64,000 nt of DNA from Pseudomonadota bacterium (GCA_043825735.1 JBDRRP010000159.1:1-64000); one strand, 5' to 3'; counted from the stretch's first letter, positions 1-64,000 are shown. Numbers and translations are program-made. The notes: a model not told the origin generated them from the letters alone.

Positions 1-237
1 TGCGCCCCCACAGCCAGAAACAGGTTCTTATCTCTTTTTCTTGCGCCAAAAAAGAACCATAAACCACGAAACACACGAAAGAAAAATGGATAACCGATAA
101 CGGGCTGATCTACCCTAAAAAGCGTGCACCGGGCGGCGCCAGGGCAACGGTGCCACGCCTTTAATTCGTAGATAATTGCGTTAATTTTAATCAGCGTTCA
201 TCTGCGGTTCCTTTGCTTTGCAATTGCAGTTGCTTTT

Positions 238-346
238 TCCGACTTCCGACTTCCGACCTCCGACCTCCGACCTCCGACCTCCGACTTCCGACTTCCGACT
301 TCCGACCTCCGACTTCCGACTTCCGACCTCCGACCTCCGACCTCCG
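238..346. repeat. Heptamer tandem repeat (TCCGACY)x15 plus a partial unit
   Basis: 15 contiguous TCCGACT/TCCGACC units from 238, ending directly against the TGA (347-349) of the minus-strand gene. Confidence 0.97.
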
Positions 347-1303
347 TCATCTGGCAGTTCCCAGCGCTTCTATCACCCCGGCGGCGATGAGCGGCAGCAT
401 GATTTCGTGGTGCCCGGTGAGGCTGAAGCCTCGGCCGCCGCTCAGGGTGGGGCGGTGGACCACGTTGGTGGCGGGGCGGTAGTGCTGGATGAAATCGAGG
501 TTGACCGTCGTGAAACGATTCACCGTGTGCCCGAGGTTGCGCACCAGCGTGAGGGCTTTGAGAAAGACCTCCGGCAGGATTACCGCAGAGCCGACATTGA
601 GATAGACGCCGTTTTCCAGCGTGGCCACGGCGCCGGCAAACATGCGAAAGTCCAGATGGGAGGCGGCGCCGGCGGCGGCCGGATCGAACTGGGGGTGCAT
701 GTGGATGATGTCGGTGCCCATGGCCACGTGGACCGTGACCGGGATGTCCAGCGCAGCCCCGGCGGCCAGGAGCGACTCCCCGGCAAAGGGCAGCCCGTTC
801 GCGTTGATGGCTGCGCCCACTGCCCGGCCCAGTCCGAGGGCGTCGGTCTTTGCCCGCTGGATGGCGGCGGCCAGAAACTCACCGGTTTCCCGGGCCATAC
901 CGAAGGCGCCGTCGCCAAGGGCGGCGGCCACGTCCTCCGATGTGCGGCCGGTCATGGCCAACTCCACGTCGTGGATGATGCCCGCGCCGTTCATGGCCAG
1001 GCACGAAATCACCCCGCGGTGCATGAGATCGGTGAGGATGGGGTTGAGCCCCACTTTGATAACATGGGCGCCCATGCCCACCATGACTGTGCGGTCTGCC
1101 TGTGCGGCGGTGGCAACGGCATCGATGACGGCGCGAAGCTGGCTGCCGGCAAGGATTTTCGGCAGGGTGTCGATAAAATCGGTAAAACGCCCCCCCGCGG
1201 TCCAGTGCCTCGCAAAATCTCCCCTGGCCACCTTGCTGTCGCGATCGGCAAGGGCGTAGGTGGAAATGCCATCGAGGTCAACGGGGCGGATGGGACGTGT
1301 CAT
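347..1303 (-). CDS. Deoxyhypusine-synthase-like protein (GSU2086-type)
   Basis: MGAHVIKVGL, AMNGAGIIHD, GSAVILPEVFLKA and GHHEIMLPL motifs; start moved to ATG 1303 (ATGA overlap with the gmhA stop). Confidence 0.75.
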   Translation of the reverse strand: MTRPIRPVDLDGISTYALADRDSKVARGDFARHWTAGGRFTDFIDTLPKILAGSQLRAVIDAVATAAQADRTVMVGMGAHVIKVGLNPILTDLMHRGVISCLAMNGAGIIHDVELAMTGRTSEDVAAALGDGAFGMARETGEFLAAAIQRAKTDALGLGRAVGAAINANGLPFAGESLLAAGAALDIPVTVHVAMGTDIIHMHPQFDPAAAGAASHLDFRMFAGAVATLENGVYLNVGSAVILPEVFLKALTLVRNLGHTVNRFTTVNLDFIQHYRPATNVVHRPTLSGGRGFSLTGHHEIMLPLIAAGVIEALGTAR

Positions 1304-1890
1304 GACGCGCCCTCCACATACGCTTTGGGAAACAGTATCCGGTCGACGAGATCGCAGATGATGTGGGCGGCCAGGATGTGGCATTCCTGGATGCGGGCCG
1401 TGGTTTTCGAGGAGACCTTCATGCAGATGTCCGAGACCTCCGGCAGCCGGCCCCGGGCGCCTGAAAACCCGATGGTGGTCATCCCGATCTCAGCTGCGGC
1501 CGTCATGGCGGCGATGACGTTGGGGGAGTTGCCGCTGGTGCTGATGCCCACAGCCACATCGTCTTTTCGCCCCAGGGCGCGGATTTGCTTGGAGAAGATT
1601 TCTTCAAAGCTGTAGTCGTTGCCGATGCTGGTGAGGATCGAGGTGTCGGTGGTCAGTGCGATGGCGGCCAGGGGGGGGCGTTCGATGGCAAAACGGTTGA
1701 CGAATTCGGCGGCGATGTGCTGGGCGTCCGCCGCAGAGCCCCCGTTGCCGAAGAGAAGCACCTTGTGCCCGCTGACCATGGCATCGGCAATGCGCTGGGA
1801 GATGCTGATGATCGTGGACGTGCTGTCTGCAATGAACTGGCGTTTGACGGCGATGCTTTCTGCCAGTGTGGCTTCGATGATGGTCTTCAT
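1300..1890 (-). CDS. gmhA: D-sedoheptulose 7-phosphate isomerase
   Basis: FGNGGSAADAQH, GNDYSF, STSGNSPN and RIQECH SIS-domain motifs. Confidence 0.95.
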   Translation of the reverse strand: MKTIIEATLAESIAVKRQFIADSTSTIISISQRIADAMVSGHKVLLFGNGGSAADAQHIAAEFVNRFAIERPPLAAIALTTDTSILTSIGNDYSFEEIFSKQIRALGRKDDVAVGISTSGNSPNVIAAMTAAAEIGMTTIGFSGARGRLPEVSDICMKVSSKTTARIQECHILAAHIICDLVDRILFPKAYVEGAS

Positions 1891-1942
1891 GAATGGTTAC
1901 CTCTGGTTGGTGGACGATAGGGTCCACGTTGTCTTCGCGTTT

Positions 1943-2013
1943 TGAACCACGAAGTCCACGAAGAACACGAAGATTTTAATTCCTTCTTCGTGGACTTCGT
2001 GATCTTCGTGGTT
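1943..2013. repeat. Inverted nonamer-repeat hairpin (CACGAAG)x3 / (CTTCGTG)x3
   Basis: aaccacgaagtccacgaagaacacgaag ... cttcgtggacttcgtgatcttcgtggtt. Confidence 0.9.
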
Positions 2014-2033
2014 TCATCCTCAACGATACCCAG

Positions 2034-3383
2034 CTAATTCGGCATTTCTCGGGAGGCCTGATCCATCCGCTCAAGGACTTCATCCACCAGCGCCGCTGCC
2101 TCTTTTGCGCCGCATCGATCGGCGGCCTTGAAGGTTTCCAGTGCCTCGGCGAGCATGCCCTGTTTCAGGTAGAGTTGACCCAGCCGGAGCCGGTAAAGGC
2201 CGTTGTCCGGCGCCAGATCCACGCTTTGCTGGCAAAAAATGATGGTAATCTCGGGGTTTTCCCCTTTTTTGTCGAACAGGCACCCCAGCGCCGAAAGCGT
2301 TTCCGGATCGTTGGGATTCTGGGTGACCGCTTTTTTATATGCCGCGATGGCCGGCTCCAAGTGGTCTAATGCTTCATGGCATTGGCCCAGCAGTTTTTGT
2401 GCGCTGCCACTGCCCGGGTTGAGGCGAACCGCTTTTTCAAGGTGCTCGAGGGCCTCTGTGGGCGAGCCTGCTTCCAGAAGCAGTCGGCCCAGTTGGAAGG
2501 CGATTTCAAAGACTTCCGGAGCCAAAGCGGCGGCGGCCGTGAACTGGGCCATGGCCCCGCTTCGGTCACCCATGAGCTGGCGTGTCAGGCCGATGTTGTA
2601 GACCGCCATGTACTCCATGGGGTCTGCTGCCACGGCGGCTTCCAAAAATCGAATGCCTTTTTCGTACGCCCCCACGTGACCGTAGCAGGCACCCAGGCTG
2701 TTGAGCACGTTGGCATTGGCGTTGTCCAGTTCCAGGGCCCTCTGGTACTCCGCCATGGCGGTTGTTACGTCGTCGGCCTCGAAGGCGCGGTCGCCGCTGA
2801 TGTTCAAAGAGATCGCATCCAGAGCGATCACGGCACCCCCCTCGAAAAAGGCGGCGTGGGCCAGCGCTTTCAAGGCATTGGCGGCAAGCTCGGCCGGGGG
2901 GTAGTTCAGCAGGGGGTGGGCGGCGATGCCGCCGAACAGGGTGGTGCCCGGGCACTGGTGCACCAGGTCGATGGACAGCGGCTCCAGAAGGCGTGCGGTC
3001 TCCGCCGGATCGGCCGCCGGCAGGCAGCAGCCCAGGGTACCGTCGGGCCAGACGCCCCAGATGCCGCCGGTTTGCCGGCAGAGCCCATCGATGATATCTG
3101 CGGCAGCCACGGCCGGATCCACTGCCGCGGGGTCTTCTATGGCGAGGTCTGCGGCGGGGATCACCCTCAGGGCGGCCGCGGTGCAGGGCCCGCGCGCCGC
3201 CTGTGCCGTCATTGCCTCGGTGAGCGCTCGCCCCCGGAGCAATTGGGGAAATCGCCGGCCCCAGGCACCGTCATCGACGGCAGGTTCAGGGTCCGTTGTC
3301 GGAATGGGGCCGGGGGCGCGGTGGTGGTGCAAAAAGGCATCCGCCGTGGTCCAGTCGCTCCGGTTCTTTTTCAACGCATCCAT
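2034..3383 (-). CDS. TPR-repeat protein with a degenerate N-terminal GGDEF-like domain
   Basis: Multiple TPR units (AMAEYQRALELD, VLNSLGACY, AIAAYKKAV); preceding 'GGIAAHP...ANALKALAHA' resembles a GGDEF C-terminus with no GGDEF motif. Confidence 0.75.
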   Translation of the reverse strand: MDALKKNRSDWTTADAFLHHHRAPGPIPTTDPEPAVDDGAWGRRFPQLLRGRALTEAMTAQAARGPCTAAALRVIPAADLAIEDPAAVDPAVAAADIIDGLCRQTGGIWGVWPDGTLGCCLPAADPAETARLLEPLSIDLVHQCPGTTLFGGIAAHPLLNYPPAELAANALKALAHAAFFEGGAVIALDAISLNISGDRAFEADDVTTAMAEYQRALELDNANANVLNSLGACYGHVGAYEKGIRFLEAAVAADPMEYMAVYNIGLTRQLMGDRSGAMAQFTAAAALAPEVFEIAFQLGRLLLEAGSPTEALEHLEKAVRLNPGSGSAQKLLGQCHEALDHLEPAIAAYKKAVTQNPNDPETLSALGCLFDKKGENPEITIIFCQQSVDLAPDNGLYRLRLGQLYLKQGMLAEALETFKAADRCGAKEAAALVDEVLERMDQASREMPN

Positions 3384-3400
3384 AGCCGGTGCCTTTCCTG

Positions 3401-4813
3401 TCAGGCGCTCACGAAGTCGGTGAATGCCGCGCAGATGATTTCCATATCACCCTCTTGAAGGGTTCGCAGGTCCATGAGGAATCGGTCGTTTTCCACTCTT
3501 CCGATGATCGGCGGCCGATGCCGTCGCATGGCGCGCTCGATCGCACCCGCCGATCGGTCATTGATCGTAACGGCCACGCAGGTGGTGGGCAGCTCCAGAG
3601 TGGGCAGGGAGCCGCCGCCGGGCCGTGATGTGGCGTCCACCAGCGCCGCGCTCAGCCCGGCAGGCGCCAGTGCGCTCAGGCGGGTCTGGAGGGTCTCGGC
3701 CTGTTGCCGGATGATGGCGCCATCGAGGGTGATCATCCGAAGGGTGGGGACGCGGTCCACAGCGGTGGCCTCGTCCCGGTAGAGCCGCAGAGTGCTTTCC
3801 AGTGCCGCCAGGGTGAGCTTGTCGATGCGCAGTGCGCGGGTAAGCGGGTTTTGGCGAACACGTGCGATCCACTCGGTTTTGCCGACGATAATGCCCGCCT
3901 GGGGACCGCCCAGCAGTTTGTCTCCACTGAAAGAGATAAGGTCGGCGCCGCTGGCCACAGAATCCTGAACAGTGGGCTCCCGGACCAGTCCGTAGGCTGA
4001 AAAGTCCACCAGCGTACCGCTGCCCAGATCCTCCATCACCGGGACGCCGAGGCGCCGGCCGATATCCACCAGCTCGGCCAGCGGCACCTGGCTGGTGAAA
4101 CCCTGGATGCTGAAATTGCTGGTGTGCACCTTGAGCAGCAAACCGGTCTTGTCGGTGACCGCCGTTTCGTAGTCCCGGGGATGGGTCCGGTTGGTCGTGC
4201 CCACTTCCTTGAGCGTGCAGCCGCTTTTTTCCATAACGTCGGGTATCCTGAAGGACCCGCCGATTTCAACCAGCTCTCCCCGTGAAATCACCACTTCTTT
4301 GCCGCGCGCCACCGTGTTCAGGCACAGCAGTACGGCGGCGGCGTTGTTGTTGACCACCATGGCCGCTTCGGCCCCGGTGAGCTCGCAGACAAGGCTGTCC
4401 ACAGCCGTATAGCGGGAGCCGCGGCGGCCAGCGGCGAGGTCATATTCCAGATTCGAGTAATTGACGGCGACCTCTTGCAGGTGCGCCAGGGCCGACGGCG
4501 CGAGCAGGGAGCGCCCCAGGTTGGTATGGACGACGACGCCGGTGGCGTTGACCAGGGGCCGCAGATTGAGGGCCATGGCGGCATCGGTCTCCATCTTGAG
4601 CCGCTGATGAAGGGCTACCGGCGTCACTGTCGGCGCTGCCTCATCGGTGCCGGTGTTCAGAATAGCCGTGCGCGCACCCTGGATGACAGCCCGCACGCAG
4701 CGCACCAGTACGCTTCGGGGGACCTCGGACAGATCATCATCGCCAGCGGCAAAGAGCAGCATCTGATCCACGCTGGGGAGCTGTTTGAGCAAGGTCTGTC
4801 GGTGGTGATCCAT
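3401..4813 (-). CDS. selA: L-seryl-tRNA(Sec) selenium transferase
   Basis: NATGVVVHTNLGRS, NLEYDL, VNNNAAA, SRGELVEIGGSFRIPD and FSGDKLLGGPQAG (PLP lysine); start taken as ATG 4813. Confidence 0.97.
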   Translation of the reverse strand: MDHHRQTLLKQLPSVDQMLLFAAGDDDLSEVPRSVLVRCVRAVIQGARTAILNTGTDEAAPTVTPVALHQRLKMETDAAMALNLRPLVNATGVVVHTNLGRSLLAPSALAHLQEVAVNYSNLEYDLAAGRRGSRYTAVDSLVCELTGAEAAMVVNNNAAAVLLCLNTVARGKEVVISRGELVEIGGSFRIPDVMEKSGCTLKEVGTTNRTHPRDYETAVTDKTGLLLKVHTSNFSIQGFTSQVPLAELVDIGRRLGVPVMEDLGSGTLVDFSAYGLVREPTVQDSVASGADLISFSGDKLLGGPQAGIIVGKTEWIARVRQNPLTRALRIDKLTLAALESTLRLYRDEATAVDRVPTLRMITLDGAIIRQQAETLQTRLSALAPAGLSAALVDATSRPGGGSLPTLELPTTCVAVTINDRSAGAIERAMRRHRPPIIGRVENDRFLMDLRTLQEGDMEIICAAFTDFVSA

Positions 4814-4829
4814 GGTGCCGTCCGGTTGC

Positions 4830-6182
4830 TTATTCTGTATTTTGTTCGGTTTCAAAGGTGAAGGCGCCGTCTGGGATGATTTCCACGATTTCCTGGAACC
4901 GATCCGGAGAAAACCCGATGACATGGAGCCGTTCGGTGAGTGCCTGCGTGCTTACCCGTTCCAGCTCGAGGCCGGTGTTGAAGCGGGACATGAGCAGATC
5001 GGCCAGGTAGACGATGTGCACCAGTTTCGTGTGGCGATCCGCCGCTTCGGGGCAGTGATGGTGGCGGATGGTGGTCATGAGGCTGTCGGGAAATCCCCAC
5101 AGCTGCCCAAGCGTGCATCCGATATCCGTATGGTCCACGCCAAATTGCTGCCGTTCGATATCCTGAAACGAGGTGTCGCCTTCATGGACGTTTCGGTAGA
5201 GCAGGGGGTAGGCGGATGTCACGTACTGGTCCAGCACGACTTTTCCGATGTCGTGCAGGAGCCCTGCGGTATAGGCGATGGCCGGCGCGACCAGGCCGGT
5301 GACGCCGGCCAGTTTTTCCGCGATCAGCGCGGTGCCGACGGCATGGTGGTAGAGCCCCCCCTTGCTCAGGGAATATCCGGAGCCGGTGTTTTCGAACAAA
5401 CCGCTGACAGCCGCGGAGATGACCAGCCGCAGGAAGATATCCTTGCCCAGATAGATCAGGGCATGATCGAGGCTGTCGATGGGGTTGCGACGGGCGTAGA
5501 GGGCAGAATTGCACAGCTTCAGGGTCATGGCGCTGATGACCTGGTCCTGGCGGACTTCGTCGGCGATGCCGATGACATCGAATTCGTCATTTCCCATGAG
5601 GCGCAGGATTTTGAGCGCCACTTGGGGTATGGGTTGCAGGCGTTCGATGCTCGACTTGATTTCTTTTTCATGGGGGGGGGGGATCGAGATATGGCTGCCT
5701 GCCTTGTCTGCGCCGACCGGGTCGATGCGGCACTCCCAGCTCTGCATGTTGAGGCTCATGCAGCATGAAAACACGCCCCCGGTCTCGGCATGCGCCACTT
5801 TGATGCCTTCTCTGGCCAGAAGCTGCCGTGCGATTTCGGCGGTGCGGCCGCCGATATCCAGATCCAGATCCCGCTGGCTCACCGGACCCACCAGGGCGCC
5901 GCCGCCCACCCATGCGATGAGGTCCTCTTTTTGCGCGCCGGCGGCATAAAGGGCGTTGATGAAGAGCGGCAGCCCCACCGAGGCGTATTTTTCGCGCTGG
6001 AAGGTGCTCTCCAGGGAAACCGGTTCCGGCAGCAGCAGGTGGCTCAGGCCGCCGACACCGGCTTTTCGGTCGAATACGGCCACAGCCACGCAGGTGCCCA
6101 GGAAGGCTTGAAGGAGGATGGGGCGGTGCGGCCCCACGAAATAACTGCCCGAGGGGACGTGGTGTCGTTGAAGCATGCGCAT
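4830..6182 (-). CDS. CheD-like deamidase fused to an HDOD domain
   Basis: N-terminal LGTCVAV..SHLLLP, GGA, IGGRT, ETGG (CheD); C-terminal DQVISAMTLKLCNSA, AGLLHDIGK, HHH (HDOD). Confidence 0.85.
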   Translation of the reverse strand: MRMLQRHHVPSGSYFVGPHRPILLQAFLGTCVAVAVFDRKAGVGGLSHLLLPEPVSLESTFQREKYASVGLPLFINALYAAGAQKEDLIAWVGGGALVGPVSQRDLDLDIGGRTAEIARQLLAREGIKVAHAETGGVFSCCMSLNMQSWECRIDPVGADKAGSHISIPPPHEKEIKSSIERLQPIPQVALKILRLMGNDEFDVIGIADEVRQDQVISAMTLKLCNSALYARRNPIDSLDHALIYLGKDIFLRLVISAAVSGLFENTGSGYSLSKGGLYHHAVGTALIAEKLAGVTGLVAPAIAYTAGLLHDIGKVVLDQYVTSAYPLLYRNVHEGDTSFQDIERQQFGVDHTDIGCTLGQLWGFPDSLMTTIRHHHCPEAADRHTKLVHIVYLADLLMSRFNTGLELERVSTQALTERLHVIGFSPDRFQEIVEIIPDGAFTFETEQNTE

Positions 6183-6331
6183 GGATACCCAGCTTTCTTC
6201 ATAACCGGTGATCAGGATCGGGAAGGCTCGCGGTGGCCGGCGGCGGCAGCAAACCAGGACGCCTTCCTATATCATTGAAAAGTGAATTATTTCAACGTGT
6301 ATATGATCCACCGGCGTAGTTTGCCGGTGGA

Positions 6332-7894
6332 TCATCCCGGGTAGCCGGTGATGTCCCGGATGCGCTTGTAAAGGGGCGCCAGGCGGTCGTAGAGCCGGCG
6401 GTAGACATCCCGGTAGAGGGCGTCGTAGAGGCGCACGTTTTCGGCGATCGGGTCGATGGTCTCACTGATTCGGGTCATGGCAGCGACGGCAGCGGTAAAA
6501 TCGGGATGGATCCCCAGGCCCACCGCCAGATCCATGGCCGCTCCGAGTCCGGAGGTTTCATAAAGATGCGGGCGCGCCGTTGGCAGGCCGAAGACGTCGG
6601 CGGTGACCTGCATGGCGTGACGGCTCTGGCTGCCGCCGCCTGAGACGACCAGGCGCCGGATGGGAATGCGGGTCTTTTTTTCGATGCGCTCTTTTCCTTC
6701 CCGCAGCGCGTAGGCCAGCCCTTCCAGGATGGCACGGTAGAGGTGGCCACGGGTGTGCACGTCGCCAAATCCGATGACGCTGCCCTTGGCTTCGGGCCCG
6801 GGGCGCTTGAGCCCCGGTGACCAGTAGGGCTGGAGCATCAGTCCCATGGCGCCGGGGGGGATGTCTTCGATGAGATCGTCGAACAGCGCCTCGACTTCCA
6901 TACCCTCCCGGGCGGCTTTTTCGATTTCCGGATGGCCGAATTCCTCCTTGAACCAGCTCACCATCCAGTAGCCCCTGAAAATCTGCACCTCAAGGGTGTG
7001 GTGCCCCGGCACGGCAGACGGGTAGGGGGGCAGCAGGGGCACGGCTTCCACGTATTTTTTGTGGGTGACGTTGATGGTGGCCGTGGTGCCGTAGCTCAGG
7101 CAGCCGACATCGGGGGTCAGGCTTCCGGAGCCGATGACCTCGCAGGCCTTGTCGGCGGCCGCTGCGATGAGCGGAAGGCCGGCCGGTATCCCCGTGGCGG
7201 CCGATGCCTCGCGGGAGATCTCCCCCAACGGCGCTCCGGGGGGGACGAGCTCGGGAAGGACGGAAGGGTCCATGGGCAGGGCCTGCCATTTCCAGTCCCA
7301 GGCGGCGGCCCACTGCATGCGCCGGTAGTCGAAGGGAAGGTACGCCACGCAGCAGCCGAGCGCGTCGCGGAATCCCCCGGTGAGCCGGTGGGTCAGGTAG
7401 CCCGAGAGCAGGAGCAGTTTGTGGGTGGCCTTCCAGATGTCGGGCTGGTGGGTCCGGATCCAGTTGGCCTCGGCCTCGGCTTGAAAATAGGCGATGGTGC
7501 CGGCAAGGCCCAGCATTCTGAACAGCAGACCCCAGGGGCCCTTGAGAAAGGGCAGGCCCGTGGTTTTTCGCTGATCCAGCCAGAGGATGGCGGGCCGCAG
7601 GGGCCGGCCGTCGGCGTCCACATTGATGAGGGTGCTGCGCTGGGTGGTCAGGGCAACGCCGGCGATACGGGCCCTGTCCACGCCGCGGCGATGCCACAAT
7701 CCCTGGCAGGCGGTGCACAGGGCGTTCCAGAAAACCGCCGGATCCTGTTCGGCCCAGCCGGGATGGGGCGAGACGTACGGGGTGAAGGTGATTTTTTCTC
7801 CGGCTACCATGTTGCCGGCAGGATCGAACACCAGGGCCTTGAGGCTCTGGGTACCGTTGTCAATGGCCAGCAGCAGGTCTTTGGTGTCGCTCAT
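6332..7894 (-). CDS. FGGY-family carbohydrate kinase
   Basis: [27 protein letters not shown] and SGGGSQS; ATG 7894 with AAGGAG RBS. Confidence 0.92.
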
Positions 7895-7975
7895 GGACGG
7901 TTCTCCTTGAGGCGTGCAGGCAATGCGCAGCAAAGGATGCTATATGAAGCACATCAAAAGGTTCAACACCCAATT

Positions 7976-8112
7976 TTGACAAACCCGTAAAAAGTCTAAA
8001 ATCACCACAGAGGACGCAGAGAGCACAGAGATAAATCATTAATAATTCATGGTATTCTCTGTGGCCCTCTGCGATCTCTGCGGTTTAAAAACACTTTTTA
8101 CGGGTTCATCAA
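7976..8112. mobile_element. MITE-like element with 20-bp terminal inverted repeats and an internal nonamer hairpin
   Basis: ttgacaaacccgtaaaaagt (7976-7995) vs actttttacgggttcatcaa (8093-8112), 18/20 complementary; internal (CRCAGAG)n/(CTCTGYG)n. Confidence 0.7.
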
Positions 8113-8180
8113 TTTTCAGGAAGGCGTTTTTTTGCATCGGCAACATCACCGAAAATAGTGCCCCGGAGGCCGCGGGCGCC

Positions 8181-8383
8181 GCAGGTATCCGCTTTTTCGA
8201 CCCCGTCACCCAAAACGGCTGAACACGTCCGCCGCCGCAGGGATAAAGGATTTGACCCTCAGCAGTCGACAGCCGCCGCAGTTTATGCCGCCATTTCGTT
8301 GCGCCGGGTCCGATCATACTGTGGCGGCCGGGTGCTGACAGCGATCATTTGAAGAAGACGAGACCGAAAAAGCGGATACCTGC
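8181..8383. repeat. ~200-bp element bounded by a perfect 19-bp inverted repeat; partial second copy at ~25670-25800
   Basis: gcaggtatccgctttttcg / cgaaaaagcggatacctgc; the core gcagggataaaggatttgacc...ccatttcgttgcgccgggtccgatca recurs from 25671. Confidence 0.85.
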
Positions 8384-8500
8384 GCCGCCATCATTTCCCA
8401 ACACCGCGCATCCCGTCGGCTGGACATAATAATTTTCCTTGGTGATCGTTCCGGTGAGCGTTGACTATAAACCCTCCGTGTTCTCTGTGTACTCCGTGGT

Positions 8501-10237
8501 TCAATATTCTTTTTCTTCGTGATCTTCGTGTCCTTCGTGGTTCTCCCCCCTTCCGTCCCGCAGCCCCAGGGTGCCGCCGGGGTTCATGATGCCGCGGGGG
8601 TCGAAATGGGTTTTCAGCGTCTGCAGGACCGCCATCTGGGCGCTGCCCAGATGCGCCTTCATCCATGGGGCCAGCAGTTTTCCCACCCCGTGGTGGTGGC
8701 TCAGCGAGCCGCCGGCGGCGACGATTTCGGTGACGATGCCACGGTGGAAGGCACGAAAATCCGCCAGATCTCGAAACCGGCCGATGAAGATGAAATACAG
8801 GTTGGTCCCCTGGCCGTAAAAGTGGGAGCAGTGCGTCATGCAGACGGTATGAGGACGATTTTTCACAAAACGCCGCACCCGCTCGTGGACGGCCGCCAGC
8901 TGGTCCCAGGCCACACCGGTTTCCAGGGTGTCGATGCTGATGCCCAGATCATTCAAGTCTTCGCGCATATAAGGATCGCTGAAACGGCCGTGCTCCCACC
9001 GGCGCACCGGGTACCCGGTGGTGAAAACACCGCCGTGGCCGCGTGCGATGCGCCGGACCACGCGGTTGATGTTGCGCGAGAACCCGCGCTCGCCTTCGGT
9101 GCGGCCGATGCACAGGCAGCGGCTGCCGGGTTTGAGTCCTCGCGCTATGAGATACCGATCGACGGGCGTGCCGGCCAGACCGTAGTGGTGCATGGCCACA
9201 TCGGTTTCTTCGGGGTCCGATATTCTCAGCAGCGCCGGCATGCCGCATTCGGCCTGAGAGATGTCCCTCATGGCCGCCACGGCCGACGCCCATGTGGGAA
9301 AGATGAAACTGAAGCGTTTTCTGGTTTCCGGACGGTAGCGGAAGATCTTCATCGTCACGGCCACCACGACGCCAAAAGCGCCCTCGCTGCCCGTGAGGAT
9401 GTCGTTGACCTTGGGACCGGTGGCCGTTCCCGGATAGGGCAATGTAACGACTTCGCCGGCGGGGGTCACCACATCCTGGCCCACCACCAGATCGCAGGCA
9501 TCGCCGTAGTAGGAGGACAGCTGGCCGGAGCCCAGTGTGGCCACCCACCCGCCCACCGACGAGTGCTCGAAGCTCTGCGGGAAATGGCCGCCGGTGTAGG
9601 GGTGGGCAGCGCCCAGGCTCCGGGGGGCGGTGTTGAGCAGGCGCTCATAGGCCGGGCCCAGCATACCGGCTTCCACCGTCACGGTGCGGTTGGCTTCGTT
9701 GAGGGCCACCAGTCGATTCATGTGGGTCTGCATGACCAGAATGATGCCGCCGGCCGGACACTGGAGACCCAGGCACACGGAACTGCCGCCGCCATACACT
9801 GTGAGCGGGATACGCTCCCGGTGGCACCATTGCACCAGCGCCACCACATCACGGCGGCGCCGGGGATGCACCACGGCGTCGGCCACCGGATAGCCCTCGA
9901 GGGCGCCGGCGCGCAAGGTCAGTGCCTCCTCAGTGGTCTTGCCGGTGGAATGCCGCAGCCGGCCATACGTGGACGTATCCACGTTGGCGGCACCGGCCAA
10001 GTCGATGAGCGCGGCAAGCTGCTCTTTGGAAAGGCGTGAGGGCATCTGGGCCGCTACCGGTTGCTCTCCGGTCGCCCGGGGGCGGGTCTTGTCCCGGGCA
10101 TCCAGGGCAAGGGCCGTCGATAGATAGTCCATGAGCCGTCGACCCGGATGACTGAAACGCTCGGGGGCCCCCCATTTGAAAATGGATCGGTAGGAGCCCG
10201 CCTTCGGTGGTGCCGTCGTCCACTGGTGGTCTGTCAT
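8501..10237 (-). CDS. FAD-linked oxidoreductase, alkyl-dihydroxyacetone-phosphate synthase-like
   Basis: YGGGSSV, GHFPQSFEHSSVGGWVAT, GSEGAFGVV, RISDPEET, NLYFIF, SHHHGVG and DPRGIMNPG; ATG 10237 with CAGGAG RBS. Confidence 0.88.
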   Translation of the reverse strand: MTDHQWTTAPPKAGSYRSIFKWGAPERFSHPGRRLMDYLSTALALDARDKTRPRATGEQPVAAQMPSRLSKEQLAALIDLAGAANVDTSTYGRLRHSTGKTTEEALTLRAGALEGYPVADAVVHPRRRRDVVALVQWCHRERIPLTVYGGGSSVCLGLQCPAGGIILVMQTHMNRLVALNEANRTVTVEAGMLGPAYERLLNTAPRSLGAAHPYTGGHFPQSFEHSSVGGWVATLGSGQLSSYYGDACDLVVGQDVVTPAGEVVTLPYPGTATGPKVNDILTGSEGAFGVVVAVTMKIFRYRPETRKRFSFIFPTWASAVAAMRDISQAECGMPALLRISDPEETDVAMHHYGLAGTPVDRYLIARGLKPGSRCLCIGRTEGERGFSRNINRVVRRIARGHGGVFTTGYPVRRWEHGRFSDPYMREDLNDLGISIDTLETGVAWDQLAAVHERVRRFVKNRPHTVCMTHCSHFYGQGTNLYFIFIGRFRDLADFRAFHRGIVTEIVAAGGSLSHHHGVGKLLAPWMKAHLGSAQMAVLQTLKTHFDPRGIMNPGGTLGLRDGRGENHEGHEDHEEKEY

Positions 10238-10282
10238 GGGGTATCTCCTGAAGGTGTGACATTTCCAAACTATTAAATTTTT

Positions 10283-10600
10283 CGGTTCTCTATGAAGCTC
10301 CAGCTGTCCGGTGGCCCGGTCCATCGGCGCCCGGACACGCGGCATGAATGAGCCTGCCCGCCAAGGGCGCCCCGTGGTTGACGGGTGTTATCGAAATCGC
10401 TATCGGGATCAAAATCGCAATCGGCGGTTGCCGTTGCCACGGTGGCGGCAACTGGCGAACCAGGGACAAAATAATTGCCAACACCAACACCAACACCAAC
10501 ACCAACACCCGATACCGATAGCGATACCGATAGCGATTTCGATTTCGATGTTCACACGGCGTTGTTGTGCAAACGGAACGTATTTATGACAATGGCTATA
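10283..10600. repeat. Composite dispersed repeat (left part matches the 26000-26240 element; right end matches the 13147/63367 family)
   Basis: Near-identical to 26000-26240 over ~250 bp; (CAACAC)x5 and (GATASC)n tracts; ends ttgtgcaaacggaacgtatttatgacaatggctata. Confidence 0.92.
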
Positions 10601-10627
10601 TGCTCCGACTGGGGTTTGAGTTGTTTT

Positions 10628-10652
10628 GTAGGGGAGGGGTTTATCCCCTCCC
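10628..10652 (+). repeat. GTAG-type REP palindrome
   Basis: GTAG-gggagggg-ttta-tcccctccc; similar copy at 55908-55933. Confidence 0.75.
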
Positions 10653-10731
10653 TCAATCCGCAACGACTAATTTCATGTGTCCGATCTGTTCCTGCCCATT
10701 CACAAGCGAATTATGCATGATCGCCACCATG

Positions 10732-12273
10732 TCATGTCGGCGGGGCATACGCCCGGTTCCAGAGTGCAGTGTACGCAGCCGTTTCCTGCAGCCACCGCTC
10801 ATCATTCCATCCCAACCGGCTCTGACAGACGGCTTTGATTTGGCGCAGGTGTCCGCGTGCGCCGTCGGGCAGCAGCAGACCGATGCGCACCCGGCGCAAC
10901 AGAAGATCGTCCAGATGCCGGATCTGTTCGGTTTCAGCGGCCAGGGCCAGCTCTGCCCACAGGGTCGCGGTGCCGGGCACCGGTGCGAGAAGCTCGCGGT
11001 GGGTATCCGCCATCCGGCGCGCGGCCTTGAACCCGAACCGTGCCACCAGACGGCGCAGATGGGCCGTGTCGACCGATATTGCCTCAGGGGGCGCCTCGGC
11101 AGCCGGCGCCGGCGCGTCGGGGGTTTCGGGCGGCAGGTCGTGCGCGGCTTTGGCCAGGGCATCTGCCGCCAGTCGTCGAAAGGTGGTCAGTTTGCCGCCG
11201 GTGACGGTCACCAGGCGGTGTTCGGCCCAGACCCGGTGCTCGCGGGATTCATCGGACGGTGCCCGGCCGCCGTGGCTGAGCACCGGACGCACGCCGGCAA
11301 AGGATGACAGGGCGTCTTCCGTCTCGATCCTCAGACCCGGAAAAATAAACCGGACGCCATTGAGCAGGTAGCGGGCTTCTTCGATACTCACGGTGGGTTC
11401 GGTGGATAGATCCCCGTGGTGGTCCACATCCGTCGTCCCGACCAGAGTGGCGCCTTCCCAGGGGATGATGAACATGGACCGGTGGTCGGACGGGTGGACA
11501 AAACTGAGAGCCGTGCTCAGGGGAATCAACCGGCTGGGAAAGATCAGGTGGCTGCCTCGCAAGGGGCGAATGTGGCCGTTTTTGACCGGCGCCGGGTGGA
11601 TGGTCTCTGCCCACACACCGGTAGCGTTGATGACGCCGGCGGCGGTGAGCGTCCGGCGATGGCCGGTTTCGCTGTCCATGGCCACGATACCGGTGACATC
11701 CCCCCGGTGGTCGCGGCGGATCCGTTCGACCATGGTATAATTCAGCGCGCTGCCGCCCGCACGCAGTCCCTCGCCGATGAGATGCAGGACAAGCCGCGCA
11801 TCATCGGTCTGGGCATCGGTAAAAGTGAAGGCGCCCATGAGCGCCTCCGCACGCAGACCGGGAAGACGGGCTTGGGTCTCGGCAAGGTCCAGATAGCGGT
11901 GCTGCCAGCGGCCGGCCACCATGTCGTAGATGGAAAGGCCGGTCTCCAGGGCGAGTCGTCCCGGGCCGATGTCCTTGAACACGGGCACCGTAAAATGGAT
12001 GGGACTGACCAGATCCGGGATGGTCTCAAGCAGATATTCCCGTTCCTTGACGGCCTGGCGCATGAGCCCGAGCTGCCCCTGCTTGAGGTAGCGCAACCCG
12101 CCGTGGACCAGTTTTGAACTTCGACTGGATGTGCCCCAGGCGAAATCGCGGCGTTCCAACAGCAGGGTGCGCCAGCCGCGCCGGACCGCTTCATCAAAGA
12201 CACCGGCGCCGGTGATGCCGCCGCCGATGACGATGAGCTCCCAGTGGCCCGGTATGTCGCCCAGCGGATTCAT
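10732..12273 (-). CDS. glpD: FAD-dependent glycerol-3-phosphate dehydrogenase/oxidase family protein
   Basis: IGGGITGAG, DFAWGTSSRSSKLVHGGLRYL, DDARL, NATGVW, GTTD and GGKLTTFR; ATG 12273 overlaps the fadR stop. Confidence 0.9.
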   Translation of the reverse strand: MNPLGDIPGHWELIVIGGGITGAGVFDEAVRRGWRTLLLERRDFAWGTSSRSSKLVHGGLRYLKQGQLGLMRQAVKEREYLLETIPDLVSPIHFTVPVFKDIGPGRLALETGLSIYDMVAGRWQHRYLDLAETQARLPGLRAEALMGAFTFTDAQTDDARLVLHLIGEGLRAGGSALNYTMVERIRRDHRGDVTGIVAMDSETGHRRTLTAAGVINATGVWAETIHPAPVKNGHIRPLRGSHLIFPSRLIPLSTALSFVHPSDHRSMFIIPWEGATLVGTTDVDHHGDLSTEPTVSIEEARYLLNGVRFIFPGLRIETEDALSSFAGVRPVLSHGGRAPSDESREHRVWAEHRLVTVTGGKLTTFRRLAADALAKAAHDLPPETPDAPAPAAEAPPEAISVDTAHLRRLVARFGFKAARRMADTHRELLAPVPGTATLWAELALAAETEQIRHLDDLLLRRVRIGLLLPDGARGHLRQIKAVCQSRLGWNDERWLQETAAYTALWNRAYAPPT

Positions 12274-13001
12274 CGGCCGTTGGCCGGGACAAACCCGGCC
12301 TCCATGCGTTGCCAGATGCGGATGCTTTCGTTCATGGCGGCCGAGACAACGCTGGCCGTATCCTCCGGGTCCCAGGTCAGGGCAGCCTCCAGGCGGTGAT
12401 AAAAAGATGACGATGCCAGCCGCGCGTCGGTGGTGGCGAAATACGCCGGTGCCAGTTGGAAATATAGGTCTTTGAAGTCGTTGATGATGAGAAGAAACAG
12501 CGGGTTTTTCGACAGTTGGCACAGGCTTCGCTGCAGGCGCCAGTCGAAGTCGACCCATCGCTCCGGCGCGTGGCCCGGGGCCGGCGCTTCGCCTAACATT
12601 CGGCGCAGTTCGTCCGGGGCGTTGCGGGCGGCCGCGGCAGCGGCCGGCGGCAGGAAAACGGCCCTGAATTCGAGCAGGTCGGTAATGAACCGCTCCGGCA
12701 GGTGCTTCCCGTATCGGGCCAGGGTTCCCAGAAGCCCGAAGCCGCCCGTATCCCAGAAGTCGGCGACCCGGGTGGGTTTGCCGTGCCGGATATGCACCCA
12801 TCCTTCGCGGCCGAGCCGCTGGAGGGCCTCACGCAGTGTGGGGCGGGTGATGCCCATGGCCTCGGACAGCGCCCGTTCGGCGGGCAGGTCCGTGCCGGGC
12901 GCGTACGTCCCCTCCAGAATCCCGGTAATGATGTGGTCCTCGGCATATGCGGCGGGGTGCCGGAATCGCCTGATGCTGGGTGCGGTGTTGACTGATCTCA
13001 T
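12270..13001 (-). CDS. fadR: Acyl-CoA-responsive GntR-family regulator FadR
   Basis: LPAERALSEAMGITRPTLREALQRL and GWVHIRHGKPTRVADFW match E. coli FadR ([42 protein letters not shown]). Confidence 0.85.
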   Translation of the reverse strand: MRSVNTAPSIRRFRHPAAYAEDHIITGILEGTYAPGTDLPAERALSEAMGITRPTLREALQRLGREGWVHIRHGKPTRVADFWDTGGFGLLGTLARYGKHLPERFITDLLEFRAVFLPPAAAAAARNAPDELRRMLGEAPAPGHAPERWVDFDWRLQRSLCQLSKNPLFLLIINDFKDLYFQLAPAYFATTDARLASSSFYHRLEAALTWDPEDTASVVSAAMNESIRIWQRMEAGFVPANGR

Positions 13002-13007
13002 AGTGGT

Positions 13008-13041
13008 AAGAGGTCATACCAGTTGTGCGAGCTGCTGTCAA
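13008..13041 (-). promoter_or_regulatory. FadR operator overlapping the putative fadR promoter
   Basis: Minus-strand AACTGGTATGACCTCTT (13024-13008) resembles E. coli FadR boxes (e.g. ATCTGGTACGACCAGAT); TTGACA at 13041-13036. Confidence 0.7.
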
Positions 13042-13146
13042 CACGCGATGTATACTTTCCAGCCGGCGGTCGCCTGTGCGCTGTCGGGGAGGGGTTTACT
13101 TCCATTGCGCTGGCTTAGAGTGTTTATCGGAATAATGTCCCGTTTC

Positions 13147-13263
13147 ATCTTCAAGATCCTCTCGGGATCGAAATCGATGTTTTCCACGGCCGATAGCGAT
13201 TTCGATTTCGATGTTCATCAGGAGGTGTTGTGCAAAGGGAATGTATTATGACAATGGCGATAT
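13147..13263. repeat. Dispersed repeat, family ending TGACAATGGCTATA
   Basis: Aligns with 63367-63507 and 10543-10600. Confidence 0.85.
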
Positions 13264-13382
13264 CCATTGACAGCCATGGTAATAACCTAAATGAACAATG
13301 CTAAGCCTTCAATAATTCCCTCTTTAACCGTTTCTTCAGATCGGGTATGCAGGAGCCATTCATCTTTTTCCCGGAGGACGAC

Positions 13383-14444
13383 ATGAAATCGATACTGGTT
13401 ACCGGTGGCTGCGGGTTTATCGGCGCCAACTTCATCCGGTTTCTCTTTGAAGAGACCGATTACGACGGCGCCGTTGTGAACGTGGATGCGCTCACCTACG
13501 CGGGAAACCCCGAAAATCTTACCGACATCGCCGAAACCTTTCCTGGGCGCTACCGTTTCGAAAAGGCTGATATCTGTGATCGAGAGACCATGGCGCGGGT
13601 GTTCGATGCCTCCGGTGTGGACACGGTGTGCCACTTTGCCGCAGAGTCTCACGTGGATCGCTCCATCGCCGGTCCCGATGCCTTCATCCGCACCAACATC
13701 ACCGGGACCTTCACCCTGCTGGAGGCGGCCCGGGCGCGCTTGAACCGGATCCGGCGTTTTCATCATGTGAGCACCGACGAAGTATACGGCAGCCTCGGTG
13801 CCACCGGGTATTTTACGGAAGAAACACCCTACCAGCCCAGGAGCCCTTACTCGGCATCCAAGGCGGCATCGGATCACCTCGTTCATGCTTACCACCACAC
13901 CTACGGACTGCCCGTCACCGTCTCCAATTGTTCCAACAATTACGGCCCTTATCAGTTTCCGGAAAAACTGATTCCCCTCATGGTGCTCAACGCCCAGGCG
14001 GGAAAGACGCTGCCTGTTTACGGCGATGGGTGCAACGTGCGCGACTGGCTCTATGTGACCGACCACTGCCGCGCCATCTGGGCCATTCTCCGGCACGGCT
14101 GCGACGGCGAGACCTACAACGTGGGCGGAGACTGCGAGAAGAAAAACCTTGCCGTGGTGGAGACGATCTGCGATCTCATCGACACCGTGGCGCCGGATGC
14201 CGCACTGGGGTCGCGGCGCCGGCTCATCTCCTTTGTCACCGACCGCCCGGGCCATGACCGGCGCTATGCCATTGATTTTACCAAGATCAAAGCCGAACTG
14301 GGATGGGCGCCGGTCGAATCCTTCGACACCGGTCTGGAAAAGACCATCCGCTGGTACATGGATCACGCGGACTGGGTGGCGCGGGTCCAGAGCGGGGAAT
14401 ACCGGGAGTGGGTGCGTCGGCATTACGGCCAGGAAACCGTTTAG
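13383..14444 (+). CDS. rfbB: dTDP-glucose 4,6-dehydratase
   Basis: [41 protein letters not shown] and [10 protein letters not shown]. Confidence 0.97.
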
Positions 14445-14479
14445 CTCCAGGGGTGTCAGCAGGCAGGTGGCGGATTTTT

Positions 14480-14566
14480 AACCACGGAGCCACGGAGAAC
14501 ACGGAGGTTTTTCATCAAAACCAATTGTGTTTTGTTTTCTCCGTGCCCTCCGTGGCTCCGTGGTGA
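14480..14566. repeat. Inverted nonamer-repeat hairpin (CACGGAG)x3 / (CTCCGTG)x3
   Basis: aaccacggagccacggagaacacggag ... ctccgtgccctccgtggctccgtggt. Confidence 0.9.
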
Positions 14567-14678
14567 TCAATACCTTGCGGGGAACGGTGGTCTTTGAGGT
14601 TATGTCTGGGTTTCGCGGATCAGTAGAATTTTATTTTAATGCAGTGAGTCCTCTTCATCTATTCAGAGGTCTGCGGGG

Positions 14679-15407
14679 ATGAAACATATGAAAATGCCAA
14701 GCGACTACATCACGTTTCCCCTGGACGTGGCCACCGCGCAGGAGGCCTGCCGGCTCACCGCCGATCTGGCCGGTGTCGTGGGGATGTTCAAGATCGGGCT
14801 GGAGCTCTTCGTGCGCTCGGGTCCCGCAGTGGTGCAGCAGGTGCGCTCGGCCGGGGCCAGACGTATTTTTCTGGACCTCAAGCTTCACGATATCCCCAAG
14901 ACCGTCGAGCGGGCGGCGGCGGCGGCCGCAGCCATTGGGGTGGACTATCTCACCGTTCACTGTGGTGAAGACAAGCGGTTGCTCGAGGCCGCTGTTGCCG
15001 GTGCCGCCGGGCGGCTCGGGGTGCTGGGGGTCACGGTGCTTACCAGCACCGGTGCCGCCGACCTCAAGGGGGCCGGATTCGGGCCGCCTTACGATACCGA
15101 TATCTTCGCTCTGGTGTGCCATCGCGCCGGCATGGCCATCGCCGCCGGCTGTGCGGGTATCGTGTGCTCAGGAATGGAGGTCGCGCGTCTGAAGGCCGTG
15201 TGGGGTAATGGATTTACGGCCGTGACGCCGGGGATCCGGCCGGCCTGGGAAGGGGTGGGGGCTGACGACCAGCGTCGCGTGGTCACGCCGGCCGAAGCGG
15301 TGCGCTGCGGCGCCGACTACCTGGTGATCGGTCGGCCCATCCGCAATGCCCCCGATCCGGTCGCCGCCGCCCGGCGGGTGGCCCGGGAAATCGCAGAAGC
15401 GCTGTAA
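14679..15407 (+). CDS. pyrF: Orotidine-5'-phosphate decarboxylase
   Basis: FKIGLEL, FLDLKLHDIPKTV, VTVLTS, TPGIRP and LVIGRPI. Confidence 0.97.
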   Translation: MKHMKMPSDYITFPLDVATAQEACRLTADLAGVVGMFKIGLELFVRSGPAVVQQVRSAGARRIFLDLKLHDIPKTVERAAAAAAAIGVDYLTVHCGEDKRLLEAAVAGAAGRLGVLGVTVLTSTGAADLKGAGFGPPYDTDIFALVCHRAGMAIAAGCAGIVCSGMEVARLKAVWGNGFTAVTPGIRPAWEGVGADDQRRVVTPAEAVRCGADYLVIGRPIRNAPDPVAAARRVAREIAEAL

Positions 15408-15417
15408 TTACAACGGC

Positions 15418-15564
15418 TCAATGTTGATGGTCCCATAAAAAGACCGAATCTCTCGCAAAGCCGCAGAGATCGCAAAGCTAAAAAATTAATATTAAAAACG
15501 TTTTTCTTGGCGCGCTTTGCGTCTTTGCGAGAAAATTGCTTTTTTACTGTTTCATCATCATTGA
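15418..15564. mobile_element. Degenerate MITE-like element of the same TIR family as 7976-8112
   Basis: tcaatgttgatggtcccataaaaag ... ctttttt-actgtttcatcatcattga with internal (CGCAAAG)n/(CTTTGCG)n. Confidence 0.6.
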
Positions 15565-15667
15565 GAATTGAACATTGCGTGTTGAGTATTGAGCCTTACG
15601 CTGGGCTCGCGTTGTTACTATCGTACCAGCCACTGGAGCATTCTGGATAAGCGTAAAAGTGATTTTG

Positions 15668-15738
15668 AACCACAGCGCAGAGAAAACTTCGAGAAATTAA
15701 AGACGCGCCTCTCTGCGCGCTCTGTGTCCTCTGTGGTG
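15668..15738. repeat. Nonamer-repeat hairpin
   Basis: aaccacagcgcagag ... ctctgcgcgctctgtgtcctctgtggt. Confidence 0.7.
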
Positions 15739-15761
15739 GTCTCGGGCTTTTCAAACAGCCA

Positions 15762-16997
15762 TCAGAGCGTTTGCCCGCCGTTGGGATGTTCAAGACCGAA
15801 GGCATTGTGCAGCACCCGTACGGCGAGCTCGGCGTATTTTTCGTCGATAACGCAGGAAATGCGGATTTCCGACGTGCTGATGAGGCGGATGTTGATGTTG
15901 TCGGCGGCCAGGGTGCTGAACATCTTGGCCGCCACCCCGGAATGGTTTCTCATTCCCACGCCGATGACAGACACTTTGGCGATGTCCTCCTTGCCCAGGA
16001 CGCCTTCGGCATGGAGGTTGGCGGCTACTTCAGTCGACAGTTCCATGGCGCGCTTGAATTCGGTGCGCGGCACGGTGAAGGTGATATCGTTGCGACCGTC
16101 GGTGGGTGAGGTCTGAATGATCATGTCCACAACGATACCCGCATCGGCCAGAGGGGTGAAGATCTTTGCCGCTACGCCCGGTTGATCCGGCACTTTGGCC
16201 ATGGTGATCCGGGCTTCCTTCTTGTCGCAGGTGACGGCGGACACCACCAGACGTTCCATGTCGGCATCTTCATTCATTACCATGGTTCCCTCCTCGTCGT
16301 TGAACGATGATCTCACGTGTACCTTTACGTTATATTTCTTTGCGAACTCCACAGAGCGGATCTGCAGGACTTTGGCTCCGAGACTGGCCATCTCCAGGGT
16401 TTCCTCATAGGAGATTTTTCTGATCTTGCGGGCCTTGTCGCAGATGTTGGGATCGGTGGTGTATATGCCGTCCACGTCGGTAAAGATCTCGCAGACGTCG
16501 GCTTTCATGGCGGCTGCGATGGCGACGGCCGATGTGTCCGATCCCCCTCGGCCCAGGGTGGTGATGTCCCCCCTGGGATCGCATCCCTGAAAGCCGGCCA
16601 CGACGACCACGTTGCCGGCGGCGATGTGCTGCTGAATCCGGTCGGTGCCGATGTCCACAATGCGGGCGTTTCCGAAGGCGCAGTCCGTGTGGACCTCGGC
16701 CTGGAAACCCAGCAGCGAGACCGCCGGAAACCCCATGGACTTGAGCATCATGGCCAACAGGGCCGAGGTGGTCTGCTCGCCGGTGGCCAGCAATACGTCC
16801 AGCTCGCGCTTGTCCGGCGCGTCAGTGACCTGGTGGGCCATGGAGATCAGGGTGTCGGTCACGCCGCTCATGGCCGACAGGACCACCACGATGTCGTGTC
16901 CCTGCTTGCGGTACCGGATGACCCGATTGGCAACGTTTCGAATGCGCTCGATATTGGCGACCGATGTGCCGCCGAACTTTTGAACGATGAGCCCCAT
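15762..16997 (-). CDS. lysC: Aspartate kinase
   Basis: VQKFGGTSV, AGFQG, TLGRGGSDTSA, TDVDG and two ACT domains (STSEIRIS); ATG 16997 with GAGGAG. Confidence 0.97.
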   Translation of the reverse strand: MGLIVQKFGGTSVANIERIRNVANRVIRYRKQGHDIVVVLSAMSGVTDTLISMAHQVTDAPDKRELDVLLATGEQTTSALLAMMLKSMGFPAVSLLGFQAEVHTDCAFGNARIVDIGTDRIQQHIAAGNVVVVAGFQGCDPRGDITTLGRGGSDTSAVAIAAAMKADVCEIFTDVDGIYTTDPNICDKARKIRKISYEETLEMASLGAKVLQIRSVEFAKKYNVKVHVRSSFNDEEGTMVMNEDADMERLVVSAVTCDKKEARITMAKVPDQPGVAAKIFTPLADAGIVVDMIIQTSPTDGRNDITFTVPRTEFKRAMELSTEVAANLHAEGVLGKEDIAKVSVIGVGMRNHSGVAAKMFSTLAADNINIRLISTSEIRISCVIDEKYAELAVRVLHNAFGLEHPNGGQTL

Positions 16998-17008
16998 GGG
17001 TATGCTCC

Positions 17009-17482
17009 TCAAATTAAATTTTTGGAGACCGCTTCTAACAAATTGTGCGGTTCAAGTCCATAGGCAGTCAGGGTGATCTCTCGCCCGTCGTCTTCGCAAA
17101 TGGCCAGATGAAGTCTCAGACAATCGGAAAGGGCGTCCGGGTGCAGGCGCTCGGGCCATTCAACCGCAAGGACCGCCGCCCCGCTGAGCAGCTCCTCCAG
17201 ACCGATGTCTTCGAGCGCCGTCTCTCCGGCGAGCCGGTAAAGATCGGCATGTGCCAGGCCGATGCGTCCGGGGTACTCGTTGACCAGGGTATAGGACGGA
17301 CTGGTGACCCGGTAGCCGGCCGGCACGCCAAGGCCCTTGGCAAGACCCTGCACCAGCGTGGTCTTGCCACTCCCCAGATCGCCGCTCAGGGCAATGACCA
17401 CGGGGCGGCGGCAGGCGGCACCGATCCGCCGGCCCAATTGAAAAGTGTCGTCGGCGTCCGGGCAGACGATGGTCACCGGCAT
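17009..17482 (-). CDS. tsaE: tRNA t6A biosynthesis ATPase
   Basis: GDLGSGKTT, SPSYTLVNEY, HADLYRL and VEWPE. Confidence 0.95.
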   Translation of the reverse strand: MPVTIVCPDADDTFQLGRRIGAACRRPVVIALSGDLGSGKTTLVQGLAKGLGVPAGYRVTSPSYTLVNEYPGRIGLAHADLYRLAGETALEDIGLEELLSGAAVLAVEWPERLHPDALSDCLRLHLAICEDDGREITLTAYGLEPHNLLEAVSKNLI

Positions 17483-19029
17483 GACATCACTGCGGCCATC
17501 CGGCCGGCAATGGCCCCCAGAATGTCTGTGGCCAGGTATCCTGCCGGTCCGATGTTTTGAGACAGATGGTCGGCGGCGGCCCCGTGCAGATAGGTGCCGG
17601 CGATGGCAGCTTCAACCGGTGAAAGCCCCTGGACGATGAGCCCGGCAATCATGCCTGTGAGAATGTCCCCCATGCCGCCGGTGGCCATGCCCGGGTTGCC
17701 CGTGGGGTTCAGATAGACGCGGCCGTCCGGGGCGGCAACCAGCGTGCGGGCGCCTTTGAGGACGAGCGTCACATCGTTGTCGACAGCAAACTTGCGGGAT
17801 ACGGCCATGCGATCTGCCTGGACGGCGGCGGTGGACATGCTGCACAGCCGCGCCATCTCCCCGGGGTGGGGCGTCAGAATCACCGGTGCCTGCCGGTGGG
17901 CCAGCGCGCTGGGTTGACGGGAAAGCGCCGTGAGGCCGTCGGCATCCACCACCACGGGCACGGTGCTGCGGGTCACGATATGGTGAACCACGGCCAGCGC
18001 GCCGGCGCTCGTACCAAGGCCGGGGCCCACGGCCACAGCGCGTTTTCCCACCAAAAGGTGATCGATAAGGGCGGCGGCGCGCTCGTCGATCAGGCCGTCA
18101 TCGGTCTGTGGCAGGGCCGCGGCCATGCCTTCCACGGAGAGCACCTCCATGGCAGGCAGGATTCCGGACGGAACGCCGGCGGTCACCAGCCCCGCCCCGC
18201 TTCTGAGCGCCGCATTGACGCACATGGCGGCGGCGCCGGTTTTTCCGGGACTACCGGCGATGACCAACAGATGCCCGGTGGTGCCTTTGTGGGCGTCGGG
18301 CGGCCGGCGGGTCATGTGGCCGGCCACCAGTGCCGGGGTGATCTGAAACTGCCGCGGGCCCACGGCCCGGGCGATGTGGGGGGGGATACCGATGTCGATG
18401 ATTTCCAAGTGGCCGCAGCGAGCGGCGCCCGGGTATTGTCGGTGGCCGATTTTAGCGAAGGCAAAGGTGGCGGTAGCCGCCGCCGATACAGCGATTCCGC
18501 AGATTTGCCCCGTGTCGGCGTTCACGCCGGAGGGGATATCCACGGCGAAAACCGGCCGGCCGCTGTCATTGATGAGCGCGATCATGTCGCGCGTGTGCCC
18601 ACGGACATCTGCATTGAGGCCGGTGCCCAGCAGTGCGTCGACCCAGAGCGCGTGTCGGAGCATCTCCTGCCGGCGGCCCGCAACGGCGGCAGCGTCCGGC
18701 AGTGAGACGACGGGGACACCCAGCGGCGAGAGAAGGTCAAGATTGGCGGCCGCATCTCCGGAAATGGCCGACGGGGCGCTCATGAGGTAGACGGTGACCC
18801 GCACACCCTGCTGGGCCAGGCAGCGGGCGATAACAAAGCCGTCACCGCCGTTGTTCCCCCTGCCGGCGGCCACGGCGATGTCCATGGCCGGAATGTTTTT
18901 GAAAAAGTTCTGCAACACCCGCGCAGCGCCCCGGCCGGCGCTTTCCATCAACACCCGGCCGGGGAGACCGAAGGCGTGAATGGTTTCGTGATCCATCCGC
19001 TGCATTTCTTCGGCGGTAACCAGAATCAT
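17473..19029 (-). CDS. nnr: Bifunctional NAD(P)H-hydrate epimerase/dehydratase
   Basis: GRGNNGGDG, DALLGTG, DIPSG, HKG, GPGLG, TPHPGE and ATGGMGDIL. Confidence 0.95.
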   Translation of the reverse strand: MILVTAEEMQRMDHETIHAFGLPGRVLMESAGRGAARVLQNFFKNIPAMDIAVAAGRGNNGGDGFVIARCLAQQGVRVTVYLMSAPSAISGDAAANLDLLSPLGVPVVSLPDAAAVAGRRQEMLRHALWVDALLGTGLNADVRGHTRDMIALINDSGRPVFAVDIPSGVNADTGQICGIAVSAAATATFAFAKIGHRQYPGAARCGHLEIIDIGIPPHIARAVGPRQFQITPALVAGHMTRRPPDAHKGTTGHLLVIAGSPGKTGAAAMCVNAALRSGAGLVTAGVPSGILPAMEVLSVEGMAAALPQTDDGLIDERAAALIDHLLVGKRAVAVGPGLGTSAGALAVVHHIVTRSTVPVVVDADGLTALSRQPSALAHRQAPVILTPHPGEMARLCSMSTAAVQADRMAVSRKFAVDNDVTLVLKGARTLVAAPDGRVYLNPTGNPGMATGGMGDILTGMIAGLIVQGLSPVEAAIAGTYLHGAAADHLSQNIGPAGYLATDILGAIAGRMAAVMSCR

Positions 19030-19090
19030 GTTGTCTCCTAAAGGGGCGGCCGGTCTTCGGTGTCCGCTGTGCGGGCGGAGAATGCGACAT

Positions 19091-19828
19091 TCAAAAGGGT
19101 TGTGCGCCTGCGGGGCAACGCGCTGCCAGATGCTGGAAATCTTTGACGGCGGTGTGCATTCCGGTCAGCAGGGCGCGTGCGACCACGTTGTGACCGATAC
19201 TGAACCAGTCGATTTTCGGCAGTGCGCTCAGGCGCTTGAGCGCCGGAGCGTCCAGAGCGCCCCCGACGTGAATGTCGAGTTTGAGTTTAGCTGCGTAGGA
19301 CACCGTGTCGGCAATGGCACCAGCCAGACGCTCACGGGCGCTCGATGTCGCCATGGCAAAGTCGCCGGTATAGATTTCCACTGCGGTGGCGTTGAGCCGG
19401 TGGGCGATCTTGACCTGTTCGGGGTCCGGTGCCACCGACAGGCATACCGTCAACCCGCTGGCCTGAAGCGCCGTAATGGTTTCGGCCACCGCGTCCCGGT
19501 AGACGATCAGGTCGATGCCGCCGTTGATCGCCAGTGTCTGCGGCTTCTCGGCCACCAGAACGACCAAATCGGGTTTGACGTCCAGCGCCAGGCCGGTCAT
19601 CTGCAGAGTGGGCGCCATCCTCAGAAACAGGGGGACGGTGAGGATCTGGCGCAGCGTTTTGACATCACGGTCGGTGACCAGATCGCGCTTCTCCCGGACA
19701 TGAAGACTAACGGCGTCGGCGCCGCCCAATTCCGCCGCCACGGCCAGATGGACCGGATCCGGTGTGGTGACCCGATTGGCCTGCCTGAGGATGGTGGCCG
19801 AAGACAGATTGATCGCCAGTTGTGCCAT
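19091..19828 (-). CDS. pdxJ: Pyridoxine 5'-phosphate synthase homolog with a degenerate active site
   Basis: LRQA..PDPV, HVRE, VEIYTG and SIGH align to PdxJ, but several catalytic residues are substituted. Confidence 0.8.
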   Translation of the reverse strand: MAQLAINLSSATILRQANRVTTPDPVHLAVAAELGGADAVSLHVREKRDLVTDRDVKTLRQILTVPLFLRMAPTLQMTGLALDVKPDLVVLVAEKPQTLAINGGIDLIVYRDAVAETITALQASGLTVCLSVAPDPEQVKIAHRLNATAVEIYTGDFAMATSSARERLAGAIADTVSYAAKLKLDIHVGGALDAPALKRLSALPKIDWFSIGHNVVARALLTGMHTAVKDFQHLAARCPAGAQPF

Positions 19829-19845
19829 GGTGGTTTCCTGTTGAT

Positions 19846-20286
19846 TTAGCCGGCGCTGACCATCGCCAGCAGTTCACGGCTCTTGTCTTCCATGAAGGCC
19901 GCATCGGCCTCGCTGGCCTCATGATCGAATCCCAACAGATGCAAGATGCCGTGGATGAGCAGCTCGGTCATGCGCTCGGCCACGGGCTGACCGGCCGCTT
20001 GCGCTTCTCTCTGCAGCGTGTCCAGTGACATCACCACATCGCCGAGCAGCGTGGGGGTCACATCGCCGAAGTCGCCGTCACGCATGGCAAACGCCAGAAC
20101 GTTGGTGGGGCTGTTCTTGCCGCGGTACTGAAGGTTCAGCGCCTGAATGTCAGGGTCATCCACCAATACAATGGACAGCTCCGCATCAGGACATCCCAAG
20201 GCGTTTAAGATGGCTATCGCCGTTTTCTCCACTGTCTTCGTGTCGATCGGGTGGCGTTGCTGGCGGTTGTCGATCAGAATGGCCAT
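19846..20286 (-). CDS. ybeY: rRNA maturation endoribonuclease
   Basis: LNLQYRGKNSPTNVLAF, LGDVV and HGILHLLGFDH. Confidence 0.96.
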   Translation of the reverse strand: MAILIDNRQQRHPIDTKTVEKTAIAILNALGCPDAELSIVLVDDPDIQALNLQYRGKNSPTNVLAFAMRDGDFGDVTPTLLGDVVMSLDTLQREAQAAGQPVAERMTELLIHGILHLLGFDHEASEADAAFMEDKSRELLAMVSAG

Positions 20287-22615
20287 TGGTGGATTTCCCG
20301 TTCTTCTGAGGTGTTTTCTCAGGGTATTCGATGCGGTGGTGATGGATGCCGGTGAGGATCTTGATGAAACTTTTGGCGATATTGTGCAGGTCTTTGAGCG
20401 TCAGCTCACATTCGTCCATCTCCCCGTCTGAAAAGATCTTATTGATGAGTTTTTGCACCAACCCCTGGATGCGCGCCGGCGTGGGGTCGTCCAGCGTGCG
20501 TGAGGCGGCTTCCACCACATCGGCGAGCATCACCAGGCCGGCTTCGCGCGTCTGGGGCTTTGGGCCCGGATACCGGTAGTCGTTCATGTTGACGGTTTCT
20601 TCGCCCTGACTCTTGAGGGCCTTGTTGTAAAAAAAGCTGATCACACTGGTGCCGTGGGACTGCTGGACAACATCCGTGATGAGCTGGCCGAGCTTGTGCT
20701 GGCGGGCGAAGTCGACGCCGTCTTTGACATGGGCGATGAGGATCCGCTTGCTCATGGACGGGGCCAGTTTGTCGTGCTTGTTTTTTCCGTCGGACTGGTT
20801 TTCGATGAAATACAACGGTTTGTTGATTTTCCCGATATCGTGGTAGTAGCCGCAGACTTTGGCCAGCAGCGGGTTGGCCCCGATCTCGCTGGCCGCGGCC
20901 TCCACCAGCGAGCCCACCACCATGGAGTGGTGGTAGGTGCCCGGGGCCTCGATCATCAGCCGTTTTAAAATGGGCCGGTCCAGATTGGCCAGTTCCATGA
21001 GCTTGATGTCGGTGGTGTAGTCGAAAGCGATTTCCACGATGGGCGCCAGGCCGGCGGTGATGATCCCGGCCATGATTCCCCCCAGAAAGGCAAAGCTCCA
21101 GTCCCAGAAAAGCTTCAGATCCCCCATCTCGGAGAGATAGGCGTCCACGGCCGTTACCAGGACAAGGTTGAGCACCGCCAGTTTGAGTCCCGCTTTGATG
21201 AAGACTTTTCTTTCACGGCAGTTCTGGAGCCAGTAGGCGGCCATGATATTGCTCACCAGAAAATAGAGCAGGATGCCGAACTGGTTTTGGAAAATGGCGG
21301 CCGTGCCGACGGCAAGGACCACGGAAAAGGGGATGGCGATTTCCAGACCCAGAAAGAGGCACACGATCATCGCCCCGCTGCCCAGGGGTATTCCCCAGTA
21401 AAGGGAGGTGACCGTCACCGGGTACTGGGGGTTGGTGGCGATGGTGCCGGTGAACAGGGCCACCAGTCGTGCCAGCAGCAGAAACGTGACCAGGATGGCC
21501 CCTAAGAAGATGACGTTGCGGTTCAGGTGACGCCGCAGCCGGCTGCGGGGCTGGCTGTTGGGGATGTACATGCCGAGCAGCAGAAACGTGACGATGGAGG
21601 CCGCCCCAAGGCCGCTGCCCGGCAGGGAGTGCTCCTGGGCCGAGGCCCTTGCCATCTTGAGCTTGGCCAGGTCCGCTTCGGTGACCCGCTCGCCTTCGCG
21701 CAGCAGCATTTCCCCCGCCTTGATCTGGTATAAAATGGGCTTTATGGCCGCTGCCGCGGCTGCACGGCGCTCCTTGGTTTCGCTTTTGTTGATGGTGATG
21801 TTGGGCTGGATAAGGCGCTGGGTGATATCCACAATCAGGTTTCGAAGGGCGTAATTCTGATCCTTGAGCAGGGGCTGGCCCACGATGCGAACCATGGTCT
21901 TTGCCTGGTCGAGCCCGAAGATCGGCCGCAGACTGTACTCCATGGTTTCATGCTTGGTGGTGATGTTTCTCAGGATGACGCCTTGGTCTGATTCCTGGAG
22001 CAGGTATTCCTTGTTGGCGACAACACCGTTTTCCAGGATTTCCGTTAGGATGCGGCTGATGAAAGCCTCGATTTCAGGAGAAAAGCGGTCCTTTTCCAGC
22101 GTGCGATAGGCGCCGTTGGTGATGTCGATGCCTAGGGTATTTTCAAATTCCGATTTCTTTTGCCGAACCATTGCCTCCACTGCCGGCGGCACCGCAGTCG
22201 CTGGCACTGCCATTGCGGCCTCAGGGCTGCTCGCGCTCTGTCTGGACGGCTCCGGCGTCTCTGTCGGCAGCGCTCCCGCATCGTAGACGTTGCGGACGAG
22301 CTGAAAGGCTTTCTGCACCTTGCCGACGATGCGGCGGGTCATGGTATCGTCGTAGTCGTATACCGTATGAACCGCCAGTCCGGCCGCCTGGCGCCGGGCT
22401 TCGGTTTCCGCCTCGTCATGGACCAGAAAGTCCTTTTTCGCCTTGATGTCCCGCTGGACCACATCTCCGGGCTGATACACGTGGGGGGTGATCACCAGAT
22501 TCGGATAAAGGATCAGGGTGATGGCCACCACGACGGTGATCAGCACGATCAGCGGTACGGCGTCGCGTGCACTGGTGAACAGCGGGTTGCCTGCTATATT
22601 TCGATTAAATTTCAT
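20186..22615 (-). CDS. 7TM-HD (HDIG) membrane phosphohydrolase, PgpH-like
   Basis: N-terminal TM, extracytoplasmic domain, ~7 TM, then APGTYHHS, YYHDIGK, YFIENQ, YRYPGPKP and MLADVVEAA; conserved phoH-HDIG-ybeY order. Confidence 0.92.
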   Translation of the reverse strand: MKFNRNIAGNPLFTSARDAVPLIVLITVVVAITLILYPNLVITPHVYQPGDVVQRDIKAKKDFLVHDEAETEARRQAAGLAVHTVYDYDDTMTRRIVGKVQKAFQLVRNVYDAGALPTETPEPSRQSASSPEAAMAVPATAVPPAVEAMVRQKKSEFENTLGIDITNGAYRTLEKDRFSPEIEAFISRILTEILENGVVANKEYLLQESDQGVILRNITTKHETMEYSLRPIFGLDQAKTMVRIVGQPLLKDQNYALRNLIVDITQRLIQPNITINKSETKERRAAAAAAIKPILYQIKAGEMLLREGERVTEADLAKLKMARASAQEHSLPGSGLGAASIVTFLLLGMYIPNSQPRSRLRRHLNRNVIFLGAILVTFLLLARLVALFTGTIATNPQYPVTVTSLYWGIPLGSGAMIVCLFLGLEIAIPFSVVLAVGTAAIFQNQFGILLYFLVSNIMAAYWLQNCRERKVFIKAGLKLAVLNLVLVTAVDAYLSEMGDLKLFWDWSFAFLGGIMAGIITAGLAPIVEIAFDYTTDIKLMELANLDRPILKRLMIEAPGTYHHSMVVGSLVEAAASEIGANPLLAKVCGYYHDIGKINKPLYFIENQSDGKNKHDKLAPSMSKRILIAHVKDGVDFARQHKLGQLITDVVQQSHGTSVISFFYNKALKSQGEETVNMNDYRYPGPKPQTREAGLVMLADVVEAASRTLDDPTPARIQGLVQKLINKIFSDGEMDECELTLKDLHNIAKSFIKILTGIHHHRIEYPEKTPQKNGKSTNGHSDRQPPATPPDRHEDSGENGDSHLKRLGMS

Positions 22616-23640
22616 GACGAGGCGCGCGGTTTCGTGTCTTTGACGTTGCCGGGGGCGTTTTTCGCGGCGTCGTGGGCATCGTAGGCATGGATAATGTCCT
22701 GGACCAGGCGATGCCGTACCACATCGATCTTTGAAAAGAAGACGAACTGGATGTCGCTGATGTCTTTGAGAATCGTCATGGCCTCCATGAGACCCGAGAC
22801 TTTGTTGGTGGGCAGATCGGTCTGGGTGATGTCGCCGGTGATCACCGTCTTTGAGTTGAAGCCGATACGCGTCAAAAACATCTTCATCTGTTCGCTGGTA
22901 GTGTTCTGCGCTTCATCTAAAATGATGAAGGCGTCGTTGAGGGTTCGTCCCCGCATGAAGGCCAGGGGGGCGACTTCAATGGCACCCTGGCTCATCATTC
23001 CCGCGGCTTTTTCAAAGGGCATCATGTCGTGAAGCGCGTCGTAGAGCGGTCTCAGGTAGGGGTTCACTTTCTCGGCGATGTCTCCGGGGAGAAACCCAAG
23101 TACTTCTCCAGCTTCGACGGCCGGCCGGGCCAGGATAATACGGCTGACCTTGCCCTTGGACAGTGCCGATACGGCCATGGCCATGGCCAGGTATGTTTTG
23201 CCTGTGCCCGCCGGTCCGATGCCGAACACCATGTCGCACCCGCGCATGGCGTCGATATACGCCTTCTGGTTGACGCTTTTGGGGGTGATGATCCGCTTTT
23301 TGGAAGTAATGTACACGGTATCCAGGAAGATATCTTTCAATCGGGCGCGGTGGTCGGCGCTCAGGACCTGAATGGCATGGTCCACGTCCTTAGGATAGAC
23401 CGGGTAGCGCTCCTTCAAAAGGCCGTAGAGCTGTTCGAGCAGGTTGCGGGCCAGGGCGGTGTTGATGTCGTCGCCGGTGAGGGTGACGACCGTGCCCCGT
23501 GCGTTGATGCGGATATCGAGGGCATCAGAGATGCGGTGCAAATGGGCGTTGCGTTCTCCGAACAGCTGGCGAGCCAGTTCAAGGTCGGAAAACGTGAGCC
23601 GATGTGCTGGCTCGGCTTGTTCAGTATCCATGGCGGTCAT
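22612..23640 (-). CDS. phoH: PhoH-like ATPase
   Basis: GPAGTGKTYLA, RPAVEAGE, LGFLPG, PLAFMRGRT, DEAQN and DVVRH; start uncertain (23631-23646). Confidence 0.95.
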   Translation of the reverse strand: MTAMDTEQAEPAHRLTFSDLELARQLFGERNAHLHRISDALDIRINARGTVVTLTGDDINTALARNLLEQLYGLLKERYPVYPKDVDHAIQVLSADHRARLKDIFLDTVYITSKKRIITPKSVNQKAYIDAMRGCDMVFGIGPAGTGKTYLAMAMAVSALSKGKVSRIILARPAVEAGEVLGFLPGDIAEKVNPYLRPLYDALHDMMPFEKAAGMMSQGAIEVAPLAFMRGRTLNDAFIILDEAQNTTSEQMKMFLTRIGFNSKTVITGDITQTDLPTNKVSGLMEAMTILKDISDIQFVFFSKIDVVRHRLVQDIIHAYDAHDAAKNAPGNVKDTKPRASS

Positions 23641-23948
23641 TCGCATTTTTTTGCGCAGTAGATGTTCATCTGCCGCCGGCTCGCTGTGAGGCCATTACTT
23701 CGGCGGTCTGTTTAACTGGCTGCATGGCGTGTCCATGATGGGCTGGTGCCGTGCCACCCCGTTGCCTCACCCCGTCCTCTCTATCACATTCGGGAAAATG
23801 AATGCAAACAGCGCCGCAGGTCCCGTCAACCGAAAAACACCTTGACTCCACATGGGGCCTCTGTTAGTCAGCGAACGCCATGTTGCGGGCATGCATCTAT
23901 TTTGAATAACAGTATATTTTTATCTTTACCCGGAGTTTTGGGAGGGCC

Positions 23949-24476
23949 ATGAACGCACTGGACATCATTTTTGCCGTTATCTTGGGATTCAGCCTCATCC
24001 GCGGCATATTTCGGGGATTGGTCAAGGAAGTGGCGTCCATCATCGGGGTACTCTCGGGATACTATGCCGCTTACACCTATTACCCGCTGGTGGCCCGTCT
24101 TTTGTCCCGGTGGATGTCCGATACCGCCTATCTGAACATCGTGAGTTTTCTCATTCTCTTTTGCCTGGTGTTTATCATTATCAGCATGATCGGTGTGGTG
24201 CTCAAATACCTATTGAGCATTGCCTACATGGGGTGGGCTGATCGACTATCGGGCGCGCTGTTCGGCCTGACCAAGGCCATTCTCGTGGCGTCGGTGATTC
24301 TGGTGGCGTTGACGACGTTTCTGCCGAAAAATGCGGCACTGGTTCGCGAATCGCTGCTGGCCCCGTATGTGACCCATGTTTCAGAAAACATTGCAAAAAT
24401 GGTGTCTCCGGAGATGAAACGCACTTTTTCCGGCAAAATGGATGCCTTGAAAGCATCATGGAAGGGCGGCCGATAA
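23949..24476 (+). CDS. cvpA: CvpA family membrane protein
   Basis: MNALDII..GIFRGLVKE and DRLSGALFGL; 4 TM segments. Confidence 0.92.
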   Translation: MNALDIIFAVILGFSLIRGIFRGLVKEVASIIGVLSGYYAAYTYYPLVARLLSRWMSDTAYLNIVSFLILFCLVFIIISMIGVVLKYLLSIAYMGWADRLSGALFGLTKAILVASVILVALTTFLPKNAALVRESLLAPYVTHVSENIAKMVSPEMKRTFSGKMDALKASWKGGR

Positions 24477-25288
24477 TGCCTGGCTCCGGCAGTGTGGCCC
24501 CCATCTTCGATCTCATCGATGTCCTGCGGGGAGAGGACGGCTGTTCCTGGGACCGGAAACAGACCGCGCGTTCAATGGCCGTCTATCTGGCGGAGGAAGT
24601 GTTTGAACTGGCCGAGGCCATTACCGCCGGCGATCCGGCCGCAGTTTGCGAAGAGTTTGGCGACGTTCTGTTCCTGTTGCTGTTTATTTGCCGCTGCTAC
24701 ACAAAAGAGGGGCGATTTACGTTTGACGAGGCCGTGGCCCGAAACGTTGAAAAGATGACCCGGCGCCACCCCCATGTCTTCGGCGACAGCCATGCCGAGA
24801 CGCCGGATGCGGTCCGTCGCCAGTGGAACGAGATCAAAAAGGAAGAAAAAGCCGGTGTCGCGGAGGCATCCATTCTGGATGCGATACCCTCCGGGCTTCC
24901 GGCGCTGCTCAGGGCCTACCGGGTTTCACGGCGTGCCGGTGAAGCCGGATTCGACTGGGATGATATCGGCGGTGTCATGGCCAAAGTGGATGAGGAATGG
25001 GGCGAATTTAAGGACGAGGCCAATCGGCTGGCGGACGGCGCCGAGCGGCCGGCGCATTTGGCCATGGAATTTGGCGATATCCTGTTTACCCTGGTCAATG
25101 TGGCCCGGTTTGCCGGTTTTCACCCCGAGTCTGCCGTGGCCGCGTCAACGGCGAAGTTCGAAAAACGTTTCCGCTTCATGGAGCGCCGCCTGCAGGAAAA
25201 CGGTGACACCCTGGGCACTGTGCCCCGGGAGCGGCTCGAGGCGCTCTGGGAAACAGCGAAGCGGGAGGTCGCGGTCGACGGGGATTGA
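24476..25288 (+). CDS. mazG: Nucleoside triphosphate pyrophosphohydrolase
   Basis: GCSWDRKQT, EEFGDVL, RRHPHVFG, GFDW and EFGDILF; TAATG coupling to cvpA. Confidence 0.95.
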   Translation: MPGSGSVAPIFDLIDVLRGEDGCSWDRKQTARSMAVYLAEEVFELAEAITAGDPAAVCEEFGDVLFLLLFICRCYTKEGRFTFDEAVARNVEKMTRRHPHVFGDSHAETPDAVRRQWNEIKKEEKAGVAEASILDAIPSGLPALLRAYRVSRRAGEAGFDWDDIGGVMAKVDEEWGEFKDEANRLADGAERPAHLAMEFGDILFTLVNVARFAGFHPESAVAASTAKFEKRFRFMERRLQENGDTLGTVPRERLEALWETAKREVAVDGD

Positions 25289-25303
25289 ATTGGCGGTGTG
25301 AAT

Positions 25304-25339
25304 GAGACGGCCCGTTCCTGAAGAAACGGGCCGTTTTCT
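25304..25339 (+). terminator. Intrinsic terminator after mazG
   Basis: acggcccgtt / aacgggccgt stem followed by tttct. Confidence 0.7.
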
Positions 25340-25509
25340 ATTGTGACGCCACATTGACCGTCCATGCTCTTGACTATAGGATTTTGAATAAGTCCTACCG
25401 CTTATCCAGGAAGCTCAAGCCACAACCGGATGCCATTGCAATCGGGAAAAATCATATCACTGCGAAGTTCACGGAGCACATGGGGGTTTTTTAACCCAAA
25501 AAGAATATA

Positions 25510-25900
25510 TCTCGCGCAGAGGCGCGGAGACGCAGAGAACTGCGGGAAATTGAATTGCGCGAGTGATTTTCCCTGCGCCTCTGCGGGAGATATGAATTAT
25601 AAAATCTCCGTGCCCTCCATGATTCAACATCACTGTGGGATGAGACCTACTGGAGCATTATGCATACGGCGCAGGGATAAAGGATTTGACCGTCGTTCAT
25701 GCCACCATTTCGTTGCGCCGGGTCCGATCACGCTGCGCCGGCCGGGTGCTGATAGCGATCATTAGAAGACGGTGGGGCCGAAAAGCGGATGCCTGCGACG
25801 CCTTTTCATCACACGCCCCATTGCTTTGTCGAGGCGTTCTGCACAAGCGTTTTTGGTTTCCTGTGCGTCCCTGCGTCTCTGCGCGATAAATGGGTGTTTC
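25510..25900. repeat. Cluster of nonamer repeats plus the second copy of the 8181-8383 element
   Basis: (CGCAGAG)n at 25513-25538; 25671-25800 matches ~8237-8385; 25852-25900 is ~48 bp near-identical to 33054-33102. Confidence 0.85.
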
Positions 25901-25907
25901 TTTTGCC

Positions 25908-25986
25908 GTTACCCCGGCGACCGCCGGGGTCCAGAAATGCTTGAAATCACTGGATCCCGGATCTCGCTTCACTCGTCCGGGATGAC
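25908..25986. repeat. GTCATCCCGG-type double-hairpin palindromic element
   Basis: gttaccccggcgaccgccggggtccag ... ctggatcccggatctcgcttcactcgtccgggatgac. Confidence 0.8.
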
Positions 25987-26002
25987 AAAAAACACAATGC
26001 GG

Positions 26003-26291
26003 TTCTCTATGAAGCTCCAGTTGTCCGGTGGCCCGGTCCATCGGCGCCCGGACACACGGCATGAATGACCCTGCCCGCCAAGGGCGCCCCGTGGCTGACG
26101 GGTGTTATCGAAATCGCTATCGGGATCGAAATCGGCGGTTGCTGTTGCCACGGTGGCGGCAAATGGCGGATCAGGGATAAAATAATTGCCAACACCAACA
26201 CCCGATACCGATAGCGATACCGATCCCGATAGCGATTTCGAAGAGCGGCGCGTTTTGCGGCAATATGGGGTTACTGGAGCTTCATAGAGAA
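26003..26291. mobile_element. MITE-like element with perfect 19-bp terminal inverted repeats
   Basis: ttctctatgaagctccagt (26003-26021) / actggagcttcatagagaa (26273-26291); non-coding; second, chimeric copy at 10283. Confidence 0.75.
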
Positions 26292-26526
26292 GCGGAAAAA
26301 AGAAAAAACCGACTTTTCAGGGATGCATCAAAAAAGAGAACGATCCGAAACACCCGTCCTGTCGATGGGCATGATGCTGGAGGAATCGATGATGGGGAAA
26401 GGCCGGTCGCTGGGGAAAAATCGGCCGAATCTGTCGATTGGCCGGCAAGGGGGAACCGTCGCGGTGCGTGCCCGAAACCGCACCGGCGCAGAGAAAACCC
26501 GAAAGGGCGGCGGTCGTTATCGCCCT

Positions 26527-26808
26527 TTACACGTTTTCTGAGTGGACAGGCGGCAGTTGCATAATCAACTCGCCGTTTTTCCCGTACTGTTCGAGAATCA
26601 GCCGGTTTTGATCGATGGCGTACCGGGTTCTGGATTGATCTTCCGGATTTTTGTTTTTAGCGCCTTCACCGTCTGCAGCCTTCTCTACAGGGCGTTCTGC
26701 GCTCACCCGTTGGGTCTCGTTTGCCGCAACGGACTTCTGGTTTTCCGTCTGGTTGTGCTCTACCCGCGCTGTCTGCTGGACAGTCGCTTCGCCGATGGCG
26801 TCTATCAT
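26527..26808 (-). CDS. Small hypothetical protein with a FlaG-like C-terminus
   Basis: Ends ..GKNGELIMQLPP.., similar to FlaG 'GEVIRQIPP'; RBS overlaps the end of the upstream gene. Confidence 0.55.
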   Translation of the reverse strand: MIDAIGEATVQQTARVEHNQTENQKSVAANETQRVSAERPVEKAADGEGAKNKNPEDQSRTRYAIDQNRLILEQYGKNGELIMQLPPVHSENV

Positions 26809-26810
26809 GG

Positions 26811-27293
26811 TTATTCCCCCCTTTCTATGAGGTCTCCGGACAGGCCAAGCACATCGTTTCTGTCCGGGCGAGGTCGGGCCATGTTCTGGTCGACCGTTTG
26901 TTTTGCCAACTGCTCCAGGCGGCGAAGCATGCTGCTTGAATCCTTCGCACTGAGCGTGTTGGTTTGTTTGGCTCGGGTGCCGTCGACAACGTTGAACACG
27001 AACTCCAATGCGCTGCCGTCGATCTGTTTGCCGTCGCGTTGGATCTCATCGCGCAACTGGTCTACGATCTGGTGGTCCACATCTTCTTGCGGGCCATAGC
27101 GCGTGATGCGATCGATGATGTTGGCGGCCACGCGGTCGATGACCGCTTCCCGCTTGCCCTCCACCGAGAGGCTGAGTTTGTCCCGCGGTGCGCGCGGGTC
27201 CTCGGCCTTGCCGGTTCGTGGCTGGCGGTTGCGTCCAATCCGCTTGCTATAGTCGGCGATGACGTTTTGTATCTGGTAACTTGTGACTACCAT
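26811..27293 (-). CDS. DVU0524-family FlgM-associated protein
   Basis: MVVTSYQIQNVI..YSK and DKLSLSVEGKR..VIDRVAANIIDRI; ATG 27293 with GGGGAG RBS. Confidence 0.75.
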   Translation of the reverse strand: MVVTSYQIQNVIADYSKRIGRNRQPRTGKAEDPRAPRDKLSLSVEGKREAVIDRVAANIIDRITRYGPQEDVDHQIVDQLRDEIQRDGKQIDGSALEFVFNVVDGTRAKQTNTLSAKDSSSMLRRLEQLAKQTVDQNMARPRPDRNDVLGLSGDLIERGE

Positions 27294-27315
27294 AGTCGTT
27301 TCTCCCCTGACCTTC

Positions 27316-27342
27316 TTATCGGACAAGGGCGCCAGGACTTTA
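27316..27342 (-). promoter_or_regulatory. Sigma-28 (FliA) promoter
   Basis: Minus-strand TAAA-N15-TCCGATAA vs consensus TAAA-N15-GCCGATAA, 22 nt upstream of the ATG. Confidence 0.8.
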
Positions 27343-27424
27343 GAAAAAAAAGTGAAAAAATGTGTAGCGCGGTTTGCGCCCCCACGGGGAGATCTTGCGA
27401 ATAGAGCGGTAAAAAACAATAAAT

Positions 27425-27946
27425 TCAGACGGTAAGGCCAGCGCCCCCGCGATAGTGGGCGTCGATGAAATGCGCGTGGCTGGAAAAGGCGATGGGCGGC
27501 AGACGATCCGGGAAAAACCATGCCACCGCCGCCGCGTCATCTCCGGGTCGGGGGGTGCCCTCGAAGCGGCGCACCCGGTAGGCGATCATTAAAACGGTGT
27601 GATACTGTTTGTTGGGGGTGGCCATAACGCCCATAAGGCCCTCGATGCGACCATCGAGCCCGGTTTCCTCCTTGAGCTCGCGCAGTGCGGCGGCTTCCGG
27701 GGTTTCGTACAGCTCCATAAACCCCCCCGGCAGGCACCACCAGCCGATTTTGGGCGCTACGCACCGTTTGACTAAAAGAACCCGGTTCCGGTCATCCACC
27801 ACCACCAGGCAGGAGGCCGGTACCGGATTCTCATAAAGCGGATGATTGCAGGCGTTGCAATACAGCCGCTCGCGCCCCTCCCAGAATCGTTGCGTCAGGG
27901 GGACTGCGCAAAACGGGCAATAGCGCTTGACGCCGTCAGTGGTCAA
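27425..27946 (-). CDS. NUDIX hydrolase with an N-terminal Zn ribbon
   Basis: CPFC..CNAC; Nudix box GGFMELYETPEAAALRELKEETGL. Confidence 0.93.
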   Translation of the reverse strand: MTTDGVKRYCPFCAVPLTQRFWEGRERLYCNACNHPLYENPVPASCLVVVDDRNRVLLVKRCVAPKIGWWCLPGGFMELYETPEAAALRELKEETGLDGRIEGLMGVMATPNKQYHTVLMIAYRVRRFEGTPRPGDDAAAVAWFFPDRLPPIAFSSHAHFIDAHYRGGAGLTV

Positions 27947-29226
27947 TCGTCAAAATTTCCGGCCGGCCCTTTGTGGGAGGTCATGCCGACGGCCTTGGCA
28001 GCGATGGCCTCCGGGGTCCACTGCGCCGGGTCCTCAAGCCGTTCGGCTTTGGGCCCAGGGTCATAGGAGCGGGCCTTCAATATGGTTTCAATGGCCAGCG
28101 GCGCGGTGTCCCGGGCGTTGAGCACGTCAGTGAGCATCCTGTAGACAAAATCTTCGACGCGTTTGGCCATGCGGGCCCGGATAGCCGACGGCTGCCCCAG
28201 CAGCTTGTTTTCAAAGGGCAGGTTGAGTTTTTTGAAATCACCGGCCTTGTAGCCCTTGTCCCGGCCGTAGGCGGTCATCTCGGCCCACATCTCCTCTGAC
28301 ACCCCCTCCCCGGTCACTTTGACGAAATTGCCACCCTCGTCCAGCCGTGCGTTGCCGTAGTCGTTGACTTCCAGGCCCCAGCTGATCATCTGCAGGGCAG
28401 TGGCAACGTTGGCTTTCGTGGTCCGGGTCTGCTGCGCGATCTGCCGCAGGCGCTCGGAGCTGTTGCCCGATGTGCCGTGCTGGGCTCCGGACACGCGATA
28501 CGGTGAGATGGCCTCGTGGATCTGGCGGGTCAGATCCACCTGGATGCCCTGACCGCTTTCTTCGATACCGTGGGTGGTACCGTTGTTGAGTGCGATCCAG
28601 TTGGGGAAAATGCCGTTGGCATTGAGGCCCTGGATGAGAAAAAGCGCCTCGTCGACGGTGCTGAGCCCCTCTTTTCCTTTGATTTCGCCGACTTCTGTCT
28701 CAAGGCCGGACCATGCGGGAATGACGGCATTCAATTGAATGCTGGCCAGCAGGTTCTGATCGTCGGGCATGTGGCTCGCATCGATGGCGATGGACGTGAT
28801 GCCGGCATCGAACATGGTGGGGATTTCCACCAGCGCCGGCGCCACATCTTTGGGTTTCTTGATGCCGTAGTGATCCGCGTGGATGGCAACCGGGATGGTG
28901 ATGCCCATTTCATTGCACAGGGCGTCCACGATGCGGGCCATGTTCCAGTAGTTGACGGCGCAGTAGGCGCTGGCGCCGCCTTCGGATCGGGCGATTTCGA
29001 TGATCAGACAGGAATTGGCCCGCTGGGCGGCGGCCAGGGCGCCTCGGATGACAAACGTGCTGCGTCCGTTGGCGGCCATGACGACGGCGTTTCCTTTGGC
29101 CAGCATGGCCAGATCGATTATTTTCCCACTGACGATGAGGGCCTGGGAGTTGGGAAAACAGCTAACGATGTTGGGCGGTCTGCCGACAGACAGCGCCGCC
29201 TGGAAATCTTTGGATGCGGTGGCCAT
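27943..29226 (-). CDS. fba: Class II fructose-bisphosphate aldolase
   Basis: HADH, IDAS, ETEVGEI, GTTHG, QHGTSG and KANVAT; ATG 29226 with AGGAGG. Confidence 0.9.
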   Translation of the reverse strand: MATASKDFQAALSVGRPPNIVSCFPNSQALIVSGKIIDLAMLAKGNAVVMAANGRSTFVIRGALAAAQRANSCLIIEIARSEGGASAYCAVNYWNMARIVDALCNEMGITIPVAIHADHYGIKKPKDVAPALVEIPTMFDAGITSIAIDASHMPDDQNLLASIQLNAVIPAWSGLETEVGEIKGKEGLSTVDEALFLIQGLNANGIFPNWIALNNGTTHGIEESGQGIQVDLTRQIHEAISPYRVSGAQHGTSGNSSERLRQIAQQTRTTKANVATALQMISWGLEVNDYGNARLDEGGNFVKVTGEGVSEEMWAEMTAYGRDKGYKAGDFKKLNLPFENKLLGQPSAIRARMAKRVEDFVYRMLTDVLNARDTAPLAIETILKARSYDPGPKAERLEDPAQWTPEAIAAKAVGMTSHKGPAGNFDD

Positions 29227-29355
29227 GGTGTCCTCCTGTTTTCGAGTGTCTATGGCAATGCGTTGGTATGACATGTTCGTTGCCGGTGGTGTCGGGGGCA
29301 GCGCGACGCCCCAATTAGCGCTATAGTAATCAATTAACCCTTACTTGTAAACCGA

Positions 29356-29383
29356 TTGACAAACCCCTGCACTGGTGTAGAGT
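29356..29383 (+). promoter_or_regulatory. Putative sigma-70 promoter
   Basis: TTGACA-N16-TAGAGT upstream of the lipoprotein gene. Confidence 0.5.
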
Positions 29384-29541
29384 AGGCCTGCCCGTAAGCG
29401 CTCCAGGGTAGGGTTTGTTTCACCGGGACCGATAGCGCTATCCAGGGGCGAAACGTAAACGCTCGTTGCCGGCGCCACTATTGATCACGGTCTTCGGCCT
29501 CAAACCAAAGCCGTCTGCTCTGTAGGCGGTCGTTTATTCTC

Positions 29542-31560
29542 ATGTCGCTCAAACCATATCTCTGGCTTCTGCTGGCGGCGGCGGCCCTCCTTCCGGCCTG
29601 TGCCCAGAAGGTGACGGTGGCCCCTGCGCCGGCGCCCGCAGCGGCTGAAAGACAAATCCTGCCTGCTGCCGATCACCTGTTGACCGAAGCCGAAAAGCGA
29701 TTCGATCAAAAGGACTACGCCGGTGCCGTTGAGGCTTACGATACCTTCATCGGTGGTTATCCGACCAATGACATGGTGCCGGTCGCATGGATGAAAATCG
29801 GTGCCGCCTATCGGGCGATGGGGGACAGTGCCCGTTCCAGAAAGGCCTACGAAACCGTTATCGCAAACCATCCCAGTCATCATCTTCTCCAGGAAGCCTG
29901 GGTCGCAGTGTTGGCCTCTTATTATGATGAGGGCCGTTTTGACGCGGTCATCACGCAGCTGGCGCCGGCGCTCGCGGTCGTCACCGAAGGCGACCTGCGC
30001 TTTCGTGCCTACATGCTGGCCGGAGATGCCTACATGGCCTTGGAGGCACCCACCGAAGCGGTCTTGGCCTATGTACGGGCTTACCCGCAGGCTGATGAGC
30101 CTGCCCGCATCGCGTTGCGCCAGCGGCTCGCCTCGGCGCTTCGTTTGCTGGATCGGGATGTTTTTGAAGCCCTTTTGCTCCAGATCTCCGATCCCGCCAT
30201 GATGCAGATGGTCAGCGATCTCGGCCGCTCCCTGATCTACCGTCGCACGACTATCGGTTGCCTGTTGCCGCTGAGCGGGGCCTATCAGGTGTTCGGCCAA
30301 AAGGCCCTCAACGGCATTGAACTGGCCATGGCGGAGGCCGCCGTCGGACACCCCATGGTGGAGATACTCGTCAGAGACACGGGCAGCGATGACGGCCGCG
30401 CGGCGGCGGCCGTTGCCGAACTGGCCAACGCCGGGGTTGCCGCCATTGTCGGCCCCATTGCGACGGCTGAGGCCGCGGCGGCGGTGGCCCAGTCCATCGG
30501 CATGCCGATGATCACCTTGACCCAGCGAGATGGGGTGACCAACCGGGGTGATTTTGTTTTTCGCAACTTTATTACGCCCCAAATGCAGACCGAGGCACTG
30601 GTGACCCACGCCGTCACCACGTTGGGGGTCCGGCGATTTGCCATCCTTTACCCTACGGACAATTACGGCAAAACCTTCATGAACCTCTTCTGGGACGAAG
30701 TCATCCACCAGGGGGCAACGGTGGCGGCGGTGGTTGCCTATGACGGGGATCAGACCGATTTTGCCGACGCCGTCAAAAAGACCGTGGGGCTGGATCATAT
30801 TGCCGATGCGAAACTGGCACAGGCCTTACGGCCGGTGCTGTCTACAGGTGCGGACCGGCTGCCGTTTGCCGACTATGGCGGCGCGCTCATCGGGCTGTAC
30901 GGTCCTCTGCCGGCTGACTTCTATCCGCCGTCGCCTGATCCTGCTGACGCCATGGCGCCGTCTTTGCTGTGGGAGACCGCGAACCGGAACAAAGTGCAGG
31001 AGCCTGTCTCCATTGTCGACTTTGAAGCGGTGTTCATCCCGGACGCCCCGCGCACCGCCGGTCTCATCATCCCGCAGCTGGCCTATTACGACGCGTCCGG
31101 TCCTGTCCTTCTGGGGACCAACCTGTGGAACTCCGATGAGCTTGTCAAAATGAGCCGTGGCACTGTGCAGGGCGCCATTTTTCCCGACGGTTTTTTCCCG
31201 AACAGCCAGCGACCGGCGGTGCGGCGATTTGTGGCCGCCTATACGAGTATCTACGGTGAAACGCCCGGATTTATCGAGGCCATCAGCTACGATTCTGCCA
31301 AGCTGCTGCTGGAGACGGTGACCCGCCCATCGGTGCATAGTAAAATCGGTATCCGCGATGCGCTGCTCAAGACGGCCGATTTTGAGGGTGCTACCGGCGT
31401 TACCGCCTTCGATTACAACGGAGAAGTGCGCAAACAACCTTTTTTACTGACCATTCGGGGAAGCCGTCTGGAAGAAATCACCCCAGTGCCGGCGGCGGTT
31501 GATACCACCGGCGGAGAAGCCTCACCGGCTGTCGCCCCCTTGGAATCTCACCCTCAGTGA
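29542..31560 (+). CDS. LpoA/LppC-like penicillin-binding-protein activator lipoprotein
   Basis: Lipobox LPAC, TPR-like N-terminal half, periplasmic-binding fold (IGCLLPLSG, IVGP, FEAVFIPD, FEGATG). Confidence 0.85.
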   Translation: MSLKPYLWLLLAAAALLPACAQKVTVAPAPAPAAAERQILPAADHLLTEAEKRFDQKDYAGAVEAYDTFIGGYPTNDMVPVAWMKIGAAYRAMGDSARSRKAYETVIANHPSHHLLQEAWVAVLASYYDEGRFDAVITQLAPALAVVTEGDLRFRAYMLAGDAYMALEAPTEAVLAYVRAYPQADEPARIALRQRLASALRLLDRDVFEALLLQISDPAMMQMVSDLGRSLIYRRTTIGCLLPLSGAYQVFGQKALNGIELAMAEAAVGHPMVEILVRDTGSDDGRAAAAVAELANAGVAAIVGPIATAEAAAAVAQSIGMPMITLTQRDGVTNRGDFVFRNFITPQMQTEALVTHAVTTLGVRRFAILYPTDNYGKTFMNLFWDEVIHQGATVAAVVAYDGDQTDFADAVKKTVGLDHIADAKLAQALRPVLSTGADRLPFADYGGALIGLYGPLPADFYPPSPDPADAMAPSLLWETANRNKVQEPVSIVDFEAVFIPDAPRTAGLIIPQLAYYDASGPVLLGTNLWNSDELVKMSRGTVQGAIFPDGFFPNSQRPAVRRFVAAYTSIYGETPGFIEAISYDSAKLLLETVTRPSVHSKIGIRDALLKTADFEGATGVTAFDYNGEVRKQPFLLTIRGSRLEEITPVPAAVDTTGGEASPAVAPLESHPQ

Positions 31561-32906
31561 GTGTCGCCTATACCGCATACCGCCATGTGAGCGCGGGGTT
31601 ATTTTTTATCGGGTTTCCCGTTTTCTGGGGCTTTGCCCATATCACCGGTCGGCACCGTCAGAATTTGTCTCAGCGTTTGGGGCGCTATCCTCACAGCCTC
31701 CGTCCTGCCCGGGGGGGGCCTCGGGTGTGGCTGCACGCCGCATCGGTGGGGGAAGTATCTGTGGCCATGGCGATTTTGGATGCGCTGGCCGACATCCGAT
31801 CGGATGCGGACGTGGTGGTTTCCACCACCACGCCCCAGGGGCTGGCGGTGGCGCGCGCGCGCCTTCCCGAGCGGGTGCCCTGCGTGCTGGCGCCGCTGGA
31901 TGCCAGTGCCGTGGTCGCCCGCGGGCTTCGGCATATCCGGCCTGACGTACTGGTGTGTGTGGAGACCGAATTGTGGCCCTGCTGGCTGGTGACGGCCCGT
32001 CAGGCGGGCATTCGGACGGCGCTGGTGAACGGGCGCATCAGTCAGGGCTCGTTTCGCGGTTATCTTCGGGCCCGCTGCCTCATGACCTCCGTCCTGGATC
32101 ATGTGGACGCATTCAGCATGATTTCCGATGGCGATGCCCGTCGGATCCGTGCCATGGGCGCCGACGGCGGGCGCATCCGGGTCAATGGCAACGCCAAATT
32201 CGATGCCGGAGACCGCCGCGGGCCGGTGGGCATTGATCCCGAAGCGTTTCGGCGCCTTTTCAACCTGACCGATGACACCCCGGTCTGGGTGGCCGGCAGT
32301 ACGCGCAGCGGCGAAGACGCCATGGTGCTGGAGGCCTTCATGGCGGCGCGCCGGCGCCATCCCGGATTGACGCTTATCCTGGCGCCGCGGCATGTTCAGC
32401 GGGCGGCGGACATCGTCGCGCTTGCCCGGCAGCGGCAGATCTTCTGCCAGCTGCGATCCGATCTGCGCCCGGGCGGCGCGGCGCGGCGCGCCCCGCTCAT
32501 CATCCTGGATTCGGTGGGAGAGCTCAATAGCGTTTATCAACTGGCTCACGTGGTATTTTGCGGCGGCAGCCTGGTCCCCAAGGGCGGACAAAACGTTCTT
32601 GAAGCGGCGGCGCTGGGAAAACCCGTTCTCTATGGCCCCTATATGGATGATTTCCTGGCGGAATCGGCGGCGCTGACCGACGGCGGCGGGGGGCGCCCAG
32701 TGGCCGACAGCCGACAGCTCGGGCAGGCGGTGGCCGATCTGCTCTCATCTCCGGAGGCCATCCAGCGCATGGGGGCCGCAGCGCTTCGCGTGGTTCATGC
32801 CAACCGCGGCGCGGCCGCCCGTCACGCTGCCGTCATCGCCGACCTGCTGCCGGCGCCACAAAAACACGTCTCGCGCAGAGACGCAGAGGCGCAGAGAAAA
32901 CCATGA
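31557..32906 (+). CDS. waaA: 3-deoxy-D-manno-octulosonic acid transferase
   Basis: WLHAASVGE, ETELWP, NGRIS, GNAKFD, AGSTR, APRH and GGQNVLE. Confidence 0.96.
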   Translation: MSVAYTAYRHVSAGLFFIGFPVFWGFAHITGRHRQNLSQRLGRYPHSLRPARGGPRVWLHAASVGEVSVAMAILDALADIRSDADVVVSTTTPQGLAVARARLPERVPCVLAPLDASAVVARGLRHIRPDVLVCVETELWPCWLVTARQAGIRTALVNGRISQGSFRGYLRARCLMTSVLDHVDAFSMISDGDARRIRAMGADGGRIRVNGNAKFDAGDRRGPVGIDPEAFRRLFNLTDDTPVWVAGSTRSGEDAMVLEAFMAARRRHPGLTLILAPRHVQRAADIVALARQRQIFCQLRSDLRPGGAARRAPLIILDSVGELNSVYQLAHVVFCGGSLVPKGGQNVLEAAALGKPVLYGPYMDDFLAESAALTDGGGGRPVADSRQLGQAVADLLSSPEAIQRMGAAALRVVHANRGAAARHAAVIADLLPAPQKHVSRRDAEAQRKP

Positions 32907-33102
32907 ATTTTTCCGTCTTTGCCGGATATGACCCAAAGTTTCTTGCCGCGGTAAGCTTGAACCGGTTTTTCGCACGATAGTGCGACGAGATTCTGGTTTT
33001 GATTTTCTTTGCGCCTCTGCGTCTTTGGAGTGCCTTTGCGCGAGAAGTATTCTTTTTGGTTTCCTCTGCGGCCCTGCGTCTCTGCGCGATAAATGGGTGT
33101 TT
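32869..33102. repeat. Nonamer-repeat cluster (CGCAGAG / CTCTGCG) overlapping the waaA 3' end
   Basis: ctcgcgcagagacgcagaggcgcagag (32870-32897) and complementary arms at 33007-33090. Confidence 0.85.
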
Positions 33103-33113
33103 CCTTAAAACGG

Positions 33114-34460
33114 TCAGCTGCCGGCAGGGGCATTGATCAGCGATCCCTGCCCGGTGGAGTCCTGTACGGTTTTCCACAATTTCCCATTGGGTTCCACCTG
33201 TTTGCGCCGGCCACTGGACAGTGACATGGGGATATGTACGAAATGGTTGTTCCAGTGGCTTACCAGCATGCGGGTCTTGCCGGTGATTCCGGCGTGCACC
33301 GCATCCCGGCCCAGAAACCCGCAGAAGACGCTGTCGTTGGCGTTGGCCGGCAGGCTGCGGATGAGATAGCTGGGGTCGATGTACTTCAGTGAGAGCTCCA
33401 TCCCCTTATTGGCGAAATAGCGGGTGATCTCATTTTTTAGAAACAGACCGATGTCTTTCAGGCGGATGTTGCCCGAGGCGTCGGTCTCCGATTCTCCCGT
33501 TTCGAAATACTTCTGGCCGGCCCCTTCTGCAACGACGATCACCGCATGCCTGCGCTCGGCCAGCCGTTTTTCCAGCTTGCTCAAAAGTCCATTGGGGCCG
33601 TTGAGGTCGAAATCGATTTCCGGGATCAACACGAAGTTCACGTCCTGCTGGGCAAGGGTGGCGGTGGCGGCGATAAATCCCGAGTGCCGCCCCATGAGTT
33701 TGATCAGCCCCACACCGTTGGGATAGCCCTGCGCCTCGTTGTGGGCCCCGCGGATCGTTTCGGTGGCGACATCGACGGCCGTGTCGAAACCGAACGAACG
33801 CGACACCATGAAGATATCGTTGTCGATTGTTTTGGGAATGCCGATGACGCTCGTTTTCAGGCGCCGTTCGGTGATGGCATCGGCAATACGGGCCGCCGCC
33901 ATGAGGGTGCCGTCGCCGCCGATCATGAAAAGAACGCCGATGCTCATGCGTTCGAGACTGTCCACAATCTCATCGATGTCCTGGGGGCCACGGCTGGAGC
34001 CCAGGATGGTTCCGCCCATATTGAGGATGTTGGATACCGTGGCGGGCTCCAGGTCCAGGACGTCATGCCCGTAATCCGGAATAAACCCCTGGAGTCCATA
34101 GCGGATGCCGTAGATATTGCGCACGCCGTAGTGGTAGTAAAGCTCCAAAACGATGGCCCGGATGATGTCGTTGAGTCCGGGGCACAATCCGCCGCAGGTG
34201 ACGAGTGCGGCCCTGAGTTTACTGGGGTCAAAGTAAATGCGCTGGCGCGGTCCGGCCAGTTCGAATGCCGGCAGCGCGATGCCGTCGGTCACCATCCGGG
34301 TGATCCGGTCCGGGGACAGGTCCACGAGAACCTGTTCCGAGTCTGACACGAAAAAGGGGGTGTCGCCGATGCTGGCGTCCTTCACCAGGGGAGAGGTGAT
34401 TTTCGGCTCACCCAGGGACCCGATGGCGGTATCGCCGTGGTTGATTTCCTCAAAGTTCAT
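33114..34460 (-). CDS. pfkA: ATP-dependent 6-phosphofructokinase (long, group X type)
   Basis: TCGGLCPGLN, GGTILGSSRG, GGDGT, PKTIDNDI, MGRHSG and IDPSYLIRS; ATG 34460. Confidence 0.93.
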   Translation of the reverse strand: MNFEEINHGDTAIGSLGEPKITSPLVKDASIGDTPFFVSDSEQVLVDLSPDRITRMVTDGIALPAFELAGPRQRIYFDPSKLRAALVTCGGLCPGLNDIIRAIVLELYYHYGVRNIYGIRYGLQGFIPDYGHDVLDLEPATVSNILNMGGTILGSSRGPQDIDEIVDSLERMSIGVLFMIGGDGTLMAAARIADAITERRLKTSVIGIPKTIDNDIFMVSRSFGFDTAVDVATETIRGAHNEAQGYPNGVGLIKLMGRHSGFIAATATLAQQDVNFVLIPEIDFDLNGPNGLLSKLEKRLAERRHAVIVVAEGAGQKYFETGESETDASGNIRLKDIGLFLKNEITRYFANKGMELSLKYIDPSYLIRSLPANANDSVFCGFLGRDAVHAGITGKTRMLVSHWNNHFVHIPMSLSSGRRKQVEPNGKLWKTVQDSTGQGSLINAPAGS

Positions 34461-34500
34461 GATGGTGCCTCCTGTCGCGCGCCGGCATGCGCCGGGTCTT

Positions 34501-35481
34501 CTATTCGTTTGGCCCGTTGAAGCTGAATTCCCCCTTGCCCAGGATATCGTGCAGATGCAGCACGCCCACTGCCCGGCCGTCATCGTCGGTGACCGGCAGC
34601 ACCGTGATCTGGTGCTGCTCCATGAGGTTCAGGGCGTCGTAGGCGGGCGATCCAGGGGAAATGGTTCGCGGCGTGCGGGTCATGACCGTGTCGATGGCGG
34701 TGTCAAAGCGCCCCGTGCCCCGCGCCAGCAGTCGGCGAATGTCGCCGTCGGTGAGAATCCCCAGCAACCGATCATCCAGGTCCACCACCATCACCACACC
34801 GATTTCCATACGATCGATTTCTTTGATGGCTTCCATGATGGTGCTTCCGGAAGCCACTGTCGGAATCACTGCGCCGGTGAGCATCAGTTGAGCGACGCTG
34901 GCGCTTAAGCGTTGACCCAGGACGCCGCTGGGGTGGTACTTCTTGAAGTCGCTCGACTTGAAATGCTTGCGGTTGATCAGCACCACGGCCAGCGCGTCAC
35001 CCATGGCGAGCTGCGCCGTCGTGCTCGCCGTGGGGGCCAGACCCAGCGGGCAGGCCTCTTTCTTGACCCCGGTGTCGATGACGATATCACTGTGGCCGGC
35101 CAGCGTCGAGTTCATGTTTCCGGTAAAGGAGACCACATGGCATCCGATACTGCGGATGCTCGGCACCAGGAGGTTGAGTTCGTCGGTCTCTCCACTGTTG
35201 GAAATGGCCAGAAAGACATCATCGGCGCTCACCATCCCCAGGTCCCCGTGCATGGCTTCCACCGGGTGCAAAAAGATGGACCGGGTTCCGGTGCTGTTCA
35301 GTGTGGCGACGATTTTCCGGGCAACGATGCCGGATTTGCCGATACCGCTGACGATGAGCCGACCCTTGGACTGGCAGATCATCTCGATCATTTCTTCAAA
35401 CCGGTGATCGATGCGGGGAATGAGGTCCAGAATGCCGGCGGCCTCTGTTTTCAGGACGTCGATGGCTTCGGCGATACTCAT
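34501..35481 (-). CDS. kdsD: Arabinose-5-phosphate isomerase (KpsF/GutQ, SIS plus 2 CBS)
   Basis: GIGKSG, HGDLG, SNSGET, EACPLGLAPTAST and TDGDIRR. Confidence 0.95.
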   Translation of the reverse strand: MSIAEAIDVLKTEAAGILDLIPRIDHRFEEMIEMICQSKGRLIVSGIGKSGIVARKIVATLNSTGTRSIFLHPVEAMHGDLGMVSADDVFLAISNSGETDELNLLVPSIRSIGCHVVSFTGNMNSTLAGHSDIVIDTGVKKEACPLGLAPTASTTAQLAMGDALAVVLINRKHFKSSDFKKYHPSGVLGQRLSASVAQLMLTGAVIPTVASGSTIMEAIKEIDRMEIGVVMVVDLDDRLLGILTDGDIRRLLARGTGRFDTAIDTVMTRTPRTISPGSPAYDALNLMEQHQITVLPVTDDDGRAVGVLHLHDILGKGEFSFNGPNE

Positions 35482-35878
35482 AAGTATATTTTCCCTATAA
35501 TACCAACTGGCACTGAACTTGCTTTTGTTTTGTAGTCGCCAGGGTCGTGCGACGGCCGCACGCTGCTGGAATGCGTGTCACACGCTAGGGTGTATATCAC
35601 CGGGGGATATCTGGTCAGCAGTCACGGTGCCCGAAACGGTTGCCGGATCGCCGAGCGTGCGTTAATATCATGACACTTTGGCTTAACTTGTCAATTTGCC
35701 TGTTAAAAATCAAGCACCGTTTTGGCGGCCGGAAAAAGGCCCGGAATGGTTAAAAAAGTGTTGACAGGAAGGTTTTTCGAGACTAATAGTGCCCCGGACA
35801 AAAATCCTGTCAGGAAGGGGCCGGGGACACCCCCCAGGCCTTTTTATTTGACCGATACAAAATTTGGAGGACGTTCCA

Positions 35879-36163
35879 ATGATTTGCACCACGATTCGCC
35901 CAGGCAAGGACTGTAATTTCATGAAATCTTCCGGCTGCTCCTACAACGGCGGCCTGTGTTTCGAGGTGGTGGAGAGTTGCCAGGGATGCAGCCGCACCGA
36001 AGAGTATTCTTCAAAGTGGTATTGCACGGCCTGCCCGGAGCCGTCGGTCCGCTGGAAAAACGGGGCCTGCAACATGGCGACCCATGTGAAAGAAGAAGCC
36101 CTGGCCAAAGCACACAAGATCAACCCGTTGAAGGCCAGCAAGCGCGCAGCAAAGAAAAAATGA
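35879..36163 (+). CDS. PxxKW-type cysteine-rich small protein
   Basis: 9 Cys, PSVRW..GACNMATH and C-terminal KINPLKASKR; GGAGG RBS. Confidence 0.85.
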   Translation: MICTTIRPGKDCNFMKSSGCSYNGGLCFEVVESCQGCSRTEEYSSKWYCTACPEPSVRWKNGACNMATHVKEEALAKAHKINPLKASKRAAKKK

Positions 36164-36182
36164 TCGATTCAGGTGCCCATTC

Positions 36183-36217
36183 AAACCCTGCCGGCACCGC
36201 GCCGGCGGGGTTTTTTT
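36183..36217 (+). terminator. Intrinsic terminator
   Basis: ccctgccggc-accgc-gccggcgggg followed by T7. Confidence 0.88.
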
Positions 36218-36436
36218 GTGGACCGCCCGGCACACCTTGATGGACGGTGGCCGCTGTAGCATCAGTTGCCGTCGACGGGTCGCGTGGCCTGCGGATGCGC
36301 GCTATCTATCGTTTTTTCTTGACAATTTTTCTCGCTCACCGTTAAAAAGCAAAGTTTGACATCTGGTATCGTACCGTTTCACGGCGGAGTGCCCAGTCGC
36401 CGACCGCCGTGTCGCCCTGATTTTGGAGGAATGTGG

Positions 36437-37756
36437 ATGAATCCGATTGCCAAAGAACTCAATGCCGTCATCGAAGCCGGCAACCCGGAGCTGATGAGCC
36501 TGTTGTCGGCGACGGGAAAAGCCCTGTTTTTCCCCAAAGGGATCCTCAGCCAGAGTGCCGAAGCCAAGGTGCGCGCCCATAAGATAAACGCCACCATCGG
36601 CATCGCCAAAGAGCAAGGGCACACCATGCGGTTTGACAGCGTCGCCTGCCACATCAGCGGCATTGCGCCCCGCGACTCGCTGACATATGCGCCGTCATTT
36701 GGCATTCCGGAGCTGCGAAAAACCTGGAAGGAAGCCCTTTACCGCAAAAACCCGTCTCTGGCCGGGAAAAGCGTCAGTCTGCCGGTGGTCACCAACGGCA
36801 TCACCCACGGGATCAGCACCTTCGGCGAAGTCTGGCTCGATCCCGGGGATGTGGTGATCCTGCCGGAAATGATGTGGGGCAACTACAACCTGATCCTGGG
36901 GCTGCGACGCGGGGTCCGCATCAGTCACTACGAGCTGTTTACGGCCGCCGGTGGATTCAATCTCGAGGCCTTCGAAGCAGCGGTGAAAAAAGAGGCGGCT
37001 GCCAACGAGAAAATCGCTGTTCTGCTGAATTTTCCCCAGAATCCCTCCGGCTATACCGCCACCGAGGCCGAGGGGCGGCGCATCGCTGAGATCCTCACCG
37101 CTGTGGCCGGGCAGGGCACGCGGGTTCTGGCGGTTTTCGACGACGCCTATTTCGGTCTGTTCTATGATCCCACGACCCTTCAGGAATCCCTGTTTGCCCG
37201 CCTGTGCGACGCCCACCCGCGGCTTTTGGCAGTCAAACTGGACGGTGCCACCAAGGAAAACTATGTCTGGGGACTGCGCGTCGGGTTCATCACCTACGGG
37301 TGCCCCATGGTCGGCGACGCTGCGGCCGCTTACGACGCCTTGGAGCGGAAAACGGCCGGCAGCATCCGGGGCACCATTTCCAACGCATCGCACCTGGGCC
37401 AATCCATTGTTCTCAAGTCCATGCAGTCCCCCGCGTATTCTGAGGAGCAGCAGTCCAAGTTCGGGCTTCTCAAAGCACGCGCCGATCGCGTGAAGGCAGT
37501 GCTGGCCAATCCGGCCTATGCCGATGCCTGGGAGGCCTATCCGTTTAATTCCGGTTATTTCATGTGCCTGCGGTTAAAAACGGTTGATGCCGAGACCCTT
37601 CGCGTCCATCTGCTCGATAACTACGGTGTGGGGTTGATCGCACTGGGGGAGCGCAACCTTCGGGTGGCCTTTTCCTGCATCGATGAGGCTGACGTGGAAG
37701 AATTGTTCGATATCATCCACCGGGGCATCTGCGATCTCACCGGTCAGGGCACCTGA
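36437..37756 (+). CDS. Class I/II PLP aminotransferase
   Basis: NATIG, NFPQNPSGY, DDAYFG, KLDGATKE..WGLRVG and FNSGYF; GGAGGA RBS. Confidence 0.9.
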   Translation: MNPIAKELNAVIEAGNPELMSLLSATGKALFFPKGILSQSAEAKVRAHKINATIGIAKEQGHTMRFDSVACHISGIAPRDSLTYAPSFGIPELRKTWKEALYRKNPSLAGKSVSLPVVTNGITHGISTFGEVWLDPGDVVILPEMMWGNYNLILGLRRGVRISHYELFTAAGGFNLEAFEAAVKKEAAANEKIAVLLNFPQNPSGYTATEAEGRRIAEILTAVAGQGTRVLAVFDDAYFGLFYDPTTLQESLFARLCDAHPRLLAVKLDGATKENYVWGLRVGFITYGCPMVGDAAAAYDALERKTAGSIRGTISNASHLGQSIVLKSMQSPAYSEEQQSKFGLLKARADRVKAVLANPAYADAWEAYPFNSGYFMCLRLKTVDAETLRVHLLDNYGVGLIALGERNLRVAFSCIDEADVEELFDIIHRGICDLTGQGT

Positions 37757-37792
37757 GCGGTGGGGCGCTGGAAGTGACGGACACTGACTAAA

Positions 37793-39619
37793 ATGGCGGT
37801 GCCAGCGCAGAATAAAACGCGATTTCACCGGCTGAAAGAGGCCAACGTCTCCGCCAACCTGACCCATGCGGGCAAGTGGGCGGTGTATTTTGTGCTCATC
37901 GGCCTCATTGCCGGACTGGGCTCCATCGTCTTTCACTACCTTTGCCTGGTGGGCAGCCACTATTTCATGGACATGCTGGCCGGCTACCGTCCGCCGGCCC
38001 CGGCCGGCGAACACCACATTTTTCCGCCCACCACTGTTCCGCTAAGCCGCTGGGTGCTGCTGATTTTGCCCGCTGTGGGTGGTATTTTCAGCGGCTGGCT
38101 GGTGTACACGTTCGCCCCCGAAGCCGAGGGCCACGGCACGGACGCGGCCATCGACGCTTTTCACAACAAGGGGGGCTTTATCCGGGGCCGGGTGCCCATC
38201 ATCAAAACCCTGGCCTCGGCGATCACCCTCACCACCGGCGGCAGCGGCGGTCGGGAAGGCCCCATCGCTCAGATCGGGGCCGGATTCGGATCGTTTCTCG
38301 CCACCCGGCTGAAGCTCTCGGACCGGGATCGGCGCATCATGATGGCGGCCGGCATCGGTGCCGGTGTCGGCAGCATTTTCCGGGCCCCTCTGGCCGGTGC
38401 GCTCTTTGCCGCGGAGGTGCTTTACCGGGATCCCGAATTCGAGTCGGAGGTCATTATCCCCGCCGGCATTTCATCGGTGGTGGCCTACTGCGTGTTCTGT
38501 CTGGTGTTCGGTTGGGGGAGCCTTTTCGAATCCCCCGATTTTGTCTTCAGAAACCCCCTCGAGCTGGGCCCCTTCCTCGTGCTGGCCCTGGTGCTGGTGG
38601 CCACGGGCGTGCTCTACATCAAATCCTTTTACGGGGTGGCGGCGCTGTTTCACCGCTGGAACATTCCCAACCACATCAAACCGGCCATCGGCGGATTGTG
38701 TACTGGCATTATCGGGTTCTTCCTGCCCCAGTGTCTTGCTTTCGGCTACGGCTACGCCCAGCAGGCCATTAACGACCAGTTGCCCATTATGTTTCTTCTG
38801 GCGCTGGCCATCGGTAAAATTTTCACCACGTCCTTTTCAATCGGCTCCGGCGGCAGCGGCGGCGTGTTCGGCCCGTCAATCGTCATTGGCGGCGCCATGG
38901 GCGGGGTCGTGGGCCGGTTGTTTCACGAGTGGATACCCTCGGTGGTGACCGAGCCCGGGGCCTTCGTGGTCGTGGGGATGGCCGGCTTTTTCACGGCCGT
39001 TTCCAATTGTCCCATTTCCACCATCATCTTCATCAGCGAGATGACCAATTCCTACCACCTGCTGTTGCCGAGCCTGGCGGTCTGCTCGGTATCCTTTCTG
39101 GCGGCCCGACGCTGGACCATTTTTCACAACCAGGTTAAGAGCCGCATCAACTCGCCCGCCCACTCCGGGGAGTTCTTCGTGGACATCCTGCAGGCGATCC
39201 GCGTAAAAGATCTCATGGCAAAGGTCAAGAAGGTGGAGCTGATTCCGGAGGGGATGGCGTTTCTGGCGTTTAAAAAATATTTCGCCGAGACCAAACAGCA
39301 TTACTTCCCGGTGATGGACGACACCGGGCGGCTGTCCGGGATATTTTCCAGCACCGACATCCGCGGCGTGCTGTTTGCCCCCGAGATCGAAGATCTCGTA
39401 GTGGTCAAGGATATCGCCACGACGGACATCATCGTGACCACGCCCAATCAGGACTTAAACGCCGTGATGCAGAAATTTACCACTCGAAACATCGACAGCC
39501 TGCCCGTGGTGAGCGAAGAAGACGCCGGCGTGCTCATCGGTATGCTGAGCCGCCGCGACGTGATCGCCTATTACAACCAGCGCATCCAGGAATTGAAACA
39601 GGCGGCCGCGGGGGGATGA
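37793..39619 (+). CDS. ClC-family chloride channel/antiporter with a CBS pair
   Basis: GHGTD, GREGP, GGVFGP and C-terminal CBS domains. Confidence 0.93.
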   Translation: MAVPAQNKTRFHRLKEANVSANLTHAGKWAVYFVLIGLIAGLGSIVFHYLCLVGSHYFMDMLAGYRPPAPAGEHHIFPPTTVPLSRWVLLILPAVGGIFSGWLVYTFAPEAEGHGTDAAIDAFHNKGGFIRGRVPIIKTLASAITLTTGGSGGREGPIAQIGAGFGSFLATRLKLSDRDRRIMMAAGIGAGVGSIFRAPLAGALFAAEVLYRDPEFESEVIIPAGISSVVAYCVFCLVFGWGSLFESPDFVFRNPLELGPFLVLALVLVATGVLYIKSFYGVAALFHRWNIPNHIKPAIGGLCTGIIGFFLPQCLAFGYGYAQQAINDQLPIMFLLALAIGKIFTTSFSIGSGGSGGVFGPSIVIGGAMGGVVGRLFHEWIPSVVTEPGAFVVVGMAGFFTAVSNCPISTIIFISEMTNSYHLLLPSLAVCSVSFLAARRWTIFHNQVKSRINSPAHSGEFFVDILQAIRVKDLMAKVKKVELIPEGMAFLAFKKYFAETKQHYFPVMDDTGRLSGIFSSTDIRGVLFAPEIEDLVVVKDIATTDIIVTTPNQDLNAVMQKFTTRNIDSLPVVSEEDAGVLIGMLSRRDVIAYYNQRIQELKQAAAGG

Positions 39620-39677
39620 TGTTCTGGCTGTTACCACAACGGTAATGACCCCGCTGGTATAGACAACCCTTTTTTTA

Positions 39678-40553
39678 CTAGCGCCTATCGTCCGCTTCGG
39701 GACACGTGATCCCATAGAGCGTCCCGAAATCTTCATCGGTTTTTCTGTCGTCTGCCATCTGTCCTCTGTCATCTGAATTGATTTTTTGCGATCGTTCGCT
39801 TCCGTAATCCACTTTGACCAGAAACAGCCCGTGGGGCGGGGCCGTGGGCGGCGCCTGGCGGCGGTCTTCGCCGGCCAGAAGCGCTTCGATGGCCTCCGGC
39901 GCGAGCTTTCCCTGTCCGACGGCTGTGAGCGCGCCCACCAGATTGCGCACCATGAAGCGTAAAAAACCGTTGCCCGAGATGGTGAAAACGATCTCATGAT
40001 CAGGCGCGGCAGTCCACTCGGCCGAAAAAATGGTGCGCCGGGTGTCGCTGCGCGGGCTGCCCGCCCCCTCGAAGGCCTTGAAATCATGGGTGCCCAGAAT
40101 ATGCCGGGCGCCGGCGTTCATGGCATCCACCGACAGCGGGCTGCGAATGTGCCACGAATACTGGCAGCCGACAGCGCATGGGTCAGGGTGGTTTCGGATG
40201 CGGTAGCGATAGGTTTTTCCTGCGGCGTCGAAGCGTGCGTGAAAGGCGGGCGGCACCTGGCGGCACGCGTGAATGACGATATCGGGCGGAAGGAGGCTGT
40301 TGAGCCCTTTTTTGAAGGCTTCCGGTCCGATGCGGGTGATGCATGAAAAATGCGCGCTCTGGGCCAGGGCATGGACGCCGGCGTCAGTACGCCCGGAGCC
40401 CATGAGGGTGACCGGAGAGCCTACCATGGTGGCCAGGGCGGTTTCGATCTGCGCCTGGATCGTCCGGTCCTCGGCTTGGCGCTGCCATCCATGGTAGGCG
40501 GTGCCGTCATATTCGATGATGATCTGAAATTTTTTTTCGTTAATATCGCTCAT
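39678..40553 (-). CDS. truA: tRNA pseudouridine(38-40) synthase
   Basis: YDGTAYHGWQ, SGRTDAGVHA, FHARF, GFLRFMVR and APPHGL; C-terminal extension. Confidence 0.96.
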   Translation of the reverse strand: MSDINEKKFQIIIEYDGTAYHGWQRQAEDRTIQAQIETALATMVGSPVTLMGSGRTDAGVHALAQSAHFSCITRIGPEAFKKGLNSLLPPDIVIHACRQVPPAFHARFDAAGKTYRYRIRNHPDPCAVGCQYSWHIRSPLSVDAMNAGARHILGTHDFKAFEGAGSPRSDTRRTIFSAEWTAAPDHEIVFTISGNGFLRFMVRNLVGALTAVGQGKLAPEAIEALLAGEDRRQAPPTAPPHGLFLVKVDYGSERSQKINSDDRGQMADDRKTDEDFGTLYGITCPEADDRR

Positions 40554-40555
40554 TG

Positions 40556-41473
40556 CTAAAAAAACACCACCAGCACGACCGACAGGGAAAAAAACGACAG
40601 AACAGTAGAGGTGACGATGGTGGCCGAGGCCAGTTGCGTGTCACTGTTGAGCTGCCCTGAGAGCACGTAAATGGACGTCGAGGCAGGCAAGGCCAGAAAC
40701 AGCATCCCGGTCTGGATCAATTCGGCGGATACGCCGGCCACGCGCATGCAAACGTAGCCGATGAACGGAAACAACGCCAGCTTTATTGCCGCACCGATAC
40801 ACGATACCTGCAGGTGTCCCCTGGCTGTTTCAAATCGCAGCGCCCCGCCGATGGATAGCAATGCCATGGGCAGCGCCACCATGGCGCCAAGCCGGAAGGT
40901 GTTTTCGATGAATCGGGGGAATCCATCAAGGAACCGGGCGGTGATAATGCCGGCCAGGCAGGCCAGGATCAGGGGATTGGCCGCCACGGCCCGCAGCGTC
41001 ATGCGGATCCTTTCGGGCACGGCATACTGGGTGCCTGAATACCAGATCAGCGTGGATACGGCCATGACATTGATCAGTGGAATAGCGAATCCTACCAGAA
41101 TGCCGAAGTCCCGCACCCCGGCCTCGCCCATGGCATTGAGGATGATGGCCATGCCGATGTAGGTGTTGAACCGGTAGCAGCTCTGTGAAAAGGTGCCGGC
41201 CTGGAAGGCCGTAATTCGTAACAGTGGAATGGCTGCGGCGCTGATAAGGAAGATAAGGCATAGGGCGCCAATGATGGCGGCGATAAACGCCCAAGGAATT
41301 CCCTCTGAGGTCTTGGCGCCGCCGATTTTCCAAAAGAGCATGAGGGGGAAGAAAATGTAGTAGATAAGACGATCGGAAGTCTTAAGGAAGGCGTCGGTCG
41401 TCAGTGACAGCCGCTTTAGCACTGCCCCCAGAACGATGAGAGCGAATACCGGAAAGAGGCTGTCCAGCACCAT
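40556..41473 (-). CDS. AEC (auxin efflux carrier) family transporter
   Basis: ~10 TM segments; RFNTYIG, NPLILAC and PMALLSIG. Confidence 0.88.
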   Translation of the reverse strand: MVLDSLFPVFALIVLGAVLKRLSLTTDAFLKTSDRLIYYIFFPLMLFWKIGGAKTSEGIPWAFIAAIIGALCLIFLISAAAIPLLRITAFQAGTFSQSCYRFNTYIGMAIILNAMGEAGVRDFGILVGFAIPLINVMAVSTLIWYSGTQYAVPERIRMTLRAVAANPLILACLAGIITARFLDGFPRFIENTFRLGAMVALPMALLSIGGALRFETARGHLQVSCIGAAIKLALFPFIGYVCMRVAGVSAELIQTGMLFLALPASTSIYVLSGQLNSDTQLASATIVTSTVLSFFSLSVVLVVFF

Positions 41474-41478
41474 GGGGT

Positions 41479-41679
41479 TTATAACCGATCGCATCGGACG
41501 CTGGCGAATACCACATCGAAGATGTCTTCCATCTCATCTGAGAAGGCTTCCAGAGAGTAGTCGTCGCTGCAGGCCCGGCAGCGGAGCATGACCCGGGTTC
41601 AGGTCTGGCGGACACGAAGCGGTCCACCGCAAGATGGGCACGATGGCAGGGCAGCGAGTAGCGTGGCGGCGCGGTTCAT
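41479..41679 (-). CDS. Small dual-CxxC selenoprotein (66 aa, Sec27)
   Basis: Reading through TGA 41601-41599 gives MNRAATLLAALPSCPSCGGPLRVRQT-U-TRVMLRCRACSDDYSLEAFSDEMEDIFDVVFASVRCDRL*; SECIS-like hairpin cgctgc-cgggcct-gcagcg starts 15 nt after the UGA. Confidence 0.82.
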
Positions 41680-41829
41680 GGCAGTCATCCGGAACAGTTG
41701 ATGGTTGTCGGTGCTTACGGCGAGGCAAATTTGACAACAATCGGGGCCTGTGTCAATTGAAATCCGGATTTTGGTTATGGTCAAGAGCCAAGTAGCAGGG
41801 TCGGTATTTTATAACCCGTGATGTTTTTG

Positions 41830-42020
41830 ATCACCACGGAGTCACGGAGGAGACGGAGATTTTATAATTAAAACCAACTGCTTTTTGAGTTTCTCCGTGT
41901 TCTCTGTGACTCTGTGGTGATATTATTTTTTCGATTGCACTGGCTTCCGGCAGTAGCTTGAGCGTCCTGGATATGCGTATTTTGGTTTTCCTTCGTGCAG
42001 TTCGTGGTCTTCGTGGTTCA
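41830..42020. repeat. Nonamer-repeat hairpin plus an extra arm
   Basis: tcaccacggagtcacggaggagacggag ... ctccgtgttctctgtgactctgtggtga; (TTCGTG)x3 at ~41991-42018. Confidence 0.88.
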
Positions 42021-42052
42021 TATTTTCATTAGTGAGTAAAGTCAAATTGAGC

Positions 42053-42754
42053 ATGCGGCTTCAAAAATTTCTCTCCCATGCAGGGCAGTGCTCCAGGCGC
42101 CAGGGGGAGCAGTGGATCCTCGAGGGGCGGGTGGCCGTCAACGGCGTCGTGGTCCGCGAACTGGGCAGCCGCGTCGATCCGGCCGCCGATCGGGTGGTGC
42201 TTGACGGTCGACCCGTGGGCATCGCCGACACGCGCATTTACATCGCCCTGAACAAGCCTCCCGGATACGTCACCTCCTGCAGCCAGCCGGGCGAGAAACT
42301 CGTTACCGATCTGGTGGGGCTGCGCACCCGGCTTTTTCCGGTGGGAAGGCTGGACAAGGCCTCCACCGGGTTGCTGCTGCTCACCGATGACGGACGCATC
42401 CATCACGGGCTCTCCCATCCATCCTTCGACCACGAAAAGGAGTACGATGTCTGCGTGGCCGCCCCCATCTCCGATGAGGCCCTGGCGCAAATGGCATCGG
42501 GGCTGACCATCCAGGGGCGCCGGACCCGTCCGGCCACGGTCCGACGCGTTTCCGACCGGCGGTTCCGAATTGTCCTGCTGGAGGGCCGAAACCGTCAGAT
42601 CCGGCGCATGGTGGGGACTGTGGGCCACCGGGTGAAGACCCTGCACCGGGTGAGGGTGGCCCACATCGGGCTTGGCGCCCTGCCTCAGGGGCAGTGGCGG
42701 CACCTGTCCGAGCAGGAGGTGGACCGGCTTTTGAAAATGATCTCGGAAAAATGA
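42053..42754 (+). CDS. rRNA pseudouridine synthase (RluB/RsuA family)
   Basis: S4 domain RLQKFL..CSRR, LNKPPG, PVGRLDK, KEYDV and EGRNRQIRRM. Confidence 0.95.
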   Translation: MRLQKFLSHAGQCSRRQGEQWILEGRVAVNGVVVRELGSRVDPAADRVVLDGRPVGIADTRIYIALNKPPGYVTSCSQPGEKLVTDLVGLRTRLFPVGRLDKASTGLLLLTDDGRIHHGLSHPSFDHEKEYDVCVAAPISDEALAQMASGLTIQGRRTRPATVRRVSDRRFRIVLLEGRNRQIRRMVGTVGHRVKTLHRVRVAHIGLGALPQGQWRHLSEQEVDRLLKMISEK

Positions 42755-42788
42755 AACCCCGGAGCCGTGGCTCCAGGGTTTCATTTTT
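42747..42788. terminator. Long hairpin terminator, possibly bidirectional
   Basis: aaaaatgaaacccc-ggagccgtggctcc-agggtttcattttt. Confidence 0.8.
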
Positions 42789-42882
42789 AGAGGTTGGGCC
42801 CTTCCCGGCGACCGCAACCTGAAAGGGCTTACCCTGATTATCGGCTGTCATGAAGAATTTCTTGAGAAAATTAAAAAAGTGC

Positions 42883-42933
42883 TTGACAGGGGAGCGTGCG
42901 TTGGATATTTTACATTTCAAGAATTATCGAAAT
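42883..42933 (+). promoter_or_regulatory. Sigma-70 promoter plus ArsR-type operator
   Basis: TTGACA-N17-TATTTT followed by the imperfect palindrome atttcaagaattatcgaaat. Confidence 0.7.
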
Positions 42934-42944
42934 GAGAAAGCGTG

Positions 42945-43244
42945 ATGCAAATGGATACGGCACGGCTCAGTAAAATACTCAAGGCGCTCTCACACCAGAA
43001 GCGGCTGGAGCTCTATCTGGAGATCGCCCGCAACGACGAGAGCAATTTCGAGGCCGGCTGCGACGAATGCTGCTTTGTTCATAAGATTATGGAAAAACAT
43101 AATATCGGGGCGCCTACCGTTTCCCATCACCTCAAGGAACTCAGCAACGCCGATCTCATTCAGACCGAGCGCCGCGGGAAATTCGTTGTGGCCTGGGCGA
43201 ACCGGGAAACCCTGGACGAAGTGAAAGCCTTGCTGGAGATCTAG
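42945..43244 (+). CDS. ArsR/SmtB family regulator
   Basis: KALSHQKRL, CDECC and PTVSHHLKELSNADLI..ERRGK. Confidence 0.92.
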   Translation: MQMDTARLSKILKALSHQKRLELYLEIARNDESNFEAGCDECCFVHKIMEKHNIGAPTVSHHLKELSNADLIQTERRGKFVVAWANRETLDEVKALLEI

Positions 43245-43407
43245 GATTTTTTTTGAGAATTCGATTCGATACTTATGAAATTATTATATAAAGAAACTGG
43301 AGGAATGCCTATGAAGAATGCCGGAAGGTAAAAAATTTTGGCCGAAGACTTTAAAAGTTATCGAATTACAAAATTAAAAAATAATAAATTTAAGAAAGGA
43401 ATCTACC

Positions 43408-43800
43408 ATGAAGGCATTTCCCCGTACCATTACCGTGACACTGATCGCCCTGGCCGTGGCCGGCCTGTTTGCCGTTAACACCGCTGCCGCCCAGGAACCC
43501 GTTGCCGGGTTGCTGATTTCTTCCGGAGACATGGCTTTTCTGCAAGCCGACCATTACGGTGTGCGCACGCCGGTGCCCGACGCCGAGGTCGTCGGCCTTT
43601 TTAACGCCGTCGAGGCGCGCTATCTGGCCACCCCCTATTCCCCTGACGAAACCTCTGCGCTGGCGGCTGCTGGTGACGAGGTCCCGGGACTGATGATTAC
43701 CGGCGCCGATCTGAGGTTCATCGTGAGCCCCGGCGCGGTTGAGAATGGTATGCCGGAAACCTGGGCCGGAGGCTCGGATCGTTTCGGTATCGGCCAGTAA
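43408..43800 (+). CDS. Secreted hypothetical protein with an internal repeat
   Basis: Signal peptide (..TAAA-QEP); VAGLLISSGDMAF / VPGLMITGADLRF duplicated motif; AAGGA RBS. Confidence 0.75.
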   Translation: MKAFPRTITVTLIALAVAGLFAVNTAAAQEPVAGLLISSGDMAFLQADHYGVRTPVPDAEVVGLFNAVEARYLATPYSPDETSALAAAGDEVPGLMITGADLRFIVSPGAVENGMPETWAGGSDRFGIGQ

Positions 43801-43854
43801 ATCCTTTACGCCGGCAGCCGCTGCCGGTTCAGCAACCCTCCACCTCCCTCCTGG

Positions 43855-43882
43855 CGGGCCGGGGCAACCCGGCCCGTTTTTT
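43855..43882 (+). terminator. Intrinsic terminator
   Basis: cgggccggg-gcaa-cccggcccg followed by T6. Confidence 0.9.
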
Positions 43883-44135
43883 ATCCCCACCACCCCACAC
43901 CAAAAACGTGCTCACGTACAAGAAAAATGAAGCTTTCGACGCGTCTGCGTCGCAATGTTGGCTCCGGCAAGATAAACAAATCCGCACACCGGCGTTGCCG
44001 CTTGTGTCCGGTATACGGTGTGGTTTATAAGGGGAACTGGAAAAGCCGCGGCCAGGCCACACAGCCAACGGCCGTGCTTGAGCCGCAACATCGTCCACCA
44101 TGCCACGCATCAGCGGCAGAAAGCGACATCGATCC

Positions 44136-45446
44136 ATGCCTGAGCATAAAGATTATGTCACATCCGGCATCGCGGCCCTCGATGAAATCCTGGGTGGGCT
44201 TTTCATCGGTGACAACGTGGTTTGGTACGATGACGCCGGGAGCCTGTCGGCCATGTTCTGGCAAAATTTCCTGCGCTCGTCCCAGGCCGCGGCAAAATCC
44301 ATCATCTACGTGAGCTTCGACAGATCACCCAAGAACCTGATGGAAAAACTCGGGTCTCTGTCCGAAAGTGCGTACCTGACCATTCTGGACTGCTTTACCT
44401 ATGGGAAGGGGGACGGGTCGGCAGTGTTCAGCCGGTTCTATGAAAACAAGGCCGATGAGCGGCTTTCCCATATCGTCAAGGTGACCGAGCCCGCCAATCC
44501 CGATCACGTGATGGACGCCATATACGGTCTTCACCAGACCATGACCGATGATGTGCGGCTGGTGTTCGAAAGTCTTACCGGCATGCAGGAACTTTGGGGC
44601 GGTGAGGATCAGTTGCTGCGGTTTTATTCCCGTTCATGCCCCAAGCTTTATGAACTTGACACGATCGCCTATTGGGTCATGGAAAAAAAGGCCCATTCCG
44701 ACAGGCTCAAGGCCAATATCAACCAGATCGCCCAGGTGGCCATCGACCTGTCGCTTCGGCGAGGCCGCTCGCTGCTGACCGTGCTGAAGGCCGAAAACCG
44801 CCTGACCAGCGTTCTGCACAAGCCCCATCTTTTCTGGAGCGACGATCTTCAGGTGCATTTCGAGACCGAAAAGAAAGCCTCCGGGAAGATCGATGTGGGA
44901 AGCCGTCTTAAAGAGATCCGCACCGGCCAGGGGATCTCTCAGAAGGATCTGGCCAAGTGGGTGGGCGTGACCCCGAGCACGATTTCCCAGATCGAAAGCA
45001 ACACGATCTACCCCTCGCTGCCGGCATTGTTCAAGATTGCAGAAACCCTCTCGGTGGACGCTGGAAGCCTCTTTTCCGGGCGTCCCGCTGAAGCCAAACG
45101 TCGCGTGTTTCACGCCGATGGCGGCACCGACGCGGTGTTCCACGGTCTGCCCAAGCAGTCCATCAGTGGCCGTCTGCTCACGGCGCCCGATTCTGATTTG
45201 CATCTGGCCGCCTACCTCATCGATATCGAACCGGGCGCCGTGCTTCCCAGCCATTTCTTCAACCACAAGGGGGAAGAGATCGGATTTGTCATCGGCGGGA
45301 AGATTCAGTTTACCATCAAAAACCAGACGACCGTCATTGCCGCCGGCGATATGGTGCACCTCACCGACGATGTTCCTTCCCAGTGGAAAAACATGCAAAA
45401 GTCCTCCGCAAAGTTATTCTGGATCAACATCGCCCGCGCCAAATAG
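44136..45446 (+). CDS. Regulator: degenerate KaiC/RecA-like domain plus XRE HTH plus cupin
   Basis: TSGIAALDEILGGL (KaiC/RAD55-like start with no Walker-A Lys), RLKEIR..ISQKDLAK..STISQIE and HKGEEIG cupin. Confidence 0.85.
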   Translation: MPEHKDYVTSGIAALDEILGGLFIGDNVVWYDDAGSLSAMFWQNFLRSSQAAAKSIIYVSFDRSPKNLMEKLGSLSESAYLTILDCFTYGKGDGSAVFSRFYENKADERLSHIVKVTEPANPDHVMDAIYGLHQTMTDDVRLVFESLTGMQELWGGEDQLLRFYSRSCPKLYELDTIAYWVMEKKAHSDRLKANINQIAQVAIDLSLRRGRSLLTVLKAENRLTSVLHKPHLFWSDDLQVHFETEKKASGKIDVGSRLKEIRTGQGISQKDLAKWVGVTPSTISQIESNTIYPSLPALFKIAETLSVDAGSLFSGRPAEAKRRVFHADGGTDAVFHGLPKQSISGRLLTAPDSDLHLAAYLIDIEPGAVLPSHFFNHKGEEIGFVIGGKIQFTIKNQTTVIAAGDMVHLTDDVPSQWKNMQKSSAKLFWINIARAK

Positions 45447-45486
45447 CGCCGAAGATCTGCACTCGTCGAAGGCCTTGAACTGAAAC

Positions 45487-45522
45487 AAAAACCGCCATCC
45501 GGCACGCTGGCCGGATGGCGGT
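45487..45522 (-). terminator. Terminator between convergent genes
   Basis: 13-bp stem accgccatccggc/gccggatggcggt with an A-tract on the left. Confidence 0.82.
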
Positions 45523-45546
45523 CGGGTAAAATGCAGCGTTATGGGC

Positions 45547-47193
45547 CTAACTGTTCAGGATCGCCTTGGCGCTGTCGTCATTGGAATCGGCCATGTGTGC
45601 AATGCCGGTTTCCCTCGCCGTCTCATAGTTGCCGGCGAAGATATCGTCCCGGGTGAGCTGGTTGACGGCGAACTTTCGCGCGCCGGCCAGAAGCTGCTGG
45701 AGGCCGCAGGAGAGTTTGTCCATCAGGGTGCAAAAGGCGATGGCGCCGTAGGGAATGTTTTTCATCTCGTCTTTGCCGACCTTCTTTTCCACATCAAAGT
45801 ACCCGGCGAAGATTTCCTGGGCGCTGCCGCCGCTGACCGATTTTGGCAGATCGTTCCAGTTGCCGCTGACGGCCGAGCGGCGCTCGGGGTGCAGGGCCCC
45901 TTCGATGTTGGCGCCCAAAAAGCCCGGGATCATGACGGCACGTCCCATACAGATCATTTTTGTGAACGGGGCGCCAAGGGCGATTCCCTTGTAGATGCTG
46001 TCTTCCAGAGCGAATCCGCCGGCAAAGGACATGTCAACGACTTTTTGGCCCTTGGCCGCCAGGATGGACGCATACTCATAGGCTTTGGAGTGCAGGGTGA
46101 TGGAGGGAACCCCCCAGCTTTGCATCATGTTCCAGGGGCTCATGCCTGTGCCGCCGCCCGAACCGTCCATGGTGAGCAGGTCGAGCTTGGCATCGGATGC
46201 GAACTTGATGGCCATGGCCAGCTCTTCCATACCGTAGGATCCGGTCTTCAGGGAGATGCGCTTGAACCCGAGGCTGCGCAGGTATTCCACGCTGCTCATA
46301 AAATCTTCGCGGACTTTTTCGACGCTGGCAAGGTTCGTGCCGCCCAGCCGGCTGTGGCGGGCAAATGACTTGATGGCGCCCGCTTCAAAGGCTCTCTGCA
46401 CTTCAGGGACCGTCGGATCCGGGTCGACCACGTAGCCGCGGTTTTTCAGAAACTGGGCATAGTCGATGCTGGTGACCTGAATCTCGCCGCCGATGTCTTT
46501 GGCGCCCTGGCCCCATTTGAGTTCGATGATCACCTTGTTGCCGTATTTTTCGGCCACAAATTCAGCCACACCGTTGCGGGTGTCTTCGACGTTGAGCTGG
46601 ACGATGATGGCGCCGTAGCCGTCGTAGTAGCGCAGATAGCCGTCGATGCGGCGCTGCAGTTCGGGGGCGCTTTTGATTTTCCCCTTGCGCTCGGTGCCGG
46701 CGCTGATCTGTGAATTGCGGTCCACGCCCACCACGTTTTCGCCGATGACGACCGGGATGCCTGCCAGCGCGCCACCAACGGCGAATCCGTCCCAGTATTT
46801 CTCAGCCACGAAAGTGGATCCCAGAGCGCCGGTCATCAAGGGGATGCGCACCTTTGTCTTGATCTCGTTGCCGAATTCCGATTCCAGGCTCACATTGGGA
46901 AAGATGCAGTCGTCTGGATCGTTGGAAAGCCCGGCCGGGATGCCGTGGGCGCCATAGGCGTAACCCTGGATTCTCAGGGAGTTGTAGGAAACCCCCACGT
47001 GGGTGGTATTGTCGGCGCCGGCCGTGATGATGCCGAAGCTGCGCGGATAGAGCAGTTTGCGCCCCACCATGCTGGAAAGCCAGGTTTCACACTTGCCCTG
47101 GCAGTCGGCACGGCACAGGGTGCACAGGCCTGCTTCTGTCGGATTGCCGCGATTGGTGGTGCCCAGCGCGTCGTTAGATTTTGAAAACCGCAT
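45547..47193 (-). CDS. FMN-binding glutamate synthase family protein (stand-alone subunit)
   Basis: CTLCRADCQGKCE, GENV, IELKWGQGAKDIGGE, LKTG, DGSGGGTGMSP and KGIALGAP..MGRA; ATG 47193. Confidence 0.9.
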   Translation of the reverse strand: MRFSKSNDALGTTNRGNPTEAGLCTLCRADCQGKCETWLSSMVGRKLLYPRSFGIITAGADNTTHVGVSYNSLRIQGYAYGAHGIPAGLSNDPDDCIFPNVSLESEFGNEIKTKVRIPLMTGALGSTFVAEKYWDGFAVGGALAGIPVVIGENVVGVDRNSQISAGTERKGKIKSAPELQRRIDGYLRYYDGYGAIIVQLNVEDTRNGVAEFVAEKYGNKVIIELKWGQGAKDIGGEIQVTSIDYAQFLKNRGYVVDPDPTVPEVQRAFEAGAIKSFARHSRLGGTNLASVEKVREDFMSSVEYLRSLGFKRISLKTGSYGMEELAMAIKFASDAKLDLLTMDGSGGGTGMSPWNMMQSWGVPSITLHSKAYEYASILAAKGQKVVDMSFAGGFALEDSIYKGIALGAPFTKMICMGRAVMIPGFLGANIEGALHPERRSAVSGNWNDLPKSVSGGSAQEIFAGYFDVEKKVGKDEMKNIPYGAIAFCTLMDKLSCGLQQLLAGARKFAVNQLTRDDIFAGNYETARETGIAHMADSNDDSAKAILNS

Positions 47194-47244
47194 ATTGCCC
47201 CCTTTTGAAATGGAATTAAGTGTTACTGGCCAGCGGGCGGGCAT

Positions 47245-47323
47245 AAAAAAACGCCTGCCCTCATGAGCAGACGTCATTGTCTCTCTAACGGATGGGATCG
47301 CCGGATACGCCATTGTACGCCGG
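47245..47323 (-). promoter_or_regulatory. ANTAR-binding dual hairpin overlapping an intrinsic terminator (antitermination leader)
   Basis: Minus strand: P1 UAC-AAUGGC-GUA, P2 AGAC-AAUGAC-GUCU (both hexaloops A1/G4), then GACGUCUGCUC-AUGA-GGGCAGGCGUU-U5 sharing its 5' arm with P2. Confidence 0.9.
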
Positions 47324-47548
47324 ACACCTCACTACGAACAGAATCACTAAAACAAATGACGTTTGACGTCAAGTATAAATTAACTAATAGATAAGGAATT
47401 AAGTATATATGAAATTTTATGATCCCGTGAAAAGTCGGATTTTTCCATGGGCGGCGATGGGGTGTGACGGCAGGCGGGAAAGGTGCCGGGTGCGCCTCTC
47501 GGCTGACGGGTTTCAAGGTAAATGGGGCCGCGCTGTTTGCGGCCTCAT

Positions 47549-48268
47549 TTACTCGCGGTAGAGGTCTTCGGAGAGCAGGATGGCCTCGGCGATTTCCCGC
47601 ATGGTTTTGCGGGTATCCATGCTGCGTTTTTGCATCCACCGGTAAGCGGCCTCACCGGTCAAGTCCCGTCGCTGCATGAGGATTTCCTTGGCGCGCTCGA
47701 TGCGCTTTCGGGTCTCAAGTTCCTCCTGGATGACGGCCGTTTTGACCATGAGCTCGGTGTTGAGAATGGCGACGGCCGCCTGGTTGGCCACGGCGGTGAG
47801 CAGGTTGATATCGGTCGCGGAGAACTGGTGGGGCTCTGAAGTAAAGCAGTTGAGCACGCCGATGACTTTCTCGCTTTGGAGTTTGAGCGGCACGCCCACC
47901 ATGGAGACCAGTCCGAGGCGGCGCGCCATCTCCTTTTCCTTGAACCGGCGGCTTTTGAGCACGTGCAGGATGGTCAGGGGTTTCTTGTGGGTGGCGACAT
48001 AGCCCACCACGCCTTCGGAAAGATCCAGCGATCGGTCCTTGACGTACTCCGGATCGATGGCCTGAGTGGCCTTGAGCCGTATCTTCGGCGGATCGGTGCT
48101 TTCATCGATGAGCCACAGCGAGCAGATATCCACACCGGTCACTCGGGCCGTCACCATGACGATCAGTTTCAGCAGGTCTTCAAGGTAGAGCTCGCTCGTG
48201 ATGGCGCGGCTGATGTCGGTGAGCGCCCGGATGTAGTCGTCATAGGGTGGTGGCGAGAGTTTTTCCAT
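47549..48268 (-). CDS. GAF-ANTAR RNA-binding antiterminator
   Basis: GAF (LEDLLKLIV, GVVGYVA, VIGVLN, ANQAAVAI) plus ANTAR (LETRKRIERAKEILM..EAAYRWMQKRSMDTRKTM). Confidence 0.95.
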   Translation of the reverse strand: MEKLSPPPYDDYIRALTDISRAITSELYLEDLLKLIVMVTARVTGVDICSLWLIDESTDPPKIRLKATQAIDPEYVKDRSLDLSEGVVGYVATHKKPLTILHVLKSRRFKEKEMARRLGLVSMVGVPLKLQSEKVIGVLNCFTSEPHQFSATDINLLTAVANQAAVAILNTELMVKTAVIQEELETRKRIERAKEILMQRRDLTGEAAYRWMQKRSMDTRKTMREIAEAILLSEDLYRE

Positions 48269-48397
48269 GTCGGGCCGTGTCCTTGCTGCGGTCCCGCTGC
48301 GTGGAGAATGTTCCGGCCGGGGATCCGTGTCTCTACTTTAGCGCATTTTGACCGACATTACTATTCCTTCCCCAGCGCTGGCGATGGCCGCTTTCGG

Positions 48398-49996
48398 TCA
48401 CTGGCACTCGCGGGTGTTGTGAAACAGGATCTGCGGAAAGTCTTCGGCCATCCATTTGAGCTGCCATTCGCTGGCGGCCAGGCAGGTCAGGCGCCCCTCA
48501 CCGTCGTGCGCCAGCTTTTCTGGGTGCGCCTTTTCGAAGGCGGCCATGACTTTTGGGGTATCGCAGCTGATCCACCGTGCGGCGTTGAACCCCACCGGTT
48601 CATATACGGCGTCTACCCCGTACTCGGACTTGAGGCGCTCCATGGTCACCTCGAACTGCAATACCCCCACCGCCCCGAGGATCCACTCGCCGCCCTTTAC
48701 AGGGCGAAACGACTGCACCGCGCCCTCCTCGACCAGTTGGAGTAATCCTTTATTGAGCTGCTTGCTCTTGAGCGGAGACCTGAGACGGACCCGCATGAAG
48801 TGTTCGGGGGCGAAATTGGGGACTCCGGTGAAGGTCAGCGGTTCCTTTTCCGTAAATGTGTCACCGATCCGGATGGTCCCGTGGTTGTGGATTCCGATTA
48901 TATCGCCGGGCCAGGCCTCTTCAACGGCGGCGCGCTCTCGGGCCATGAAGATGATCGGATTGGCGATGAGGATGTCTTTGCCGATGCGGTGATGGCGCAC
49001 CCGCATCCCTCGCTGAAAACGCCCTGAACAGACGCGCAGAAAAGCGATCCGGTCCCGGTGCGCCGGGTCCATGTTGGCCTGGATTTTAAATACAAAGCCC
49101 GAGAAGGCCGTTTCATCGGGTGCAACGGTGCGGGTAGTGGTGGGCCTTGGCAACGGCGCCGGGGCGATTTCCACGAAGGTGTCGAGCAACTCCCGGACTC
49201 CGAAGTTGTTGATGGCGCTGCCGAAAAACACCGGGGTCTGACTGCCCTTGAGAAAGTCGTCCAGATCAAACGGGTTGGCCGCCCCTTCCAGCAGCGCCAC
49301 GTCCTCTCGCAACTCGTCAGCCTGCCGGCCCAGCATTTTATCGAGCATAGGATCCGATAGATTACCGATGGTCACAGTGTTATCGGTGATCCGTTCCTGG
49401 CCGGGGGTGAACAGCGTCAGCGTTTTGTTGTGTAGGTTGTAAGTGCCTTTGAAGCGCTTTCCCATGCCGATGGGCCAGGTCAGCGGCGCGCATTCGATCT
49501 GGAGGCTTTCTTCGATGTCGGAAAGGACCTCCAGCGGCGTCATCCCCTCGCGGTCGAGTTTGTTGACAAAGGTCAGAATCGGCGTGTTGCGCATCCGGCA
49601 GACCCCCATCAATCGGCGGGTCTGGGCTTCCACCCCCTTGACGCTGTCGATCACCATCACCGCGCTGTCCACGGCGGTCAGCACCCGGTAGGTGTCTTCG
49701 GAAAAGTCCTCATGGCCCGGCGTGTCCAGCAGGTTGATGATACAGTCGTTGTAGGTGAACTGCATCACCGAGCTGGTCACCGAAATCCCGCGCGCCTGTT
49801 CTACGGCCATCCAATCGCTGGTGGCGTGGCGTCGGGCCTTGCGGGCTTTGACAGACCCGGCCATCTGAATAGCGCCGCCGAACAGCAGCAGTTTTTCGGT
49901 AAGGGTGGTTTTTCCGGCATCCGGATGGCTGATGATGCCGAAAGTGCGACGCCGGTCGATTTCCTGCCGGTGGATTGGCTGTATTTGATGGGTCAT
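48398..49996 (-). CDS. prfC: Peptide chain release factor 3
   Basis: [29 protein letters not shown] and [14 protein letters not shown]; start taken as ATG 49996. Confidence 0.97.
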
Positions 49997-50341
49997 TGTC
50001 GTCTCGTGATCGGGTCGCCCGCCGCAGGCGGGGCAGTCCGATGAAGGTCCAATTGGTTTTTTTACAATCGATGGGTGTTTATGGCGAAAGTCGAACCATC
50101 CGGTCAACGGCGGATGGTTCGATCACGGGGGTGTCAACAGACGCCGCGACAGAACGCCGGAAGGCCGAAGGCATGAGGCTGCCCGGTCCGGCCCATCGGT
50201 GCTTCCCGTGTGCGGCGTATGGTAGGCATATTCATTCATAAGGAGCGCGAATTTGCCAGAGTGCTTCCGGTTTGTCAATCCCGGAAGGGGGCGCCGGCGT
50301 GGTTGAACCATCCCTAAGTCGATTCATGGCGGTAAAAATGG

Positions 50342-50373
50342 TTGACAGGTCGCATTATATTCCTATAATGCGA
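50342..50373 (+). promoter_or_regulatory. Consensus sigma-70 promoter with a perfect 10-4-10 operator palindrome
   Basis: TTGACA-N16-TATAAT; tcgcattata-ttcc-tataatgcga covers the -10. Confidence 0.85.
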
Positions 50374-50396
50374 TATATAAAATCAGTGAGGCGACG

Positions 50397-50744
50397 ATGA
50401 AACAGTTTCTCAGAGTCATGAAGGCGACCGGAGACCCCACGCGGGTTAAAATCCTGAAAATGCTCGAGCAAAAGTCTCTGTGCGTTTGCGAGATCCAGAC
50501 CGCGCTGGGGATTGCCCAGTCAACCACGAGCAAGCATTTGAAAATATTGGAAGACGCCGGTTTGGTCGTCTCAAGGAAAGACGGGCTGTGGGTTAACTAC
50601 GCCTTGGCCGATGGCAGGGACAGCCCATTTGCTGCCAATCTTCTTGGAAATTTGCGCCATTGGCTGAATGATGACCCTGAGATTTCGAGAATTATGAACA
50701 AAGCAACAATTTTGGACCGTTACGAGATTCTCAACAAGAACTGA
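50397..50744 (+). CDS. arsR: ArsR family regulator
   Basis: KATGDPTRVKIL, LCVCEI and QSTTSKHLKILEDAGLV. Confidence 0.92.
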   Translation: MKQFLRVMKATGDPTRVKILKMLEQKSLCVCEIQTALGIAQSTTSKHLKILEDAGLVVSRKDGLWVNYALADGRDSPFAANLLGNLRHWLNDDPEISRIMNKATILDRYEILNKN

Positions 50745-50829
50745 TGCCGTGTATATCTCAAAGTCGCGATCCAACAACTCCAGTTTACGATTGGGGATCA
50801 TTTCCGCTGATGGGTGAAAGGAGCCTGTG

Positions 50830-51063
50830 ATGGAGATCAAAGTGTTGGGACCCGGTTGTGCAAAATGTCACCAGACAGAGAAAATCGTCAACGAGGCCGT
50901 CGCCGAAGCCGGCGTGGCCGCCACCGTGGAAAAGGTAACCGACATGATGCAGATCGCCGGCTACGGCGTGTTCGGAACGCCTGCCGTGGTGATTGACGGT
51001 GAAGTGAAAATCGTCGGCAAGGTTCCCAAGAAAGACGAGGTCAAGGCCTGGCTTTCCAAATAA
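50830..51063 (+). CDS. Small redox-active disulfide protein (thioredoxin-like, TIGR00412-type)
   Basis: IKVLGPGCAKC and YGVFGTPAVVIDG..GKVP. Confidence 0.92.
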   Translation: MEIKVLGPGCAKCHQTEKIVNEAVAEAGVAATVEKVTDMMQIAGYGVFGTPAVVIDGEVKIVGKVPKKDEVKAWLSK

Positions 51064-51089
51064 TTGATTTTGGCAACAGAAAGCGATCC

Positions 51090-52181
51090 ATGAATAATCA
51101 AAACAAATCCATATCCTGCGCCTGCGGCGTCACGCCCCGCGCTGAAGCGGCCGACAGTCGCGGCGCCCTGTGGCGTTATTCCTTTCTGGGAGTAGGCGCA
51201 GCCGCGCTCTGGTGGCTCATTTACGGCCAGCTTTTGGGCGCATCCCGGTATCTGACCTATTCCCTGCTGCAGATCCCCCACGACACGCGCCTGGCACACG
51301 CCGTCGAGTTTTTCCTCTACGATACGCCCAAGGTGATGATGCTCCTGGTGCTGGTGGTGTTCGGGGTGGGGATCATCCGCACGTTTTTCACCCCCGAGCG
51401 CACCCGCGACGTGCTCTCTGGCAAAAGCGAGTTCGTGGGCAACGTCATGGCCGCCATGCTGGGCATCGTGACCCCGTTTTGCTCCTGCTCGGCGGTGCCG
51501 CTGTTCATCGGCTTTGTCACCGCCGGGGTTCCGCTGGGGGTTACCTTCTCCTTTCTGATCGCCGCGCCTCTGGTGAACGAAATCGCCGTGGGGCTGCTTT
51601 ACGGGCTGCTGGGGTGGAAGATCGCCGCCATCTACATGGGCACCGGGCTGGTTATCGCCATCGGCGCCGGCTGGACCATCGGCCGGCTTCATCTGGAGCG
51701 CTACGTCGAGGACTGGGTCACGCAGATGAACGTGAACGCGGCCGCCATTCCGGAAATGCGTCTCTCGTGGCATGACCGCATCGTTGCCGGCTGGGACGCG
51801 GTGAAAGACATCCTGGGCAAGGTGTGGATCTACGTCCTTCTGGGGATCGCCGTAGGGGCCGGAATCCATGGCTACGTTCCGGAAGGATTCATGGCGTCCA
51901 TTATGGGAAAGGGCGCCTGGTGGGCGGTGCCCGCGGCGGTGGGCATCGGGGTGCCCATGTACTCCAACGCCGCCGGCATCATTCCGGTCGTGGAGGCCCT
52001 GCTCGGAAAGGGGGCCGCGCTGGGCACGGTGCTGGCGTTCATGATGAGCGTCATCGCCCTGAGCCTGCCGGAGATGATCATCCTGCGAAAGGTGCTAAAA
52101 CCCCAGTTGATCGGGGCCTTCATTGGCATTGTCACCATCGGGATTCTCGTGGTGGGATACCTGTTCAATCTCATTATTTGA
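51090..52181 (+). CDS. ArsP/DUF318-family permease
   Basis: FFLYDTPK, TPFCSCSAVP, APLVNE, GVPMYSN and ALSLPE. Confidence 0.92.
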   Translation: MNNQNKSISCACGVTPRAEAADSRGALWRYSFLGVGAAALWWLIYGQLLGASRYLTYSLLQIPHDTRLAHAVEFFLYDTPKVMMLLVLVVFGVGIIRTFFTPERTRDVLSGKSEFVGNVMAAMLGIVTPFCSCSAVPLFIGFVTAGVPLGVTFSFLIAAPLVNEIAVGLLYGLLGWKIAAIYMGTGLVIAIGAGWTIGRLHLERYVEDWVTQMNVNAAAIPEMRLSWHDRIVAGWDAVKDILGKVWIYVLLGIAVGAGIHGYVPEGFMASIMGKGAWWAVPAAVGIGVPMYSNAAGIIPVVEALLGKGAALGTVLAFMMSVIALSLPEMIILRKVLKPQLIGAFIGIVTIGILVVGYLFNLII

Positions 52182-52204
52182 TTTAAAGCTATGGAGGCAG
52201 TGTG

Positions 52205-52630
52205 ATGGGAAACGATTGTTGTGCGGCCGGAAAAAATGTCATGATTCTGTCCTGCTCGGGTGGTTCCAATACGGGGCAACTGGCCAATCAGGCCGCTGTT
52301 GAGCTGACCCAGGAAGGATTCGGCAAAATGTTTTGCCTGGCCGGTATCGGTGGGCGGCTTTCCGGGTTTGTCCAATCGGCCAAAGACGTGCCAGCCATGG
52401 TGGCCATCGACGGCTGCCAGGTGGGTTGCGCCAAAGCCATTCTCGAAGCGGCGAGCGTCCCCCTGGGGCAGTACCTTGTCCTTACCGATCTCGGGATCGA
52501 AAAGAACAAGGAATTCAATTTGAAGGCAGCCGATCTCAAAGCAGTCAAAGAGGCTGTCCGACGGTGCGTCACAGGAAACTCCCAGGCCGCGAAATCTCCG
52601 GCGGAAGGGGGGGGCGCGTGTTGCGGATAA
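52205..52630 (+). CDS. DGC-domain putative zinc-binding protein
   Basis: CSGGSNTGQLAN, MFCLAGIG and AIDGCQVGCAK; CC pairs at both termini. Confidence 0.92.
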   Translation: MGNDCCAAGKNVMILSCSGGSNTGQLANQAAVELTQEGFGKMFCLAGIGGRLSGFVQSAKDVPAMVAIDGCQVGCAKAILEAASVPLGQYLVLTDLGIEKNKEFNLKAADLKAVKEAVRRCVTGNSQAAKSPAEGGGACCG

Positions 52631-53022
52631 CCATCACCGTGGCCAAGGCGGTGGCGTCGGTGCTGGCATCGCTGGTGATGCTGACCGCAATGGTTTCAGC
52701 GGAACCGGAAATGACTGCCGGATTCGACAAGCTCCCGGTCCCCGGCATGGTAACCATGATCGATCTGGGAGCCAAGAAATGCATCCCGTGCAAGATGATG
52801 GCGCCGATTCTGGTCAAGCTGGAAAAGGAATACAGCGGGCGGGCGGCCATTGTGTTCATCGATGTCTGGGAAAACAACGAGCAGGCCTACCGATTTAAAA
52901 TCCAATCCATTCCGACCCAGATATTCTTCGACGCCGACGGCCGTGAGGTGTTTCGCCACTCCGGTTTTCTGAGCGAAGAGAAGATTAAAAAGGCCCTGAC
53001 CCAATTGGGCGTCACCTCCTGA
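52618..53022 (+). CDS. Exported thioredoxin-family protein
   Basis: Signal-like N-terminus, DLGAKKCIPCKMM and IPTQIFFD..FRHSGF; GTG start inferred. Confidence 0.88.
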   Translation: MLRITITVAKAVASVLASLVMLTAMVSAEPEMTAGFDKLPVPGMVTMIDLGAKKCIPCKMMAPILVKLEKEYSGRAAIVFIDVWENNEQAYRFKIQSIPTQIFFDADGREVFRHSGFLSEEKIKKALTQLGVTS

Positions 53023-53038
53023 GGGAGAAGGGCCGGAT

Positions 53039-53752
53039 ATGCTCGACAGCCTGTTTTTGACGATTAATGAATGGATGACCGGTGGGACAGCCTTCGCCGC
53101 CGCGGGCTGCTTCCTTTGGGGGATTGTCAGCGTCCTTTTCAGCCCGTGCCATCTGGCTTCGATTCCGCTGATCGTGGCGTATGTGGGCGGTCAGGAAAAC
53201 GCCGTCAATCCCCGCAAGGCCGTATGGTACGCCGGGGCCTTCACCACGGGGCTGTTCATCACTATCGCCGCCGTGGGCATTGCTTGCACGCTGCTGGGCC
53301 GTATGCTGGGGGATGTGGGCTCATGGTGGCAGGTAATCGTCGGCGGCGTGCTCATCTGGGTGGCGCTGGGCATGCTCGGGGTTCAGGCCTGCGCCATGTC
53401 AGGGTCCCTGCTGTACCGGCTCAAGCTGCGCGGCATCCACGGCGCTTTCGGTCTCGGGCTGGCCTATGGCATTTTATCGGGGTCCTGTACTTTCGGTTTC
53501 ATCGCGCCGATTCTGGCCATCGTCACCGTGCAGCAGAAGGTGTTCGAGGGATCGGTGATGATGCTGCTGTTCGCGCTGGGCCACTGCCTGCCCATCGCCC
53601 TGGCCGGCAGCAGTACGGCCCTGGTCCGCAAAATTACCGAAAACAGCGCCTGGCAGGGGGCCGGAATGTGGTTCCGGCGCGTCGCCGGTATCGTCATCGC
53701 GCTGCTGGGGGTCTATTTCATCCTCCAGCCCATTCTGGCGACGGCCGGTTGA
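53039..53752 (+). CDS. ccdA: CcdA-type transmembrane disulfide reductase
   Basis: 6 TM segments; FSPCHLASIP and SGSCTFGFIAP redox Cys pair. Confidence 0.88.
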   Translation: MLDSLFLTINEWMTGGTAFAAAGCFLWGIVSVLFSPCHLASIPLIVAYVGGQENAVNPRKAVWYAGAFTTGLFITIAAVGIACTLLGRMLGDVGSWWQVIVGGVLIWVALGMLGVQACAMSGSLLYRLKLRGIHGAFGLGLAYGILSGSCTFGFIAPILAIVTVQQKVFEGSVMMLLFALGHCLPIALAGSSTALVRKITENSAWQGAGMWFRRVAGIVIALLGVYFILQPILATAG

Positions 53753-53775
53753 CAATACTGAAGGGAGGCGTGGGC

Positions 53776-54330
53776 ATGCTTTTGTCATCGTACCGCCTGG
53801 AAATTTTCAACTCCGAGTGCATGCCCGGCGCCATGGGCGTGCACTGCTTCGCCCACCTCGATCAGGATGTCTCAGAGGCCCTGCCCTATCTCAATGCCGA
53901 GTTGGGCGGCTTCGAATACATCACCGATCCGCCGTCGGTGACCTTCAAGGCCCACGGCAAACTGATCACCGTTCACGGCCGGAAAATCGCCGTCAACGCG
54001 CTCAAAGATGCTGCCGAGGCTGAAAAAATCATTGAGTGGTTAAAGCGGGAGATCAACACGGCCTGGGAAAACCGGGACCACATTGCTCCGCGTTATAAAG
54101 GCGCGCCGCGTCCTCAGATGCCCATCATATTAAAACTCCTTCCCAAAACCAATTGCCGGGAGTGCGGGGATCCAACGTGCATGGTGTTTGCCACGAAACT
54201 GGCCGACGGTATCCGAGACAGCGGGCAGTGCCCGGAACTTTCCGCGGAGGGCAGGATGGCGCTGGATGCCTATCTTGGCGCCATTGCCGGTGACGAGCAA
54301 GACCCTCTTTGGCACCCCCGGGCGGTGTAA
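53776..54330 (+). CDS. Putative Fe-S binding protein
   Basis: LPYLNA; C-terminal LPKTNCRECGDPTCMVFA..CPEL 4Fe-4S motif; ATG 53776 with GGGAGG. Confidence 0.88.
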   Translation: MLLSSYRLEIFNSECMPGAMGVHCFAHLDQDVSEALPYLNAELGGFEYITDPPSVTFKAHGKLITVHGRKIAVNALKDAAEAEKIIEWLKREINTAWENRDHIAPRYKGAPRPQMPIILKLLPKTNCRECGDPTCMVFATKLADGIRDSGQCPELSAEGRMALDAYLGAIAGDEQDPLWHPRAV

Positions 54331-54391
54331 TACGGCCGGATGCCCTCGGTGTGACACGGGCCCGCTGTTCAAGGGGTGGCTGGCCCATCGA

Positions 54392-54601
54392 TTCACCTTT
54401 TTCCTCGTGCTGTTGTTCAATCTGGCACGGGGGCTCGATGTAACCTGCGGCTGCTTTTCGACGCAGCCCACCGAGAAGGGGGCCGGGATATTCACCGTGC
54501 TGCGGGACCTGTCGTTTCTATGTGTTTCAGGGTATCTCTTCTATGCTCAATTTTTTACGGCCCAGCAAGCCGGTGGCCAAAGCGGAAAAAAACGATTTTA
54601 A
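54392..54601 (+). pseudogene. 5'-truncated MauE/DoxX-family fragment
   Basis: FNLARGLDVTCGCFST..IFTVLRD mirrors FNRIRGLDAHCGCFST..IFTITRD at ~58100-58200; no start or N-terminal half. Confidence 0.72.
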
Positions 54602-54638
54602 ATGATCGATGTCAACCGTTCCAGGGGATGAGACGATA

Positions 54639-55340
54639 ATGCTGAAAAATAAAATGGTTTTTGGATGCCTGGCCGTTTTGTGGGGCGTGGCCACGCTTGC
54701 GTGGGCCGGATCGGCAGCCGCCGGTCGCCCCGTTCTGGTGGTAGCGGAAACGCGCCACGAGTTTGGTACAGTGATCGATGGGACCACGGTGTCCCACGAA
54801 TTTGTCATCGCCAACAAGGGGACCGGGCCGCTGCACATCCTCAAGATCGAACACGGGTGAGGGTGCACCGCCGTGACCCCGTTGCGGCAGATCCCTCCCG
54901 GGCAGGAGGGGCGTATCGATGTCAAGGTCAACACCACCGGTTACGGCGGGCAGAGCCTTCGCCAGACCGTGCGCATTCAGACCAACGATCCGGGCCGTCC
55001 CTGGATCAGCATCTCCATGATAGGCCGGGTGGAAAAACTGCTCGATATCCAGCCCGAGCGGATTCGCCTGATCGGCGGTGCGGACCAGACACTCACCGCG
55101 GACGTGGTGATCACGAAGCGGACCGATCACCCGGTGACCATCGAAAAACTCCTGGCCAAAAACGGCCGGTCGATCCGCTACGAGTGGGTCCAGCGCTGTA
55201 CGGCGGAAAGCGGCCGGTGCCTGATTCGCGTGACCAACACCCAGAAGGAAAAGGGCCGGTATGCGGATGTCCTTTATCTGGTCACCGACAGCGACCTGCG
55301 CCCCACGATCCCCATTTTCATTACCGGCGTCATCCAATAA
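54639..55340 (+). CDS. DUF1573 Ig-like exported selenoprotein (233 aa, Sec74, U-G-C motif)
   Basis: ORFs 54609-54860 and 54873-55340 share a frame; TGA 54858-54860 reads ..KIEHG-U-GCTAV.. in place of the family S-C-G-C-T; signal peptide; hairpin follows the UGA. Confidence 0.88.
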
Positions 55341-55365
55341 AGACAGAGAACCGGAGGTCCAATCG

Positions 55366-55842
55366 ATGAAACCCGCGCACATGATACGATACGCGGCACT
55401 GTTCACGGCGCTTTCAATCATCATGCCGGTTTATGTGGCATGGGCTGGTGAACATCTGAGCCTGGAAAACTACCTGCTCGGCTACACCTACGCATCGCGA
55501 AAGGAGATGAAGGCCAGCAGCGAACAGTTGATCGACTGGATTGAGGACGGCAAGGCCGTGCTCGTCGACATCCGTTTTGCCGAGGAGCAGCAGGCCTGGG
55601 GCGCCGGTTTCGGTCTCAGGATCCCCCTGAGCGAACTGCCCCGTCGACTGGGTGAGTTGCCCCGGGACAAGATCATCGTCACGGCCTGCCCGCACAAGGA
55701 CCGCGCCACCATCGCCATGGTCTTTCTGCGGACCCGGGGATTCGATGCCCGCTACCTGGCCGACGGCCTGATCGGGCTGGCGGAAAACCTGCGCGGCGAC
55801 GATGCGCTTTACTTCATAAAAATGGTCAATGAGAAGAAGTGA
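55366..55842 (+). CDS. Exported rhodanese-like protein
   Basis: LVDIRF..E, IPL, ACPHKDRA and YLADGL; GGAGG RBS. Confidence 0.88.
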   Translation: MKPAHMIRYAALFTALSIIMPVYVAWAGEHLSLENYLLGYTYASRKEMKASSEQLIDWIEDGKAVLVDIRFAEEQQAWGAGFGLRIPLSELPRRLGELPRDKIIVTACPHKDRATIAMVFLRTRGFDARYLADGLIGLAENLRGDDALYFIKMVNEKK

Positions 55843-55907
55843 TTTTCGTCTGCATGCAATTGCGCGTCACCATAACGACGCCGGCACCGGGGATCACCAA
55901 ATCGAGT

Positions 55908-55996
55908 GTAGGGTGCGGGGTTTATCCCCGCCCGTGATCGGTGAACACAACCGACGGGGGGCATCTTTGCCGATTGCGGGAGGGGATGACCCCATA
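55908..55996. repeat. GTAG-type REP with a degenerate inverted partner
   Basis: gtagggtgcggggtttatccccgccc (55908-55933) and gggaggggatgacccc (~55978-55993). Confidence 0.65.
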
Positions 55997-56054
55997 TGCG
56001 CTAACTTGTCAGGCGCTATTGCAATCTGGCAAGTAACGGTAACAGCACAAGACC

Positions 56055-56174
56055 AACGTTGAACATCGAACCTCCAACGCCGAATGATGAATGGGAAAAG
56101 CAAAAGGCAAGCAACGATGGGCAAGGGTTTTTCATTCGATGTTCAGCGTTCAGCGTTCGATGTTGGACGTTCAT
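56055..56174. repeat. Inverted heptamer-repeat hairpin (AACRTYG)n / (CRAYGTT)n
   Basis: aacgttg aacatcg aacctcc aacgccg ... cgatgtt cagcgtt cagcgtt cgatgtt ggacgtt. Confidence 0.85.
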
Positions 56175-56259
56175 TCTTTTCCGCAGAGCCCGCCAGGATG
56201 CTCGACAAGTCGGTGAGATGACGGGCGGGGGGATCGCGCTTTTGTCTTTAAGGAATAAT

Positions 56260-56760
56260 GTGAATACCATTTTTAAACAAAACCTGAAGCAAGCCTTATG
56301 GCAACTGCCGCTGCTGATAATTGCCGCGGCCCTGATCGCCGTCTCCTCGAACCATTGGCGCAGCGACGGCCTTCCGCTTGTTGGGGACTGGTCGGCGCAG
56401 GCGCGCTTTGCCGATGCCGCCGGCGAAAGCCTGGTCATCGGTCTTGAGGAAGCCGCCGGCCTGTTCGAGCGGCAAGCGGCCCTGTTCCTGGATGCACGGC
56501 CGCAAAACCAGTATGCCGAGGGACATATCCAGGGCGCGGTGAGCCTGCCCTGGCAGGAGGCCGACCGCTATTTCATGGAGCTGGCCGAGCGGCTGGACGG
56601 CGCATCCGTGATCATCACCTATTGCGACGGGGAAAGCTGCGATTTGAGCCATGAGCTGGCCCTTTTTCTCAAAGAGATGGCATTTGAAAACGTCCGCGTG
56701 CTGGTCAACGGCTGGAGCCTGTGGCGACAGGCCGGTCTGCCGACGGATAGGCAGGGGTGA
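56260..56760 (+). CDS. Membrane-anchored rhodanese-like protein
   Basis: N-terminal TM, FLDARP..GHIQGA, YCDGESCDLS and LVNGWSLW..AGLP; GTG start with AAGGA. Confidence 0.9.
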   Translation: MNTIFKQNLKQALWQLPLLIIAAALIAVSSNHWRSDGLPLVGDWSAQARFADAAGESLVIGLEEAAGLFERQAALFLDARPQNQYAEGHIQGAVSLPWQEADRYFMELAERLDGASVIITYCDGESCDLSHELALFLKEMAFENVRVLVNGWSLWRQAGLPTDRQG

Positions 56761-56764
56761 AGCC

Positions 56765-58282
56765 ATGAGTGAAGAGCAGTGCATGAAAGCAGGCGGACAT
56801 GATAGAAAAAACCACTGCGAAAGTGACATGCATGAAGAGAAAAACGGCGTCCATGGCTGCGCGGGTCACCATCACGGGCCACCGCTGCAGGACACCAGCG
56901 GCCTGCGGCTGTTGGCCACGCTGGCACTGAATCTGATCATCCCGACGGCCCAGATCATCGGGGGGGTGATGGCCGGCAGCGTGGCCCTGATCTCGGACGC
57001 CATACATAACTTCAGTGATTTCACGGCACTGCTGATTTCCTACATCGCCTTTCGCATCGGCCGCAGGGGCGCCACGGTGTTCAATACTTTCGGTTACCGC
57101 AGGGCCGAAATCATGGCCGCACTGATCAATGTCGCACTCCTTGCCGGCGCTTCGGGTGTGATCCTGTACCATGCCGTTCACCGTTTCGCGAATCCCCAGC
57201 CGGTCAACGGCGTGCTGGTCATGGTGCTGGCCGGGGTCGGTGTCGTCGGCAACGGCCTGTCGGCCTGGCTGCTGCACCGCGATGCGGCCCACAGCCTGAA
57301 CGTGCGCGGCGCTTTTCTGCACATGGTGGGCGATCTGCTCACTTCGGTGGTGGTCCTGATCAACGGCGTTATACTGATGTTTTATCCCTGGTACTGGCTC
57401 GACCCGCTGCTCTCGGTGCTCATCGTGGCGTTCATTCTGAAAAACGGGTGGACTCTGCTCAGGGAATCCACCGCGGTCTTAATGAATGCCACCCCCGGCC
57501 ACCTGGATCTGGAAAAGGTGCGAAGCTTTCTGGACGGACTGCCCGGGGTTCTCGGCGTGCACTACCTGCATGCCTGGCAGGTCTCATCGGCCAGCACCGC
57601 GTTCTCGTGCCATGTGGTGGTACCCGATCAGCCGGTGAGCCGTACCGAAAAGATTGCCGAAAGCATCAAGCATGAGCTGTTTCACCGGTTTCGCATCGAT
57701 CATCCGGTGCTGCAGTTCGAAACCGCGGCGTGCGGCAACGGGGCGTTGCTTTGCGAAATGGCCTGCAACGGCGCGCCATGCCCTGCACCGGACGGCGGAA
57801 GAAGCGATTTGCAACTCGAAACAAACACGTCATGGACGCAGGCTCTCGCGTTTCATGGGCTGCGTCTGCTGCTGGGGGCCGTCTTCCTGTATGCCAGCTA
57901 CGACAAGATCCTGCATCCCGCAGCATTTGCCGAGGCCGTGTACAACTACCAGATCCTGCCCGATGGGGCCGTCAATCTGGCGGCCTTGACATTGCCCTGG
58001 CTGGAGCTGCTGTTGGGCATCTGCCTCGTGGCCGGGTTCTGGCTGCCGGGCGCGACACTGCTGAGCACCGCGCTGATGGCCGTCTTTATCGGTGCCCTGG
58101 TGTTCAACCGGATCCGTGGGCTGGACGCTCACTGCGGCTGTTTTTCCACGGAAACCACTGCCGGCCCCGCCGATATTTTCACCATAACCCGCGACGTTGG
58201 GTTTCTGGCCGTATCCGTTTTTTTGACCGTACGCGTCCTGTTCGGGCGGCTGCAACATCCCCCCAGGGCTTCGACCGGTTAA
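56765..58282 (+). CDS. Cation diffusion facilitator (CzcD/ZitB-like) fused to a MauE/DoxX domain
   Basis: His/Cys-rich N-terminus, DAIHNFSD, FGYRRAE, AFLHMVGD and LQFE; then RLLLGAVF..DKILHP..PWLELLLG..CGCF. Confidence 0.9.
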   Translation: MSEEQCMKAGGHDRKNHCESDMHEEKNGVHGCAGHHHGPPLQDTSGLRLLATLALNLIIPTAQIIGGVMAGSVALISDAIHNFSDFTALLISYIAFRIGRRGATVFNTFGYRRAEIMAALINVALLAGASGVILYHAVHRFANPQPVNGVLVMVLAGVGVVGNGLSAWLLHRDAAHSLNVRGAFLHMVGDLLTSVVVLINGVILMFYPWYWLDPLLSVLIVAFILKNGWTLLRESTAVLMNATPGHLDLEKVRSFLDGLPGVLGVHYLHAWQVSSASTAFSCHVVVPDQPVSRTEKIAESIKHELFHRFRIDHPVLQFETAACGNGALLCEMACNGAPCPAPDGGRSDLQLETNTSWTQALAFHGLRLLLGAVFLYASYDKILHPAAFAEAVYNYQILPDGAVNLAALTLPWLELLLGICLVAGFWLPGATLLSTALMAVFIGALVFNRIRGLDAHCGCFSTETTAGPADIFTITRDVGFLAVSVFLTVRVLFGRLQHPPRASTG

Positions 58283-58374
58283 CCAAGGAAATAACACGGC
58301 GGCGCATAATTTTTCCCACCCTGGTGGATATGGATACCGGAAGAAAAAGCAGGCCTTAAAAGGAGATAATTGAA

Positions 58375-59733
58375 ATGATCCCGCTTCTCGTCATCGGCGG
58401 CAGCGACGCCGGCATCAGCGCGGCGCTGCGTATCAAAGAGATCGACCCGAAGGCCGCGGTCACCGTGATGGTGGCCGACGCATACCCCAACTTTAGCATC
58501 TGCGGGCTGCCGTTTTACCTGAGCGGCGAAGTGGCTGATTGGCGTACTTTGGCCCACCGTACCGCTGAAGAGATCACACGGCACGGCATCGATTTGTTGC
58601 TCGACCACAGGGCGCTGGCCATCGATCCGAAGACCAAGCAGGTGCAGGTCCGTTCATCGGATGGAAACAATCGCCGGATCGGTTACGACAAGCTGCTGAT
58701 CGCTACCGGTGCGGAATCGGCCAGACCGCCCATCGAAGGCCTGGAAAGTCCCGGTGTCTTTTTCCTGCGCTGGATGGATGACAGCTTCGCGGTCAAACGG
58801 TTTATGGAGAAGGAGCGCCCCAAGCGGGCCGTGGTCATCGGCGGCGGCTATATCGGCCTGGAAATGGCCGACGCCCTGACCCACAAGGGGATGGCGGTCA
58901 CCCTGCTGGAATTCGCTCCCGAGGTATTGACGACACTGGACCCGGAACTTGGCGCATTGATCAGGGCCGAGCTTCAATCCAAGGGGGTGCGGGTGATCAC
59001 CGGGCAGGCGGTTCAGCGGATCTCGCGAAATGAAAATGAACTGTCGGTGCAAACGGCTGCCGGTGACACCGTGGCGGCGGACATAGTGCTGGTGGCGGCC
59101 GGCGCCCGCCCTTCGACCGATCTGGCCCAATCCGCCGGCATCGGCCTCGGGGTCGGAAATGCCATCCAAGTGGACAGGCGCATGGCCACGGAAGTGACGG
59201 ATATATGGGCGGCCGGTGATTGCGTCAAGACCTGGCACCGCATGCTCGAACGCCATGTTTACATGCCGCTGGGCACCACGGCCCACAAGCAGGGCCGTGT
59301 GGCCGGGGAAAACATGCTGGGGGGATCCTGTGAATTTCAGGGCAGTATGGGAACCCAGGTCGTCAAGGTCTTCGACCAGGTGGCCGCAAGAACCGGCCTA
59401 CGGGAGATCGAAGCGGCCGAAGCCGGTTTTGATCCGTTGACCGTGTCCCTGACCTCCTGGGACCATAAAGTGTATTATCCAGGTGCCAAGGAATTGCACA
59501 TCCGTCTGACCGGGGATCAAACCACCGGCCGGTTGCTCGGCGCCCAAATGGTTGGCCATCGGGAATCGGAGGTCTCCAAGCGGGTCGACATCGTTGCCAC
59601 CGCACTGTATCACGCCATGCAGGTGTCGGGGCTGTGCGATCTGGACCTATCCTATACCCCGCCGCTGTCCAGTCCGTGGGATCCGTTGCAAATGGCGGCG
59701 ATGCATTGGTGCCGACAGGCAAAGATGCCTTGA
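58375..59733 (+). CDS. CoA-disulfide reductase-like flavoprotein
   Basis: IGGSDAG, NFSICGLP redox Cys, GGGYIGLE, AAGDC and DLSYTPP. Confidence 0.9.
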   Translation: MIPLLVIGGSDAGISAALRIKEIDPKAAVTVMVADAYPNFSICGLPFYLSGEVADWRTLAHRTAEEITRHGIDLLLDHRALAIDPKTKQVQVRSSDGNNRRIGYDKLLIATGAESARPPIEGLESPGVFFLRWMDDSFAVKRFMEKERPKRAVVIGGGYIGLEMADALTHKGMAVTLLEFAPEVLTTLDPELGALIRAELQSKGVRVITGQAVQRISRNENELSVQTAAGDTVAADIVLVAAGARPSTDLAQSAGIGLGVGNAIQVDRRMATEVTDIWAAGDCVKTWHRMLERHVYMPLGTTAHKQGRVAGENMLGGSCEFQGSMGTQVVKVFDQVAARTGLREIEAAEAGFDPLTVSLTSWDHKVYYPGAKELHIRLTGDQTTGRLLGAQMVGHRESEVSKRVDIVATALYHAMQVSGLCDLDLSYTPPLSSPWDPLQMAAMHWCRQAKMP

Positions 59734-59879
59734 TGTCGGGTGGCGGGGCTGTCGACACCATTTGTCATATCGGGAATGGCACTTGTATCTGGCCCGATGC
59801 GACAACATCTAGAATTCTCAGCGTTTACTGGAACCCTGGTGGCAGTATTCCGGTCGAATCCATTGGCCTGGGATACAGA

Positions 59880-59932
59880 TTGACAACGGCGATGATATGG
59901 CCTAAACATCTATTTCGTTATTTGGCGAATTA
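59880..59932 (+). promoter_or_regulatory. Putative ars promoter/operator
   Basis: TTGACA at 59880; TATTTCG-N8-CGAATTA imperfect palindrome before arsR. Confidence 0.55.
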
Positions 59933-59946
59933 TAGGCTTGGATACC

Positions 59947-60342
59947 ATGCGTGAGCTTATCAGAACCACCAAAGCCCTGGCCGATGAAAACCGGATTCGG
60001 ATTTTAGGCGCCTTGATAGACCGGGAGTTGTGCGTGTGCCAACTCATCGAACTGCTGGGGTTTGCGCCGTCGACGGTTTCAAAGCATTTGTCGATTCTCC
60101 GGAATGCGCGCTTGATCGAAAGCCGAAAGCAAGGCCGATGGATGTATTATCGCCTGGCCCGTGCCGATGCGACCGTGCAGACCGATGCGGCTATAGGCTG
60201 GGTGCTGCAATCGTTCAAAGGATGCCGGCAGTACTTGGAAGACAGCCGGCGACTGGCGGAGATTCTCCAAATCGACCCGGAAGTGCTTTGCAGCCGGCAG
60301 GCCGGCTCGGGTGTCTGTGACAGGAGAAACTCTGGCAAATAG
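59947..60342 (+). CDS. arsR: ArsR family regulator
   Basis: KALADENRIRIL, ELCVCQL and STVSKHLSIL; extra C-terminal Cys residues. Confidence 0.93.
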   Translation: MRELIRTTKALADENRIRILGALIDRELCVCQLIELLGFAPSTVSKHLSILRNARLIESRKQGRWMYYRLARADATVQTDAAIGWVLQSFKGCRQYLEDSRRLAEILQIDPEVLCSRQAGSGVCDRRNSGK

Positions 60343-60348
60343 ATCAGG

Positions 60349-60804
60349 ATGACGATGAAGACACGACTCAAAATACTGTTTTTGTGCACCGGCAATTCCT
60401 GCCGCAGCCAGATGGCCGAAGGCTGGGCCCGCCACCTGAAAAGCGATACCCTCGAGGTGGCTTCCGCCGGGGTGGAGACCCATGGCCTGAATCCGCTGGC
60501 AGTCAAGGTCATGGCCGAGGCCGGCGTCGACATTTCCGGGCACCGGTCCAAGCTGGTGGATGCCTTTGTCGATCGCGACTGGGATGCGGTGGTTACCGTC
60601 TGCGGCAGCGCCCATGAGCGCTGCCCGCTGTTTCGCGGCAGGGCGCGCATCATCCACAAGGGGTTCGACGATCCCCCGGCCCTGGCGCGTGATGCAAAGA
60701 CCGAAGAAGAAGCCCTGGTCTACTACCGGCGGGTGCGCGACGAGATCCGCCGGTTTGTGGCCGGGCTGCCCGAATCGTTAACGGCTGTCATGGAAAAGGA
60801 GTGA
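60349..60804 (+). CDS. arsC: Thioredoxin-coupled arsenate reductase (LMW-PTP fold)
   Basis: [23 protein letters not shown] and FDDP. Confidence 0.95.
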
Positions 60805-61997
60805 ATCGGGGCATGGTGAATTCTACTGCTGACGAACGGAAAATGACCAGCGTGTTCGAGCGCTACCTTTCGATGTGGGTGGTACTCTGCATCGTGGCCG
60901 GGATTCTGTTGGGAAAAGTGGCGCCGGACGTGGCCAAGACCCTGGACGCCATGGCCATCACGGTGAACGGGGCGCCGGTGGTGAGCATCCCCATCGCCGT
61001 GTGCCTGTTTTTCATGATGTACCCCATCATGGTGAAGATCGACTTTGCCGAGGTGATCAAAGCCGGCAAGAGCGGCAAACCTGTATTGCTGACCCTGTTT
61101 GTCAACTGGGCGGTAAAACCCTTTACCATGTACGCCATCGCCGTGTTTTTTCTGGGCACGCTGTTTTACGGGTTCATCGGCCCGGAGGCCGTGGACCACG
61201 TGAAAATGCCCTTCGGACTGGATCTGGCCGTGGGGGCGACGCACGGCGCCGGCACGGTGGTGCTGTTGGACGGGGTGAAAGTGCTCCAGGTGCCCCTGTG
61301 GCGCAGCTATCTGGCCGGCTGCATCCTTCTGGGGATCGCCCCGTGCACGGCCATGGTGCTGGTCTGGGGATACCTGGCCCGGGGCAACGACGGGCTCACC
61401 CTGGTCATGGTGGCGATCAACAGCCTCACCATGCTGGTGCTCTATGGGGTGCTGGGCGGGTTTCTGCTGGGCGTGGGACGGCTGCCGGTTCCCTGGCAGG
61501 CCCTGCTTTTGTCGATCGGCATCTATGTGGCGCTGCCCCTGGCCGCCGGCTATTTATCACGGCGCTGGATCATCGGCGCCAAGGGGGAGACCTGGTTCAA
61601 GGAAAAATTCCTGCACGTGCTCACCCCGATCACCATCATCGCGCTGCTGCTCACGCTGGTGCTGCTGTTTTCCTTCAAGGGTGAGGTCATCGTCGCCAAC
61701 CCGCTGACCATCGTCTGGATCGCCGTGCCGCTGTTCATCCAGACCGTGCTGATCTTCGCACTGGGATACGCGCTGGCCAGAATGCTCAAGCTAAACTACG
61801 CGGACGCGGCCCCGGCGGCCATGATCGGCGCCTCCAATCATTTCGAAGTGGCCATCGCCACGTCAACGATGCTCTTCGGGCTCTCCTCCGGTGCCGCCCT
61901 GGCCACGGTGGTGGGGGTGCTCATCGAGGTGCCGGTGATGCTGATGCTCGTGCGCATCTGCCGCAAGACCACGCACTGGTTTCCGGAGCCGGCCTGA
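60801..61997 (+). CDS. acr3: ACR3-family arsenite efflux transporter
   Basis: [38 protein letters not shown] and GVLIEVP. Confidence 0.96.
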
Positions 61998-62000
61998 TCC

Positions 62001-63353
62001 ATGGATGATCGACGACGACCGGAGAAGACCGCGCCCTTGCCCGGATCGGCCGCAAGTCCGCCCAATCCGGAGATGGATCCGCTGCCCGGCACCCTTCATG
62101 TGGAGGTGACCACCCGGTGCAACCTGCGCTGCCGTATGTGCGTCAAGCACGCCGACGGCGGCGGTATTGCCGAAGGGGACATGGCGCCGGCGGTTTTCGA
62201 CGCCGTGCTGCCGATCCTGCCGGCGGTCGAGCGGCTGTTGCTCAACGGTATCGGCGAGCCGCTGCTCCACCCGGATCTCGATGCCTTCATCCGGGCGGCG
62301 AGAGCGCGGATGCCGGAAACCGCCAGCATCGGGTTTCAGACCAACGGGATTCTTTTGACGCCCGAGCGGGCGCGGTCCCTGGTGACGGCCGGCGCCGACC
62401 GGTTTTGCTTTTCCGTCGATGCGGTTTCGCCGGCCTTGTACCGGCAGGTGCGGGCCGGGGGAGAGATCGAGGGTGTGGCGGCGGCTTTTGCCGCCATCGG
62501 CGCCGCCCGAAAGGCCGCGACGCGTCCGATCAGCATCGGCGTGGAAATGGTGTTGCGACGCGATAACCTGGAAGCGCTTCCCGATACGGTCCGCTGGGCA
62601 GCCGCTCACGGCGCCGATTTTTTTATCGCCACCCACATGATCGCCTATGACGCGGCCATCCAGAGCCAGGTTGCCTTCGCGCAGGACACCGATGCGGCCG
62701 TGGCCTATTTCGAAGACCACCGCAGAAAAGCCGCCGCTGGCGGCATCGACATCAGCGACTATTTTTCAATCCGGTGGAAGTACTCAAAATCTCCCGAGGA
62801 GGCGCGCGTGGTGGATTTTGTCGACCGAATGATCGCCGATGCGGCCGATGCTGGAATCTTCTTCCATCTTCGGCGCCTGCTGGGCAGGGATCCGGATCTT
62901 TCAGCGCAGGTGAGCCGGGTGTTCGCCGATGCGGAGCGGGTGGCGACCGAAGTCGGTGTGTCACTGTCGCTGCCGGCGGCCGCCCCCCGGGGAGAAAAAC
63001 GCTGCGAGTTTATGGAAAATGCCAGCGCTTTTATCTCCTGGACCGGAGATGTCCATCCGTGTTTTTTCCTCTGGCACCGATACCGCTGCCACGTGGCCGA
63101 CTGGCAAAAGCATGTCACCCCCGTGAGCTTCGGCAATCTGTGTGAGCGCCCCTTTATCGATATCTGGAACGCCCCCGACTACGGCGATTTCCGCAGGGCG
63201 GTGCGTCGCTACGAGTACCCGCTGTGCTCCAACTGCTCGCTGGCGCCGTGCGATCTGGTGGATTCAAAGCAATTCGAAGTGGACTGCTACACCAACACCA
63301 TCCCCTGCTGCGACTGCCAGTGGTGCCTGGGCGTGTTTCAGTGCCTGAGATAG
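62001..63353 (+). CDS. Radical SAM/SPASM putative metalloenzyme maturase (TIGR04311-like)
   Basis: EVTTRCNLRCRMC, NGIGEPL, QTNG, VHPCFFLWH and Cys-rich tail CSNCSLAPCD..DC..PCCDCQWC..FQCL. Confidence 0.88.
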   Translation: MDDRRRPEKTAPLPGSAASPPNPEMDPLPGTLHVEVTTRCNLRCRMCVKHADGGGIAEGDMAPAVFDAVLPILPAVERLLLNGIGEPLLHPDLDAFIRAARARMPETASIGFQTNGILLTPERARSLVTAGADRFCFSVDAVSPALYRQVRAGGEIEGVAAAFAAIGAARKAATRPISIGVEMVLRRDNLEALPDTVRWAAAHGADFFIATHMIAYDAAIQSQVAFAQDTDAAVAYFEDHRRKAAAGGIDISDYFSIRWKYSKSPEEARVVDFVDRMIADAADAGIFFHLRRLLGRDPDLSAQVSRVFADAERVATEVGVSLSLPAAAPRGEKRCEFMENASAFISWTGDVHPCFFLWHRYRCHVADWQKHVTPVSFGNLCERPFIDIWNAPDYGDFRRAVRRYEYPLCSNCSLAPCDLVDSKQFEVDCYTNTIPCCDCQWCLGVFQCLR

Positions 63354-63366
63354 CCGGGTCCTGCCG

Positions 63367-63507
63367 ATCTCCAAGATCCTTCCGGGGTCGGGATCGAAAT
63401 CGGGATCGAAATCGATGTTTTCTGCGGTCGATACCGATCCCGATAGCGAATTCGATGCGCACGAGGAGGTATTGTGCAAACGGAACGTATTTTTGACAAT
63501 GGCTATA
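63367..63507. repeat. Dispersed repeat, family ending TGACAATGGCTATA, with a hexamer hairpin
   Basis: Aligns with 13147-13263 and 10543-10600. Confidence 0.85.
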
Positions 63508-63741
63508 AAAAGGGTCCAATGGTTCAAGTGACGGCATTGGGCGCTATTCAGTACTCTTGCGTCCGGCAGCCGATCCCAGCAGCATGCTATCGGTGATATC
63601 AGAACGCACAATCAATTCAGATGTTCCAAAGCCTTGCCGTCCGTAGACGAATTTCGCTTTTTTTTGCTGTTTTTCACTCGACCCCTTGGACCCTCGGCCC
63701 CTATTCATCGACCAATCCTTTGGGAGATGCTCCCCAAAAGC

Positions 63742-63999
63742 CTACCAGCCGAAGATCCTGATGACGGCGCGCTCCAGCAGCAGGCGCAAGGTGGCGGCGT
63801 CGCTGTCGTTGAGCGGGCACTTGGCTTTTCGCTCACCCCGGCTCATGGTCATGAACCAGCCGAAACGCTCGCCCTTGCTCACCTGCAGGCAGCTTTTGGG
63901 AAGCGTGCCTTCGTCTCCCCCCTCTGCGCGGGCTTTGTTCGGGTCGTGGACGATCTGGCAGGGCTCACCCCGAAGCCCGGCGAGTATCTGGTGAATGTC
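63742..63999 (-). CDS. Partial (3' end) Whirly-like ssDNA-binding protein
   Basis: Open frame from the window edge: DIHQILAGLRGEPCQIVHDPNKARAEGGDEGTLPKSCLQVSKGERFGWFMTMSRGERKAKCPLNDSDAATLRLLLERAVIRIFGW*. Confidence 0.6.
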   Translation of the reverse strand, partial: DIHQILAGLRGEPCQIVHDPNKARAEGGDEGTLPKSCLQVSKGERFGWFMTMSRGERKAKCPLNDSDAATLRLLLERAVIRIFGW

Positions 64000-64000
64000 C

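Follow-up and report, generated by a model that had tools for sequence, protein, structure and literature searches.

AGPS is known as a synthase. Cleavage of the alkylglycerol ether bond was ascribed in a 2021 review to a single enzyme, the monooxygenase AGMO (PMC7827237). AGMO is described as tetrahydrobiopterin-dependent; it acts on the substrate class proposed below but is unrelated as a protein to the module studied here (PMC7827237, PMC3520006). The PA3026-PA3025-PA3024(-PA3023) operon of P. aeruginosa, under GliR/PA3027, is reported as being of unknown function, with PA3026-24 induced alongside a phospholipase C and a lipid kinase; deleting it is described as giving no phenotype and leaving growth on glycerol unaffected (PMC8151288). 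In M. xanthus, the AGPS MXAN_1676 is described together with FAR-GNPAT (bioRxiv 2025.10.10.681575). Title- and abstract-level searches returned no published study of the present module, of anaerobic or bacterial alkylglycerol cleavage, or of an AGPS reverse reaction or net alkyl-DHAP cleavage, and none of the papers found assayed a member of the module. Searches on Rv2251 and AGPS active-site residues likewise returned no study of the module or of such a pathway, and a search on ygcU/ygcE returned nothing relevant.

We analyzed a window of 64,000 nucleotides (JBDRRP010000159.1:1-64000) from a sulfate-reducing bacterium whose genome contains dsrA and 12 acyl-CoA dehydrogenase matches. A prior interpretation of this DNA, hereafter the sequence-only reading, had placed fadR, glpD-like, AGPS-like, and FGGY-kinase genes on one strand. 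We recovered all four as intact minus-strand genes within 6332..13041, together with the following features:

12270..13001, minus strand: fadR, E. coli-type GntR/FadR_C regulator, 243 aa (domain and profile scores, PDB match)
10732..12273, minus strand: GlpD-like FAD dehydrogenase, 513 aa (domain and profile scores, PDB alignment); start overlaps fadR stop
8501..10237, minus strand: AGPS-like FAD-linked protein, 578 aa (PDB matches, model fold, tree, alignment)
6332..7894, minus strand: FGGY kinase, 520 aa (profile scores, residue alignment); the ORF finder start is 7933
13008..13024, minus strand: putative FadR-type operator-like box, 17 bp, 6 nt 5' of the fadR start codon; same inverted core in relatives
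7955..8420, no strand: genome-wide intergenic repeats in the AGPS-like/kinase gap (225 blastn matches, depth up to 200 at ~7985-8045), outside the module
10268..10720, no strand: genome-wide intergenic repeats in the glpD/AGPS-like gap (132 blastn matches), outside the module

Translational coupling of fadR and glpD, also claimed in the sequence-only reading, is real because the glpD-like start overlaps the fadR stop, and it is limited to this pair. The glpD/AGPS-like and AGPS-like/kinase gaps measure 494 and 606 bp, and the four genes may be co-transcribed across these repeat-containing intervals; a promoter and terminator scan of the locus performed at chance level. Compared at the level of families, the proposed likeness to PA3024-PA3026 was borne out, as both loci cluster three genes of the same enzyme types and the P. 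aeruginosa set is tied to glycerolipid genes (PMC8151288). Our locus differs in having FadR and a conserved box rather than an AraC activator, in its dehydrogenase, AGPS-like, kinase order (D-A-K), and in having no adjoining lipid kinase.

The regulator scored above the cut-off of NCBIfam PRK04984 (192.7 versus 189 bits) and below that of TIGR02812 (175.7 versus 249.2). It contains a FadR_C domain, its best PDB match was E. coli FadR (E 5e-47), and its C-terminus preserves an ES-x3-W motif that we take to be linked to DNA release by long-chain acyl-CoA. Of 31 loci examined, 30 were usable (L043 was left out due to a contig end), and all 30 had the same inverted core 5' of fadR, forming a conserved 17-bp operator-like box that resembles the E. 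coli FadR consensus; the pattern used was based on that consensus and chosen after the window was seen. The 17-mer was identical in eight of the 30 loci, against a background of 0.058 per 180 bp. Lying 6 nt before fadR, and doing so in all 30 relatives, the box is sited like a repressor site, which suggests self-repression of fadR. The module is apparently under FadR control by fatty-acid sensing, in line with the lipid-linked regulation anticipated earlier. Elsewhere in the genome, a second GntR gene on contig C93 adjoins a gene that by eye resembles a glycyl-radical enzyme.

We labeled the dehydrogenase GlpD-like because solved structures of GlpD and GlpO (glycerol-3-phosphate dehydrogenases and oxidases) align closely with it, while its scores were below every named G3P dehydrogenase cut-off (PRK12266, 276.5 versus 360 bits; PRK13369, 254.8 versus 352 bits). 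The same alignment would suit an ordinary glycerol utilization operon carrying a passenger flavoprotein. We regard that explanation as highly improbable given that the FGGY kinase fell below all named kinase cut-offs, reaching 140 of the 590 bits required for GlpK (TIGR01311), and that a canonical-motif GlpK (contig C139) and GlpD (contig C86, with a glycerophosphodiesterase-like neighbor) are encoded elsewhere in the genome. Taking Glu84, Gln246, and Phe270 as GlpK reference residues, the first and last of which presumably concern the distal hydroxyl, we found that the kinase departs from the GlpK set: across 66 module kinases, the Glu84 position was never Glu and the Phe270 position was always Thr. 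Besides this altered distal pocket, the kinase has a hydrophobic helix at residues 112-135 (median of 0.62 in module kinases versus 0.13 in 11 others), which is also carried by a kinase beside a CCG Fe-S-linked enzyme (L135). It contains a YgcE-like 'DK' motif, and the ESM Atlas returned only generic FGGY names for it.

The best PDB matches of the AGPS-like protein were Dictyostelium AGPS (E 2e-58) and guinea-pig AGPS (E 2e-55), with the next family at E 1e-21. It has a VAO/PCMH fold with FAD_binding_4 and FAD-oxidase_C domains, nearest to AGPS, and its predicted model superposes on AGPS/ADPS (EC 2.5.1.26; PDB 2UUU, 4BBY) with a TM of ~0.78 at 27-28% identity. Equivalents of the AGPS residues His300, Arg419, Arg515, Tyr578, and His615-617 are kept. 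Identity as GlcD or D-lactate dehydrogenase was rejected (TIGR00387, 124 versus 568 bits; HHH instead of a GEH motif). All three motifs quoted in the sequence-only reading as AGPS hallmarks (GHxPxSxExSxVGGW, the LYFIF Tyr, and HHHGVG) occur in the ORF. However, they are not diagnostic of acyl/alkyl exchange, because E. coli YgcU and sugar-linked relatives have the same motifs: all 13 of the short YgcU/sugar/Fe-S-linked relatives have His218, Arg338, and Tyr481, and 11 of them have HHH.

Other positions set the protein apart from AGPS/ADPS, with Asp303 replaced by Gln (Gln221) and Ile511 by Asp (residue 421). The Asp303 equivalent was Asp in nine of nine FAR-clade or acyltransferase-linked rows and in both PDB AGPS, but Gln in 44 of 44 rows of the three clades holding kinase- or GlpD-linked loci. 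Residue 421 was Asp or Glu in 31 of 31 rows, as opposed to Ile511 in guinea-pig AGPS and Leu in Dictyostelium, and this acidic residue may point to a polar substrate. In the alignment, the cap helix, which we take to be tied to the hydrophobic tunnel for the acyl/alkyl chain, is retained, yet Asp occupies position 421. All 31 rows of the AGPS-like clade have a cap segment of 36-37 aa, compared with 44-46 aa in biosynthetic-context rows and 17-23 aa in 12 of 13 short-group rows. As a marker, the cap helix is not perfect: one short-group row reaches 50 aa, nine rows within the long clade have 18-20 aa, and the segment measures 26-28 aa in the two actinobacterial enzymes linked to a lipid kinase.

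We built a 70-row quick tree and a 31-row careful tree that included 30 of 80 close loci and left out matches under 380 residues and eukaryotic rows. The AGPS-like clade was separate (support 100/100), as was the FAR-linked AGPS clade (100/100), and in these trees without eukaryotic rows our protein fell outside the FAR/GNPAT-linked clade. The AGPS-like clade joined FAR-linked, acyltransferase-linked, and lipid-kinase-linked enzymes (98/99) to the exclusion of YgcU, sugar-ABC, and CCG types. Judged by these trees, the protein groups with long, putatively lipid-type enzymes, though outside the true AGPS clade. This kinase and dehydrogenase occur with two AGPS-like clades that are ~35% alike, namely the present one and another of ~530 aa showing the PA gene order. 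The actinobacterial glpD-tetR-AGPS-like-YegS/Rv2252 lipid kinase cluster likewise combines GlpD with a Gln221-type enzyme, but there the FGGY kinase gives way to a lipid kinase, the regulator is a TetR, and the cap segment is shorter.

Among 80 loci fetched by the AGPS-like protein, the kinase was present in 63 and a GlpD-like gene in 57, with 50 having the two together. Since these 50 hold both partners even though many of the 80 loci end at contig edges, the grouping is not due to chance, and the three-enzyme set is widespread. Gene order varies among loci. Of 28 genomes containing this AGPS-like clade, 24 had the module kinase, and an AGPS-like gene was present in 37 of 40 kinase genomes versus 59 of 300 overall, counts in which kin are not independent. 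In six of 80 loci, a DAO+BFD / Pyr_redox / DUF1667 set took the place of the GlpD-like gene, and a YegS/DAG-type lipid kinase stood in for the FGGY kinase in two actinobacterial loci. GlpD-AGPS fusions in relatives (L031, P0125, P0124) support the order kinase, dehydrogenase, AGPS-like enzyme that the sequence-only reading had assigned. An apparent kinase-AGPS fusion (L086) was an ORF artifact of a fragmented kinase.

Our preferred explanation, held with somewhat less than even confidence, is that the module could be an O2-free catabolic or salvage route for long-chain 1-O-alkylglycerol via alkyl-DHAP; we infer its substrates, direction, acyl-CoA response, and co-transcription. The substrate would be the lipase-resistant remnant of ether lipids, 1-O-alkylglycerol. 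The FGGY kinase would phosphorylate its free primary hydroxyl to 1-O-alkyl-glycerol-3-phosphate, and the GlpD-like flavoprotein would oxidize C2, passing electrons to quinone and yielding alkyl-DHAP. The AGPS-like enzyme would then apply covalent flavin chemistry of the AGPS type toward cleavage: water or a fatty acid would take up the DHAP unit, and the fatty alcohol set free would enter beta-oxidation. The resulting acyl-CoA would take FadR off its box, with the whole route proceeding without O2. Pointing to a lipid-like substrate are the FadR box, the tree grouping, the cap length, the lipid kinases of the two actinobacterial loci, the pocket and hydrophobic helix of the kinase, and the co-induction of PA3026-24 with lipid genes; the lack of FAR in the sampled loci and genome, together with dsrA and the acyl-CoA dehydrogenase matches of the host, favors the catabolic direction. 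On the other side, residue 421 is acidic, the cap and kinase-helix markers have exceptions, and neither an alcohol dehydrogenase nor a lipase was a conserved neighbor in relatives' loci. An ether would presumably need C2 oxidation first, whereas for an ester a lipase alone would do.

That last distinction bears on scavenging of ester lipids, in which monoacylglycerol or lysophosphatidic acid would be converted to acyl-DHAP and then hydrolyzed or trans-acylated. All evidence for a lipid substrate fits this equally well, acyl-DHAP is described as the natural AGPS substrate (PMC3520006), and neighbors in the 80 loci, scanned with one representative per cluster, include glycerophosphodiesterase-type proteins (four), metallophosphoesterases (eight), and alpha/beta hydrolases (six). 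Nonetheless, a single lipase with the genome's own GlpK and GlpD should suffice, such that three dedicated enzymes look redundant, and we consider this explanation unlikely. Also unlikely, though slightly less so, is that the module degrades a polyol or a small, soluble derivative of glycerol, with the AGPS-like protein acting as a dehydrogenase or C-O lyase on a short substituent, comparable to its YgcU- and sugar-ABC-linked relatives. E. coli ygcU/ygcE similarly pairs an AGPS-like flavoprotein with an FGGY kinase bearing the 'DK' motif, the catalytic motifs extend to Roseibium/Paracoccus sugar clusters, Gln221 is common to nine of 13 short-group rows, and the acidic residue 421 fits. Against this stand the distinct clade with its longer cap and the FadR box. 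YgcU is short (484 aa) and has no cap helix, YgcE has no hydrophobic helix, and the E. coli cluster has flavoproteins, an Fe-S protein, an SDR, and transporters. By comparison, there was no CCG Fe-S partner among 106 proteins scanned from our loci, nor any conserved co-directional transporter in the 80 loci, where the commonest (MFS, in seven) was on the opposite strand where mapped. A Biolog screen of P. aeruginosa mutants is also described as showing no effect.

The sequence-only reading had allowed for either O2-independent cleavage or synthesis of ethers, of which cleavage stands as a live hypothesis. Synthesis or remodeling, in which acyl-DHAP and a fatty alcohol would give alkyl-DHAP as also laid out in the in-silico scheme of Kotecka et al., appears quite improbable. 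In its favor, no solved structure is closer than those of true AGPS, many cap residues are common to Dictyostelium AGPS and this clade, the Ger/PlsA domain is absent from the host genome, and in one family the AGPS-like gene follows a HAD phosphatase in the vicinity of acyl-CoA ligases, with PF09989 missing in eight of its nine genomes. However, a search of 100 loci of this clade and of the host genome recovered no FAR, the genome matches spanning only the acyltransferase half of the queries, and FAR-acyltransferase neighbors were confined to the canonical AGPS clade (four loci); here, kinase and dehydrogenase partners take the place of FAR/GNPAT. Flavin GlpD works in the oxidative direction, so nothing in the module, which includes no NADPH-type reductase, would reduce alkyl-DHAP, and the Gln at the Asp303 equivalent also sets these enzymes apart from FAR-linked ones. 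The suggested tie to ether lipids of sulfate reducers was not supported, as those of D. alkenivorans were assigned to Ger by expression in E. coli (PMC13159169). The Ger/PlsA domain occurred in 230 of 301 phylum genomes and 19 of 28 module-clade genomes, with no association with the module. Overall, breakdown of a lipid-like glycerol derivative is more likely than ether-lipid building.

Generalizing the alkylglycerol route is more tentative: an AGPS-family flavoenzyme may run in reverse on alkyl-DHAP supplied by a dedicated alkylglycerol kinase and dehydrogenase, cleaving saturated alkyl ethers without O2 in sulfate reducers, Chloroflexota, spirochaetes, and Bacillota, with Gln221/Asp421-type proteins being the cleaving enzymes. 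If true, ether-lipid turnover in anoxic habitats gains a pathway of three purifiable enzymes, and the silent P. aeruginosa PA3026-24 mutant is accounted for. Should the substrate turn out to be ordinary and soluble, the module would be one more orphan catabolic operon. agps homologues in 59 of 262 Desulfobacterota MAGs from the Black Sea were read as production capacity (PMC11868695), as were those in sponge MAGs (bioRxiv 2026.06.23.733905). Were Gln221/Asp421-type proteins cleaving enzymes, many environmental 'agps' matches now counted as producers would be ether-lipid consumers. In our Desulfobacterota-side sample, all 20 weaker-match regions fell outside the FAR-linked clade.

All four genes of the module, fadR, glpD-like, AGPS-like and FGGY kinase, were found intact and co-directional, as the sequence-only reading had described. 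Its claim of fadR/glpD-like coupling also holds, in that the glpD-like ORF overlaps the fadR stop. The features are as follows.

6332-7894, minus strand: FGGY kinase gene, intact ORF
7955-8420: intergenic repeats in the AGPS-like/kinase gap, many copies across the genome
8501-10237, minus strand: AGPS-like gene, intact ORF
10268-10720: intergenic repeats in the glpD-like/AGPS-like gap, many copies across the genome
10732-12273, minus strand: glpD-like gene, intact ORF
12270-13001, minus strand: fadR, intact ORF
13008-13024: FadR-type box, 17 bp, 6 nt before the fadR start, putative operator by sequence pattern
13092-13270: intergenic repeats, many copies across the genome

Because genome-wide repeats occupy both long gaps, co-transcription of the four genes is predicted at most. 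The three repeat stretches have 78-225 genome-wide matches each and include short tandem hexamer runs and palindromes. In family-profile searches, the window FadR passed one FadR equivalog cut-off and missed another, while the GlpD-like dehydrogenase and FGGY kinase reached no named-family cut-off. FadR aligns full-length with E. coli FadR. The box pattern was taken from the consensus for E. coli FadR once the window had been viewed, and relatives are its only test. Within a span of 180 bases surrounding the fadR start, a matching inverted core was present in all 30 loci that could be used (of 31 examined; L043 was dropped), against a background rate of 0.058 per 180 bp. The 17-mer was identical to the window's in 8 of the 30, two of them from Chloroflexota. 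Since this candidate operator sits at the fadR translation start, it suggests repression that would be lifted by acyl-CoA, as in catabolic fad genes. The host also carries dsrA and 12 acyl-CoA dehydrogenase matches, and thus appears to be a sulfate reducer equipped to oxidise fatty acids.

The closest solved structures to the AGPS-like protein by sequence are true AGPS (E 2e-58 and 2e-55), which its model (pLDDT 83) also matches by fold (TM ~0.78). To place the protein, we compared relatives with 40 weaker-hit regions (same phylum and Myxococcota), seven plasmid regions and E. coli ygc, using two quick trees and one careful one. The window protein falls in a clade of its own (support 100/100), distinct from three others: the FAR-linked AGPS clade, a ~530-aa clade whose members pair with this kinase, dehydrogenase and FadR, and an actinobacterial clade in which GlpD occurs with a lipid kinase. 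These four clades unite with support 98/99, leaving out YgcU, sugar-ABC-linked and CCG Fe-S-linked proteins (the short group). The AGPS hallmark motifs on which the sequence-only reading leaned proved undiagnostic, as His218, Arg338 and Tyr481 occur in 13/13 short-group rows and HHH in 11/13. Unlike these motifs, the Asp303 equivalent and position 421 discriminate. The former is Asp in both PDB AGPS and in 9/9 rows that belong to the FAR clade or are acyltransferase-linked, and Gln in 44/44 rows from the three clades with kinase or GlpD linkage; the latter is acidic in 31/31 window-clade rows and Ile or Leu in true AGPS.

Several other lineages were seen in passing. The 530-aa clade (L119-L127, L145, L146), which shares the module's kinase and dehydrogenase, reads His-Gln-His at HHH in 8/10 rows. 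Another AGPS-like clade (L130-L133, L147, L149-L151, L160) lacks the cap helix, carries His at 239 and Arg at 469, and has neither a kinase nor GlpD as a neighbour. In a sister subclade (L165-L171, family f21 plus genome G043), the AGPS-like gene follows a HAD phosphatase gene, with acyl-CoA ligases nearby, and a module-type kinase lies elsewhere in 4/5 genomes searched; 8/9 f21 genomes have no PF09989. This subclade is a candidate variant running in a different direction. On a plasmid of Streptomyces sp. NBC_01562 (L140, 4340-7578), an SDR, a lysophospholipid acyltransferase and an AGPS-like gene of the Asp303 type, whose product is sister to the FAR-linked AGPS, form a possible streptomycete ether-lipid operon.

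Scanning GTDB genomes with the AGPS-like protein gave 489 stretches encoding relatives, with record titles spanning Desulfobacterota, Chloroflexota, Spirochaetota, SAR324, Bacillota, Holophagaceae and Bacteriovoracaceae. Among the best 80 of the 489, many of them contig-truncated, the kinase was present in 63, the GlpD-like gene in 57, both in 50, and a FadR-like gene (E 1e-8) in 28. Gene order differs between these loci, and in six a DAO+BFD, Pyr_redox and DUF1667 set, which we take to be an alternative G3P dehydrogenase, stands in for GlpD. GlpD-AGPS fusions occur in P0125 (a cluster of 9), P0124 and, most weakly, L031, whose AGPS N-terminus is shortened. In P0124 (Elusimicrobiota record, 1639 aa, partial), a GlpD-like part is fused with a tandem pair of AGPS-like units, and the C-terminal tail is hydrophobic. 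Among 301 sampled genomes of the phylum, where kin are not independent, 24 of 28 other genomes with the window AGPS-like clade had the module kinase, and the AGPS-like gene occurred in 37/40 kinase-bearing genomes versus 59/300 overall. Distribution is patchy, since the single same-genus genome searched gave no match.

Neighbouring genes are occasionally lipid-flavoured, namely glycerophosphodiesterase (4/80 loci), metallophosphoesterase (8/80), alpha/beta hydrolase (6/80), an SCP2 fusion (1/80) and, in one family, a HAD phosphatase near acyl-CoA ligases. No lipid-type neighbour was conserved across the 80 loci. Two loci without an FGGY kinase, L105 and L178, have a DAG/YegS-type kinase encoded on the opposite strand, at a distance of ~2 kb from the AGPS-like gene; the genome of L178 (G093) had no module kinase at E 1e-90. 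The P. aeruginosa operon has the same three-gene set, already in print; the accessible part of its report (PMC8151288) proposes a biosynthetic scheme in silico, assigns no function, and describes induction above 100-fold together with genes for phospholipase C (130-fold) and a lipid kinase (47-fold), with no deletion phenotype on glycerol or Biolog plates. Features tested in the present analysis were the conserved box, the fusions, the swap of two clades around a single kinase/dehydrogenase scaffold, and the signatures at Gln221/Asp421 and in the kinase pocket.

We tentatively favor breakdown of 1-O-alkylglycerol, with all substrates and the direction inferred. The FGGY kinase and then the quinone-linked dehydrogenase would yield a 1-O-substituted DHAP, in the accessible part of PMC3520006 the only molecule type AGPS is known to handle. 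Two FAR-acyltransferase queries matched 0/100 window-clade loci and only acyltransferase domains in the host, where the Pfam FAR domain gave weak matches confined to short SDR-size frames. The AGPS gene adjoins a FAR-acyltransferase fusion in four myxobacterial loci, an arrangement also seen in an M. xanthus operon, per the available part of bioRxiv 2025.10.10.681575. In the absence of both FAR and a reductase, flux would run to removal of the substituent, which makes ether-lipid synthesis by the module improbable. The Ger/PlsA domain (PF09989) was not found in the host genome (100% complete) and is present in 230/301 phylum genomes and 19/28 module genomes; Ger of D. alkenivorans expressed in E. 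coli gave alkyl ethers, as the accessible text of PMC13159169 describes. Action on a soluble substrate is rather unlikely, and scavenging of ester lipids is unlikely; because a lipase alone could remove an ester, the detour would make most sense for an alkyl ether. A literature search, with most subscription journals outside its coverage, turned up neither an assay of any module member nor a pathway that cleaves alkylglycerol anaerobically.

The cap and the kinase give further clues to the substrate. The cap segment (Arg338 to Cys374) measures 36-37 aa in 31/31 window-clade rows, 38-39 aa in the 530-aa clade, 44-46 aa in biosynthetic-context rows and PDB AGPS, and 17-23 aa in 12/13 short-group rows. 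The AGPS cap helix presumably faces the membrane and acyl tunnel. Cap length is a weak substrate guide because two lipid-kinase-linked actinobacterial enzymes have 26-28 aa and 9 rows within the long group 18-20 aa. The module kinase retains equivalents of GlpK Arg83, Trp103 and Asp245. The Glu84 position is Glu in 0/66 module kinases, and all 66 have Thr at the Phe270 position and Lys at the Gln246 position. We assume that these three positions form the pocket at the hydroxyl bearing an sn-1 chain, and their replacement would open it there. A hydrophobic helix spans kinase residues 112-135 (median 0.62 vs 0.13 in 11 other kinases); it is missing from YgcE but found in one CCG-linked kinase. 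Plain glycerol use is very improbable; the host also encodes a canonical-motif GlpK (contig C139) and a second GlpD (contig C86).

Directly downstream of the kinase gene lies a CheD + HDOD fusion (4830-6182, minus strand), which also adjoins the module in relatives' loci L038 and L045 and is probably a positional association. The ORF at 3401-4924 (minus strand) resembles, judged by eye, selenocysteine synthase SelA.
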